The notes below the pieces were generated by a model that saw nothing but the letters and a program-made list of their open reading frames with translations, searched no databases and was not told where the DNA came from. A stretch of 64,000 bases of DNA. It comes from TPA_inf: Saccharomyces (lineage: Eukaryota). The stretch spans positions 256,001 through 320,000 of the forward strand of contig BK006936.2 of assembly GCA_000146045.2 (NCBI GenBank), written 5' to 3'. The translations under genes were made by a program, and so were the position numbers. Shown here one piece after another: positions 1-64,000 of the stretch; the stretch's first letter is position 1; each line of letters starts with the position of its first letter.

Positions 1-41
1 TCCAAATTCGGCGGGGAGATACAAAAAAGATTTTTGCTCTC

Positions 42-57
42 GTTCTCACATTTTCGC
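42..57. promoter_or_regulatory. Histone UAS element (Spt10-type) in the divergent HHT1-HHF1 promoter. The window begins inside this intergenic region.
   Basis: gttctcacattttcgc, read on the other strand as gcgaaaatgtgagaac, matches the histone UAS consensus GCGAAAAANTNNGAAC at 15 of 16 positions. A second weaker copy lies at about 76-91. Confidence 0.45.
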
Positions 58-220
58 ATTGTCCCATACATTATCGTTCTCACAATTTCTCACATTTCCT
101 TGCTCTGCACCTTTGCGATCCTGGCCGTAATATCTCTCCTTGACTTTTAGCGTGGAAGATAACGAAATGCCCGGGCGATTTTTCTTTTTGGTACCCTCCA
201 CGGCTCCTTGTTGAAATACA

Positions 221-228
221 TATATAAA
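221..228 (+). promoter_or_regulatory. TATA box for HHT1
   Basis: TATATAAA lies about 100 bp upstream of the HHT1 ATG. Confidence 0.5.
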
Positions 229-321
229 AGACTGTGTATTCTTCGGGATACATCTCTTTCCTCAACCTTTTATATTCTTTCTTTCTAGTTAATAAGAAAA
301 ACATCTAACATAAATATATAA

Positions 322-741
<420 letters not shown>

Positions 742-1111
742 TTTGTTGATTGTCATCAGTTTTAGTAAAAAACGAACAAAAACACAATAAAATATAAATC
801 AATATATTTAGGTTTACTGGGTTCTTTAACAGTTGTATAATAGTTATTTTTTATTACAAAAATATAGGTTTTAATAAAAAAAAATAGGGTTCTATTTGTT
901 TTACATTTATTGATTTGTTTTTCCTGGCGATACCCTCGAAAAAAGCCAGGCCTTGTAGGAGGCAAGATTTATGGCTTTCCATGTGGTTAAAGAAAAATTG
1001 CAGCAGGAAGATATTCATTCATGAGTCAGTTATATAATCGATATATAGCTACATATTAAACAACTTGAAGCCGCATACGTGGTAGGTGTCTCATTTTCAA
1101 TTCAAAATATT

Positions 1112-1975
1112 TTAAACAGAACCGGAGATGAAGAACCACTTGTCAATAGACTTGTCAATTGGAGCATCTGCCTTTGGAGAAGCTGGTGGGATGGCATCAG
1201 AGGCAGCCTTGGAGTAGGTTGGGGTGTCAGGCAAAGTAACATTGGTCAAATCAATACCCTTGCTGTCAGAAGACTTACCAGCAATTAATTGTTTCCAGGA
1301 GTCATGTGTTTCCTTGATGATATCCAAAGCGTACTTCTTGTTCTTAGCTTCACCGGAGAAGGCAAATTGGTTTTCTGGCTTACCATCTGGGATTTTGTAA
1401 ATTCTGAACCATTCGTTAGTAGCCCTCAACAGACCTGGGAAGTATTTCTCAACATCCTCAATGTCGTTCAATTTTGGGGCTAATGGATCGTTAATATCAA
1501 TGGCAATAACTTTCCAATCGGTCTCACCTTCATCCAATAAAGCCATGATACCTAGAGCCTTAACTTGCTTGACTTGACCAGTGTAAGCAATAGTTTCACC
1601 AATTTCCAACACATCAATTGGATCGTTGTCACCAACTGCCTTAGTTTCTGGGTGGCTTACGTTTGGGTCTTCCCAAGTTTGTGGGAAAGCACCATAGTTG
1701 TGAATGTAACCATGGTGAGGGAAACAGTTTCTAACAAATCTCAACTTGCCCTTCTTGGTGTCTTGGATGATTGGGTTCAAAGTTTCTTCCTTGGTGATTT
1801 CTAACTTGGCGTTGGTCCAACGTGGAATTTCAACAACCATGTTGAAAATGTTGTTTTCCTTGTCAGCGTACAAGGGAATGTCGTGGAAGGCAGAAACTGG
1901 CTTACCATCCTTTTCGATATAAACTTTGTATTCCAAGGTGTTCTTGGCACCAATTTGTCTGGTAGTGTAGGTCAT
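1112..1975 (-). CDS. IPP1: Cytoplasmic inorganic pyrophosphatase (287 aa)
   Basis: The ORF track frame 1112..2026 is used, with the start placed at the internal Met ([60 protein letters not shown]...), which matches remembered yeast Ipp1 and its 287-aa length. Confidence 0.9.
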
Positions 1976-2669
1976 TAGTAAATTGCGCGGCGGGATATCC
2001 TGTTCTATAGACCTAAGGGACAACAAATCAAAATAGATGATTAAGAAAGTAAGTATTCAAAAACAAGTTGTAAATGAACTAACCTTCCTAACTTCGACGC
2101 GACCTTAAAACGTCGAAAAAAAACGAGAAAAAGTCATCATGAGACTATCGTATCTAATGACTGTGGCTTCTCCCAACAACCTTAGCGTCTGCGATGACGA
2201 TATTTTGAAGAACAGTCAAATCCGTTTGAATAGTGCGCCACACAGGGATAATAATAGCACATTGGCATCTCCTTCTGTGAATGAAACACTTCTACCTGGG
2301 CTTCAAAGTCCCGCAACCTTTTAGTTACATAAAATTCGGCGGCTAAATCATGATATTATATTGATGGGTAATGTAGCGTTCAGTAAAACGGTTCCTATGT
2401 ATTACTATCACGTGGGTGGGGAAGACCACATTCTTAGAGAAGAGTAATCATTTTAGCAGATTATTTTTACCTTTTTCAACTCATGAACTCATGTTCAAAG
2501 GTACAATATATTACCCTTTCTTCAAAGTATCCGAATGATTTGAACCGCACTCTGAGGGAGCCATCAAATTCTATTGAGCGACTTCGAATCGAACAATCCA
2601 ATTAAATCAGCCTTTAGCGCCATATTTCTCCTTGTATCCATTGTTTACTTCTCCCTTGTATCTTGTATA

Positions 2670-2976
2670 TGAGAATTATGGGAATAAGATAATTGTTGGG
2701 ATTCCATTGTTTTCAAAGGCTGTAATATTAGGTACACAGATTATACTAGAAGTTCTTTTCGAGGATATAGGAATCCACAAAAGGAAATCGATAGTTATAC
2801 ATAATAATATTATTGTATCTTACTTCCTTTTATATGTTGTCACTCATTATTGTGTCGTGCATTCCATTAGATTGGATGACTGTTTCTCAATCTTTATGCC
2901 ATCCTCTTACACCGCATGTGATATAATAGTAACATGAGTGCTGCGAAATAGATGATATTAAAATTTCATTCCAACA
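2670..2976 (-). mobile_element. Solo delta LTR (Ty1/Ty2-type), minus orientation, diverged
   Basis: The reverse complement aligns with the Ty1 LTR of this window, from ...ccaaca (complement of the TGTTGG terminus, here tgttggaatgaaa) to tgaga (complement of TCTCA). The internal ORF 2632..2937 translates to a variant of the LTR-internal ORF (AVILGTQIILEVLFEDIGI versus [19 protein letters not shown]). No clean target-site duplication is visible. Confidence 0.8.
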
Positions 2977-3146
2977 AAGTTCCATATATATCCATATATA
3001 TATATATATTTCACGAGGATAATGAGTTAAAATACTATGTAAAGGTATTGTGGTTCATTTTTCTTTTATCAATTTTTATCCAAGTTTTTCTGATCTATAA
3101 CATGTCCAATACACTTTTTCGAACTATAACCGCCAACAAATTTATC

Positions 3147-3596
3147 TTATAGACGAGAAACACTTTTATGATATCGATGTTCTACACCTACTGCCGATAA
3201 CACCGTGTTTTCACTATTATAGCATATACCATTTTTGTAACCAATGTGTTGTTGTAATTCTCCGCAAGGCATATCCCAGATATTCTTATATGGCCCATTT
3301 CCACTTCGTTGAAGCCTCACATCAAAAGAGCAATCTTGAGATAATTTCAAAACCACACACATCGCTGCAGTTTCATAATATCTGTCATCACTGATGCAAT
3401 AATTAAGTGACGAAATTATATCATTATTAACAGCTGTATTATTATTATAATCAAGACAAGCTGAATTTGATGCAAATATATATTCCCATTCAGTGCCGTT
3501 TCTTTCGAATTTATAGAAATCACTTCTTTGTAGGTAATTGTTCTGGCTTACTTTGAGCTTATTCATGTTAAAGTAATTGTTGGAATAAAAATCCAC
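3147..3596 (-). CDS. YBR012C-like ORF. Its first 6-7 codons come from the Ty1 LTR, and it is probably the 3' fragment of a Ty1-disrupted gene.
   Basis: 149-aa ORF MDFYSNNYFNMNKLKVSQ.... The start codon and positions 3578..3596 lie inside the 5' LTR. The ORF is in frame with YBR013C across the Ty1 insertion (see findings). Confidence 0.45.
   Translation of the reverse strand: MDFYSNNYFNMNKLKVSQNNYLQRSDFYKFERNGTEWEYIFASNSACLDYNNNTAVNNDIISSLNYCISDDRYYETAAMCVVLKLSQDCSFDVRLQRSGNGPYKNIWDMPCGELQQHIGYKNGICYNSENTVLSAVGVEHRYHKSVSRL
3573..3577. repeat. Ty1 target-site duplication, left copy (GTAAT)
   Basis: GTAAT immediately precedes the 5' LTR TGTTGG. The identical GTAAT follows the 3' LTR TCTCA at 9495..9499. 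Confidence 0.9.
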
Positions 3597-3909
3597 TATC
3601 GTCTATCAACTAATAGTTATATTATCAATATATTATCATATACGGTGTTAAGATGATGACATAAGTTATGAGAAGCTGTCATCGAAGTTAGAGGAAGCTG
3701 AAGTGCAAGGATTGATAATGTAATAGGATAATGAAACATATAAAACGGAATGAGGAATAATCGCAATATTAGTATGTAGAAATATAGATTCCATTTTGAG
3801 GATTCCTATATCCTCGAGGAGAACTTCTAGTATATTCTGTATACCTAATATTATAGCCTTTATCAACAATGGAATCCCAACAATTATCTAATTACCCACA
3901 TATATCTCA
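3578..3909 (+). repeat. Ty1 5' LTR (delta)
   Basis: The repeat runs from TGTTGGAATAAAAATCCACTATCG to CCACATATATCTCA. It is identical to the 3' LTR except at 2 positions. Confidence 0.95.
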
Positions 3910-5191
3910 TGGTAGCGCCTGTGCTTCGGTTACTTCTAAGGAAGTCCACACAAATCAAGATCCGTTAGACGTTTCAGCTTCCAAAATTCAAGAATATGAT
4001 AAGGCTTCCACTAAGGCTAACTCTCAACAGACAACAACACCTGCTTCATCAGCTGTTCCAGAGAACCCCCATCATGCCTCTCCTCAACCTGCTTCAGTAC
4101 CACCTCCACAGAATGGGCCGTACCCACAGCAGTGCATGATGACCCAAAACCAAGCCAATCCATCTGGTTGGTCATTTTACGGACACCCATCTATGATTCC
4201 GTATACACCTTATCAAATGTCGCCTATGTACTTTCCACCTGGGCCACAATCACAGTTTCCGCAGTATCCATCATCAGTTGGAACGCCTCTGAGCACTCCA
4301 TCACCTGAGTCAGGTAATACATTTACTGATTCATCCTCAGCGGACTCTGATATGACATCCACTAAAAAATATGTCAGACCACCACCAATGTTAACCTCAC
4401 CTAATGACTTTCCAAATTGGGTTAAAACATACATCAAATTTTTACAAAACTCGAATCTCGGTGGTATTATTCCGACAGTAAACGGAAAACCCGTACGTCC
4501 GATCACTGATGATGAACTCACCTTCTTGTATAACGCTTTTCAAATATTTGCTCCCTCTCAATTCCTACCTACCTGGGTCAAAGACATCCTATCCGTTGAT
4601 TATACGGATATCATGAAAATTCTTTCCAAAAGTATTGAAAAAATGCAATCTGATACCCAAGAGGCAAACGACATTGTGACCCTGGCAAATTTGCAATATA
4701 ATGGCAGTACACCTGCAGATGCATTTGAAACAAAAGTCACAAACATTATCGACAGACTGAACAATAATGGCATTCATATCAATAACAAGGTCGCATGTCA
4801 ATTAATTATGAGAGGTCTATCTGGCGAATATAAATTTTTACGCTACACACGTCATCGACATCTAAATATGACAGTCGCTGAACTGTTCTTAGATATCCAT
4901 GCTATTTATGAAGAACAACAGGGATCGAGAAACAGCAAACCTAATTACAGGAGAAATCCGAGTGATGAGAAGAATGATTCTCGCAGCTATACGAATACAA
5001 CCAAACCCAAAGTTATAGCTCGGAATCCTCAAAAAACAAATAATTCGAAATCGAAAACAGCCAGGGCTCACAATGTATCCACATCTAATAACTCTCCCAG
5101 CACGGACAACGATTCCATCAGTAAATCAACTACTGAACCGATTCAATTGAACAATAAGCACGACCTTCATCTTAGGCCAGAAACTTACTGA
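3869..5191 (+). CDS. TYA1: Ty1 Gag (TYA, 440 aa). The ATG lies in the U5 part of the 5' LTR.
   Basis: The ORF translation matches Ty1 Gag. The start inside the LTR at element position about 292 is standard for Ty1. Confidence 0.95.
3910..3919 (+). other. Ty1 minus-strand primer-binding site (complementary to the initiator tRNA-Met 3' end)
   Basis: TGGTAGCGCC lies directly 3' of the 5' LTR, which is the classic Ty1 primer-binding site. Confidence 0.85.
5171..5177 (+). other. Ty1 +1 ribosomal frameshift heptamer CTT-AGG-C
   Basis: An exact CTTAGGC lies 14 nt before the TYA stop. CTT is in the Gag frame and GGC in the Pol frame. Confidence 0.9.
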
Positions 5192-8100
5192 ATCTACAGT
5201 AAATCATACTAATCATTCTGATGATGAACTCCCTGGACACCTCCTTCTCGATTCAGGAGCATCACGAACCCTTATAAGATCTGCTCATCACATACACTCA
5301 GCATCATCTAATCCTGACATAAACGTAGTTGATGCTCAAAAAAGAAATATACCAATTAACGCTATTGGTGACCTACAATTTCACTTCCAGGACAACACCA
5401 AAACATCATTAAAGGTATTGCACACTCCTAACATAGCCTATGACTTACTCAGTTTGAATGAATTGGCTGCAGTAGATATCACAGCATGCTTTACCAAAAA
5501 CGTCTTAGAACGATCTGACGGCACTGTACTTGCACCTATCGTAAAATATGGAGACTTTTACTGGGTATCTAAAAAGTACTTGCTTCCATCAAATATCTCC
5601 GTACCCACCATCAATAATGTCCATACAAGTGAAAGTACACGCAAATATCCTTATCCTTTCATTCATCGAATGCTTGCGCATGCCAATGCACAGACAATTC
5701 GATACTCACTTAAAAATAACACCATCACGTATTTTAACGAATCAGATGTCGACTGGTCTAGTGCTATTGACTATCAATGTCCTGATTGTTTAATCGGCAA
5801 AAGCACCAAACACAGACATATCAAAGGTTCACGACTAAAATACCAAAATTCATACGAACCCTTTCAATACCTACATACTGACATATTTGGTCCAGTTCAC
5901 AACCTACCAAAAAGTGCACCATCCTATTTCATCTCATTTACTGATGAGACAACAAAATTCCGTTGGGTTTATCCATTACACGACCGTCGCGAGGACTCTA
6001 TCCTCGATGTTTTTACTACGATACTAGCTTTTATTAAAAACCAGTTTCAGGCCAGTGTCTTGGTTATACAAATGGACCGTGGTTCTGAGTATACTAACAG
6101 AACTCTCCATAAATTCCTTGAAAAAAATGGTATAACTCCATGCTATACAACCACAGCGGATTCCCGAGCACATGGAGTCGCTGAACGGCTGAACCGTACC
6201 TTATTAGATGACTGCCGTACTCAACTGCAATGTAGTGGTTTACCGAACCATTTATGGTTCTCTGCAATCGAATTTTCTACTATTGTGAGAAATTCACTAG
6301 CTTCACCTAAAAGCAAAAAATCTGCAAGACAACATGCTGGCTTGGCAGGACTTGATATCAGTACTTTGTTACCTTTCGGTCAACCTGTTATCGTCAATGA
6401 TCACAACCCTAACTCCAAAATACATCCTCGTGGCATCCCAGGCTACGCTCTACATCCGTCTCGAAACTCTTATGGATATATCATCTATCTTCCATCCTTA
6501 AAGAAGACAGTAGATACAACTAACTATGTTATTCTTCAGGGCAAGGACTCCAGATTAGATCAATTCAATTACGACGCACTCACTTTCGATGAAGACTTAA
6601 ACCGTTTAACTGCTTCATATCAATCGTTCATTGCGTCAAATGAGATCCAACAATCCAATGATCTTAACATAGAATCAGACCATGACTTTCAATCTGATAT
6701 TGAACTATATCCTGAGCAACCGAGAAATGTCCTTTCAAAAGCTGTGAGTCCAACCGATTCCACACCCCCGTCAACTCATACTGAAGATTCGAAACGTGTT
6801 TCTAAAACCAATATTCGCGCACCCAGAGAAGTTGACCCCAACATATCTGAATCTAATATTCTTCCATCTAAGAAGAGATCTAGCACCCCCCAAATTTCCG
6901 ATATCGAGAGTACCGATTCGGGTGGTATGCATAGATTAGATGTTCCTTTACTTGCTCCCATGTCCCAATCTAACACACATGAGTCGTCGTACGCCAGTAA
7001 ATCTAAAGATTTCAGACACTCAGACTCGTACAGTGACAATGAGACTAATCATACAAACGTACCAATATCCAGTACGGGTGGTACCAATAATAAAACTGTT
7101 CCGCAGACAAGCGAACAGGAGACTGAGAAAAGGATTATACACCGCTTCACCTCCGATCGGATACTTCCGTCATCAGAAAGTAATTCACTACACCATGTCG
7201 TTCCTATCAAAACGTCAGATACTTGTTTTAAGGAAAATACAGAGGAATCTATTATCGCTGATCTTCCACTCCCCGATCTGCCTCCAGAACCTCCTACCGA
7301 ATTATCAGACTCTTTTAAAGAACTTCCACCGATCAATTCTCGTCAAACTAATTCCAGTTTGGGTGGTATTGGTGACTCTAATGCCTATACTACTATCAAC
7401 AGTAAGAAAAGATCATTAGAAGATAATGAAACTGAAATTAAGGTATCACGAGACACATGGAATACTAAGAATATGCGTAGTTTAGAACCTCCGAGATCGA
7501 AGAAACGAATTCACCTGATTGCAGCTGTAAAAGCAGTAAAATCAATCAAACCAATACGAACAACCTTACGATACGATGAGGCAATCACCTATAATAAAGA
7601 TATTAAAGAAAAAGAAAAATATATCGAGGCATACCACAAAGAAGTCAATCAACTGTTGAAGATGAAAACTTGGGACACTGACAAATATTATGACAGAAAA
7701 GAAATAGACCCTAAAAGAGTAATAAATTCAATGTTTATCTTCAACAGGAAACGTGACGGTACTCATAAAGCTAGATTTGTTGCAAGAGGTGATATTCAGC
7801 ATCCTGACACTTACGACTCAGGCATGCAATCCAATACCGTACATCACTATGCATTAATGACATCCCTGTCACTTGCATTAGACAATAACTACTATATTAC
7901 ACAATTAGACATATCTTCGGCATATTTGTATGCAGACATCAAAGAAGAATTATACATAAGACCTCCACCACATTTAGGAATGAATGATAAGTTGATACGT
8001 TTGAAGAAATCACTTTATGGATTGAAACAAAGTGGAGCGAACTGGTACGAAACTATCAAATCATACCTGATAAAACAGTGTGGTATGGAAGAAGTTCGTG

Positions 8101-9140
8101 GATGGTCATGCGTATTTAAGAATAGTCAAGTAACAATTTGCTTATTCGTTGATGATATGATATTGTTCAGCAAGGACTTAAATTCGAATAAAAGAATTAT
8201 AGCAAAACTCAAGATGCAATACGATACCAAGATTATAAATCTAGGTGAAAGCGATGATGAAATTCAACACGACATCCTTGGCTTAGAAATCAAATATCAA
8301 AGAGGTAAATACATGAAATTAGGTATGGAAAACTCATTAACTGAGAAAATACCCAAATTAAACGTACCTTTGAATCCAAACGGAAGAAAACTTGGTGCCC
8401 CAGGCCAACCAGGTCTCTATATAAACCAGCAAGAACTAGAGCTAGAAGAAGATGATTACAAAATGAAGGTACATGAAATGCAAAAGCTGATAGGTCTAGC
8501 ATCATATGTTGGATATAAATTTAGATTTGACCTATTATACTACATCAACACACTTGCACAACATATACTATTTCCGTCCAAGCAAGTGTTAGATATGACA
8601 TATGAATTGATACAGTTCATATGGAATACGAGAGATAAGCAATTAATATGGCACAAAAGCAAACCTGTTAAGCCAACAAATAAATTAGTTGTTATAAGCG
8701 ATGCCTCGTATGGTAACCAACCGTATTATAAATCACAAATTGGCAACATATATTTACTTAATGGAAAAGTAATTGGAGGAAAGTCCACCAAGGCTTCATT
8801 AACATGTACTTCAACTACGGAAGCAGAAATACACGCAATAAGTGAATCTGTCCCATTATTAAATAATCTAAGTTACCTGATACAAGAACTCGACAAGAAA
8901 CCAATTACCAAAGGATTACTAACCGACAGTAAATCTACAATCAGTATAATTATATCCAATAATGAAGAGAAATTTAGAAACAGATTTTTTGGTACTAAAG
9001 CAATGAGACTGAGAGATGAAGTATCAGGAAATCATCTGCACGTATGCTATATCGAAACCAAAAAGAATATTGCAGACGTAATGACCAAACCTCTTCCGAT
9101 AAAAACATTCAAACTATTAACAAACAAATGGATTCATTAG
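5175..9140 (+). CDS. TYB1: Ty1 Pol (protease, integrase, reverse transcriptase, RNase H). It is expressed as a Gag-Pol fusion: 3869..5173 joined to 5175..9140.
   Basis: The +1 frame is open from the frameshift site to 9140. The ORF track gives 5418..9140 starting from the first Met. The integrase HHCC motif ([10 protein letters not shown]...[12 protein letters not shown]), the RT YXDD motif (FVDDMIL at about 8146..8166) and RNase H residues are present, with no internal stops. Confidence 0.9.
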
Positions 9141-9153
9141 ATCTATTACATTA

Positions 9154-9162
9154 TGGGTGGTA
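9154..9162 (+). other. Ty1 polypurine tract (plus-strand primer)
   Basis: TGGGTGGTA lies immediately 5' of the 3' LTR. Confidence 0.7.
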
Positions 9163-9494
9163 TGTTGGAATAAAAATCCACTATCGTCTATCAACTAATA
9201 GTTATATTATCAATATATTATCATATACGGTGTTAAGATGATGACATAAGTTATGAGAAGCTGTCATCGAAGTTAGAGGAAGCTGAAGTGCAAGGATTGA
9301 TAATGTAATAGGATAATGAAACATATAAAACGGAATGAGGAATAATCGTAATATTAGTATGTAGAAATATAGATTCCATTTGGAGGATTCCTATATCCTC
9401 GAGGAGAACTTCTAGTATATTCTGTATACCTAATATTATAGCCTTTATCAACAATGGAATCCCAACAATTATCTAATTACCCACATATATCTCA
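9163..9494 (+). repeat. Ty1 3' LTR (delta)
   Basis: It shares termini with the 5' LTR. The differences from the 5' LTR are C versus T (aatcgCaat versus aatcgTaat) and T versus G (ccatttTgagg versus ccatttGgagg). Confidence 0.95.
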
Positions 9495-9881
9495 GTAATT
9501 CACAGTTAACAACAGTTGATAAAAAATATTCTGTATACACGTCCCCACTCTGTGATAAAGCTTCCTGTTTGCTTGTAAATTAAGTGAATTTTCAAGGGCA
9601 TTATCAAAGGCCTTAGTAATAATGGTAATAATATATGGATACGAAGAATTTTTCGTATAATCGCATGCATTATTACTTAACATATTTTCAGTTGAATAAT
9701 TCATTGAAAGAGCGTCTGACTCACAAAATGGCGCAGATTTTGCCAAAGTATTATTAATTTGTACACTATTATGAGAGAGAGTTACCCCTTCAATACCCTT
9801 TTGCGTACTATTTTCAAGACATGCATAGCTACCCAACAGAAATGCACCTAGGATACATATCCTGAATAAGGGATATATCAT
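9492..9881 (-). CDS. YBR013C-like ORF (129 aa) with a predicted N-terminal signal peptide. Its stop codon is supplied by the Ty1 LTR terminus.
   Basis: The ORF begins MIYPLFRICILGAFLLGSYACLENSTQ.... Its TGA stop is the complement of LTR bases 9492..9494 (TCA of TCTCA). The N-terminus is hydrophobic and secretory-like. Confidence 0.55.
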   Translation of the reverse strand: MIYPLFRICILGAFLLGSYACLENSTQKGIEGVTLSHNSVQINNTLAKSAPFCESDALSMNYSTENMLSNNACDYTKNSSYPYIITIITKAFDNALENSLNLQANRKLYHRVGTCIQNIFYQLLLTVNY

Positions 9882-10150
9882 TATGAGGTTAAGTGGCCTA
9901 AAAACGCAATTAATACGGATCCTTGTACTATTAAGTCTTTTCTATCTCTGAAAATTAACTTAAGAAGCGAGGCTATCTAGATTAGTGTTGATGTATATGT
10001 GTATGCTGTCCTGGTGTAGCTGTGGTTTTTATAGATTATCTCAGATTTGTGATACTCTGTAAGTGGCGGCCTCATTTTGTCTCTCCTTGAATACGAAAAT
10101 TTGTGGGCTAAAGATTTATTCTCATCAACAAATCAAGTAACAATCATTCG

Positions 10151-10256
10151 TGTTGGAATAAAAATCAAATACCGTCTATCATCTAACACCGTATATGATA
10201 ATATATTGATAGTATAACTATTGGTTGATAGACGATAGTTGATTTTTATACCAACA
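10151..10256. mobile_element. Two truncated delta LTR 5' ends head-to-head: about 31 bp on the plus strand and about 75 bp on the minus strand
   Basis: The plus strand reads tgttggaataaaaatcaaataccgtctatca.... The minus strand from 10256 reads tgttggtataaaaatcaactatcgtctatcaaccaatagttatactatcaatatattatcatatacggtgttaga, matching the delta start. This forms 31-bp inverted-repeat arms (28 of 31 match) about 120 bp upstream of the tRNA. Confidence 0.75.
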
Positions 10257-10377
10257 CTAGGAAACCACAATCCAAGATGAGATAAATATAGAGGAAAATA
10301 CAAGTTTGAGTTTAGATCTGAAGTTACCTTAACATTTGTATAAGCAAATTCGCTACGCGACTCTCACATCAAAAACT

Positions 10378-10450
10378 GCTTCTATGGCCAAGTTGGTAAG
10401 GCGCCACACTAGTAATGTGGAGATCATCGGTTCAAATCCGATTGGAAGCA
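10378..10450 (+). tRNA. tT(AGU): tRNA-Thr (anticodon AGT), 73 nt, no intron
   Basis: The cloverleaf has acceptor stem GCTTCTA/TGGAAGC, an A box TGGCCAAGTTGG, an anticodon loop CTAGTAA (AGT) and a B box GGTTCAAATCC. It matches remembered yeast tRNA-Thr(IGU). Confidence 0.9.
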
Positions 10451-10457
10451 TTTTTTT
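10451..10457 (+). terminator. Pol III terminator T-run
   Basis: TTTTTTT lies immediately after the tRNA 3' end. Confidence 0.7.
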
Positions 10458-10724
10458 GAATACTGAAAAATTAAGCTGATCACCAAACTCATGTAATATA
10501 TATGCTTGACTATACAAATTACAGGCTTCTTCTCATATTTTTCTGCTCTACGTTAACCTACTTTAAACAGTCCAAAAGGCTTATGTTGTCCACATGAAAT
10601 GCCTAAAACAGATGGCCAATATTTAATTTTTTTCCTTACTACATTTAAATCTGTATACTACCTAAATATCCTCTTTCGCTACTGTGGGAGAAGAAGAAGA
10701 ATAACTCTCAGTTTATAATCTGAT

Positions 10725-11336
10725 CTAGGCACTCTCAGATTGCGAATTAGCTTTTACAGTAAACGCCCCATCGCTCCATTTTTTGAAAGAGTCTAGAAGT
10801 TCATCATTTTTATGTAACTCTGCTATCTCAGTATAACCACCTCTGGAAGTACCACCGATGATAACGTTTGGGACTGTTCTCCTACCAGTGACTTTTTCAA
10901 TCTGGTCTTGTAGTTCTTTTGTGTGTTCGTGCCTATCCAATTCTACAACGTAGTAAGATGGAGAAAACGTGTACGAATTAGTCAACAAAGCTTTCAGTTT
11001 TTTGCTATATGGGCAGCCAGTCTTGCTAAATACAATCATGGGTGACTGTTCCATTATTTTGTTGTATTCTGCAGCGGCATCAAATTCAGCGTCCCCACTA
11101 TTTTTATCAACTTCTTCGGCTTCCTTATCTTGTGTATTTACTGTATCATGGACAGATTGGTGAGTGCCAGGTGCATTTCCTGAATTGTCAAACGTCACCA
11201 ATGAATCAGGATGGTGAGTAGTAATACTTTCGTTGACGCTAGCATTCGAATTCCTTAACACAAAAAACACAACAATGAGCAGTAAATTAGTTATTACCAA
11301 GACTCTCACGTTTCTTTTGTTTATAACAATAGCCAT
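10725..11336 (-). CDS. GRX7: Monothiol glutaredoxin of the secretory pathway (203 aa)
   Basis: It has an N-terminal TM/signal segment and a glutaredoxin fold with the CPYS active site (FSKTGCPYSKK). It matches remembered Grx7 (YBR014C). Confidence 0.85.
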   Translation of the reverse strand: MAIVINKRNVRVLVITNLLLIVVFFVLRNSNASVNESITTHHPDSLVTFDNSGNAPGTHQSVHDTVNTQDKEAEEVDKNSGDAEFDAAAEYNKIMEQSPMIVFSKTGCPYSKKLKALLTNSYTFSPSYYVVELDRHEHTKELQDQIEKVTGRRTVPNVIIGGTSRGGYTEIAELHKNDELLDSFKKWSDGAFTVKANSQSESA

Positions 11337-11709
11337 CTCTAATTTTCTTCAGTTGTTTTGCGTTTAATTTGAAAATTTTGCTTCTTTCCAATATATAGGT
11401 TTTTTCTTTTATTTGATTCGAGCTTTTTCACTGAGGGGATATGTACACATTGGCAAATATCCTGCCGAAAGTACTTCTTTATTTTTTTTCAAAACGCAGT
11501 CCCACTTACCGGTATGACGTAGTCTCGATTCTCAAATACACCCGGGACTGCATATTTATACATCTGTAGTAAAGTCATTTTATATGGATTGTGAAGGAAA
11601 AAATTTACATAACTGGAAGATAAATAAACATAACTATGTAAGGAATAGTAATAAGAATGTAGAAAACGCCAATGGAAGTTGTCCAAACTATAGTCCGACC
11701 CGTTGCATA

Positions 11710-13503
11710 TTATTTACCGGCAATCGCCTTATCATGAGTAGATTCTAAAAATGCTAATCTATCGGTGATGTAACCACACACTCTTTTCCATTCCGTTTTA
11801 TCCTGCCCTAAAAGGTCATCGAGATATTTGAAAGGATTCTTATTAACACAAACATATTCGTTTAAAACCTTGAAATTCTCTAGTTCAATATCGTAATTTT
11901 TTACCTTTTTTAAGGCCGTATATGAACGAGCAGGTTTACCATTCGTAGTCAAAAAATTGCTTTTAGATAAATCGTATGGGTCAAACTTTGGGAAGTTTGA
12001 ATGGATGAACATAACATCTACATGATTCTTGGCATTTAAGTCCTCGTTGTCGAAAAATTCTTCGGTGTATTTTTCGAGGGAATAGTTTTTGTCAAACTTG
12101 ATTGCATCAGCTGATTTAGTGCCACCGTATTTGTTGCCAATGCTCTCCATAGCATTTAAGTAACGGCCATAATCCTGCACAAAGTCGTGTTGTAACATTG
12201 CTACACCATGAAACCCGTCTTCATCATGGTAGCCTTCAACGCCTGTCCTTGTTCTAACTTGGTAAAATGATAGACCATAAAAGTTTGCAGCGGCAATGAA
12301 AGTTTCCTTATCACCTTCACCAGCAGCTTTTTGAGAAAATATTGGGTAGTACCACGTTGGTCCATTGACGTTGTAGAATAAAGATAGAAGAGCCGTAGCC
12401 AAATGCTTCGTTTTGTTTATCATCAGTTGGCCGGATTCCGTAGACACGTCGGGTATTGTTCCGTCTAGGTCACTTAGCGGGACGTCACTCAAATCCTTCA
12501 AATCCTTTGTGTAAACAGCAGGTGGGGTGATATCGTCTCGAGAATTGCGAACTCTCTTTTTCTTGTCCACAGCAATACCTGCAATGTCGTAATACAATGG
12601 GTGAGTTGTACGCCTCCAGAAATCGGGCCACATGACCAAGCCCGTAGACACATATGGTTCTTCATTGAATATGTTGTCTAGGGGTTTGATGGGGAAGTTG
12701 TCAGCATCCAGTAAGAGCAGGTTTTCAAAACTAGAAGCGATAAGGGCCAATGATTTAAACTGGTATCCTTTGAAAACAAATTTTTCAATCGTCTCTCGTG
12801 GTAGAATATCTGAAACGTAAATACACTTGGAGTTATACTTAGGCAGAATCTTGTTACAAAACTCAGTTTCACCTTCATCACCAGGAGGGATCAGGACTTC
12901 CACAGGTAACGTGGTCCCCATATTCCTTAAAGTCTTAATGATCAAAAATGCCATAAGGGAGAACTTCCCGCCACCCACTGTGGCTATACCGGACCCTTTG
13001 TACGTACCCTTTGGCGAGACGAGAGTCGCTATATGCTCTACGTAGTCCTTATGGCTTTTGGTCAGACTTGCTACTTCATCCGGAGATAGTTCCAAACACT
13101 TGGACAGCTCCTTAGCAGACAACTTGTAAAGATCTTTGTAGTGGTCGGGACGGTCTCCAATGTCACCCTTTAATAAGCATGCCTCGTTATACTGCTTTGC
13201 AGTACTCCCCTTGGGCGAATCAACCATTAGAAAGTTGAAAACGTTGTTGTAGAAGCTTTTCAACTTTTCATTGCCTGCCTCATCATTGTCCCTCAATGGG
13301 GTTGAATCGTCAGCGCTGGCGGCGTCTGAGGAAGATGAATACTTATTGGAGTAACTCTGGACATATCTGTCTAAGTACTCCTTGTACTCCTTGACCGACG
13401 TGTTCTCATCCATGTATTTGTTTGTAATGACGAACAGCCCGCACAATATCAAAACTATGAACGTCAGCTTGAACAGCTTTGAAAACCTTTTGGTAAGCAG
13501 CAT
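11710..13503 (-). CDS. MNN2: Golgi alpha-1,2-mannosyltransferase, type II membrane protein (597 aa)
   Basis: The N-terminus MLLTKRFSKLFKLTFIVLILCGLFVITNKY is a signal anchor. The length and sequence match remembered Mnn2 (YBR015C). Confidence 0.85.
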   Translation of the reverse strand: MLLTKRFSKLFKLTFIVLILCGLFVITNKYMDENTSVKEYKEYLDRYVQSYSNKYSSSSDAASADDSTPLRDNDEAGNEKLKSFYNNVFNFLMVDSPKGSTAKQYNEACLLKGDIGDRPDHYKDLYKLSAKELSKCLELSPDEVASLTKSHKDYVEHIATLVSPKGTYKGSGIATVGGGKFSLMAFLIIKTLRNMGTTLPVEVLIPPGDEGETEFCNKILPKYNSKCIYVSDILPRETIEKFVFKGYQFKSLALIASSFENLLLLDADNFPIKPLDNIFNEEPYVSTGLVMWPDFWRRTTHPLYYDIAGIAVDKKKRVRNSRDDITPPAVYTKDLKDLSDVPLSDLDGTIPDVSTESGQLMINKTKHLATALLSLFYNVNGPTWYYPIFSQKAAGEGDKETFIAAANFYGLSFYQVRTRTGVEGYHDEDGFHGVAMLQHDFVQDYGRYLNAMESIGNKYGGTKSADAIKFDKNYSLEKYTEEFFDNEDLNAKNHVDVMFIHSNFPKFDPYDLSKSNFLTTNGKPARSYTALKKVKNYDIELENFKVLNEYVCVNKNPFKYLDDLLGQDKTEWKRVCGYITDRLAFLESTHDKAIAGK

Positions 13504-14246
13504 ACTGAAAATATAATTTTACTGACCTACCTACACTGATTTGTCTCGAAGTAGATATGATACCTTGAGCAGCACGAGGATATTAAAAAGTAGGGCAATT
13601 CTGCTTTTAACGTATAAGCAACACCAAGTACACGTAATTTATTTTGATGATTCTTCTATATTTTTTTTTTCTTCATTGTTATTTTTTCACTATCTTTTTC
13701 ATCCCTCCGCAAAAGGACGCGATCCTTTTTTAGCACGTGAACGGTAATAACGGGTCCTGGACGATGTATTAGAGTCACCTAATCACCAAGCGAGCCAATG
13801 GCGACTCACTTGACTTGCATGTTTGCATAACCTATTTAGCGAACCCTCCAACTTCTGAGCGCACCAGCTTAACTTGTGCGCTAAGCTGCCTTGCCCGACA
13901 TAGTGCCATCGCTCATTCCACCTCACACCTGATTAACTAAAAGTTTTAAAACTACGGGACTGCGAAAAAGTAGAGCTACGTTACTGCAGACCTACAATAA
14001 TTGCACACATCGGCCTGATAACGAATGCTTCTAAAATTCTACTGTGCTACTATCGGCTGGTCGCGCCCGACGGGTTCGCTCAGCCGCTCTGCGCCCTCTT
14101 ACTCTTCAGCCATTCTGCTGCGGCCGAAGCTATAAAAGTATGTCAATTTGGCTTTTTCCAAAATCCCCCTCTGGCTCTTTCTCTTCTCAAGACAAGCATT
14201 GAAGAGACTCACTAGTAAGCTTAAGATAGTCCTACACACAACCACC

Positions 14247-14633
14247 ATGTCTGCTAACGATTACTACGGCGGAACCGCCGGCGAGAAGAGCCAATATTCC
14301 CGTCCCTCCAACCCGCCACCTTCATCCGCTCATCAGAACAAAACTCAGGAGCGTGGATACCCACCCCAACAACAGCAGCAGTACTACCAGCAGCAGCAGC
14401 AGCATCCCGGATACTATAACCAACAAGGATACAATCAGCAAGGGTACAATCAGCAAGGGTACAATCAGCAGGGCTACAATCAGCAGGGATATAACCAGCA
14501 GGGATATAACCAACAAGGCCATCAACAACCAGTCTACGTCCAACAACAACCACCCCAGAGGGGTAACGAAGGTTGTCTGGCTGCATGTCTGGCTGCATTA
14601 TGTATATGCTGCACCATGGATATGCTATTCTAA
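14247..14633 (+). CDS. YBR016W: Small Q/N-rich, C-terminally Cys-rich (palmitoylated) plasma-membrane protein (128 aa)
   Basis: The protein is [25 protein letters not shown]...(GYNQQ)x7...[19 protein letters not shown]. The start is placed at an internal Met of track ORF 14148..14633, on the remembered 128-aa length. Confidence 0.8.
14412..14525 (+). repeat. Tandem 15-nt coding repeat (CAGCAAGGGTACAAT)x7, encoding GYNQQ x7
   Basis: The repeat is directly visible at 14421..14525 and reads [36 protein letters not shown] in protein. Confidence 0.9.
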
Positions 14634-14946
14634 GAGAACCCGCAAAAGTATTCAAGAATGAAAAAAAAAAAAAGAATAATCTCCCCTTCTGTTCTTTGCA
14701 GTTGCCTTTCTTCCCCTCAGTGTTATTTTTTTTCACAAGGAGATAAAAAAAAAAACTTTAACATGTCACTTTAAGCATGTATGTAATACGTCTATTAATT
14801 ATATGTAACTTTTATAACTATTTTCATTTCTATGTGATCCATTTGCAGTTATGCACCTTTTTTTTTTTTCCGAATTGTGCTATGTATATATCACTAGTAA
14901 TAATGTACCAAACTATACAAACACGTAGGATACAGTAAAAAAAATT

Positions 14947-17703
14947 TTAGCTGGTGAACTGTTGTAAGAAGGAGATTTCATCGGGCGTGAAATTTATTGC
15001 AGAAATTTGGGCAGAATGGTTCATCAAAAAGGTGTAGATCTCTTGCGCAAAAACATTCGCCTCTACATTGCTTGAAAGGCCCGTAACAATTTTATGAATG
15101 GTATCATTACTCATTGTGACCTCCGTGCTGGTCAAATTGATAATTTTCAGGAAACCCATGTACGCGCTACTCTTTTCCTCTACATCGTCCAATGCGTTAA
15201 CGGACAAACACCATTTATTCCAGTTGGAATCATTGGCAAATGCGCCAGAACTGAAAACTTCAGGGTGTGTTAGCCCCATTTTTCCGATGGTCACAGACAA
15301 GTTCTCCATCACAGAGCTGTCTACGATTTGTGTGTTGGTGGTAAATAAATCTAGAATGATTCTAGACATATCAATGATATAAGTATTCAAATCGATACGT
15401 TCGCTTATCAAACCAAGCGCCCATATCGCATTTATCACAGCAGGAGTACCATCACTATCGTCGTTATGCATTATTTCCGTACCAATCAACTTCAAGAAAT
15501 CCTCCAAATTACCAATTACCAGTTCCGAATTGAAAAAATATACAATATCTCCCAACAGGGCAAAGCAGCTTTGTCTTACTTCATGGACAGGGTCCTGCAA
15601 ACATTCTAGCATGATTTTCAATATCGTTAAATCCTTCGTCCCTTGAGGGAACAATAGATCCTGCGAGTGAGCGCCAAGACCTTGTACCAATCCATCAATC
15701 AAATCTAATGAGGTGATGATGAAGTCCTTCTCAGGCACTACTATTGTCGGGTCTTGATGTGATTTGGCTTCCAATTCGACACAATGACATAGAATTCTAA
15801 AGGCTCTGTTGTACACTTCTGGTGCCATAGGCATGAATCTTTCCCCCAGTGATGATGCCACGCAGGAAAGACATTCTAAAAGTGGCCACAGCTCCTTGTC
15901 ACTGTCTGACAGCAAAGCCCATTTTTCAATTAAGGGCGGCAAAATTATTTGCATCGCTGTCTCGTCTAATGCACATTTTTCAGCAAACCTGCCGATGGCA
16001 TCATATAATATAATTAAATTCTTTTTCTTGTAATATTTCAAACATTTATCAAAACTCGTCAATAATTGACTATAAAATAAAGTTTCAACCAATTCGGAGT
16101 CGGCGTTTTCAATAAATACTGCTACACTACTAATAGCCGCCTCTTGAACATCCTTTTTCTTGTCCATTAATGTGTTTATTATAGGTTCTAAGACTGGAAT
16201 TAAAAACTCAGTATGGTCTTGTAATATCCATGGTGAAAACCTACTTAATGTCCAACATGTCATTTTCCTCACTGGTGCCCACTTATCGTTCAATTGTTCC
16301 ACTAAAAATGGTATTAGTGCTGGTAAGCCATCATTAAAATACTTCATTCCACCTTCTGCCATGGCCCCCAGTGCTAATATAGTAGCTTCTCTAATAAACC
16401 ACCTATCAGAACCCAAATGTTCTCTTAAAAATGGGAACGCTATATCCATCACTTGATGAGGTAAAATATTCGTCATTACATCTAGCGTTGCCGCGGAACA
16501 TTTTCTCAAATTCCATTGCGTATCAACATCGCCATCTTCATCATCATCATCATCATCATCATCTTCGTTGTCATCTGCATCCTCTCCATTTCCTGCCTCT
16601 TTCTTTTTCACAATACGGGGTGCAATGGGCTTGATGTCCTCATCTTTATCCTCCAAGAATGCATCATCATCATTAGAAGCTTCCAGGAGAACGATGGATT
16701 CTTCGTTATAGACCATTTTCGATAATAATATTGGCACGATATCCTTAACATATGGTTGTAAGATATGTTCAGGAATATTTGGGCTCGTTGCAAAGGCGTG
16801 CAAAAACTCGCAGGCTTCAATAGCCACTTTTTCCTCATTTACAGTGGTGATCAAATGCAACATGAATTGTACAATACCATCTAAATGGGAAACCAGCTTA
16901 TCTGGTCTGAATTCCAATAAGAAACTAAAACTAATGCAAATCTGTGCCCTAACTAGGTCGTTTTCGTCGTTTTGTGCCAACTGAAAAATAATTTCTAAGA
17001 ATTTATCTAATCTCACAATAAAACTTTGTGTTTGTAGCGGGATCACTGTATTTATACATTTCACCGATTCTGAGCGAATCACAGGTGAGAAATTTGGATT
17101 CGAAATAAACCTAAAAAAACTATCCAATAAGGCTTCCATAGGCTTCGTATTTCCCGACCATTCCAATTGGAAAAATTGAGCGCTGTCTTCCATGATCTTA
17201 GATAAAGCCTTAATACTTGGCTCATTTCCATTTGAGGTTAGCTCTAGCAACTGGTAAAGCATTTGAAGACCAGTTGGATCATCTCTATGCTGCCTATAGT
17301 AAGTGGAAAATAAAGTAGTAATAACGATACCTGTCACGTTCGAAACGAGATTATTGTTCGAATTATAAAGGCCATGTATAATGTTTGATTTGACGTATCC
17401 TAAGTCGTGGCTATTGCTCTTAATTAAATTGTTTCCCCCTAGCATTGAATTTTTCAACAGCATACCGGCGGTAGCTCTATTGTTCTGAAGATCCTGTAGG
17501 GAGTAGTGTTGCTTCAATACATCATCAGATTCGCCTTCAATTAAAATATAACACAAATAATTGAGAAATTCAGGTTGCAGCTGGAAGTTCTCCATAGCTT
17601 CCATTGCGTTATTACGAATCTCTGGATTTGGTGACATACAGTTCTGTAAAAGAGTTGCTAGTTGCAACACATAGTCTTCGGCGGGCTTCCATGTCGATGC
17701 CAT
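14947..17703 (-). CDS. KAP104: Karyopherin beta-2 / transportin (918 aa)
   Basis: HEAT-repeat importin with an acidic loop (EDADDNEDDDDDDDDEDGDVD). The N-terminus MASTWKPAEDYVLQLATLLQNCMSPNPEIRNNAMEAMENFQ matches remembered Kap104. Confidence 0.9.
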   Translation of the reverse strand: MASTWKPAEDYVLQLATLLQNCMSPNPEIRNNAMEAMENFQLQPEFLNYLCYILIEGESDDVLKQHYSLQDLQNNRATAGMLLKNSMLGGNNLIKSNSHDLGYVKSNIIHGLYNSNNNLVSNVTGIVITTLFSTYYRQHRDDPTGLQMLYQLLELTSNGNEPSIKALSKIMEDSAQFFQLEWSGNTKPMEALLDSFFRFISNPNFSPVIRSESVKCINTVIPLQTQSFIVRLDKFLEIIFQLAQNDENDLVRAQICISFSFLLEFRPDKLVSHLDGIVQFMLHLITTVNEEKVAIEACEFLHAFATSPNIPEHILQPYVKDIVPILLSKMVYNEESIVLLEASNDDDAFLEDKDEDIKPIAPRIVKKKEAGNGEDADDNEDDDDDDDDEDGDVDTQWNLRKCSAATLDVMTNILPHQVMDIAFPFLREHLGSDRWFIREATILALGAMAEGGMKYFNDGLPALIPFLVEQLNDKWAPVRKMTCWTLSRFSPWILQDHTEFLIPVLEPIINTLMDKKKDVQEAAISSVAVFIENADSELVETLFYSQLLTSFDKCLKYYKKKNLIILYDAIGRFAEKCALDETAMQIILPPLIEKWALLSDSDKELWPLLECLSCVASSLGERFMPMAPEVYNRAFRILCHCVELEAKSHQDPTIVVPEKDFIITSLDLIDGLVQGLGAHSQDLLFPQGTKDLTILKIMLECLQDPVHEVRQSCFALLGDIVYFFNSELVIGNLEDFLKLIGTEIMHNDDSDGTPAVINAIWALGLISERIDLNTYIIDMSRIILDLFTTNTQIVDSSVMENLSVTIGKMGLTHPEVFSSGAFANDSNWNKWCLSVNALDDVEEKSSAYMGFLKIINLTSTEVTMSNDTIHKIVTGLSSNVEANVFAQEIYTFLMNHSAQISAINFTPDEISFLQQFTS
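16534..16564. repeat. Trinucleotide microsatellite (ATC/TCA)n on the plus strand, equal to (GAT)n in the KAP104 coding strand
   Basis: Eight perfect TCA units encode the poly-Asp acidic loop. The same repeat produces the spurious His-rich ORF 16431..16634 on the plus strand. Confidence 0.9.
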
Positions 17704-18426
17704 CTTTATTCACTTAACTACTGCTAACAATTCTGAAAACCAAAGACTGCGGAATATTCTGATATGTATTATTACTATTCACTGCTCTTCTGCATAATTA
17801 ATACTGAAAAGTTTTTCATACTTTTAAACATAACCTTTTTTTAAGCAAAACTCTATAACCCGGATCAGAAAACTACGAAAAGAGGGTAATAACATAGGTG
17901 CAGGATTTCCATCGATAACGACACCGACAATGAGCCTTGCTGCAACATCCAATTAGGACTAATAACTATCGTAGGAATTTCTACGTAATAAACTTCAACA
18001 GAGCCTAAAATTTGAAAATAAATAATCTAGAGGGGAAACTTAAAGAAATTCTATTCTTGTCAATAAAGTGGAAATGTGTCAGATGTCACAGTTTCTTTAT
18101 TTGTGACACATATTTTCAACATAAATTCAGGCATTAGTGCTTTTATAAGCATAAGAAGTTGTGGCGATATGAATATTCCAGATTTTACTTACAAGCTGCA
18201 TTGTATTCCTAAAATTCTTTTTTCTTTTTTTTTTTTTTTATGGAAAGGACCACTCTTACATAACTAGAATAGCATTAAGAATCAGATTTACAGATAATGA
18301 TGTCATTATTAAATATATATATATATATATTGTCACTCCGTTCAAGTCGACAACCAATAAAAAATTTAAAAGAAACCAGGCAGTTAATAGAAAAAATATG
18401 ATATGAATGAATATTCCACTTTCTTT

Positions 18427-19527
18427 TTACAGTCTTTGTAGATAATGAATCTGACCATCTAAATTTCTTAGTTTTTCAGCAGCTTGTTCCGAAGTTAAAT
18501 CTCTTTGAGGCTCACCTAACAATTCAAAACCAACCAAGAATTTCCGAACAGTAGCTGATCTCAGTAAAGGTGGGTAGAAATGCATGTGAAACCAACTATT
18601 ACTCAATTCATCACCAGTCGCATTCAAAGGAGCCTGATGGATACCCATTGAGTATGGGAAACTCGTTTCAAATAAATTATCATACTTAATAGTTAGTTGC
18701 TTTAAAATCGAGGCGAGGTCCTCCTTCACCATTTGGTTAAATTGGCTAATTGAGGCAAGCTTCTTCTTTGAAATGACCAAGGTCTCAAATGGCCAGATGG
18801 CCCAGTATGGAACAACAACAATAAAGGATTCATTCTCCACTACGACTCTTGACTTCTCTCTTGATTCTAATTTGACGTAATCGGCAAACAAATCAGTATT
18901 GTGTTCACGTTTATATTTATCAAAAGATTTCAATTCTTGCGAAACTTCACTAGGGATGGATTCTAAGCACCAAGCTTGGCCATGTGGATGTAAGTTGGAA
19001 CAACCCATGGCTGTACCTTTGTTTTCAAATATTTGGACATATTTGAAAGGCTTATGATTTTCTCTTGCTTCTCTGGAGAGATCGTCAGTCAATGCTTGCC
19101 AAGAATTAACAATATGAACCAGATCTGATTGTTTCATTTGTGGAATGGTTAGATTATGATTGGGGCTAAAACATATGACGAAACAATTGCCTCTCACAGA
19201 TTGCACTTTAAGCAGCCTATTTTTAAGATTATCCTCATTGGAATCATTCTGTGGTAAAATAGGTTGATCGAGCCTAACGGCAGCATAATCATTGGGGAAA
19301 ATATACGTTGATTCATATCTTGGGTTTAGGTTACCAGTAGCTCTTTTGTTACCAGGACATAGATAGCATTTTGGATCATACAATGGAGCTGTGGGCTTGT
19401 AAGCAGCCTCCTGTTGACCTAACCAAGGTCTTTTAGCTCTGTGTGGAGAAACTAAGATCCATGAATCGGTTAGTGGATTGTAACGTCTATGGGAATGGCT
19501 AGAAAAATCAAATTCTTCAGCAGTCAT
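18427..19527 (-). CDS. GAL7: Galactose-1-phosphate uridylyltransferase (366 aa)
   Basis: It carries the HIT-family HPHGQ motif (CSNLHPHGQAWC). The start is placed at MTAEEFDF (the track ORF extends 6 codons upstream). Confidence 0.9.
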   Translation of the reverse strand: MTAEEFDFSSHSHRRYNPLTDSWILVSPHRAKRPWLGQQEAAYKPTAPLYDPKCYLCPGNKRATGNLNPRYESTYIFPNDYAAVRLDQPILPQNDSNEDNLKNRLLKVQSVRGNCFVICFSPNHNLTIPQMKQSDLVHIVNSWQALTDDLSREARENHKPFKYVQIFENKGTAMGCSNLHPHGQAWCLESIPSEVSQELKSFDKYKREHNTDLFADYVKLESREKSRVVVENESFIVVVPYWAIWPFETLVISKKKLASISQFNQMVKEDLASILKQLTIKYDNLFETSFPYSMGIHQAPLNATGDELSNSWFHMHFYPPLLRSATVRKFLVGFELLGEPQRDLTSEQAAEKLRNLDGQIHYLQRL

Positions 19528-19702
19528 TTTTGAGGGAATATTCAACTGTTTTTTTTTATCATGTTGATGCTCTGCATAATAATGCCCATAAATATTTCCG
19601 ACCTGCTTTTATATCTTTGCTAGCCAAACTAACTGAACATAGCTACACATTATTTTCAGCTTGGCTATTTTGTGAACACTGTATAGCCAGTCCTTCGGAT
19701 CA

Positions 19703-19806
19703 CGGTCAACAGTTGTCCGAGCGCTTTTTGGACCCTTTCCCTTATTTTTGGGTTAAGGAAAATGACAGAAAATATATCTAATGAGCCTTCGCTCAACAGT
19801 GCTCCG
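19703..19806. promoter_or_regulatory. GAL7 UAS: two Gal4-type sites
   Basis: CGGTCAACAGTTGTCCG (19703..19719, perfect CGG-N11-CCG) and CGCTCAACAGTGCTCCG (19790..19806, a near-consensus CGC/CCG) share a TCAACAGT core. They lie 180-280 bp upstream of GAL7. Confidence 0.7.
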
Positions 19807-20252
19807 AAGTATAGCTTTCCAAAAGGAGAGGCAAAGCAATTTAAGAATGTATGAACAAAATAAAGGGGAAAAATTACCCCCTCTACTTTACCAAACGAAT
19901 ACTACCAATAATATTTACAACTTTTCCTTATGATTTTTTCACTGAAGCGCTTCGCAATAGTTGTGAGTGATATCAAAAGTAACGAAATGAACTCCGCGGC
20001 TCGTGCTATATTCTTGTTGCTACCGTCCATATCTTTCCATAGATTTTCAATTTTTGATGTCTCCATGGTGGTACAGAGAACTTGTAAACAATTCGGTCCC
20101 TACATGTGAGGAAATTCGCTGTGACACTTTTATCACTGAACTCCAAATTTAAAAAATAGCATAAAATTCGTTATACAGCAAATCTATGTGTTGCAATTAA
20201 GAACTAAAAGATATAGAGTGCATATTTTCAAGAAGGATAGTAAGCTGGCAAA

Positions 20253-22352
<2,100 letters not shown>

Positions 22353-22567
22353 TTATATTGAATTTTCAAAAATTCTTACTTTTTTTTTGGATGGACGCAA
22401 AGAAGTTTAATAATCATATTACATGGCATTACCACCATATACATATCCATATCTAATCTTACTTATATGTTGTGGAAATGTAAAGAGCCCCATTATCTTA
22501 GCCTAAAAAAACCTTCTCTTTGGAACTTTCAGTAATACGCTTAACTGCTCATTGCTATATTGAAGTA

Positions 22568-22685
22568 CGGATTAGAAGCCGCCGAGCGGGCGACAGCCCT
22601 CCGACGGAAGACTCTCCTCCGTGCGTCCTCGTCTTCACCGGTCGCGTTCCTGAAACGCAGATGTGCCTCGCGCCGCACTGCTCCG
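22568..22685. promoter_or_regulatory. GAL1-GAL10 bidirectional UAS with four Gal4 binding sites
   Basis: The sites are CGGATTAGAAGCCGCCG (22568..22584), CGGGCGACAGCCCTCCG (22587..22603), CGGAAGACTCTCCTCCG (22605..22621) and CGCGCCGCACTGCTCCG (22669..22685). Confidence 0.9.
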
Positions 22686-22826
22686 AACAATAAAGATTCT
22701 ACAATACTAGCTTTTATGGTTATGAAGAGGAAAAATTGGCAGTAACCTGGCCCCACAAACCTTCAAATTAACGAATCAAATTAACAACCATAGGATGATA
22801 ATGCGATTAGTTTTTTAGCCTTATTT

Positions 22827-22832
22827 CTGGGG
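22827..22832 (+). promoter_or_regulatory. Mig1 glucose-repression site (GC box) in the GAL1 promoter
   Basis: CTGGGG is preceded by an AT-rich stretch (ttttttagccttatttCTGGGGtaattaat), the typical Mig1 site context. Confidence 0.55.
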
Positions 22833-22864
22833 TAATTAATCAGCGAAGCGATGATTTTTGATCT

Positions 22865-22872
22865 ATTAACAG
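22865..22872 (+). promoter_or_regulatory. GAL1 TATA box
   Basis: TATATAAA lies about 150 bp upstream of the GAL1 ATG. Confidence 0.6.
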
Positions 22873-23020
22873 ATATATAAATGGAAAAGCTGCATAACCA
22901 CTTTAACTAATACTTTCAACATTTTCAGTTTGTATTACTTCTTATTCAAATGTCATAAAAGTATCAACAAAAAATTGTTAATATACCTCTATACTTTAAC
23001 GTCAAGGAGAAAAAACTATA

Positions 23021-24607
23021 ATGACTAAATCTCATTCAGAAGAAGTGATTGTACCTGAGTTCAATTCTAGCGCAAAGGAATTACCAAGACCATTGGCCGA
23101 AAAGTGCCCGAGCATAATTAAGAAATTTATAAGCGCTTATGATGCTAAACCGGATTTTGTTGCTAGATCGCCTGGTAGAGTCAATCTAATTGGTGAACAT
23201 ATTGATTATTGTGACTTCTCGGTTTTACCTTTAGCTATTGATTTTGATATGCTTTGCGCCGTCAAAGTTTTGAACGAGAAAAATCCATCCATTACCTTAA
23301 TAAATGCTGATCCCAAATTTGCTCAAAGGAAGTTCGATTTGCCGTTGGACGGTTCTTATGTCACAATTGATCCTTCTGTGTCGGACTGGTCTAATTACTT
23401 TAAATGTGGTCTCCATGTTGCTCACTCTTTTCTAAAGAAACTTGCACCGGAAAGGTTTGCCAGTGCTCCTCTGGCCGGGCTGCAAGTCTTCTGTGAGGGT
23501 GATGTACCAACTGGCAGTGGATTGTCTTCTTCGGCCGCATTCATTTGTGCCGTTGCTTTAGCTGTTGTTAAAGCGAATATGGGCCCTGGTTATCATATGT
23601 CCAAGCAAAATTTAATGCGTATTACGGTCGTTGCAGAACATTATGTTGGTGTTAACAATGGCGGTATGGATCAGGCTGCCTCTGTTTGCGGTGAGGAAGA
23701 TCATGCTCTATACGTTGAGTTCAAACCGCAGTTGAAGGCTACTCCGTTTAAATTTCCGCAATTAAAAAACCATGAAATTAGCTTTGTTATTGCGAACACC
23801 CTTGTTGTATCTAACAAGTTTGAAACCGCCCCAACCAACTATAATTTAAGAGTGGTAGAAGTCACTACAGCTGCAAATGTTTTAGCTGCCACGTACGGTG
23901 TTGTTTTACTTTCTGGAAAAGAAGGATCGAGCACGAATAAAGGTAATCTAAGAGATTTCATGAACGTTTATTATGCCAGATATCACAACATTTCCACACC
24001 CTGGAACGGCGATATTGAATCCGGCATCGAACGGTTAACAAAGATGCTAGTACTAGTTGAAGAGTCTCTCGCCAATAAGAAACAGGGCTTTAGTGTTGAC
24101 GATGTCGCACAATCCTTGAATTGTTCTCGCGAAGAATTCACAAGAGACTACTTAACAACATCTCCAGTGAGATTTCAAGTCTTAAAGCTATATCAGAGGG
24201 CTAAGCATGTGTATTCTGAATCTTTAAGAGTCTTGAAGGCTGTGAAATTAATGACTACAGCGAGCTTTACTGCCGACGAAGACTTTTTCAAGCAATTTGG
24301 TGCCTTGATGAACGAGTCTCAAGCTTCTTGCGATAAACTTTACGAATGTTCTTGTCCAGAGATTGACAAAATTTGTTCCATTGCTTTGTCAAATGGATCA
24401 TATGGTTCCCGTTTGACCGGAGCTGGCTGGGGTGGTTGTACTGTTCACTTGGTTCCAGGGGGCCCAAATGGCAACATAGAAAAGGTAAAAGAAGCCCTTG
24501 CCAATGAGTTCTACAAGGTCAAGTACCCTAAGATCACTGATGCTGAGCTAGAAAATGCTATCATCGTCTCTAAACCAGCATTGGGCAGCTGTCTATATGA
24601 ATTATAA
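23021..24607 (+). CDS. GAL1: Galactokinase (528 aa)
   Basis: It carries GHMP-kinase motifs ([11 protein letters not shown]-like: [12 protein letters not shown]). The N-terminus [36 protein letters not shown] matches remembered Gal1. Confidence 0.95.
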
Positions 24608-25442
24608 GTATACTTCTTTTTTTTACTTTGTTCAGAACAACTTCTCATTTTTTTCTACTCATAACTTTAGCATCACAAAATACGCAATAATAACGAGTAG
24701 TAACACTTTTATAGTTCATACATGCTTCAACTACTTAATAAATGATTGTATGATAATGTTTTCAATGTAAGAGATTTCGATTATCCACAAACTTTAAAAC
24801 ACAGGGACAAAATTCTTGATATGCTTTCAACCGCTGCGTTTTGGATACCTATTCTTGACATGATATGACTACCATTTTGTTATTGTACGTGGGGCAGTTG
24901 ACGTCTTATCATATGTCAAAGTCATTTGCGAAGTTCTTGGCAAGTTGCCAACTGACGAGATGCAGTAAAAAGAGATTGCCGTCTTGAAACTTTTTGTCCT
25001 TTTTTTTTTCCGGGGACTCTACGAGAACCCTTTGTCCTACTGATTAATTTTGTACTGAATTTGGACAATTCAGATTTTAGTAGACAAGCGCGAGGAGGAA
25101 AAGAAATGACAGAAAAATTCCGATGGACAAGAAGATAGGAAAAAAAAAAAGCTTTCACCGATTTCCTAGACCGGAAAAAAGTCGTATGACATCAGAATGA
25201 AAAATTTTCAAGTTAGACAAGGACAAAATCAGGACAAATTGTAAAGATATAATAAACTATTTGATTCAGCGCCAATTTGCCCTTTTCCATTTTCCATTAA
25301 ATCTCTGTTCTCTCTTACTTATATGATGATTAGGTATCATCTGTATAAAACTCCTTTCTTAATTTCACTCTAAAGCATACCCCATAGAGAAGATCTTTCG
25401 GTTCGAAGACATTCCTACGCATAATAAGAATAGGAGGGAATA

Positions 25443-27344
25443 ATGCCAGACAATCTATCATTACATTTAAGCGGCTCTTCAAAAAGATTGAACTCTCGCC
25501 AACTTATGGAATCTTCCAATGAGACCTTTGCGCCAAATAATGTGGATTTGGAAAAAGAGTATAAGTCATCTCAGAGTAATATAACTACCGAAGTTTATGA
25601 GGCATCGAGCTTTGAAGAAAAAGTAAGCTCAGAAAAACCTCAATACAGCTCATTCTGGAAGAAAATCTATTATGAATATGTGGTCGTTGACAAATCAATC
25701 TTGGGTGTTTCTATTCTGGATTCATTTATGTACAACCAGGACTTGAAGCCCGTCGAAAAAGAAAGGCGGGTTTGGTCCTGGTACAATTATTGTTACTTCT
25801 GGCTTGCTGAATGTTTCAATATCAACACTTGGCAAATTGCAGCTACAGGTCTACAACTGGGTCTAAATTGGTGGCAGTGTTGGATAACAATTTGGATTGG
25901 GTACGGTTTCGTTGGTGCTTTTGTTGTTTTGGCCTCTAGAGTTGGATCTGCTTATCATTTGTCATTCCCTATATCATCTAGAGCATCATTCGGTATTTTC
26001 TTCTCTTTATGGCCCGTTATTAACAGAGTCGTCATGGCCATCGTTTGGTATAGTGTCCAAGCTTATATTGCGGCAACTCCCGTATCATTAATGCTGAAAT
26101 CTATCTTTGGAAAAGATTTACAAGACAAAATCCCAGATCACTTTGGATCACCGAATGCTACTACTTACGAGTTCATGTGTTTTTTTATCTTTTGGGCTGC
26201 CAGTCTTCCATTTTTACTGGTTCCACCTCACAAAATTAGACACCTGTTTACTGTTAAAGCCGTCTTGGTTCCGTTTGCTTCTTTTGGTTTCTTAATTTGG
26301 GCTATCAGAAGAGCTCACGGGCGTATTGCCTTAGGATCTTTAACCGATGTACAACCTCATGGCTCTGCCTTTTCGTGGGCTTTTCTAAGATCACTAATGG
26401 GTTGTATGGCTAATTTCTCCACAATGGTAATCAACGCTCCAGATTTCTCTAGATTTTCAAAAAACCCTAACTCCGCTTTATGGTCCCAATTAGTGTGCAT
26501 TCCATTTTTGTTTTCCATCACTTGTTTAATTGGAATTCTAGTCACCGCAGCTGGTTATGAAATATACGGTATTAATTACTGGTCGCCACTCGATGTGCTA
26601 GAAAAATTTTTACAGACTACTTATAATAAGGGCACAAGAGCTGGTGTTTTCTTAATCTCTTTTGTTTTCGCCGTAGCTCAGTTAGGTACTAATATTTCTG
26701 CAAACTCATTATCGTGTGGAACTGATATGTCCGCTATTTTCCCCAAGTTTATCAATATCAAGCGTGGTTCATTATTTTGTGCAGCCATGGCGCTGTGTAT
26801 TTGTCCATGGAATTTAATGGCAACATCAAGTAAATTTACAATGGCTTTGTCCGCATATGCTATCTTTTTGTCCAGTATTGCCGGTGTTGTCTGCTCAGAT
26901 TACTTTGTTGTTAGAAGAGGATATATCAAGCTAACACACATATATTCCCATCAAAAGGGCTCTTTTTATATGTACGGAAACAGGTTTGGTATCAATTGGA
27001 GAGCTTTGGCTGCATATCTATGTGGGGTGGCTCCTTGCTTGCCCGGTTTCATCGCGGAGGTGGGCGCTCCCGCTATAAAGGTTTCTGATGGAGCTATGAA
27101 ACTATATTACCTAAGTTACTGGGTAGGATATGGCTTGAGTTTTTCTTCTTATACTGCTCTGTGTTACTTCTTCCCTGTACCTGGGTGCCCTGTTAACAAC
27201 ATTATAAAGGACAAGGGCTGGTTCCAAAGATGGGCCAATGTCGATGATTTTGAAGAAGAGTGGAAAGACACAATTGAGAGGGATGACCTGGTAGATGACA
27301 ATATTAGTGTCTACGAACACGAACACGAAAAGACTTTCATTTAA
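25443..27344 (+). CDS. FUR4: Uracil permease, NCS1 family (633 aa)
   Basis: The protein is polytopic with about 12 TM segments and a hydrophilic N-terminus. It matches remembered Fur4. Confidence 0.85.
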   Translation: MPDNLSLHLSGSSKRLNSRQLMESSNETFAPNNVDLEKEYKSSQSNITTEVYEASSFEEKVSSEKPQYSSFWKKIYYEYVVVDKSILGVSILDSFMYNQDLKPVEKERRVWSWYNYCYFWLAECFNINTWQIAATGLQLGLNWWQCWITIWIGYGFVGAFVVLASRVGSAYHLSFPISSRASFGIFFSLWPVINRVVMAIVWYSVQAYIAATPVSLMLKSIFGKDLQDKIPDHFGSPNATTYEFMCFFIFWAASLPFLLVPPHKIRHLFTVKAVLVPFASFGFLIWAIRRAHGRIALGSLTDVQPHGSAFSWAFLRSLMGCMANFSTMVINAPDFSRFSKNPNSALWSQLVCIPFLFSITCLIGILVTAAGYEIYGINYWSPLDVLEKFLQTTYNKGTRAGVFLISFVFAVAQLGTNISANSLSCGTDMSAIFPKFINIKRGSLFCAAMALCICPWNLMATSSKFTMALSAYAIFLSSIAGVVCSDYFVVRRGYIKLTHIYSHQKGSFYMYGNRFGINWRALAAYLCGVAPCLPGFIAEVGAPAIKVSDGAMKLYYLSYWVGYGLSFSSYTALCYFFPVPGCPVNNIIKDKGWFQRWANVDDFEEEWKDTIERDDLVDDNISVYEHEHEKTFI

Positions 27345-27737
27345 GCTCTCCATATCTACATCACTTTCTGCATTAATCTGAAATATTTTTCAAATTTTCA
27401 TGTGTAATGATATTAATCCTTATCTATACTACTTACTTCTATTTACGTTCTCTTTAGCATTTACTTTGTGCATTTGGCCTTCAATGAGCATTAATTTCAC
27501 TGGTTTTAATATATTCACTCACTTTCATTCGATTTTTTGTTTGCTTTATGGCTTAGCGTTCTTTCCTCTCTCCTTTCTCTTTTTACACACGAGAAAAAAT
27601 GGATAATTGTTGTATTATGCCATATGCATAACTTTACGATTCGTTATGCTATGCGAACTTGAAGCCCAGATTTCTACACGAAAAGTTTGAGTTTATTAGT
27701 ATCTTCTCCAAGATAAATATAGCATCAAGTTACAGGT

Positions 27738-28271
27738 ATGTCGAACATCACTTATGTCAAAGGTAACATCTTAAAACCAAAGTCATATGCTAGGATCCTC
27801 ATCCATTCTTGCAACTGCAATGGCTCGTGGGGTGGTGGGATCGCTTATCAACTTGCTTTGCGCTACCCAAAAGCAGAGAAAGATTACGTTGAAGTATGCG
27901 AAAAGTATGGTTCTAATTTACTAGGCAAATGCATATTACTTCCCAGTTACGAAAACTCAGATCTGCTGATTTGTTGCTTGTTTACATCATCATTTGGAGG
28001 TTCAAGTCATGGAGAAAAGCAAAGTATTTTGAATTATACAAAACTTGCTTTAGATAAATTGAAGACCTTTAGAGAAGCAAAAGACAAAACTCGAACAAGT
28101 GAAGATTCAATCGGTGACTATTTAAACGGCCACATCAAATACCCAATAGGGGAATATAAATTGGAAATGCCACAGATAAATAGTGGCATATTCGGAGTCC
28201 CTTGGAAAGAGACAGAACGCGTGTTAGAAGAATTTAGTGGCGACATGAGTTTTACAGTATATCAGCTGTAA
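27738..28271 (+). CDS. POA1: Macro-domain ADP-ribose-1''-phosphate phosphatase (177 aa)
   Basis: Its size, position between FUR4 and CHS3, and macro-like N-terminus ([33 protein letters not shown]) match remembered YBR022W. Confidence 0.7.
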
Positions 28272-28427
28272 TTGCCTTAGCCACGTAATATGTGCCTTTA
28301 AAGATAGAGAAATATTTATTTATTAAGTTTTAGTTCTAAGGTGTGTTAAAATACCTCTCAAATAAATAAGTTACACACAACCATATATCAACTTGTAAGT
28401 ATCACAGTAAAAATATTTTCATACTGT

Positions 28428-31400
28428 CTATGCAACGAAGGAGTCACTTTCCTCCTTCCGATTGAGAATATCTTCCCTTTCAAATTCCCTCCATGTCCTC
28501 ATTTTAATCTTTGAGTGATCAAATTCACCTTCATTCTCGTCTTGTGCCTTTTTATTACCTCCCGCAATAGTTCTCGTATCACCCCATGAGAAGTCATCAA
28601 ATTTCCAGTACGCATATGAAGGTAGTACGAAATTCCAAATAGGCAAAGCACAAATATATACGCACATCCACCATAGGTACGACCATCTCGTAGCAGTTAT
28701 AACAACAATTAAGCCGGGCAGACCAAGAATAATTGCCAGTAAAACTAAAGTGATTACGGGTGTAGGTTTTGATACAATGGCAAAAATAATGACATAAATA
28801 GTAAAGCAAATGGCTAACGGCAGTACCATAGTACCAATCAATTCAATACCAATCACAAATTGCATGGAAAAACAGAAAGTGCCACATAAGTCTCTGATTA
28901 GAACTAATTCAAAAAGGTTATGTACCGTAGAATTAATCCATCTTCGACGCTGGGAAAGTAAGACTTTGAATTTATCAGGGGCAATAGTTTTACAAGCAGC
29001 TTTTGGAACAAATACTTGCTTTCTCTTAGGGAAAGTCTTTAACATTAATGAAGATAAAAATCTATCTTCACCAAGTAATAATAAGTTCTTCTTATGCAAA
29101 GTGTTTGTAACATTATCCGAATATCTTTCAACAATATCTGGATTTGCCAATACAGGTACCCAATAACCATCTGAACCTTTAGGAGATTTTATACGATACA
29201 TTGAGAAACATCCCGGCAAACAAGTTACCGAACCGAAGACAGATTCAAAAGCTTTAGCCTGATGATGCGAAATATAGTACTCAAACACTTGAATTGCAGT
29301 TACCCAAGATTGTGCCTTATTAGCGATCTTGGTCTCACCACAAAGACCCATAATCAAAGGATCTTTAACCATTTCAGCGACCATATGAGTTAAAGCATCG
29401 GGAAAGACTTTAGTATCAGCATCAACCATAAGTACCGTTTCGTAGAAGTCTGCCATTAGCCCCGTAATCTGCCAAATATTTTTTAAAAGCTGAAATTCCA
29501 ATTGAGTCATTCTTTCATCAAATGTTATTTTTTCTAAAAAGGACATCAGAATAATTTGAGAATCACGCTTACCTCTGTTACCGGGTTTGGCGGCCCCCTG
29601 CTCTGCAGGAGTACCGCACTTCACAATTGTAATGATTGGGACACGTTGTTGATTTTCTGGTGGAATTGTAGAATCGTCATATTTGTAAAAACCCGCATAT
29701 ATCTTGGCCATATTGTGTCTTTTAGAGCCTGATGCCACTGCCACATAGGAGTAAGGTTTAACTTCATCAGGTGGGGTGACAAAGTCGTCCATCATTCCTA
29801 ACGCTATCTCTGGAGTAGTCTTATCGTTGCCCGAGCCCTTAATTAAACCATCACAAACAACCATCAGTAGTTTATGGGAATTTGGATAATCTGTGGTAGA
29901 AAGAGAGTCTAAAGTGGTTCTTAAACCCTCTTCATCCTCAGAATAACAAGTAACAAAACAGATAGTATGAATCAATGGGAACCCGTATGGCATAAAATCC
30001 AGTGGTGGTTGTTGAACGATATCGGGATGTATAATCGTCGAATCAAGACTCTGAATCAGCGATGATCCTGGTACAGGAGAGGAAGTCGCTTTATTCCAAA
30101 ACATCGAGGATGTAGGCAACAAAGTAGATGGATTACGGGAATGTACAGCTTTGTTTTCATTCGAGAGTTTCCAAGCATTTTGAGTGGTCATTGTTGTCAT
30201 TCCTCTGTATGAACCAGAAGATTGTAGTGAACTGCTCATGGAGGTGTCTAGATCTATCACAGATTCGTTAAATTGAAACATTTTGGAGCTGTGTTTTTTC
30301 AGCAAGTCAAAGGTTGAAGCACGCTTGTGTCCCAACGACTTTTTTGAGTATTTCTTTGGCCTCAAATGAGGATCTACTTCCTTTAGAGGAGCTTTTGTTT
30401 GAATATTATTAGACCAATCCTCGATATCGTTTGTGTGTTTATCCATTGTTTTATTGTCCACGATATATGCACCTTGTTTCCTAGCTACAGTCCAACGGAA
30501 GTAGCAGGCAATTATGAATTTAATTATCACCACTGAAAGAATAAATACCAGAGAAACATACAAAACGACATCAGAGGCAATACAACCGACGGTTTTGGAG
30601 TCTACTTCACCAACTTTAATAATTTCGCTCAAACATCTCGCAATTTTTCTTTCATGCCCATTTGACAAAACCAACGAAAGATCATAACCTTGTAAATTTG
30701 AAGTCTTCAAGTCATCGAATACAACGGGATAGTCAACGTCATCCTTTTCCAACCAATCAAGAAGATCTAAATCCAAAACGTCGCCATTATAAACAATCAA
30801 GTTTCTAGAAGAGTTCTTTATACCATCCCAAGTGAAGTAAACATCAGCTTTCGACTTTAAACCGTAAAATGCGTCCCTATCTTCTTTAGACGTATGACAG
30901 TTCCATCCTGCGTAATTTTCAACTGTGAAGTTTGGCTTCGAAGAGCCATCTTGATTCTTTAACTTACAAGGAAAATACCATGCTAAATTATTATCATCGT
31001 CATGGGGAATGGAAGAATTACTCTTTGGAGTTATAAGGTTATGACAGTTACCATTCACATTTTGAAACAAGAACGAAGCATCTTTACCAGCATCTGACCA
31101 GGGCCCATAAAGGGTGTCTGAATCTACTTCAACGTCTTGTATACCGGAACGCGAGGAAGTATCCAATTCATAAGCCTTACCGTTAATTACGACAAATTCT
31201 GTTGATACTTCGTTGTTTTTCAAACGTAGTTTCGAACTACTACAAACGGTTTTAGTGAAACCAAAAGTCAGGAAAGCCACAATCGCACCAATGTACAAGA
31301 TGACAGAAATTAAAGCAACCTTTTCTCTCCACGCCATTTGTCTTTCCTTCTTTGGCATCCCGCAGAAAGCAAGAATTGGAGCAGGTGCCCAAAACGTAAT

Positions 31401-31925
31401 GAAATAACAGTACATCTGCCAAAATGACAATGTATCATTCGTTTCCTTTCTTAATGGTTTGATAGACTTATTTATGGGCTGCGTGGAGCTTTCTTCGAAA
31501 TTGTCCACATCACCATCTTTATCAAATTCGTCTTCCGCAACACCTTCATCACTTATTTTAACGGAAGCCTTCTTGTCAGTAGTATTCATATCTTGTAAAA
31601 GATAGCTATCCGTTTCGCGGCCACTAAATTTGCTTCTCACTGAGCCTTTGGAGCGCAGGGAGCCACTCCGACGAGTTGCATTTGGGTTTACACCGGTACT
31701 TGATGGTAAAACATCCAGGTGATTCATCTGCTCCTGCGTTTTCTGCGCATAATAAAAATGTGGATTATCAGGATTGTTCAGTCGGCTTCTTTCGGGCCGC
31801 ACTAAAGAGCCTTGTCTATGAGGTGCTCCTGAGCCGACACTGTGTCTTGACCTAAGTAGAGACTCTTCATCTTGATTAAGGTTCAGATAGTAGTCATCAG
31901 GATCATCTCCATTCAAGCCGGTCAT
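28428..31925 (-). CDS. CHS3: Chitin synthase III catalytic subunit (class IV, 1165 aa)
   Basis: It has a GT2 catalytic core with QRRRW (LSQRRRWINST) and multiple TM segments. The length and sequence match remembered Chs3. Confidence 0.92.
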   Translation of the reverse strand: MTGLNGDDPDDYYLNLNQDEESLLRSRHSVGSGAPHRQGSLVRPERSRLNNPDNPHFYYAQKTQEQMNHLDVLPSSTGVNPNATRRSGSLRSKGSVRSKFSGRETDSYLLQDMNTTDKKASVKISDEGVAEDEFDKDGDVDNFEESSTQPINKSIKPLRKETNDTLSFWQMYCYFITFWAPAPILAFCGMPKKERQMAWREKVALISVILYIGAIVAFLTFGFTKTVCSSSKLRLKNNEVSTEFVVINGKAYELDTSSRSGIQDVEVDSDTLYGPWSDAGKDASFLFQNVNGNCHNLITPKSNSSIPHDDDNNLAWYFPCKLKNQDGSSKPNFTVENYAGWNCHTSKEDRDAFYGLKSKADVYFTWDGIKNSSRNLIVYNGDVLDLDLLDWLEKDDVDYPVVFDDLKTSNLQGYDLSLVLSNGHERKIARCLSEIIKVGEVDSKTVGCIASDVVLYVSLVFILSVVIIKFIIACYFRWTVARKQGAYIVDNKTMDKHTNDIEDWSNNIQTKAPLKEVDPHLRPKKYSKKSLGHKRASTFDLLKKHSSKMFQFNESVIDLDTSMSSSLQSSGSYRGMTTMTTQNAWKLSNENKAVHSRNPSTLLPTSSMFWNKATSSPVPGSSLIQSLDSTIIHPDIVQQPPLDFMPYGFPLIHTICFVTCYSEDEEGLRTTLDSLSTTDYPNSHKLLMVVCDGLIKGSGNDKTTPEIALGMMDDFVTPPDEVKPYSYVAVASGSKRHNMAKIYAGFYKYDDSTIPPENQQRVPIITIVKCGTPAEQGAAKPGNRGKRDSQIILMSFLEKITFDERMTQLEFQLLKNIWQITGLMADFYETVLMVDADTKVFPDALTHMVAEMVKDPLIMGLCGETKIANKAQSWVTAIQVFEYYISHHQAKAFESVFGSVTCLPGCFSMYRIKSPKGSDGYWVPVLANPDIVERYSDNVTNTLHKKNLLLLGEDRFLSSLMLKTFPKRKQVFVPKAACKTIAPDKFKVLLSQRRRWINSTVHNLFELVLIRDLCGTFCFSMQFVIGIELIGTMVLPLAICFTIYVIIFAIVSKPTPVITLVLLAIILGLPGLIVVITATRWSYLWWMCVYICALPIWNFVLPSYAYWKFDDFSWGDTRTIAGGNKKAQDENEGEFDHSKIKMRTWREFEREDILNRKEESDSFVA

Positions 31926-33444
31926 TCTAATTTCTTTCCTGCGGATAGTCTAAACAGGACCTTTGAAGAAAATGGGACCTACACCAAAAATACTCGAGAA
32001 CTTTGCAAATCGGTAAACGTTTATAACCGTCTACCAATGTGATTCTTCTAGCAGGATTTACTACAAGTCGAAATGTTGGTACTGAATGTAAATCTGAAAC
32101 ACAGGAAAGAATATTTTTGATTTCTATTTTTATGCTCTTATTTTCATTTTTGATTTTTTTTTTCGAGGTCTGCGCCAGCGCCAATAACGCGTTTTATCCA
32201 AATAGGCAGCCAAAGAGGGTCACCTATGCAGGTGCTGAATGCAATACAACTGCGGGCTAACTGTCCATCGACGCTATTGAATATGCTTCAAGAAATATCC
32301 AGTCTCATGCACATGTCAAATATGTGGGTGAGGGCGCAAATACAACGCACGATTATATATACATTTGTGGCTACGTAGTACGTGCGGAGATAGGCAGGTA
32401 TTTGTTCAAGGATGTAAATAAGAACTACAATGCTTAGTTCTCGAATCCTAGAATGTGAGTAAATCTCACAAGCACCGCTTCTATAAATTTGTCTAGGGTA
32501 ATTTGTAATCTTTTCCCATGCGGATTCTCTTAAATACGGTACAGCCGTCGCTGCTGCGGTGTGATTCTGGTTTCATAGATCTGGAAAAAGAAAGCGAGAC
32601 ACAATACAAGAGCTTTGTGACACAGCGTACGGAGAGAATAAGATAAAGAACAGTTCCTGGCGTTTTTAATTGAACTTTTGTACTCGTCTCTTTATTCTCA
32701 CGAATTTTTTTACCGCCGTTTTCATTTCCATTGCAAAGGAGGGAAAATATAAATGTTTTTATAGAGGCAGTATATCTTTAATTTCATAGCATATGCAGTT
32801 TAGAAAAAAGACGTAAATTCGTTGCCCTAGTCACGCTGGTTACATAAATTGGTCGTTGAATTGACTTTTAAGACATCCAGTTGGTGTGTTTGCTCCAAAT
32901 AGTGCTGACGCATCTTGCCAATTCTCGTCAATTTAGCACGGAATGCTTGTTACTTATTCGATAACGCTTTTACCTTGATTGCATGTAGTCACTATCCTCA
33001 AACCTTTTCTAAGGTTGCCCTATTGGCGACAGAAAAGCAGGACGAGAAATCTAAATAACCAACGTGTGGTTTATTAACTATGACGGTTGGTTTGCTTGCC
33101 GCCCCAAGTTATAGAAGACTGCCCTTCATCCCGGGGTAGCTATCATAGAATCTGTCGATAGTTACAATTTTGGGTGGGGTGTTTTCAAAAATGGACGGAT
33201 ATGCCGGTCTTTGAAACTTCGATGATGTAGCCTATTGTTTTAATTTTCTGCTTGATCCTTTCGCTCTTTTTAGGGATAAAAAAGAAAACCTAACAAAGTA
33301 TGAATTTCGAGAAGTCCCATCGATAGTAGTCAAACAATTGCTAAAGAGGGCTACGGATCGTCTACAATACCTTCGTAAAACAGCAGCTTACAGGATCTTT
33401 TATAATATCACCATAGAAAGGGGAATTTGGGAAGCGAGAGTAAA

Positions 33445-34350
33445 ATGTTGAATAGTTCAAGAAAATATGCTTGTCGTTCCCTATTCAGACAAGCGAACGT
33501 CTCAATAAAAGGACTCTTTTATAATGGAGGCGCATATCGAAGAGGGTTTTCAACGGGATGTTGTTTGAGGAGTGATAACAAGGAAAGCCCAAGTGCAAGA
33601 CAACCACTAGATAGGCTACAACTAGGTGATGAAATCAATGAACCAGAGCCTATTAGAACCAGGTTTTTTCAATTTTCCAGATGGAAGGCCACCATTGCTC
33701 TATTGTTGCTAAGTGGTGGGACGTATGCCTATTTATCAAGAAAAAGACGCTTGCTAGAAACTGAAAAGGAAGCAGATGCTAACAGAGCTTACGGTTCAGT
33801 AGCACTTGGCGGTCCTTTCAATTTAACAGATTTTAATGGTAAGCCTTTCACTGAGGAGAATTTGAAGGGTAAGTTTTCCATTTTATACTTTGGATTCAGT
33901 CATTGCCCCGACATTTGTCCAGAAGAGCTTGACAGATTAACGTATTGGATTTCTGAATTAGATGATAAAGACCATATAAAGATACAGCCATTGTTTATCT
34001 CATGTGATCCTGCAAGAGATACACCGGATGTCTTGAAAGAGTACTTAAGCGATTTTCACCCAGCTATCATTGGTTTAACCGGTACGTACGACCAAGTGAA
34101 AAGCGTATGCAAAAAATACAAGGTATATTTTTCAACTCCACGTGATGTCAAGCCCAACCAGGATTACTTAGTGGACCATTCGATATTTTTCTATTTGATC
34201 GACCCTGAAGGACAGTTTATCGATGCGTTGGGAAGAAACTACGATGAGCAATCTGGTCTCGAAAAGATTCGTGAACAAATTCAGGCGTATGTGCCAAAGG
34301 AAGAACGGGAGCGTAGGTCAAAAAAATGGTACTCTTTTATCTTCAATTGA
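33445..34350 (+). CDS. SCO2: Mitochondrial inner-membrane copper chaperone, SCO family (301 aa)
   Basis: It has a thioredoxin-like fold with the CPDIC copper-binding motif (FGFSHCPDICPEEL). The start is placed at MLNSSRKYA, internal to track ORF 33427. Confidence 0.85.
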   Translation: MLNSSRKYACRSLFRQANVSIKGLFYNGGAYRRGFSTGCCLRSDNKESPSARQPLDRLQLGDEINEPEPIRTRFFQFSRWKATIALLLLSGGTYAYLSRKRRLLETEKEADANRAYGSVALGGPFNLTDFNGKPFTEENLKGKFSILYFGFSHCPDICPEELDRLTYWISELDDKDHIKIQPLFISCDPARDTPDVLKEYLSDFHPAIIGLTGTYDQVKSVCKKYKVYFSTPRDVKPNQDYLVDHSIFFYLIDPEGQFIDALGRNYDEQSGLEKIREQIQAYVPKEERERRSKKWYSFIFN

Positions 34351-34680
34351 GCAAAAAAAAAAAGAAAAAGACACAGCTAGGATACCGAACTTATGGGTCG
34401 TTCAATTTAACAGTTACATTGTAAATAGAAAAAAATAGTAAAAAAAATGAAAGTCAAATGATTATGCTTGTCAGTTCAAATTATTAATTGGGCTTAAGGG
34501 CGTAAACATGCGGGAATAATAAACATACATACACACATACATAAAATCCGATGCCATCCACTCGCGAGATTGCTTTTTTCCTTTCGTTTCTCTTTCAAGA
34601 AAATCATGTTGAAAATTTCTATGATGATATATAGTAGGGAACTAAACCAAATAAAGAAAAGTCAACTTTAGTGCACGAAA

Positions 34681-35865
34681 TCAATTCTTACCAGCACCAG
34701 CTCTGAAGTAAATGATATCACCGTCTTCAACGACATAGTCTTTACCCTTTTGCATCAACTTACCAGCGGCCTTGATGGCAGAATCGTCCTTATATTCGAA
34801 GACATCTTCACATTTCATAACTTGAGCCAAAATAAAGGTATTCATTAAATCGTTATGAATAACACCAGCAGCTTGTGGAGCTTTAGTACCTCTTCTGATG
34901 GTCCATTCACGAACTTCATCTGGACCGCAGGTGAAAAAGGAAATCAAATCTAACTTTTGTCTCATGGTAGTGATAATCTTTGGCAAGGCAGATATTGTCT
35001 GCAGTTTCTTCAATTCTTCTTCAGCATCTTCTGGGGACATATGAGATAGTCTTTCTTCTAGAGAAACACTGAATGGAATGATCAAGTCACCTGGAGAGTA
35101 CTTGTCTACCCATTCCTTGATTCTTAGCAGATGCTTGTTTTTCTTTCTGATGTAATCTCTTTCAGATAAATTAATCAAATAGATACATGGCTTAGCAGTC
35201 AACAAGAACATGGAGTTGATAATTTCAACTTCTTTTGAAGTCCAGGAGTGATTAGCAACTCTTTGACCACTCTCTAGCAATTTAATGATTTTCGTAATCA
35301 AATCCATTTCTTCCTTCTTTTGTTTGACTTCCAAAGATTGACCACCTCTTTTGGCAATCTTTTCAGCACCTTCCAAAGCCTTTTGTGCGAATTCAATATC
35401 TTTCAATCTTAGTTCTTGGTTAATAATTTCTAAATCACGAACTGGATCAACGTCACCCTCAACGTGGATAATTTCAGCATCATCGAAACAACGAACGACT
35501 TGGTAGATAGAATCGACTGATCTGATGTGAGACAAGAAAGCATTACCCAAACCTTCACCAGCAGAGGCACCCTTAGTCAAACCAGCAATATCGTAAACGG
35601 TCAAATGAGCTGGAACTTCCGAAGCTGTCTTCTTGTAGATTTCACACAACTTATCAAATCTTGGAGATGGGACAATAACACGGGCTTCTTCTGGATCAAT
35701 GGTAGCGAATGGATAGTTAGCTGGGTTACCCAATGGACATCTAGTGATGGCTTGGAAAAAGGTAGACTTACCAACATTGGCCAAACCGACAATACCGGCT
35801 TTCAAGTTATTACCTGGACGACCCAATAAGACCTTTTTTTCTTCGACTTGCTTCTTTGGAGGCAT
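34681..35865 (-). CDS. OLA1: Obg-like ATPase, YchF family (394 aa)
   Basis: It has a P-loop GLANVGKST, a TGS domain and a NxxE motif. It matches remembered YBR025C. Confidence 0.88.
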   Translation of the reverse strand: MPPKKQVEEKKVLLGRPGNNLKAGIVGLANVGKSTFFQAITRCPLGNPANYPFATIDPEEARVIVPSPRFDKLCEIYKKTASEVPAHLTVYDIAGLTKGASAGEGLGNAFLSHIRSVDSIYQVVRCFDDAEIIHVEGDVDPVRDLEIINQELRLKDIEFAQKALEGAEKIAKRGGQSLEVKQKKEEMDLITKIIKLLESGQRVANHSWTSKEVEIINSMFLLTAKPCIYLINLSERDYIRKKNKHLLRIKEWVDKYSPGDLIIPFSVSLEERLSHMSPEDAEEELKKLQTISALPKIITTMRQKLDLISFFTCGPDEVREWTIRRGTKAPQAAGVIHNDLMNTFILAQVMKCEDVFEYKDDSAIKAAGKLMQKGKDYVVEDGDIIYFRAGAGKN

Positions 35866-36876
35866 GTTTTACAGTGCTATTTATTTGATTGTTTTTACGG
35901 ATACTAGAAGTAACACAAAAAGCTAAAAAAGGCAAAATGCAATAAAAAATTAGTACTAATTATCAACTGAATACACTACTAAATACGATTTCTCGCAACG
36001 AAAGGTATGAGAGAGAAGACGTAAGTTGACTTTCACTGCATCCTTCCTTTTGGGTCATAAAATCGCTGGGATGGCCCTTGAAAAAATTTTTTCAGTGAAA
36101 AAAAAAAGAATTTTCGAGAAAAAAAAAAAATTAGGAATTGTGCGTGGTCATTCAATACGGAGAATTAAGTAACACGCAACAACTGCATTCTGCCTTAGTT
36201 GTCTCAAGGCAAATTGGCACCAACAATATGAACTTGTTGTAAAGCTCAACTCCAAAGAAGGGAAACTACTCAGATTTGTTTTCTTCAGTTTAACAGGCGT
36301 ATCTTCTGCAAATCTACTACGTTTCCTACCGAAGACTTCGCTCTACGAGAATTCTTAGGTTTCTACGAGTTACGCGCCCTTCTTCGAACGCCATTCTCAG
36401 GAAAAATTGCATTTACGTAATCTTTTGTTCTAATTGATATAATGGCTATTTATACGTAATATCATGCTTAAGAACCAAGAAAGCCAATAATGGCATTCGG
36501 AGGAAGCAATCAGTGAGGAAAATTGTTGATTAAGCTAGATATTTCTATATCTAGTAGATCTTGTCAAGTTGAAGTAGCGAATAGGACTCCTGTATTGCTA
36601 TTGTGATGTTTTTTTATTGTACAGTAGTTGTATAACTTATCGTTGGTATTAACTACCGTTTGTTTATACATCATGCTCATTATCTCGTCCTGACTAATGT
36701 GAAAGGATCGATATATACATTGAAGGGTCGACGTCCCCTTTTATTAGCTCCTACAAAGATAGCACTGGCATATATTTTTTAATGTCTTGGTATATATTAT
36801 ATAGCAACTATACTCGATGTCATAAAGAGGAATACTATCTTTGGTGGTTGTCTAACTCTGAGCAATGCTAAGGCCC

Positions 36877-38019
36877 TTACCATTCTAAAACAACCATTTT
36901 TTTCTTCCCCTTCCCAGTTATACCTTTTTTGACTAGTTCTAGTAACTGTTCGTCAGTAGTAGTGTTAGTATTCCAGGTAAGAGTTTCAATTTCATCTCTT
37001 GGTGAAATAATGTGACCATAATTATACATTTTGATAAAATCACTGATGGTGTCAATCTTGCTTTGGGGGTTTTTTTTGTTCTTTTCAGTCACCCAGTACC
37101 CTTTGGATGTCAAGCCTTTGAAAATGTGTAGAGATGTTGGTAAAGTTACAGGTTGTTTTGACATTCCTCCATAAGTGAGCATCAAAGCATTATTTTCCAA
37201 CTTACGTGCTATTGATGCACTGGATTTACCTCCAACAGAATTCAAGGCAAGCCTCACCCTTGCATTTTCACCCAAAATCTTGGACAATACTTCTTTGGCA
37301 AAAGTCTTGTCGTTGTTTTGCGATTCGGAAATAACCTTCGTAGCACCATACTTATCCTCCAAAACTTTTGCTACCTCATCAAAATTATCACGGTCACGTA
37401 TAACACTTAATGTTTTGATCCCTTTAGCTTTTGCTACTTGCGTAACTATTTTTGATACACTAGATGTACCGGCATTTTGGATAATCCATTCATTACCGTT
37501 ACTGTTCCAGTCGATATAGTCTGATACTAATTGGAAACCGGTACAACCATTAACAGATACAGTTGCCGCAGAAAACAGATCCAAATCATTTACCTTGATT
37601 AAATCAGAACTACTAGAGAAAACTCTATAATTGGACCAAGTCCCTTGATTTGCCTGCAATGGGATAACTCGGTCACCCAATTTCAAATCTCCCTTGGAAC
37701 TTCCCGAAGGTAAAGAAACAACTTCAAAGACACCCTCATTACCGGCGATAGCGGCTGGCTCATCTGTGGAGTAATCGTATGTCTTTTCTGGACGAGACGG
37801 GTATACTCCTTGCAACTGATTGATATCCGAAGGGTTTATGGGAAAGGCCAAAGTTTTTAACACAATTGATTGAGATAAGTCTTGTTTAGGCGTATAATTT
37901 TTCACTGACAAAACCTTGGTACAATCCTCAACTTCATGAGTTGAATAGATGAGCGATTTGAAGTGCTTGGGAATCTGATGAGCTGAGGACGACATGTAAC
38001 GTTTGAATGTGGGAAGCAT
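36877..38019 (-). CDS. ETR1: Mitochondrial 2-enoyl thioester reductase, MDR family (380 aa)
   Basis: It has a zinc-free medium-chain dehydrogenase fold with an N-terminal mitochondrial presequence (MLPTFKRYMSSSAHQIPKHFKS). Confidence 0.85.
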   Translation of the reverse strand: MLPTFKRYMSSSAHQIPKHFKSLIYSTHEVEDCTKVLSVKNYTPKQDLSQSIVLKTLAFPINPSDINQLQGVYPSRPEKTYDYSTDEPAAIAGNEGVFEVVSLPSGSSKGDLKLGDRVIPLQANQGTWSNYRVFSSSSDLIKVNDLDLFSAATVSVNGCTGFQLVSDYIDWNSNGNEWIIQNAGTSSVSKIVTQVAKAKGIKTLSVIRDRDNFDEVAKVLEDKYGATKVISESQNNDKTFAKEVLSKILGENARVRLALNSVGGKSSASIARKLENNALMLTYGGMSKQPVTLPTSLHIFKGLTSKGYWVTEKNKKNPQSKIDTISDFIKMYNYGHIISPRDEIETLTWNTNTTTDEQLLELVKKGITGKGKKKMVVLEW

Positions 38020-38424
38020 CTTGTTATATCAAATGTAATTGGCAGATTATGAACCTTCTTAAATGACAATGTACGTTTGTAATCTCCAATTTCTTTAGCC
38101 ATGGAAACAACCCCTGGGTACACCACTCGTGCGTCCCTTGGAGGAGAACCACTCTTTTAAGGTAAAAAAAAAAGCACCGGCGGGGTCCAATAATGATAAT
38201 AATACCATAAATAAGGAAGATGGTATCACCGATTGGTCCAGAAGTATTATCCATACAGTTGTTTTTAATATTATTACATACATTATATATTAAAAATGTG
38301 TTTCGTAACCCTAAAGCAAAACAAAGTATATACAGTGACACAGATCCTTTAAACATCAAAAAAACAAAAAAAAGTAAGTCAGTGCAGATCCGAGCCTTCT
38401 CTCTTAATCTATCTAACTTTTAAT

Positions 38425-40002
38425 TCAAAAGTACTTCTCCAAATAGCTACCACTTGCTTTATAACTAAATCCCTTGAACATATCCGGGGACTTGCTCACC
38501 GAATTGATATTAATCGGCTTGCTATCCGTATAGGTTTCCTCATATGACATAGAAGTAAATTCTGTGTCAAAATTTTCCGCTAGTTCCAAATCCGTAATAA
38601 CTGGAACAATTGGGCCTAGAGTGGTTTTTTGCAATTGTCCAGATTCTAATAACTTCCAGTCTATTTTTCTAAAGATAAAATGTTCAGTGAAAAGACTAGT
38701 TCTTGCAGCCCCTGATTTCTTCTTCTTAGACTTAGTAGGCTTATTATTAGCCCCGGTTTTGGCCCAGTATTTGTCAACATTCCACCTTTTGGCAGTTTCC
38801 TTCTTCAACAGCGCGTTTAATATATCTTTCATTCCCTCGCTCAGATAAAATGGAATTTTGGGGCCTTGCTTGTTTTGTTGAATCTTATTAATGATCACCT
38901 TATGATTGCTACCAGTATATGGAGGCTTACCTACTAACATGTCATACAACAGACATCCCAAAGAATACCAATCACAATTCTGACTGTAAGCTTTACCTAA
39001 TAATATTTCAGGCGCACAGTATTCAGGCGTACCGATAATCGAGTATAGGGCATTGACGTTCTCTGGATCCTCCTCATCAACCGCGGAATCATTAGCACTT
39101 TTTTTACTCAGACCAAAATCTGTCAATACTAAATGTCCACGTTGATTCAATAAACAGTTTTCAGGTTTTAAATCTCTATAGACAACACCTTTCGTATGCA
39201 AAAATCTCAAGGCACAGCTGATTTCTGCCGCGTAAAACGAAACTGTCGTCTCATCTAGGGTCCCGTGTTCCTTCAAGTGGTAAAATAGTTCACCGCCAGG
39301 GATATATTGTAGCAGTAAATATAACTTTGAGTTATCGTGAAAAGAATAAAATAACTTGACAATGTTTGGATGTTCTATTTCAGATAGAATAGACCGTTCG
39401 GCAAATGTTCTCTCAAGCCTCTTTGATAATCCATCGTCATTATCGTTGTTATTACCATCATTTTTATCTTCGTCTTCTCTCTTGGAATCTGTGGCTGTTT
39501 GAGAAATTAAAATTTCTGCTTTCCGTAATTGCTTCATAGCATACAGCTTGGATGTATTGACGTCCTTAACAAGAAGAACTTTACCGTAGGCACCTTGGCC
39601 TAGGACTCTCACGGGCTTAAAATCGTGCAGGTTCCTTGATAATTCATTTTCTCCAATATTAGAGGAAATAATGTCCTGAGGTGTTATGGATAGTCTATTC
39701 GTATTAGTTCGCATTGCGTCCGAACCTGTAATAGAAAATCTTCTCGTATTTGGTGGAGTGAGAATAGGGAATTTGGAATAAGCTGAGGACCTTCTTCTCA
39801 TCCTATGTGCAGGACTCATGCCATTTAGCGGAATCGCATTTGAATGAACCGAGAGGTGATTTATACTCTCCTCATATGTGATGGAGCTGCCTTGTTCATG
39901 ATTGATATCATTGTATATTGCCGAGGAATAATCTACTTTAATGTCATTCTTTTTATCATCTAGTGACACACGATGAAGTTCTTCATCTAGTGAGAAAATC
40001 AT
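38425..40002 (-). CDS. YPK3: AGC-family Ser/Thr protein kinase (525 aa; the alternative upstream ATG at 40017 gives 530 aa)
   Basis: It has kinase subdomains (GQGAYGKV...AMK, HRDLKPEN, DFG, APE) and an AGC C-terminal tail FxxF motif. It matches remembered YBR028C. Confidence 0.8.
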   Translation of the reverse strand: MIFSLDEELHRVSLDDKKNDIKVDYSSAIYNDINHEQGSSITYEESINHLSVHSNAIPLNGMSPAHRMRRRSSAYSKFPILTPPNTRRFSITGSDAMRTNTNRLSITPQDIISSNIGENELSRNLHDFKPVRVLGQGAYGKVLLVKDVNTSKLYAMKQLRKAEILISQTATDSKREDEDKNDGNNNDNDDGLSKRLERTFAERSILSEIEHPNIVKLFYSFHDNSKLYLLLQYIPGGELFYHLKEHGTLDETTVSFYAAEISCALRFLHTKGVVYRDLKPENCLLNQRGHLVLTDFGLSKKSANDSAVDEEDPENVNALYSIIGTPEYCAPEILLGKAYSQNCDWYSLGCLLYDMLVGKPPYTGSNHKVIINKIQQNKQGPKIPFYLSEGMKDILNALLKKETAKRWNVDKYWAKTGANNKPTKSKKKKSGAARTSLFTEHFIFRKIDWKLLESGQLQKTTLGPIVPVITDLELAENFDTEFTSMSYEETYTDSKPININSVSKSPDMFKGFSYKASGSYLEKYF

Positions 40003-40368
40003 CCTAATTACTGCCAACAGTATGCTCAGCTAGATTGGTTGATGAAAAATCTTATCATAGGGCACCTTCCAGGTAAAAGATCTACTTACTATTAGTCAGT
40101 ACGTCCTTTTTTCATTTGTTTATAATTTTTTTTTTTTTTTTTTTTTTCTCCTCTCAATATTTTAGAAGTAACATGACAGAGCAACACGTTTATTTTCCTA
40201 CATATAGTCATAAGTATAAAAACGAGCGAGAAATTTTGTTAAAGAATTGATATCATATTTTATAATTTACATAAACTAAATAGGGAAAGAGTAGTATAGC
40301 GTGCATAAGTTTGAAAAAAAAAAACTATTCATACACTCATATATACTTTTATATGGTCTTTTTTATAT

Positions 40369-41742
40369 TCAAGAGTGATTGGTCAATGATTTCTTGGTCA
40401 CATTAAAGATGTCAGCCAACTTTTCAAAATTCTTCGCTGATATTATACCTTTTTTAGATAGGAATCTAATCAAGATATCAATCAATTCTATAATCTGCTT
40501 GTCGTTCAGGTTCATTAAAATAGTGGATAAAACTGTATCTACTGTTATTCTGTGTTCGCTGATGAATGTTTCATAGTACAAATTGGCAAAAGAACCCATT
40601 ATGAATTGGCAATCAACCCTGTCTGTGATACCACCATGGCCTGGGATGGAGTGGCCAAAGTCTTTAACTTTAAAAGTTCTCTTTAGACCAGATGCGAAAA
40701 AGCCTCCAAATGGCGCAAATAATGATGCAAAGGTAGCTAAGTTTAAAGCATGGAAATAAATTGGTTTTACTGTAATTGAATTGATTTGAACTTTATCGAA
40801 AAAGATGGGTGGAAGTCTGTAAACTTGTGGAAGGAAAACTGGGTTTAGTTCACATGTCAAATTAGAGAAAAAATTGGTATGGAGATCTTCAACAGGGCAC
40901 GTCAAGTAAGTATAAGGGCTCAGAATCCTTGTTAATATAATACTAGCTAGAGCAGTGAAAAACCAGGCACCAAGGAAACCTTCTAAAGTTTTCTTGGGCG
41001 AGATTTCTATTAGTTTAGTCTTACCGAATGTAATGCCGCACAGGTAGGCGAAGATATCATTAACAATTACCAACCCGCATGGTAATAAGAACCAGAATAG
41101 CCCATTGAGCACGTTTTTGATGATCAAATGAGCCTGAAATACTACCAGAAGAAGAACCATATGAGTAACGCACAATGATCCGAACTGGAATTTCAAAAAT
41201 CCCTTTCTTAAACTACAAACGAACAGAACAAATCCCATAAGATAGAGACAATAGCAGATAAACTTATGATTTGTTACGATAAAGTTCAATACAGGATACT
41301 CGTAAAAAGTAGCTTGGAAAAACTTGAAGAGTGATTTCCCATCTAAGTAATAGATAGTGGTGAAGAGAAGGTACCAGTTCAACGTCTTTGTCAATGGCAA
41401 ATTCTTTTCGCGACCAGATGCACTTGTTACGGCAATACACTCTTTAAAAGTAGCAATTTGGCAGCCCAAAATCAGCACTATACACCATGCATGACCCGAT
41501 GCTAAGGTGATGAAGAAACCACTGATCATAACAAACGTCCAAACTGTTCTAATGAAAAAGTTGTATTTCCTGCTTTCCTTTGTAGCAGCAGTGCTTTCCT
41601 TGGTCACCGGCGTGACGGATTCGCTGGCGTCCTTGTGGAGTTCTTCTTGCAATTTATCAATCGCCTTTGAGGTGGCGTCAGTAACCGACTCCACAATCTC
41701 CTTGCTCGTACCATGTGGTTTCATCTCAGGGTTGTCAGACAT
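40369..41742 (-). CDS. CDS1: CDP-diacylglycerol synthase (457 aa)
   Basis: Polytopic membrane protein carrying the CTP-transferase signature (SxxKRxxxxKDxGxxxPGHGGxxDRxD: SGLKRTFKVKDFGHSIPGHGGITDRVDCQ). Confidence 0.9.
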   Translation of the reverse strand: MSDNPEMKPHGTSKEIVESVTDATSKAIDKLQEELHKDASESVTPVTKESTAATKESRKYNFFIRTVWTFVMISGFFITLASGHAWCIVLILGCQIATFKECIAVTSASGREKNLPLTKTLNWYLLFTTIYYLDGKSLFKFFQATFYEYPVLNFIVTNHKFICYCLYLMGFVLFVCSLRKGFLKFQFGSLCVTHMVLLLVVFQAHLIIKNVLNGLFWFLLPCGLVIVNDIFAYLCGITFGKTKLIEISPKKTLEGFLGAWFFTALASIILTRILSPYTYLTCPVEDLHTNFFSNLTCELNPVFLPQVYRLPPIFFDKVQINSITVKPIYFHALNLATFASLFAPFGGFFASGLKRTFKVKDFGHSIPGHGGITDRVDCQFIMGSFANLYYETFISEHRITVDTVLSTILMNLNDKQIIELIDILIRFLSKKGIISAKNFEKLADIFNVTKKSLTNHS

Positions 41743-42291
41743 TTTAGGTATATGGAAGTGGAACAGTTAAGTATGACAGGTTCGCTGTTTGGGAAGATAC
41801 TTGGCAAGAAGTGCGTCTTCACAATCTGGCTTACACTAAATAACAATATTGATGAATGCTCCCCCATGCTGTTTACAGTTCTCGATTGTTACACTTTTCA
41901 CATGTCATCCCATCTGAAAAATTTTCAAGAAGGGTATCCGTTGATAATGACTGTCAAATACATAGCGATATAGTACCAATATACAGTGCCTGAAAACGCC
42001 TGGAATAAGCCAAAGCGATCAAGGTGGAGCTCCTGCAGATTGGTTTAGAAAGTAGTGTATTGATAGTTATTTACATGGGCGTTTGTTTATGATTCTTTGT
42101 GCCTAATATATCCACGTTCTCCGTTGAATTCTGAGATGTACTGCATCAAAATAGCGAAAAACGAGCAATAAATATCAGAAAATCAAATGAAGTATACTCG
42201 ATGAAGGCAGCTGAGATGAGGTGGCAGATACAATAAGAAAGATTTGTTGCCATATATAATAGCAATTAAAAAATAAATTTGAAAGAGTGAG

Positions 42292-43950
42292 ATGTCCGTA
42301 ACTTTTAAGGACGATGTTCATCGGATTCTGAAGTTTGTTGCTAATTGCAATGGCAGGTTTGAAGATTCCAAATGTGATATAAGAGAATCGCCTCTCGGTG
42401 GATTGGGTGTCTTTGCAAAGACTGATATTGCAGAAGGTGAGTCAATATTGACGTTGAACAAATCCTCGATTTTTTCTGCATCTAACAGCTCCATTGCCAA
42501 TTTGTTATGTGACAGTAGCATCGATGGAATGTTAGCTCTAAACATCGCATTCATTTACGAAACTACAGTTTTCAGAAATTCTAGTCATTGGTACCCATTT
42601 CTGCGAACTATCCGAATTCGTGATGACGAAGGGCACTTAAACCTGCCGCCAAGCTTTTGGCATGCGGATGCTAAGCGACTTTTAAAAGGAACCAGTTTCG
42701 ATACCTTATTCGATTCGTTGGCACCAGAAGAAGAAATCATGGAAGGATTTGAAATTGCTGTGGATTTGGCACACAAATGGAACGACGAGTTTGGGTTGGA
42801 AATTCCAAAAGGCTTCCTAGACGTTAGTGAGGAGAATCATGAAGAAGATTACAATTTGAAATTAGAAAAGTTTATATCGGTGGCATATACTTTATCATCA
42901 AGAGGATTTGAAATTGACGCGTACCATGAGACAGCTTTGGTGCCCATCGCAGACCTGTTCAATCATCATGTTTCCGACCCGGATTTAAAGTTTGTATCGC
43001 TATATGATGTGTGCGATAAATGTGGTGAACCAGACATGTGTAAACATCTCATAGCAGAGGAATACTTGGAAGCAGAAAATCTAGACAAAAATATGCCCAA
43101 AGTCGCAAGTATGGAGACTCGTGTCATCGATGAAGACTTAATCAAAAGTTTAGAAAATGATTTAGAGAAAGAATACTCTAATGTTACGGCAAACATCGAG
43201 GATGATGATGGCGGTATTGAAAACCCTGACGAATGTGTCGATTTAGTGTTAAAGAATGACGTCGCACAAGGCCAAGAAATATTTAATTCCTATGGTGAGC
43301 TCTCAAACGTCTTTTTGTTGGCCAGATATGGTTTCACCGTACCTGAGAATCAGTATGATATTGTTCATTTAGGACCTGATTTTATGAAAATCTTAAAGAA
43401 AGAAGAAAAATATCAAGAAAAAGTCAAGTGGTGGAGCCAAGTCGGTCATGGCTTGTTTTCAGCATGGTATGCTCAAATGCGCCAAGAAGATGAAGAAGAC
43501 GAAGACGGTCAAGCAAAATCAGACAATCTGTCTGACGATATAGAGAGCGAAGAGGAAGAGGAAGAGGAAGAGGGTGATGATAGCTTGGAATCATGGCTTT
43601 CCCAGCTTTACATAGACTCAAGTGGCGAGCCTTCACCCTCAACGTGGGCCTTAGCTAACCTTTTGACTTTAACGGCCGTTCAATGGGAATCATTGTTTTC
43701 CAAAAAGGCCACTCCTCACATCAGTGATTCTATAGTTAACGAAGAAAAGCTGCCCTTCCTGGCCAAAAAAGACAATCCCCATTCCAAGAAACTGCTTTCC
43801 AACTTACTTAAGGAAAAGCAACTACCTTGCATAAAAGGCGACAACTCGTCAAAGATAACAAGTGCTACTAAAAGCATGCTCCAAAATGCTCGAACACTTG
43901 TACAATCGGAGCATAATATCTTAGATAGATGTCTCAAGAGACTATCCTAA
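42292..43950 (+). CDS. RKM3: SET-domain ribosomal protein lysine methyltransferase (552 aa)
   Basis: It has a SET-like fold with an acidic stretch (EEDEDGQAKSDNLSDDIESEEEEEEEEGDD). It matches remembered YBR030W. Confidence 0.75.
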   Translation: MSVTFKDDVHRILKFVANCNGRFEDSKCDIRESPLGGLGVFAKTDIAEGESILTLNKSSIFSASNSSIANLLCDSSIDGMLALNIAFIYETTVFRNSSHWYPFLRTIRIRDDEGHLNLPPSFWHADAKRLLKGTSFDTLFDSLAPEEEIMEGFEIAVDLAHKWNDEFGLEIPKGFLDVSEENHEEDYNLKLEKFISVAYTLSSRGFEIDAYHETALVPIADLFNHHVSDPDLKFVSLYDVCDKCGEPDMCKHLIAEEYLEAENLDKNMPKVASMETRVIDEDLIKSLENDLEKEYSNVTANIEDDDGGIENPDECVDLVLKNDVAQGQEIFNSYGELSNVFLLARYGFTVPENQYDIVHLGPDFMKILKKEEKYQEKVKWWSQVGHGLFSAWYAQMRQEDEEDEDGQAKSDNLSDDIESEEEEEEEEGDDSLESWLSQLYIDSSGEPSPSTWALANLLTLTAVQWESLFSKKATPHISDSIVNEEKLPFLAKKDNPHSKKLLSNLLKEKQLPCIKGDNSSKITSATKSMLQNARTLVQSEHNILDRCLKRLS

Positions 43951-43983
43951 ATAATATTGAATATGCACTTTTACTATATTAAT

Positions 43984-44059
43984 ATCACGTCACACGACGC
44001 ACAGTGAGAAGTGAAAAATTTTTTTTCAATCTGAAAAAAAAAAAAAAAAAAAAAAAAAA
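43984..44059 (+). promoter_or_regulatory. RPL4A promoter core: an Abf1 site followed by a 26-nt poly(dA) tract
   Basis: ATCACGTCACACG (43984..43996) fits RTCRYNNNNNACG. It is followed by A26 at 44034..44059. This is the classic Abf1 plus T-rich ribosomal-protein promoter architecture, 110-180 bp upstream of the ATG. Confidence 0.5.
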
Positions 44060-44135
44060 TTTATATAAACGAATGGTATCTCCATCACATTTCTTTTAGC
44101 CTCGCAACTTGTACTTTTCATCACTTTTCTTGTAA

Positions 44136-45254
<1,119 letters not shown>

Positions 45255-45518
45255 ACTTATTAGTACATTAAAAATATTCTTTTATTTTTTATATACATAC
45301 ATAAGCCTTTAATACCTTTAAAGCGGTAACGACTGCCTCTTGAACTTAAAATTATTCTTTTTTTTGGATATTTGTTCGTTATGTTTAATGTATATATGTT
45401 GATGTTCGATCAGTTTTACGATATGCTCTTATAGGAACATTTACAGTTTTCCCCGCATTGAGTCCAGACCGAAGGTTACATACAAGATTTCTTCAGCGTT
45501 TGTTACTTCAGGAAGGCA

Positions 45519-45821
45519 ATGGTAATCATACGTATCACATTGAGCAACCTACTGAGGGAGAAAGGAGATTTGTGCCTGGAACTACTTCGTGTAGACAAAG
45601 GAATATACCCCTTTGATACTTCTCAACCAATTGGTAGTATGCAGGTGCTGCTCCCCCACGCTAGTAATTACCCCGGTTCCGCTCAATTTTATCTTTTTGA
45701 CGCGGCTACGAAACTCGGTTTCGAGCAGTCCGTTAACTTAAACTACAGTGAAAATCATTGGTTAAACAACACTCCATGCCAGTATCTGTATGTGTTTTTG
45801 CAACAAGCACGACTGGAGTAA
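45519..45821 (+). CDS. Short ORF (100 aa) at the position of the dubious YBR032W. Probably non-coding.
   Basis: ORF only; it has no recognisable domain and lies in the RPL4A-EDS1 intergenic region. Confidence 0.15.
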
Positions 45822-45943
45822 TAAAGAGTCACGCTAGCAAAATTTGTCTCTATAAGATTAAGATTCTGCTTTATAGCTTTGGAACCTTTCGTAGCTGTAG
45901 CCCGCTACGTAGAAATACATAACAATAGAATAATCTTTCAAAA

Positions 45944-48703
45944 ATGTCACACCATGTTCCTAATTTATATGGTACACCTATTCGCGACCCTCACGAACGC
46001 AAACGCAATTCAGCGTCAATGGGCGAAGTAAATCAGTCAGTTTCTTCGAGGAATTGTGAAAGAGGAAGTGAAAAGGGCACGAAGCAAAGGAAGAAAGCCT
46101 CTCACGCTTGTGACCAATGTAGAAGGAAAAGAATCAAGTGCAGGTTTGATAAACATACCGGCGTATGTCAAGGGTGCTTAGAAGTCGGTGAAAAGTGTCA
46201 ATTTATTAGAGTTCCATTGAAACGTGGTCCTGCAAAAAAAAGGGGCAGTGTAGTATCCATTGAAAAATTCAGCTCGGATAATGATCCTCTTCAATACCGA
46301 CCAAGAACACATTCATACCCAATGAACTCGGGAAATAACTACTTACCATCACTCGCCAGGAATTCCTCTTTTCCTTCCATAAGCAGTCTATTTGTTCCCT
46401 CGATAACTGCTCAATCGCAACAATTTGTAAAGGTGCCGTACGATGACATCAAGCGTAGGAGCTCTCTGGCAATATTAGGCAGCGATTCATCGATATCTAC
46501 CGAATTTGGGGGAAACTATCGCTTAGATGAAAACTTAAATGTCAGGCAAGAGGGGAAGGATATTGTAGCGAAAGGAATGATAACGCCCGTGGAGGAAATG
46601 GGCGCATGTTCATCTAACGTTCGTCGTCAGGGTTCACAATCTCTTCCAATTCAAGAACAGCGCGCTAGCCCGTACATTAACCCTTTTATCTCTGGGAGAT
46701 CCAGGCTAAGCAGCCTTTCCTATACAAGTGAGGCTACAACTTCAGAAGGTAATACGCAAGGTAAAAACCAATGCATGCTTACTCCCAATAGTGTACGTTC
46801 CATTGAAAAGGAACGATTAAACTCGTTAACTGCGGGATTTCCGAACAAAAAATTAGGCACAGATGGTAGAAGTGACAAATGGGACAAAAATTCGACTTGG
46901 AAGCCTGTATATCGATCGTCGAATCCTTCTCATCCTAGCACTGAAAAAAATGTTTCCTTGAATCAGGAAGCCAGTGCTAAACCACTTATGCTTGGAACCT
47001 ACAGACAGTTTGATGCAACCTCGTTCTACAAGGTTTTAGGCATCTACTATAACTTTTTCCATATTAATTTTCCTGTAATACCAATTAACAAAAGTAAATT
47101 TACTGACATGCTTGATCCTGAAAAGCCAAACGTGATTGATGAGATCAGACAAATTAACAATGAAATTATCCAGTGTTTTAAAACCGCGCTAGAGGTATTG
47201 GTATTTTGCAAAATAAAACAAAGAAGGTCATCGAAATCAACAAAATCATGGTCTCGTGACAGTTTATGCGATTTTCAAAAAGGTCTGTATTACATTCAGA
47301 ATTTCAACAAATGTATAGCCGACTGCTTCCAAAGTTTAATAACTATAAAACCCGTATTAAAACAAAATTCCAGTGTTATTCCTTCAAGAATAAAGTTCAT
47401 TTACTTTTCGACAATAATAGTGTTAAATTTTATCTTAATATTGGCCGGTGAGGAAAGCTCGCTTTTGCTAGGCCCCTCTGTTGGGGTTTTTAACGAATTT
47501 CAAGCTCATAAGTTATTTCTACCTTTTCAAAATACGTCCCCAATGCTATTATTAAATTCAAACGAGGAAAGTGGTGACGAGATACTGGATTATGCTGTGT
47601 TGTTCAAAAGGTTGTACATCCTTTTAAACATTCTGGATACGCTACAAAGCTTTCGGCTAGGTCAACCAAAATTAATTAATCTAAATTTTGGTAGCGCCAT
47701 TGAAACATATTTTAGCGATAAAACAGGTCATAACCAAGTCGTCGAAAAAGCTCCCGTAGCTTTGGATAACATTCTACGAAACCTTAAACTTGGTGAATTT
47801 ATAACATATTTTGTCCTTAACAGAAAATCATTGCAAGTAAATGTACCTCACCACTTGCTGTTCACAAATCAAACGGATTACGGAGAGTTCGCTGTTGAAA
47901 AAGGGGAACATGATAATATAGCTGGCAAATTTGAGACCCTTTTGAAGAAAAAGGAAATTTTAATCAGAAAATTACTAAATATTGAACAGAAAAATGACCA
48001 TATTCTAGAAAATTGCTGCAATTCGGATGCTGAAATGAAAAATATCGGAGAGCTAGTCTGCTCAATGATCACTCTGGTATCAGGCATATTAGATTCAATT
48101 ACTAATATGAACGCAGAAAACTCTGTTGATTTGGATTCAAAGCCCCTTCCGAACGCCTATTTTGCTCAGGACAGTGAAGAAGAATTAATGTCGCCAACAC
48201 AAAGTATTACGTCAAATCTTGCCAGTGAAGAAAATACACGTTGCACAACCAAAGACTTGATGGGAACTGTTTCTATTTTCATGCTGCCAATGGTGGAAGA
48301 ATGCTATAATATCATTAGTTTGATAGGACCCATACCTACCACATTAATAAGTTTATACATCCGTAATGGAAATATGGCCAAGGGAATAAATGACAGAATT
48401 ATGACGTTGTCAACTGCGCTGAACGAATTGGTGCAAATAACCGCACTATTTAATACCCTAGAACCTTTTAGGAAGAATGCACATGACCGTGCTAAGCGTT
48501 ACTATGTAAGTGCTACAAGTAGTACCGGATGCTACGAATCGGTAATGAAGAGCATGTATTCCGGAAAATGTGCAGCTAGTAACGCCTCAAACGTTGCGCC
48601 ATCGGAGGAAGAAAACAAAAAGATATTGAAAAAGTTTGCCGACATAGGTTGGAAATTGATGGATGATTCAGAATTGGGTTGTTGCTGTTGCTTCTTTAAC
48701 TAA
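45944..48703 (+). CDS. EDS1: Zn2Cys6 binuclear-cluster transcription factor (919 aa)
   Basis: It has an N-terminal [32 protein letters not shown] zinc cluster. It matches remembered YBR033W. Confidence 0.85.
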
Positions 48704-48929
48704 TATTCATGATAACAAGGTGAAAAATAGCATCCTAATGAAGGATAGATAAGTAGATTTTTTCTTTTAAAAACTATAGTACAAGGACATGCAAAGTCAT
48801 ATATCTAAACTAATTTTGGTACACGACCAACAAAAAAGGGTAACAAAGTACACATATTCGCGTCAATAATATGAACAAGTTTGTTTATTTGCTTTTCAAA
48901 TTTTTTTCTTTCTCCAGCAAACAAAAGTC

Positions 48930-49976
48930 TTAATGCATTAAATAAGAACCTTCGTTTTTTCTGCTTCTTGAATTACCGTCGATGCCATTCGATTCGAACT
49001 TGTAAGAAATTTTGATATTTAGATCTCTGTTATTCTTCTCGTTTGGAGAGCAAACCAATTCACCTTCAATGGTGTCACCAGTTTCAGCATCTAGATCATC
49101 AGGGAAATAAAATATTGTTTGCTTCCAGTGAGTGTATGGAGCATGAGGACCAGTGGAGAACTCAACAGGTCTCTTACCCTTTGGTGCAGGGAAAACAATG
49201 TCGAACCAGGTGACTATACCATTAATCATATCTTGTCTCTTGGCCGTCAATTTAAAGTTACTCTTAAACGCTAGATCTGATATTTTTACTGTATTTAAAT
49301 CAAATTCGATCAATTTGTCTGAGGTGGTGTTGACATTGTTTCTTTCCACGGTGTCGACGATGGGCTCGTGTAAGACCAACGGAACAAATGGCGAATAATC
49401 AAACCCGTAAACGTCTTGCCAGTAGTTCAACTTCTCGTCTTTATACTGAGAGTCTTCCAAACCGGCCAAATGAATGGAGCACTTGTCGGGAAAGATCAGA
49501 CCGCCTTCTACCAAATAGTGGTCTCTAGCGTAAAGAACGGTGTCCATCATGGACTCGTATAGTAGAAAGTAACCCATCCATTCAGAAATTATGATGTCAA
49601 CTTTAGGAAAGGGTAAATGAACGTCCTCCAACTTGCCTCTTAGCAAGGTGATCTTGTCGCTGAATCCGTTCAACTCTACCAATTCCTTCGCCATCTCAAT
49701 AATGCTTGACATATCAACACCGATAACATGCTTCGCACCGTGTTTAGCGGCAAACATGGATAAAATACCGGTACCGCAACCGACGTCTAAAACAATCTTG
49801 TCCTTAAAAAGATCCTTATTTTGGATAATTGCGTTTCTGTAAGATAAGGTACGAACAGTATCTTGAAGCATCTCTTCGTGAATACCATAGTGATCGTACG
49901 AATTGAAGTAGTGCTGTTCGCTTTCACTTAGCTTGGTTTTTTCTGTAGCAGAATCTTTCACGGCTGTCTTGCTCAT
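48930..49976 (-). CDS. HMT1: Protein arginine N-methyltransferase, type I (348 aa)
   Basis: It has SAM-binding motif I VLDVGCGTGILSMFAAKHGA and the THWKQ loop. It matches remembered Hmt1. Confidence 0.92.
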   Translation of the reverse strand: MSKTAVKDSATEKTKLSESEQHYFNSYDHYGIHEEMLQDTVRTLSYRNAIIQNKDLFKDKIVLDVGCGTGILSMFAAKHGAKHVIGVDMSSIIEMAKELVELNGFSDKITLLRGKLEDVHLPFPKVDIIISEWMGYFLLYESMMDTVLYARDHYLVEGGLIFPDKCSIHLAGLEDSQYKDEKLNYWQDVYGFDYSPFVPLVLHEPIVDTVERNNVNTTSDKLIEFDLNTVKISDLAFKSNFKLTAKRQDMINGIVTWFDIVFPAPKGKRPVEFSTGPHAPYTHWKQTIFYFPDDLDAETGDTIEGELVCSPNEKNNRDLNIKISYKFESNGIDGNSRSRKNEGSYLMH

Positions 49977-50268
49977 TATTTTCTTTGGATGAATTTGTCG
50001 GTTCTAACTCTTTTTTGGAAACGGCAAGGTGAGCAGTAGGCAGCTCATCTCTTCAACTATTTTTATAACATATAATTTCCCTTTGTGAAAAAATTTTCCC
50101 GCCATTTCCAAATTTCGGAATTCCTTTTTCTTTTTTTTCATCTCGGTATATTCTGACATATTACCCTATAGGCGGTATAAAAAGATTCATTATACAGTAT
50201 AAAATAGAAAATGAGAGAATTATATGGTGTTAAATAGATCCTACATTGAATTTTTCATTAACAGTCCC

Positions 50269-50955
50269 TCATGGGGCTAGTCTAACGACTTTCCATGGAT
50301 CGTTTTCTGTTTTTCTTCTGTAAACGAATCTATCATGCAATCTCGAGGGTCTACCTTGCCAGAACTCAATTTCCAGTGGAACGATTCTCAAGCCACCCCA
50401 ATAATCTGGACATGGGATGTCTTCAGCATCCTTGAAACGTTCGGTGTTTTTTTGGGTCAACTCGTCTAGTTCTTCTCTGTTCTTGATAACATCCGATTGG
50501 CGGGAAGCCCATGCACCGATCTTGGATCCACGAGGTCTCGTCTTAAAGTATCTTTCAGAAGTTTCTCTGTTAACATGCTCTGTGATACCTTCAACTCTCA
50601 CCTGCCTTTGCAGATCCTTCCAAAAGAATACGATTGCCGCATTCGGGTTGGTAGCAATATCATGAGCCTTTCTAGAGGTTCCCCAGTTAGAATAAATAGT
50701 AAAACCTCTATGGTCGAGCTCCTTAAAAAGAAGAATCCTGGACGACACCCTCCCACTAGGTAGTTCCGCGGATGAAAAAGTAATTGCTTCTGGCAACGTT
50801 TCCCTTGGGTCTTCCTTGGCTTCGTTGAACCATTTGGTGAAAAGATCGATTGGGTCGTCAGTAAGTTGTTTTTCATTCAAAGTAAATTTATCATATTGAT
50901 ACGTCTCAGGAGCAAATATGATTGGCTTTTGGGTCTCCTCAGCTTGTTTAGTCAT
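50269..50955 (-). CDS. PDX3: Pyridoxamine 5'-phosphate oxidase (228 aa)
   Basis: It has an FMN-binding PNPOx fold and a C-terminal motif (RLHDRFVYRR). It matches remembered Pdx3. Confidence 0.88.
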   Translation of the reverse strand: MTKQAEETQKPIIFAPETYQYDKFTLNEKQLTDDPIDLFTKWFNEAKEDPRETLPEAITFSSAELPSGRVSSRILLFKELDHRGFTIYSNWGTSRKAHDIATNPNAAIVFFWKDLQRQVRVEGITEHVNRETSERYFKTRPRGSKIGAWASRQSDVIKNREELDELTQKNTERFKDAEDIPCPDYWGGLRIVPLEIEFWQGRPSRLHDRFVYRRKTENDPWKVVRLAP

Positions 50956-51184
50956 TTTCAGTGCAGATCCGTGAAGTGTACTACTGGTCTAGGTAGAGTA
51001 TCTTTAAAATATCTAATCATGCAAATTAGTCATTTCTTCTTTCTTATAAGTTGCGGCCCCTTCTAGTATTTACAATTTACCCGGCGCTGGTTCTGGTGGC
51101 ATCTATAAGAGCTCTATCTGGCTGCTAAGCAGACTTGCTGTTACTTGTATGTGCTGTTTATCAAGATTGGGGCATTACGCATGT

Positions 51185-51345
51185 GTATGTGTGAACTACA
51201 GTAGTGTTATGAAATACAGCCTGAAAGACGAAAACTTCACAACGGAACTTAAGCGGTTCAATAAACATCTATCTGCCAGCTTAGAGAGACTACCCGTGGT
51301 AGAGAAAGACACGGGCAGCCAAAAATACTGGGTGTTGTATATTTA
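51185..51345 (+). ncRNA. Candidate small structured RNA, tentatively the H/ACA snoRNA snR161, in the PDX3-CSG2 gap. Boundaries are approximate and the call is unverified.
   Basis: This 2.1-kb stretch has no credible ORF and contains a perfect 6-bp stem hairpin cccgtg-gtagagaaaga-cacggg (51293..51315). I recall an snoRNA locus mapping between YBR035C and YBR036C. The H box and ACA box could not be confirmed by eye. Confidence 0.25.
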
Positions 51346-53080
51346 CTTGTGTTAGTTTATAAATAAATTTTATATCACTATATGTGTGGTGAAAAGGAAG
51401 AGCAATCCTGCTAAAGCTTTTATATCTAAACGCCAAAAAAATAAAAAAAAAAGGAAATGGGAGAAAAGTTTTCAGCGCGCGAACTCGCGAAAAAACTTCC
51501 TCTTTAGCAATGGTGACATATAGATCTCAAGGTTCTCAATTAAAAGACCTTCTTTGTAGCTTTTAGTGTGATTTTTCTGGTTTGAGAATAAAACTAGAGA
51601 GGAAGATAGGTACCCTATGAAAATGTCAATGGCTGTTGCGTTTGCTTAATCGTATTTTTTTTTTTTTCAGTCCGTGTTTTTTGTACATTCTACGTTTGAG
51701 TTTTCCATCATGCAGGCCTCAGAAATTTGGTAGGCACTCGATGGTGAAGAGATAGTGTCGGATTTCGGATTGATCTTTCAGTTGATAGCCTGCTGCTCTT
51801 TTCTTTTCCAAAGAATTTCGAGTATGCTGGTGTCAGTGTAGATGCTTGTGTGTGCGCAATTTGTGGTTTTTTATTGTGTTTCTACTTATAGATGGCTAAA
51901 ATCTGAGTTTAGAAAATGCAAACCGTAAATTCTTAAACACTGCTATTGCATTTAGTTGCTAAAGCAGTGTTTTTGAACTTATTCCTGTTATTCCTTCTTC
52001 GTACCGATCCTCTTCTCGACCTAACCTTTTAATTACCATGGGAAGCCTACCATCACCACACCCACACACAAATGTTACAGCTAATTGTTTATTAGCAAAG
52101 TTTGCACGAGTTCGCTGTTTATTTTTTTCTCGTTTTCTTATACCTAGTATTTTTTCTGACACTGTTTAAGGTGACAGAAAAAAAGGAGTTTAAGTTAGAT
52201 TTGCAAACAGACGGTGCTAAGCGCTGTCACTTTATGTCTATCTTATCGTTAACTCTGGAAAAAGAAAAAGGAAAAAGAACGTCAGGGAACATGAGTATAT
52301 ATAGAAATGGTTTATTCTAGTTTTTTCCGTTTTTTCAGTAGATTTTTGCCTTTAAAAGAATAAATCCCACTACAAAAAGGTAAAATAAAAAATCTATTCA
52401 CTGAACTTACTGATGAAATTTCCAAATGTGCCCCGTACATCGAACGATGTGACAGAGAAAAATACGAGTAGGTAAATAAGCCAAAAGGCAAGGGTGTCCT
52501 TTCTTAAGCATCGGTTAGGTTTGCGGGCGATCAGTAACTGAACAATGACACAAGATCAAGAACGTAATTTGAGATTTTTCAAGATGGTTTTTTTAGGTAT
52601 CTATTAAAACTACTTTGATGATCAATACGGTATTTTTGTCGCATTATTTTCCAAGCGGAAGGAACCGTGTGTTCATTTTATGAATCTTGGTGTTGTATTC
52701 ACAGCTACTTCTCCTAATGCCTTCGATGCATTTAGATAATTTTTGGAAACATTTTTTTTCTTGATGTATATTTTTTGTATTGTAGAAATCGCGCGTACTG
52801 TACTTGTATATCGCTTTATAAGCGCTTTTAATTGATTGTTCATGACGAGGATAGGCGGATAGGCGGAGGTATGCCTCTTAATATTTATAATAAAGCCCAC
52901 CAAATGGCTTCTTCTTTTTAGAATATACAATATACAAATAAAAATAAAAAAATAGAAGAACATCCTAGTAATTGTCTTGAAAATAATCAAGATATTGATT
53001 GGGATTTTTTATTTAGGGAAACCAAATAATTGCATATGCTTGTTACATCATCATCAGTCATATAAAGTATGTTGTCCGTA

Positions 53081-54313
53081 CTAATGGTGGTATTTACCTT
53101 CCCCGAGTGTTACTGATAGGACCAACAAACTTACCGTTAGCATTATGTATCCTATGACTTCCCATCTCACAATTGTGGTTTGCGTAGGTTCGCAAACCCA
53201 CTCAGCTAACCCCATAAAGATAATAGCTCCCAGGTTGCACGTCGTCAAATACTCAGCAGGGGCCTTGCGATTCAACTCTAATATCGAAATCAAGCTCGGC
53301 AAGGAACCAAAGATAATCGAGCCTAGTAGAGAGAACCAAAAGCTCTTGTCATTATAGAACAACGAAATGGATTCCACAGACTCACGGGAGGGAAATTTAG
53401 GAATAAATGGCAAAAGTATTACCATGCCAATAATACCGATTAGGGCCATGTGGGTGCTCTGCTTAACCAAGACTACAGCAGAATTTTCGTTCTTGGAAAT
53501 GTTACTGCAAAACCAACGGTTCCATAACACGGCAAAAGGACCCATAATCAAAGCACCAAGGCCGCAAATCAGAGCACCTTTCAACCTATCAAACAAGAAT
53601 GGGTCAGAAAGTTCACCCGTGTTAGGGTTGACGGACAGCTTTCCGGCAAGCATGTCACAGGTAGCCTTCGTGTATGAGATGATCAAAATTCCAATGACCG
53701 CGTTCATCATGATGAGGAAATTACGGAAAACGTAGTTCTTCCTGGAGATTCCACAAACACCATATAGTAAAGTGACAATTTCGAAAATGGCAGTATTTTG
53801 CATCAAAGCAACATCAAATGCCGGTGACAATGACAAAGCCATGTTATAAGTCAAATCAGCGACAATCATTATGAGAGCCAGCACTGTTAGCTTAGCCACA
53901 TATTTGAAGGTAGCCACGGATATGATTTTTTGCTTCTGCTGTTGGGCTGGAATCCGTGGTTGAGGATCATCCAACACGTGCGAGAACGTATCGACATCTT
54001 CGTTTGTCACAGACCCGCTGTTGTTGTTGTCAAACTGAGAATTCCTGTTCGAGTCTGAGTCAGAGACAAACATCGGTCTCATCTTCTCCCAAAGTCGAGA
54101 TGCAGGCACCAAGAGCAGCCACGAAGCAAAATACATAAAGGTCAGATAGAAGGTTAATGAACTTGAGTTTCCGTTGTCGCCGTTAGTTTCAGGCGTTGCA
54201 ATTGTACCATTGGGCCCCACGGAGATTTCCTTTTTAGATTGTATGTTAGACAAACATTTTGTTTGAATCACGTAGCCTATTACACTTGAAAACCAAAGTA
54301 GTGTGGTAGACAT
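53081..54313 (-). CDS. CSG2: ER membrane protein required for mannosylation of inositolphosphorylceramide (410 aa)
   Basis: It is a multi-TM protein with an EF-hand-like acidic stretch (DSDSNRNSQFDNNNSGSVTNEDVD). It matches remembered Csg2. Confidence 0.85.
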   Translation of the reverse strand: MSTTLLWFSSVIGYVIQTKCLSNIQSKKEISVGPNGTIATPETNGDNGNSSSLTFYLTFMYFASWLLLVPASRLWEKMRPMFVSDSDSNRNSQFDNNNSGSVTNEDVDTFSHVLDDPQPRIPAQQQKQKIISVATFKYVAKLTVLALIMIVADLTYNMALSLSPAFDVALMQNTAIFEIVTLLYGVCGISRKNYVFRNFLIMMNAVIGILIISYTKATCDMLAGKLSVNPNTGELSDPFLFDRLKGALICGLGALIMGPFAVLWNRWFCSNISKNENSAVVLVKQSTHMALIGIIGMVILLPFIPKFPSRESVESISLFYNDKSFWFSLLGSIIFGSLPSLISILELNRKAPAEYLTTCNLGAIIFMGLAEWVCEPTQTTIVRWEVIGYIMLTVSLLVLSVTLGEGKYHH

Positions 54314-54564
54314 GACGCTGTATCTTTGTTTGTTATCGTGCTAACTCACCAGCTCAAGAGCGGATCTGTTCTGGAAGAAAATGGCCTACAAACATTTCTT
54401 TCACTTGATCTTCCCACGTTCACATAGCCTCCTTTAGAGTGAGAGAGCTTTTTTTTTTCTTGCGATACACCTTCGCCGGGTGATAGCCGATATTACAAGA
54501 ACGGGTTATAGCGTTATAAGTATATATGTATATACAAGGAAGAAAGTAGCATATATTTACAATC

Positions 54565-55452
54565 TTATTTGAATAAGAAGGAGTACCATGCCTCCTTCTG
54601 CTTGGCGCGCTGCTCTGCAGGCACATAACTCTTAACGTGTTCCACGATCTTGTCCACGCCCGTTTTTTCATCATAATTTCTACCCAAAGCATCAACAAAC
54701 TGTCCTTCAGGGTCCATGAGATAAAAGAAGATGGAATGGTCTACCAAATAATCTTGGCCCGGTTTGACGTTTGGAGGCGTAGAAAAGTATACTCTGTACT
54801 TCTTGCATGCGTTCTTCACCTCATCGAACGTCCCCGTCAAACCCAGGATGGAGGGATGAAAGTCGCTCAAATACTCTTTCAATACAGCAGGGGAGTCTCT
54901 TGCTGGATCACAAGTTATAAATAATGGCTGCAGAGTAATACCATACTTTGAAGAGAGTGTATTAAGCCATAGACCTAGCTTATCCAGTTCATCAGGACAG
55001 ATGTCAGGACAGTTACTAAACCCAAAGTATATTATAGAAAACTTACCGAGAAGGTTTTTCTCCGTAAACTCATTGCCATACATATCCTCCAGATGGAAGG
55101 GTCCCCCAAGTGAAGGTTTACCGTATCCTCTGTTTGCTTCAGCCTCCTTCTGTGTTTCCAATCTGCGTTTCTCCCTGTTGAAGAAATAAGAAAGTGCCCC
55201 ACCGACTGCTAGGAATAGAGCAATGGCCTTTCCCGTGGAAAACTCGATCGAGCCTTCTCGCACTTTGCCGTTATCCTTAATGGGAGTACCGCCCACAGGT
55301 ACTCTGCTTAATGGTTTCTTGCCATTTGACTGCCATAAGCGCGTTACAGTAAAGAATCCCCTTTGAGTGAGCAATTTAGCGCCATTGCCACTTAATCTTG
55401 CGGCTGGCAATTGGACCAATCTTAGATTGGCACTTCTTGACAACTTCAGCAT
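54565..55452 (-). CDS. SCO1: Mitochondrial copper chaperone for cytochrome c oxidase, SCO family (295 aa)
   Basis: It has the CPDIC motif (FGFSNCPDICPDEL) and is strongly similar to SCO2 in the same window. The start is placed at MLKLSRSANLR, internal to track ORF 55536. Confidence 0.88.
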   Translation of the reverse strand: MLKLSRSANLRLVQLPAARLSGNGAKLLTQRGFFTVTRLWQSNGKKPLSRVPVGGTPIKDNGKVREGSIEFSTGKAIALFLAVGGALSYFFNREKRRLETQKEAEANRGYGKPSLGGPFHLEDMYGNEFTEKNLLGKFSIIYFGFSNCPDICPDELDKLGLWLNTLSSKYGITLQPLFITCDPARDSPAVLKEYLSDFHPSILGLTGTFDEVKNACKKYRVYFSTPPNVKPGQDYLVDHSIFFYLMDPEGQFVDALGRNYDEKTGVDKIVEHVKSYVPAEQRAKQKEAWYSFLFK

Positions 55453-55897
55453 CTTTTCTACGTTTGCTGTTTTTTCTGTTTCCCTTGCCTTATACGAACA
55501 TACGTTTCTAATGCCGATTATAAACACAATAGACACAATTATACTATTTTCTCACTTTTCTCTTCGGGAGATCGCTATTGATTATTATTCCCGTTTATTT
55601 CCTTCAATTTAGGGTCTGAAAAGAAGATAGTAGGGTTAGTTTTTTGGGGTTTAAAACCCTAGTATAAACCCCTATACTATTTGTTTATATATTTCCTATT
55701 TGAGTATGATAGCATCGATATTGAAATTTACAGAACTTCAATTTAGTTTCAATTGGGAATTCGAGGACTCTCCCTTGGGATGGCCCCAGTCTATTTAACT
55801 ATCTTCCATAATATTACTGTTGATTTCGTGACTCAGAAGAGAAAACAGAGGAAGTTACATATAGACCCAAATAAAAACCAAAGAACCACATATAGAA

Positions 55898-58789
55898 ATG
55901 ACGAGAAACCCGTTTATGGTGGAACCTTCGAATGGCTCTCCTAATAGACGTGGTGCTTCAAACCTCTCCAAATTTTACGCAAACGCTAACAGCAACTCTC
56001 GGTGGGCTAATCCCAGTGAGGAGAGTTTGGAGGATAGCTATGACCAATCTAACGTTTTCCAAGGCCTTCCGGCATCTCCTTCGAGAGCTGCACTAAGATA
56101 CTCCCCAGACCGTCGCCATAGAACTCAATTTTACCGCGATAGTGCCCATAACTCTCCAGTTGCTCCGAACAGGTATGCTGCTAATCTACAAGAGTCTCCC
56201 AAAAGAGCAGGCGAGGCTGTCATACATCTAAGTGAGGGGAGTAACCTTTACCCCCGCGATAATGCAGATCTACCGGTAGACCCCTACCATCTATCACCCC
56301 AGCAACAGCCCAGTAACAATCTGTTTGGAAGTGGCAGATTGTATTCTCAAAGCTCGAAATACACGATGTCTACTACTTCCACAACGGCTCCCTCTCTGGC
56401 AGAAGCAGACGATGAAAAGGAAAAATACCTCACTTCGACTACTTCCTATGATGATCAGTCTACAATTTTCTCTGCAGACACTTTCAATGAAACAAAATTT
56501 GAACTGAACCATCCAACAAGACAGCAGTATGTAAGACGTGCCAATTCTGAGAGTAAGAGAAGAATGGTCTCAGACTTGCCTCCCCCAAGCAAGAAGAAGG
56601 CACTATTGAAACTAGACAACCCGATACCAAAAGGTCTGTTGGATACTTTGCCTCGTAGGAACTCCCCTGAGTTTACGGAAATGAGATATACAGCCTGCAC
56701 TGTGGAACCTGACGATTTTTTGAGAGAAGGTTACACTTTGAGATTCGCAGAGATGAACAGAGAATGTCAAATTGCCATTTGTATTACCATGTACAATGAA
56801 GATAAATATTCATTGGCAAGAACCATCCACTCCATTATGAAGAATGTTGCTCATCTTTGTAAGCGTGAAAAATCTCATGTTTGGGGCCCCAATGGCTGGA
56901 AGAAAGTCTCTGTAATTCTGATTAGTGACGGTAGAGCAAAAGTCAACCAAGGGTCTCTCGACTATTTAGCTGCTTTGGGTGTTTATCAAGAAGATATGGC
57001 CAAGGCGTCTGTGAATGGTGATCCGGTAAAAGCGCACATTTTTGAATTGACAACTCAGGTCTCTATCAACGCCGATCTGGATTATGTTTCAAAGGACATT
57101 GTTCCTGTGCAATTGGTTTTTTGTCTAAAAGAAGAAAATAAGAAAAAGATCAATTCCCATCGTTGGCTATTCAACGCGTTTTGTCCCGTTTTGCAACCTA
57201 CTGTAGTTACTTTGGTTGATGTCGGTACACGTTTAAACAATACAGCAATTTACAGGTTATGGAAGGTTTTTGATATGGATTCAAATGTGGCTGGTGCGGC
57301 TGGTCAGATTAAGACTATGAAGGGGAAGTGGGGACTGAAACTTTTCAATCCATTAGTTGCATCGCAAAATTTTGAATATAAGATCTCGAATATTTTAGAT
57401 AAACCATTAGAAAGTGTTTTTGGTTATATCTCTGTTCTTCCTGGTGCCCTGTCCGCATATAGGTATAGAGCCTTAAAAAATCATGAAGATGGCACTGGCC
57501 CTCTCAGATCGTATTTCCTTGGTGAAACTCAAGAAGGCAGAGACCATGATGTTTTCACTGCAAATATGTACTTGGCTGAAGATAGAATTCTTTGTTGGGA
57601 ATTGGTCGCCAAGCGAGATGCAAAATGGGTTCTAAAATATGTTAAGGAAGCCACTGGTGAAACGGATGTTCCCGAAGACGTTTCTGAATTTATTTCTCAA
57701 AGAAGACGTTGGTTAAATGGTGCAATGTTTGCCGCAATTTATGCTCAATTGCATTTCTACCAAATTTGGAAAACTAAACATTCTGTTGTACGCAAGTTCT
57801 TTCTTCATGTTGAATTCCTTTATCAATTTATTCAGATGCTTTTTTCCTGGTTTTCTATTGCAAATTTCGTTCTTACCTTTTATTATTTAGCAGGATCAAT
57901 GAATTTAGTTATTAAACATGGTGAGGCCTTATTCATTTTTTTTAAATACCTGATCTTTTGTGACTTGGCAAGTTTATTCATTATTTCCATGGGTAATAGA
58001 CCCCAGGGCGCGAAACATTTATTCATTACCTCCATGGTTATACTGTCTATATGTGCCACATATTCTCTAATTTGTGGGTTTGTTTTTGCTTTCAAGTCGT
58101 TAGCTTCTGGAACGGAATCCCACAAAATATTTGTCGACATCGTTATCTCATTGCTCTCCACCTATGGCCTATACTTTTTCTCATCACTGATGTACCTAGA
58201 TCCTTGGCACATGTTTACATCATCCATACAATACTTTTTGACACTTCCCGCCTTTACGTGTACTTTACAGATTTTTGCCTTCTGTAATACACACGACGTT
58301 TCCTGGGGTACTAAAGGTTCCACACAGGAGTCCAAGCAATTGTCCAAGGCCATTGTCGTTCAAGGTCCAGATGGGAAACAGATTGTGGAAACAGATTGGC
58401 CTCAGGAAGTTGATAAGAAGTTTTTGGAAATAAAAAGTCGTTTGAAAGAACCAGAATTTGAAGAATCAAGCGGCAATGAAAAACAATCCAAGAATGATTA
58501 TTATAGAGATATAAGAACCAGAATTGTGATGATTTGGATGCTATCAAATCTAATACTGATCATGTCTATAATTCAAGTCTTTACACCACAAGATACTGAC
58601 AATGGTTATTTGATATTCATTTTATGGTCTGTGGCCGCTTTAGCTGCCTTTAGGGTGGTTGGTTCCATGGCCTTTTTGTTCATGAAATACTTGCGTATAA
58701 TAGTGAGTTACAGAAATAAAGTTGAAGGTAGCGGCTCATGGGAAGTCTCTAAATTAGACTTACCAAATGTTTTCCACAAAAAGGGCTAA
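55898..58789 (+). CDS. CHS2: Chitin synthase II (class II, 963 aa)
   Basis: It has a GT2 core with QRRRW ([11 protein letters not shown]), an N-terminal Ser/Pro-rich CDK-site region and C-terminal TM segments. Confidence 0.92.
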
Positions 58790-59574
58790 TGCCAGTATTT
58801 TTCAGCTAATTTCTCGTCATTCCCTCTTTTTTCTCATTCTGTTTTAGAATGTACAGGTTATGACAACCATTACCTTCTAGGATATTTTGACATTTCTCTC
58901 TTAGACTTTTTATATATAATATACATGTTTCAATACCAAATATAATGTAGCATAACATAATCTATCTTTTTACTCATAGACCTTTACTTTCCTCTCTAAA
59001 AGCCGTGTCGCAGTAACTGGTGACGCTAAAGTTCTCCGGCGTTTTTTTATGTATGAGCTGGGCATCAAGAGCTTTTGAGATTTTCCAAGTAGTAACTCAT
59101 CTTTCTGAGTGTGCTATCAAATACATACTAAGGAGAATAAACTCTTGTTATTACGTATTCTTCATCCTTATGGGTAGAGAGCGCACTGTTTTAGTACATT
59201 TTCTAGACGTCGAAACGTAGAGCAATTGTCGATAAAACAAAAAAAAAGTAAGAAGATATATGAATAGGAGCTGTCGCTAGAACTAGTAAGTATATGATGG
59301 AGATATAATAAGTGAATTATTCGATATTTAATGAACGTTCTCATTTATTTGGAAGAAATGTTTATCACGTGATGGAGAACCAATGAGCGGCGAGTAACTA
59401 CGCGAGGAACCCGGACCGCAATAACGATTAAAGAAGGCCCGGAAGGGAGATGCTTAAATGATTATCACTCAGTTAAAAAAGACAAATAAGAAACTATTGA
59501 GACTGAACCGTTTTGGTTAATTTCAGGTGGAAACAATTGAAGACGAGCAGTAAACATTATTTTATTTAGTAGTC

Positions 59575-60510
59575 ATGTTGTCAAGAATTGTATCAAACAA
59601 TGCAACACGCTCCGTAATGTGCCACCAAGCGCAAGTGGGTATTCTTTATAAGACTAACCCAGTGAGAACTTATGCTACTTTGAAAGAAGTGGAAATGCGT
59701 TTGAAATCTATCAAAAATATTGAGAAGATCACAAAAACTATGAAGATTGTTGCATCTACAAGATTGAGTAAAGCTGAAAAGGCTAAAATTTCCGCAAAGA
59801 AGATGGATGAAGCAGAGCAGTTGTTTTACAAGAACGCCGAAACCAAAAATTTGGATGTTGAGGCTACTGAAACAGGTGCTCCTAAAGAGTTGATTGTTGC
59901 TATCACCTCTGATAAGGGGTTGTGTGGTTCTATCCACTCTCAATTGGCTAAAGCTGTGAGAAGACATTTGAATGATCAACCAAACGCCGATATAGTCACT
60001 ATTGGTGATAAAATTAAAATGCAGCTATTGAGAACCCATCCTAACAACATTAAATTGTCTATTAATGGAATTGGTAAAGATGCCCCAACTTTCCAAGAAT
60101 CTGCTTTGATTGCCGATAAGTTATTGAGTGTCATGAAGGCCGGCACTTACCCAAAGATTTCCATTTTCTACAATGACCCAGTGTCTTCCCTATCTTTTGA
60201 ACCATCTGAAAAACCGATCTTTAACGCCAAGACCATTGAACAATCCCCATCATTCGGCAAATTTGAGATCGACACGGACGCAAACGTTCCAAGAGATTTG
60301 TTTGAATATACTTTGGCTAACCAAATGTTGACAGCAATGGCTCAAGGTTATGCTGCTGAAATTTCCGCCAGAAGAAACGCTATGGATAACGCTTCCAAGA
60401 ATGCCGGTGATATGATCAATCGTTACTCTATCTTGTACAACAGAACAAGACAAGCTGTCATTACTAATGAACTGGTTGATATTATTACTGGTGCTTCCTC
60501 TTTGGGATGA
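59575..60510 (+). CDS. ATP3: F1-ATP synthase gamma subunit, mitochondrial (311 aa)
   Basis: The gamma-subunit fold is conserved, with C-terminal ITNELVDIITGASSLG. It matches remembered Atp3. Confidence 0.92.
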   Translation: MLSRIVSNNATRSVMCHQAQVGILYKTNPVRTYATLKEVEMRLKSIKNIEKITKTMKIVASTRLSKAEKAKISAKKMDEAEQLFYKNAETKNLDVEATETGAPKELIVAITSDKGLCGSIHSQLAKAVRRHLNDQPNADIVTIGDKIKMQLLRTHPNNIKLSINGIGKDAPTFQESALIADKLLSVMKAGTYPKISIFYNDPVSSLSFEPSEKPIFNAKTIEQSPSFGKFEIDTDANVPRDLFEYTLANQMLTAMAQGYAAEISARRNAMDNASKNAGDMINRYSILYNRTRQAVITNELVDIITGASSLG

Positions 60511-60562
60511 TAAAAAAATCACCCTGCATTGCCTCTTTATTTGACGTTGTTTTTGTAGAACA

Positions 60563-60800
60563 TGAAACGAATTTTGACTTGATGAGACGAAGTATATATC
60601 CAAAGAATACCTTAAATAGAAAAGGAAAGATAATAAATACTAAACACTACTATATATTCAGGTAAAATACAAAAATTATAACATTTTTAAAACTTTTTTT
60701 TTTTGAAAGTCCTTCTCGCTTTAGGATTTTTTCCCATTAAGATTATGATGGTTTCATGTATGTGTCAGTTAAAAAAAATATGGCTAAGTAGCAATGAAAC
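60563..60800. promoter_or_regulatory. Three pheromone-response-element-like TGAAAC motifs upstream of FIG1
   Basis: catGAAACGaat (60563..60568, plus strand), gGTTTCAtg (60751..60756, minus strand) and aaTGAAACGaa (60795..60800, plus strand). Each is 6 of 7 to the Ste12 PRE consensus TGAAACA. FIG1 is pheromone-induced. Confidence 0.4.
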
Positions 60801-60928
60801 GAACCAAGAAAATGAAAACAATATATAGTGCTGTTGAAATAACAAAGACATTGGTATATATTTGTAAAATGTCTGTTAAATGTTTTTTATCTCAGGTTCT
60901 TGCTTGTCTTTGGTAGAAGAAATTATAG

Positions 60929-60967
60929 TAAACAAACAAACAAACAAACAAAAAAAAAAAAAAAAAA
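60929..60967 (+). repeat. (CAAA)6 microsatellite followed by an A17 homopolymer immediately 5' of the FIG1 ATG
   Basis: aaacaaacaaacaaacaaacaaaca plus aaaaaaaaaaaaaaaaa, running directly into the ATG at 60968. Confidence 0.9.
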
Positions 60968-61864
60968 ATGGTCGCAATCTCAATGATTTGGTTTTTTACC
61001 AAGCGTATGCCCAGAATATTTGCATTAGCTTTTAATTTAATTTCAATATTTCTTTTGATTTTTCTTCTCATCGGCTGTTACAACCCGTCAAATCAGTCAA
61101 CATTTCTAGTGAAGTATAAATTTGATGACAACTCACCTTTTTATACGATCATAGAGAAATCATATGAAAAATCAAATACAACTCTGGGCTTGGAGGAAGT
61201 CATTATAAGATCCGGTTACATGGGTGTTTGTATTGATAACATTCCCTCCCAATATAGCTCTTACAATAATATGACTACATTCTCCAATTCAATTTGCTAT
61301 GCAAGAAAGAATTTAAGCTCGGTTCCCTTATACAGAGACTTGGAAATTCAACTCTCAAATATTGCATCTTCCAGCTCCAAAACCCAATCAAGCGTTGTCT
61401 TGAACATTTTGAAGTTAGCCCAATTAACTTCGGTTAATGTTATACATCCATATGTCTTGATGGCAACTGTAATCCTAACAATCCTAATGTTTCTATTTAT
61501 TCTGTATGTAACTGTCCCTAAGTTACCATTCAAACTAGCGGTTAATAAATTTCTACTGTTGCTAAGTTCAACTATAGTTTTGACATGGGGTATTGGTGCG
61601 ATGTGGACTCATGTAGGGATAAATGCAAGTTACAGATTGGTTCCATCATCAAGTATGAATATAATCACTGTCAAGAAGGGCAAGAAGGCAGCAGTAATGG
61701 CTTGGTTTAGCTTTGCATTCCTCCTTTTAGACAGTGTGGTTTTATGGTTAATATTTTTAAGGGATAGGAAAAGCTTGAAAGATGAAATTGATAATGTTCC
61801 ATGTGCCCAAAATAGGTACAATAACTACTCTTCGGATTCATCTACATTGCATTCCAAAGTTTAG
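60968..61864 (+). CDS. FIG1: Four-TM mating-specific membrane protein involved in low-affinity Ca2+ influx (298 aa)
   Basis: It is a claudin/PMP22-like four-TM protein with many N-glycosylation sites. It matches remembered YBR040W. Confidence 0.8.
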   Translation: MVAISMIWFFTKRMPRIFALAFNLISIFLLIFLLIGCYNPSNQSTFLVKYKFDDNSPFYTIIEKSYEKSNTTLGLEEVIIRSGYMGVCIDNIPSQYSSYNNMTTFSNSICYARKNLSSVPLYRDLEIQLSNIASSSSKTQSSVVLNILKLAQLTSVNVIHPYVLMATVILTILMFLFILYVTVPKLPFKLAVNKFLLLLSSTIVLTWGIGAMWTHVGINASYRLVPSSSMNIITVKKGKKAAVMAWFSFAFLLLDSVVLWLIFLRDRKSLKDEIDNVPCAQNRYNNYSSDSSTLHSKV

Positions 61865-62265
61865 TTTTATCCTCAAATAAACATATAAGTTTTGAGCGGA
61901 TATTTCAGAATGTCAATTTTTAAAAGTAAAAGGAGAAAAAATTTATATAATTCACGATTAACATTATATAATGTGATGAACTACTTAAAAAATTTAACGT
62001 TCGATAATTAAGTAACAACAGAGAAAATATGAGCTTACCTAAACTCTAATCATTACCGTCTGTTTTATTTACTGTCACCTTGATGAGCGACTAAAAAGAT
62101 AGAACGCGGGTTTTTCGCGCAATGTAACAAAGCTCCAGAAATTTTTTATAAATACTAATGTTATAGCAAAAAAAATAAGGACCTTAAAGTCGTAAACTAA
62201 ATTGAAAAGCCCAAATCATTCAAATTCTATATCGTTGAACTTTTAATAGGCTGCGAATACCGACT

Positions 62266-64000
62266 ATGTCTCCCATACAGGTTGTTGTCTTTGCCTTGTC
62301 AAGGATTTTCCTGCTATTATTCAGACTTATCAAGCTAATTATAACCCCTATCCAGAAATCACTGGGTTATCTATTTGGTAATTATTTTGATGAATTAGAC
62401 CGTAAATATAGATACAAGGAGGATTGGTATATTATTCCTTACTTTTTGAAAAGCGTGTTTTGTTATATCATTGATGTGAGAAGACATAGGTTTCAAAACT
62501 GGTACTTATTTATTAAACAGGTCCAACAAAATGGTGACCATTTAGCGATTAGTTACACCCGTCCCATGGCCGAAAAGGGAGAATTTCAACTCGAAACCTT
62601 TACGTATATTGAAACTTATAACATAGTGTTGAGATTGTCTCATATTTTGCATTTTGATTATAACGTTCAGGCCGGTGACTACGTGGCAATCGATTGTACT
62701 AATAAACCTCTTTTCGTATTTTTATGGCTTTCTTTGTGGAACATTGGGGCTATTCCAGCTTTTTTAAACTATAATACTAAAGGCACTCCGCTGGTTCACT
62801 CCCTAAAGATTTCCAATATTACGCAGGTATTTATTGACCCTGATGCCAGTAATCCGATCAGAGAATCGGAAGAAGAAATCAAAAACGCACTTCCTGATGT
62901 TAAATTAAACTATCTTGAAGAACAAGACTTAATGCATGAACTTTTAAATTCGCAATCACCGGAATTCTTACAACAAGACAACGTTAGGACACCACTAGGC
63001 TTGACCGATTTTAAACCCTCTATGTTAATTTATACATCTGGAACCACTGGTTTGCCTAAATCCGCTATTATGTCTTGGAGAAAATCCTCCGTAGGTTGTC
63101 AAGTTTTTGGTCATGTTTTACATATGACTAATGAAAGCACTGTGTTCACAGCCATGCCATTGTTCCATTCAACTGCTGCCTTATTAGGTGCGTGCGCCAT
63201 TCTATCTCACGGTGGTTGCCTTGCGTTATCGCATAAATTTTCTGCCAGTACATTTTGGAAGCAAGTTTATTTAACAGGAGCCACGCACATCCAATATGTC
63301 GGAGAAGTCTGTAGATACCTGTTACATACGCCAATTTCTAAGTATGAAAAGATGCATAAGGTGAAGGTTGCTTATGGTAACGGGCTGAGACCTGACATCT
63401 GGCAGGACTTCAGGAAGAGGTTCAACATAGAAGTTATTGGTGAATTCTATGCCGCAACTGAAGCTCCTTTTGCTACAACTACCTTCCAGAAAGGTGACTT
63501 TGGAATTGGCGCATGTAGGAACTATGGTACTATAATTCAATGGTTTTTGTCATTCCAACAAACATTGGTAAGGATGGACCCAAATGACGATTCCGTTATA
63601 TATAGAAATTCCAAGGGTTTCTGCGAAGTGGCCCCTGTTGGCGAACCAGGAGAAATGTTAATGAGAATCTTTTTCCCTAAAAAACCAGAAACATCTTTTC
63701 AAGGTTATCTTGGTAATGCCAAGGAAACAAAGTCCAAAGTTGTGAGGGATGTCTTCAGACGTGGCGATGCTTGGTATAGATGTGGAGATTTATTAAAAGC
63801 GGACGAATATGGATTATGGTATTTCCTTGATAGAATGGGTGATACTTTCAGATGGAAATCTGAAAATGTTTCCACTACTGAAGTAGAAGATCAGTTGACG
63901 GCCAGTAACAAAGAACAATATGCACAAGTTCTAGTTGTTGGTATTAAAGTACCTAAATATGAAGGTAGAGCTGGTTTTGCAGTTATTAAACTAACTGACA
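62266..64000 (+). CDS. FAT1: Very-long-chain fatty acyl-CoA synthetase / fatty acid transporter, 5'-partial (runs off the window)
   Basis: The ATG at 62266 opens a frame through the window end. It carries the AMP-binding motif IYTSGTTGLPK and FATP-type motifs. It is absent from the ORF track because no stop falls in the window. Confidence 0.85.
   Translation, partial: MSPIQVVVFALSRIFLLLFRLIKLIITPIQKSLGYLFGNYFDELDRKYRYKEDWYIIPYFLKSVFCYIIDVRRHRFQNWYLFIKQVQQNGDHLAISYTRPMAEKGEFQLETFTYIETYNIVLRLSHILHFDYNVQAGDYVAIDCTNKPLFVFLWLSLWNIGAIPAFLNYNTKGTPLVHSLKISNITQVFIDPDASNPIRESEEEIKNALPDVKLNYLEEQDLMHELLNSQSPEFLQQDNVRTPLGLTDFKPSMLIYTSGTTGLPKSAIMSWRKSSVGCQVFGHVLHMTNESTVFTAMPLFHSTAALLGACAILSHGGCLALSHKFSASTFWKQVYLTGATHIQYVGEVCRYLLHTPISKYEKMHKVKVAYGNGLRPDIWQDFRKRFNIEVIGEFYAATEAPFATTTFQKGDFGIGACRNYGTIIQWFLSFQQTLVRMDPNDDSVIYRNSKGFCEVAPVGEPGEMLMRIFFPKKPETSFQGYLGNAKETKSKVVRDVFRRGDAWYRCGDLLKADEYGLWYFLDRMGDTFRWKSENVSTTEVEDQLTASNKEQYAQVLVVGIKVPKYEGRAGFAVIKLTD

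Follow-up and report, generated by a model that had tools for sequence, protein, structure and literature searches.

The killer toxins Klus and KHR belong to a single family, and CSS2/YFR020W is a homologue of Klus. The KHR1 gene proper has been reported on chromosome IX, and both KHR1 and KHS1 are often inactive in natural strains. A second point of reference is the locus itself, as the split between YBR013C and YBR012C is already known. "Core gene set of the species Saccharomyces cerevisiae" (bioRxiv 10.1101/2023.09.07.545205, also PMC12157680) describes the two as the same single gene, disrupted by Ty1 in S288c, considers YBR012C not dubious and the S288c allele a potential null, and describes frameshift alleles in other strains; a row of its supplementary table pairs YBR013C with YBR012C under the entries "insertion," "Ty1 insertion," and "S288c." Translation of YBR012C and purifying selection on it have also been reported. 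Two reference ORFs of S288C labeled "uncharacterised" and "dubious" are therefore, as the literature already holds, halves of a single genuine gene with a null allele in the lab strain, and deletion-collection phenotypes of either half are uninformative about the intact gene. The available portions of the text and supplement of the core gene study assign no protein family or function to this gene and make no mention of a neighboring KHR-type gene.

Here, we analyzed the locus within a window of 64,000 nucleotides (the whole stretch of contig BK006936.2 under study, to which all coordinates refer). We conclude with high confidence that Ty1 interrupted one gene of 270 codons on the minus strand, the intact product of which is homologous to KHR, putatively secreted, and toxin-like. 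Our addition to the published account is modest and consists of the membership in the KHR/Klus superfamily and the repeated occurrence of a KHR-type neighbor.

The Ty1 element and the interrupted reading frame

A full-length Ty1 of 5917 bp with TG...CA ends, read from the sequence, occupies 3578..9494 on the plus strand. Its direct long terminal repeats (5' LTR, 3578-3909; 3' LTR, 9163-9494) are 332 bp each with 2 mismatches between them, and the element carries a TYA ORF (3869-5191), a TYB ORF ending at 9140, and the +1 frameshift heptamer CTTAGGC at 5171. The coding domains were confirmed with Pfam (TYA, E = 8.5e-233, plus rve and RVT_2), including those of integrase and reverse transcriptase. 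Copies of a 5-bp GTAAT target-site duplication lie to the left (3573..3577) and right (9495..9499) of the element. A Pol III gene, tRNA-Thr(AGU), follows on the plus strand at 10377..10451, 883 bp beyond the 3' end of the element at 9494, with two short delta-LTR fragments at 10151..10256 in between. The region upstream of a tRNA gene is the usual target neighborhood of Ty1, and this tRNA gene is also found in loci without the element. Ty1 integrated between codons 129 and 130 near tRNA-Thr(AGU), with the usual 5-bp duplication.

On the minus strand, the 5' fragment (annotated as YBR013C; 9495..9881) comprises codons 1-129, including the signal-peptide-like residues 1-20, and matches residues 1-129 of the fused protein at 100% by tblastn on the window. 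The corresponding ORF, 9881..9492, encodes 129 amino acids (aa) ending in ...TVNY followed by a TGA formed by LTR bases 9492-9494 read in reverse complement, just as the initial annotation had described. The 3' fragment (3147..3577, minus strand) comprises codons 128-270 and the stop codon and is annotated as YBR012C from the ATG at 3566. The earlier placement of the start of ORF 3596..3147 at an ATG inside the 5' LTR was wrong: this ORF opens with GTG at 3596 within the LTR, and its first in-frame ATG (3566..3564) is in flanking DNA, 12 nt beyond the LTR. When Ty1 and one GTAAT are deleted, 9881..9500 continues into 3577..3147 as one unbroken reading frame of exactly 270 codons, with both codon series beginning at positions congruent to 2 modulo 3, and the junction at 9500/3577 reads ...QLLLTVNY followed by FNMNKLKVSQNNYLQ... 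The exact, stop-free joining of frames that had been asserted for this excision therefore holds. In the downstream segment, the remaining two frames are broken by 7 and 22 stops, and the chance of an open 270-codon frame at the local base composition is approximately 2e-10. Several glycosylation sequons and scattered cysteines had been noted in the joined protein, and we counted 6 N-x-S/T sequons and 11 Cys. Strong hydrophobicity is confined to residues 1-20, where an SYA motif occupies -3/-1.

The full-length protein cannot be made from the S288C-type allele. The YBR013C piece retains the promoter side and the signal-peptide-like N-terminus, with its 129-aa product ended by the LTR-supplied TGA, whereas the YBR012C piece has lost the start and the putative secretion signal and is annotated from an internal Met. 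As Ty1 interrupts the region of KHR homology described below, neither fragment holds the whole secretable domain. We find it very improbable that the insertion instead made functional new products, namely, a truncated N-terminal protein of 129 aa that is secreted and/or a domain of 139 aa in the cytosol placed under Ty1 control through transcription leaving the 5' LTR side. The reported translation of YBR012C would fit such a gain, as would the orientation of the 3' fragment, which is divergent to the 5' LTR, an arrangement in which Ty1 is known to influence neighboring genes. However, the 139-aa fragment has neither the signal peptide needed by a Cys-rich secretory domain nor the KHR-homologous part upstream of residue 130. 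The insertion allele is also rare, as the exact 129-aa YBR013C protein was seen on 2 contigs only and the published table gives the insertion for S288c.

Intact alleles, homologues, and recurrent lesions

The interruption of one gene is best seen by comparison with other strains. The computed 270-aa fusion is identical to an annotated protein (P0008) of other S. cerevisiae strains, and near-identical 270-aa proteins are present in EC1118, VL3, and YJM789 on 84 and 77 contigs (>160 in total). The 270-aa form is the common one in S. cerevisiae. At one Ty1-free locus (L003), the genes run GRX7-[270 aa]-IPP1, the DNA is colinear with the window on either side, and one GTAAT is present; GTAAT is likewise single copy across the Ty1-free syntenic loci L003-L006. 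The initial annotation had proposed that one ancestral gene was cut into the YBR013C and YBR012C remnants and that a contiguous ORF might exist in other isolates. Both ideas are supported by the fusion protein and the colinear empty site, and Ty1-free alleles do not in general carry a stop or frameshift at the junction. The S. cerevisiae protein has a 15-aa tail peculiar to the species, in which the ancestral stop codon has been lost.

Across species, the expectation of a contiguous ORF stood for S. kudriavzevii, S. eubayanus, and Naumovozyma castellii, with derived stops in S. paradoxus CBS432 (codon 103) and S. uvarum (codon 158) as exceptions. The homologues of S. kudriavzevii and S. eubayanus (S. 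pastorianus subgenome) are 253 aa long and contiguous across the junction, as is a second S. cerevisiae paralogue. The N. castellii protein NCAS_0J00930 (255 aa) aligns end to end (39% identity over 251 aa, E = 1e-59) and is uninterrupted at the junction. The syntenic S. paradoxus copy (L020, CBS432) is colinear at the DNA level with the whole 270-codon gene and has acquired, in its own lineage, a nonsense codon at Q103, which precedes the junction by 27 codons. Another candidate S. paradoxus orthologue (L011; protein P0002, 85% identical) was rejected because the P0002 protein also occurs in S. cerevisiae, on another chromosome, adjoining a KHR-type gene. The homologues of S. kudriavzevii, S. 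eubayanus, and S. uvarum are in subtelomere-like contexts and not between GRX7 and IPP1, and they are treated as homologues, not as established positional orthologues.

These comparisons leave almost no room for YBR013C and YBR012C as two independent small genes, or one real and one spurious, that flank Ty1 by chance. Such a reading would accommodate their separate annotation, the translation of YBR012C by itself reported from ribosome profiling in the S288C background, and the 139-aa and 123-aa proteins called by some annotation pipelines in other strains and in S. paradoxus. These calls look like transfers of S288C gene models, however, because in S. paradoxus the DNA runs colinear with the whole 270-codon gene. 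The exact frame join, the identical fusion in other strains, the colinear Ty1-free locus, and the N. castellii and KHR homology that crosses the junction all speak for one gene, and independence of the two ORFs is already refuted by the contiguous ORFs.

Whether the single gene has a function is a separate matter. Lesions recur throughout its distribution, including a stop at W158 in the S. uvarum homologue, loss of the start at locus L007, S. cerevisiae alleles truncated to 124, 172, and 204 aa, and a frameshift at L012. These stops and frameshifts are derived lesions and not the ancestral state, and the recurrent inactivation implies that any function is dispensable. The dN/dS ratio is 0.29-0.36 overall, 0.16-0.29 for codons 130-253 in all pairwise comparisons, and 0.30-0.59 for codons 1-129, values that indicate purifying selection on both sides of the junction. 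The locus could accordingly be a decaying pseudogene throughout Saccharomyces, with the contiguous ORF a functionless relic and the Ty1 insertion without phenotypic consequence. Many independent nulls (stops in S. paradoxus and S. uvarum, the start loss at L007, and frameshifts in S. cerevisiae), dN/dS values of up to 0.6 in the N-terminal half, the loss of the ancestral stop codon in S. cerevisiae, and the frequent inactivation of the relatives KHR1 and KHS1 in natural strains agree with decay. We nonetheless judge general decay unlikely, given the low dN/dS of the C-terminal domain in every pairwise comparison, the retention of full-length homologues from Saccharomyces to Naumovozyma, and the commonness of the 270-aa form in S. 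cerevisiae, where the published study ranks the gene as core.

Kinship with KHR and the adjoining KHR-type gene

A new point of this analysis concerns the family to which the disrupted gene belongs. By sequence similarity, the intact protein is a diverged paralogue of killer toxin KHR (PF20521/DUF6736, the Klus/KHR/CSS2 family). Compared to a protein annotated as "Killer toxin KHR" (P0058), it has 32% identity over 154 aa by BLASTP (residues 94-246, E = 1e-21), an alignment that spans the junction, and scores 99.3% with hhalign; P0058 itself passes PF20521. Against PF20521 members, hhalign gave 99.4% (E = 4.8e-22). Searching the window with P0058 by tblastn recovered a match at 3548..3222 (E = 1.6e-17) in the 3' fragment, which carries nearly all of the KHR/DUF6736-like domain, and in the intact protein the KHR homology covers ~130-150 residues at the C-terminus. 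A profile built from the Saccharomyces proteins also reached, library-wide, proteins of K. africana (E = 2.7e-15) and T. phaffii (E = 5.1e-17), both of which pass PF20521. In the Pfam scan, the 270-aa protein had no match to any family, PF20521 included, even at E<=1, and the same was true of the other Saccharomyces and N. castellii homologues. Neither CSS2/YFR020W nor the Klus preprotoxin turned up in word-indexed protein searches with two alignments, and the tie to CSS2 and Klus comes from Pfam/UniRef naming and the literature, not from direct comparison here. A profile search of PDB sequences returned chance matches only. AlphaFold2 with 5 Saccharomyces sequences gave an unusable model (mean pLDDT of 32) and, with 13 sequences, was confident for residues 140-255 only. 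Accession numbers of YBR013C-type proteins are not among the contents of the supplements to a review of killer toxins.

The initial annotation suggested a resemblance to a secreted protein, which agrees with both the hydrophobic N-terminal segment and the homology to killer toxins that are secreted. The intact protein would enter the endoplasmic reticulum by way of a putative signal peptide at its N-terminus, probably cleaved after SYA20, and would be N-glycosylated, disulfide-bonded, and secreted. No YBR013C-type protein carries the KR-DDGD Kex2 site that is conserved in KHR-type toxins, and processing into an alpha/beta heterodimer is therefore improbable; the single dibasic pair of the intact protein, R106-K107, is unconserved. 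Based on these features, we expect a secreted protein that is toxin-like but not processed in the manner of a classical killer toxin.

In some S. cerevisiae strains, the site of the delta fragments (10151..10256) holds ~1.8 kb of extra DNA with a KHR-type gene directly upstream of the intact gene. The pairing of KHR-type and YBR013C-type genes was observed in four settings: the chromosome II tandem of some S. cerevisiae strains, a second S. cerevisiae locus, N. castellii, and neighboring genes in K. barnettii. As a KHR-type gene lies repeatedly beside it, the intact gene may act with, or protect against, the adjacent toxin. A more specific proposal, which we put forward only tentatively and consider doubtful, is that it is the conserved partner of the KHR-type toxin in a two-gene cassette, serving as immunity factor, antidote, or co-toxin. 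The cassette appears to be mobile between tRNA-adjacent and subtelomeric sites. If this proposal is true, both halves have been lost in S288C, the toxin gene being absent and its partner split by Ty1. In either case, S288C, a widely used "toxin-free" host, is without both members at the chromosome II locus. The kinship with KHR and the adjoining gene offer a hypothesis for a core gene that lacks an assigned function, namely, a role in secreted toxin biology, and natural strains with both genes intact exist in which such a role could be examined.

Compared to known systems, the insertion resembles other S288C-lineage Ty1 alleles near tRNA genes: the element is complete, its two LTRs are nearly identical, the target-site duplication measures 5 bp, and a Pol III gene follows within ~1 kb; its sole peculiarity is that the LTR end gives the truncated ORF its stop. 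The intact protein differs from the KHR family in the absence of the KR-DDGD site, an N-terminal half unrelated in sequence, and an extra Cys at 210. Its signal-peptide-like N-terminus would correspond to the secretion signal of the KHR/Klus/CSS2 family, and what it shares with that family is the C-terminal pattern W...C...DVRxQRS...IWDMPCG...C.

A gene split by Ty1 in S288C

YBR013C and YBR012C are the 5' and 3' parts of one minus-strand gene. The initial annotation proposed that a Ty1 insertion had split a single ORF into these two, which we could confirm both on the sequence itself and through a contiguous ORF in other strains. The full-length Ty1 (plus strand, 3578-9494, 5,917 bp) was delimited by its LTRs, target site duplication, and TYA/TYB content. 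Its two 332-bp LTRs (3578-3909 and 9163-9494) are identical except for 2 mismatches, copies of GTAAT flank it on both sides (3573-3577 and 9495-9499), and the integration point lies 883 bp upstream of tRNA-Thr(AGU). The TYA ORF (3869-5191; Pfam TYA, E = 8.5e-233), with the +1 frameshift heptamer CTTAGGC at 5171, is followed by a Ty1 ORF carrying integrase and RVT_2 domains. The Gag N terminus encoded by TYA (...KIQEYDK...) appears to differ from that of canonical Ty1-H3 and may represent a Ty1 subfamily variant. A degenerate solo delta LTR (2680-2923, minus strand), 75% identical to the Ty1 LTR, is located between the 3' end of the gene and IPP1; it is found in Ty1-free strains as well.

The upstream minus-strand ORF (9881..9492, 129 amino acids) stops, as first described, at a TGA that is the complement of LTR bases 9492-9494. 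When 3578-9499 is deleted, 9500 abuts 3577 in the same codon phase, so that the frames join exactly as predicted. The joined frame, once translated, is open for exactly 270 codons and reads ...QLLLTVNY|FNMNKLKVSQNNYLQ... across the junction with no stop. An open frame of this length has a chance of about 2e-10 at this composition, and 7 and 22 stops occur in the two alternative frames of the downstream part. One detail did not hold: the downstream ORF (3596..3147) was said to start at an ATG in the LTR, but the codon at 3596 in the LTR is GTG, and an ATG first occurs at 3566, 12 nt beyond the LTR. Ty1 integrated at codon 129/130 of a KHR-family gene; the LTR end furnishes the stop of the 5' fragment (YBR013C), and the 3' fragment (YBR012C) was left with neither start nor signal sequence. 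The S288C allele of the combined gene is probably null.

The split is correct, ordinary in kind as a Ty1 insertion allele, and previously published: YBR012C/YBR013C [quoted passage not shown] ("Core gene set of the species Saccharomyces cerevisiae," bioRxiv 10.1101/2023.09.07.545205; PMC12157680), and the supplementary table of that preprint lists "Ty1 insertion" for S288c and a frameshift for YJM1381 and others. A separate ribosome-profiling study found YBR012C to be translated, with distant TBLASTN matches outside Saccharomyces and a dN/dS of 0.5. All that we add is the assignment to a protein family and the KHR-type gene next to it.

Intact and inactivated copies in other strains and species

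The exact 270-amino-acid sequence that we computed is annotated in other S. cerevisiae strains, and near-identical proteins of 270 amino acids ("YBR013C-like," EC1118_1B15_1420p, SCY_0229) are present on 84 and 77 contigs. At a Ty1-free syntenic locus (L003, GCA_029990785.1), the gene lies in the order KAP104-like, MNN2-like, glutaredoxin, 270-amino-acid ORF, pyrophosphatase, and histones. This empty site matches the window at 99.3 to 99.7% on both flanks, which meet at one GTAAT; three Logan contigs have the same arrangement. No stop or indel across the junction was found in DNA of S. kudriavzevii (L008), the S. eubayanus subgenome of S. pastorianus (L009), or a second S. cerevisiae paralogue locus (L011). 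The full S. eubayanus ORF encodes 253 amino acids, including a signal-like N terminus, and N. castellii NCAS_0J00930 (255 amino acids) aligns end to end with the 270-amino-acid protein (39% identity over 251 amino acids, E = 1e-59). Nei-Gojobori estimates of dN/dS were 0.29 to 0.36 overall, 0.16 to 0.29 for codons 130 to 253, and 0.30 to 0.59 for codons 1 to 129.

Other copies are inactivated. S. paradoxus CBS432 has a colinear copy at the syntenic position, flanked by GRX7 and IPP1, in which codon 103 is changed from CAA to TAA; in the S. uvarum copy, codon 158 is changed from TGG to TGA and 9 nt are deleted; a further homologue (L007) has lost its ATG and contains a frameshift; and S. cerevisiae strains include alleles of 124, 172, and 204 amino acids and a frameshift in L012. 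These inactivating lesions are lineage specific, each at a different position. They establish that the gene is dispensable; they are not evidence for an ancestrally split gene. In S. cerevisiae, the ancestral stop changed from TAG to TCG (3147-3194, codons 255 to 270), adding the 15-residue tail SAVGVEHRYHKSVSRL, whereas the ORF ends at ...NSENxML in all other species.

Homologues in L008, L009, and S. uvarum (L010) occupy subtelomere-like contexts near contig ends (PAU/SRP1_TIP1, acetyltransferase, and PHO-type phosphatase genes), and the L007 homologue adjoins DUP, PAM16, and MEF2-like genes. None of these four lies between GRX7 and IPP1. Shared sequence is limited to about 1.1 kb surrounding the gene, so the gene or gene pair has moved.

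KHR homology and a KHR-type neighbor

Pfam gave no match for the 270-amino-acid protein. A profile built from the Saccharomyces proteins recovered 12 proteins among 1.8 billion representatives, including K. barnettii KABA2_14S00154 (annotated as similar to YBR012C), K. africana KAFR_0I02950, and T. phaffii TPHA_0O00100. The latter two pass Pfam PF20521 (DUF6736) and are named "Secreted protein CSS2 C-terminal domain-containing" in UniRef. When the Saccharomyces family was aligned profile to profile with members of PF20521, the probability was 99.4% (E = 4.8e-22, residues 118 to 246). Searching with the PF20521 alignment led to a 306-amino-acid S. cerevisiae "Killer toxin KHR," which itself passes PF20521 and is 32% identical to our protein over 154 amino acids (residues 94 to 246, E = 1e-21; hhalign, 99.3%). 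KHR also matches the window DNA directly (3548..3222, E = 1.6e-17). The homology spans the Ty1 junction and is thus additional evidence for a single gene. Published work groups Klus with KHR in a single killer-toxin family and describes Klus as a homologue of CSS2/YFR020W; the literature consulted assigns KHR1 only to chromosome IX.

The gene for this KHR-type protein is present at the same chromosome II locus in S. cerevisiae GCA_030036235.2 and GCA_949124795.1, between tRNA-Thr/LTR fragments and the intact 270-amino-acid gene, on the same strand and 560 bp upstream. The segment bearing it (about 1.8 kb; L013 4414-6227, also L012) is absent from the window, L003, and S. paradoxus; in the window, delta-LTR fragments (10151-10256) border the gap (10145-10256). 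KHR-type genes accompany YBR013C-type genes elsewhere: the pair is consecutively numbered on another chromosome in strain CPA, N. castellii carries a 111-amino-acid KHR-type remnant immediately upstream of NCAS_0J00930, and K. barnettii has a 260-amino-acid KHR-type ORF 2.5 kb distant. Because this linkage recurs, one could speculate from gene order that the two form a "cassette."

Several of these loci have further peculiarities. At L011 (723-1643), the upstream KHR-type gene comprises two ORFs in different frames (139 amino acids ending KRDDGDE* and 57 amino acids) and is therefore a pseudogene; the downstream 255-amino-acid YBR013C-type paralogue is intact. The N. castellii remnant (L016 5024-5359) is 88% identical to the C terminus of the S. 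cerevisiae chromosome II KHR-type protein, whereas the adjacent YBR013C-type genes are only 39% identical. Such incongruence points to horizontal transfer or to a toxin domain under very strong constraint. Between the KHR-carrying haplotype (L013 6228-6870) and the S288C type (window 10144-9494), divergence is about 7% in the promoter and the gene's 5' half and less than 1% in its 3' half. The protein sequence encoded by the divergent 5' half nearly matches that of S. paradoxus, suggesting introgression or old polymorphism with a recombination point within the gene.

The intact product is probably toxin-like: secreted, glycosylated, disulfide bonded, and not subject to Kex2 processing. Compared with KHR-type members, it does not contain the KR-DDGD Kex2 site, its N-terminal half is unrelated in sequence, and it has an additional Cys at position 210.
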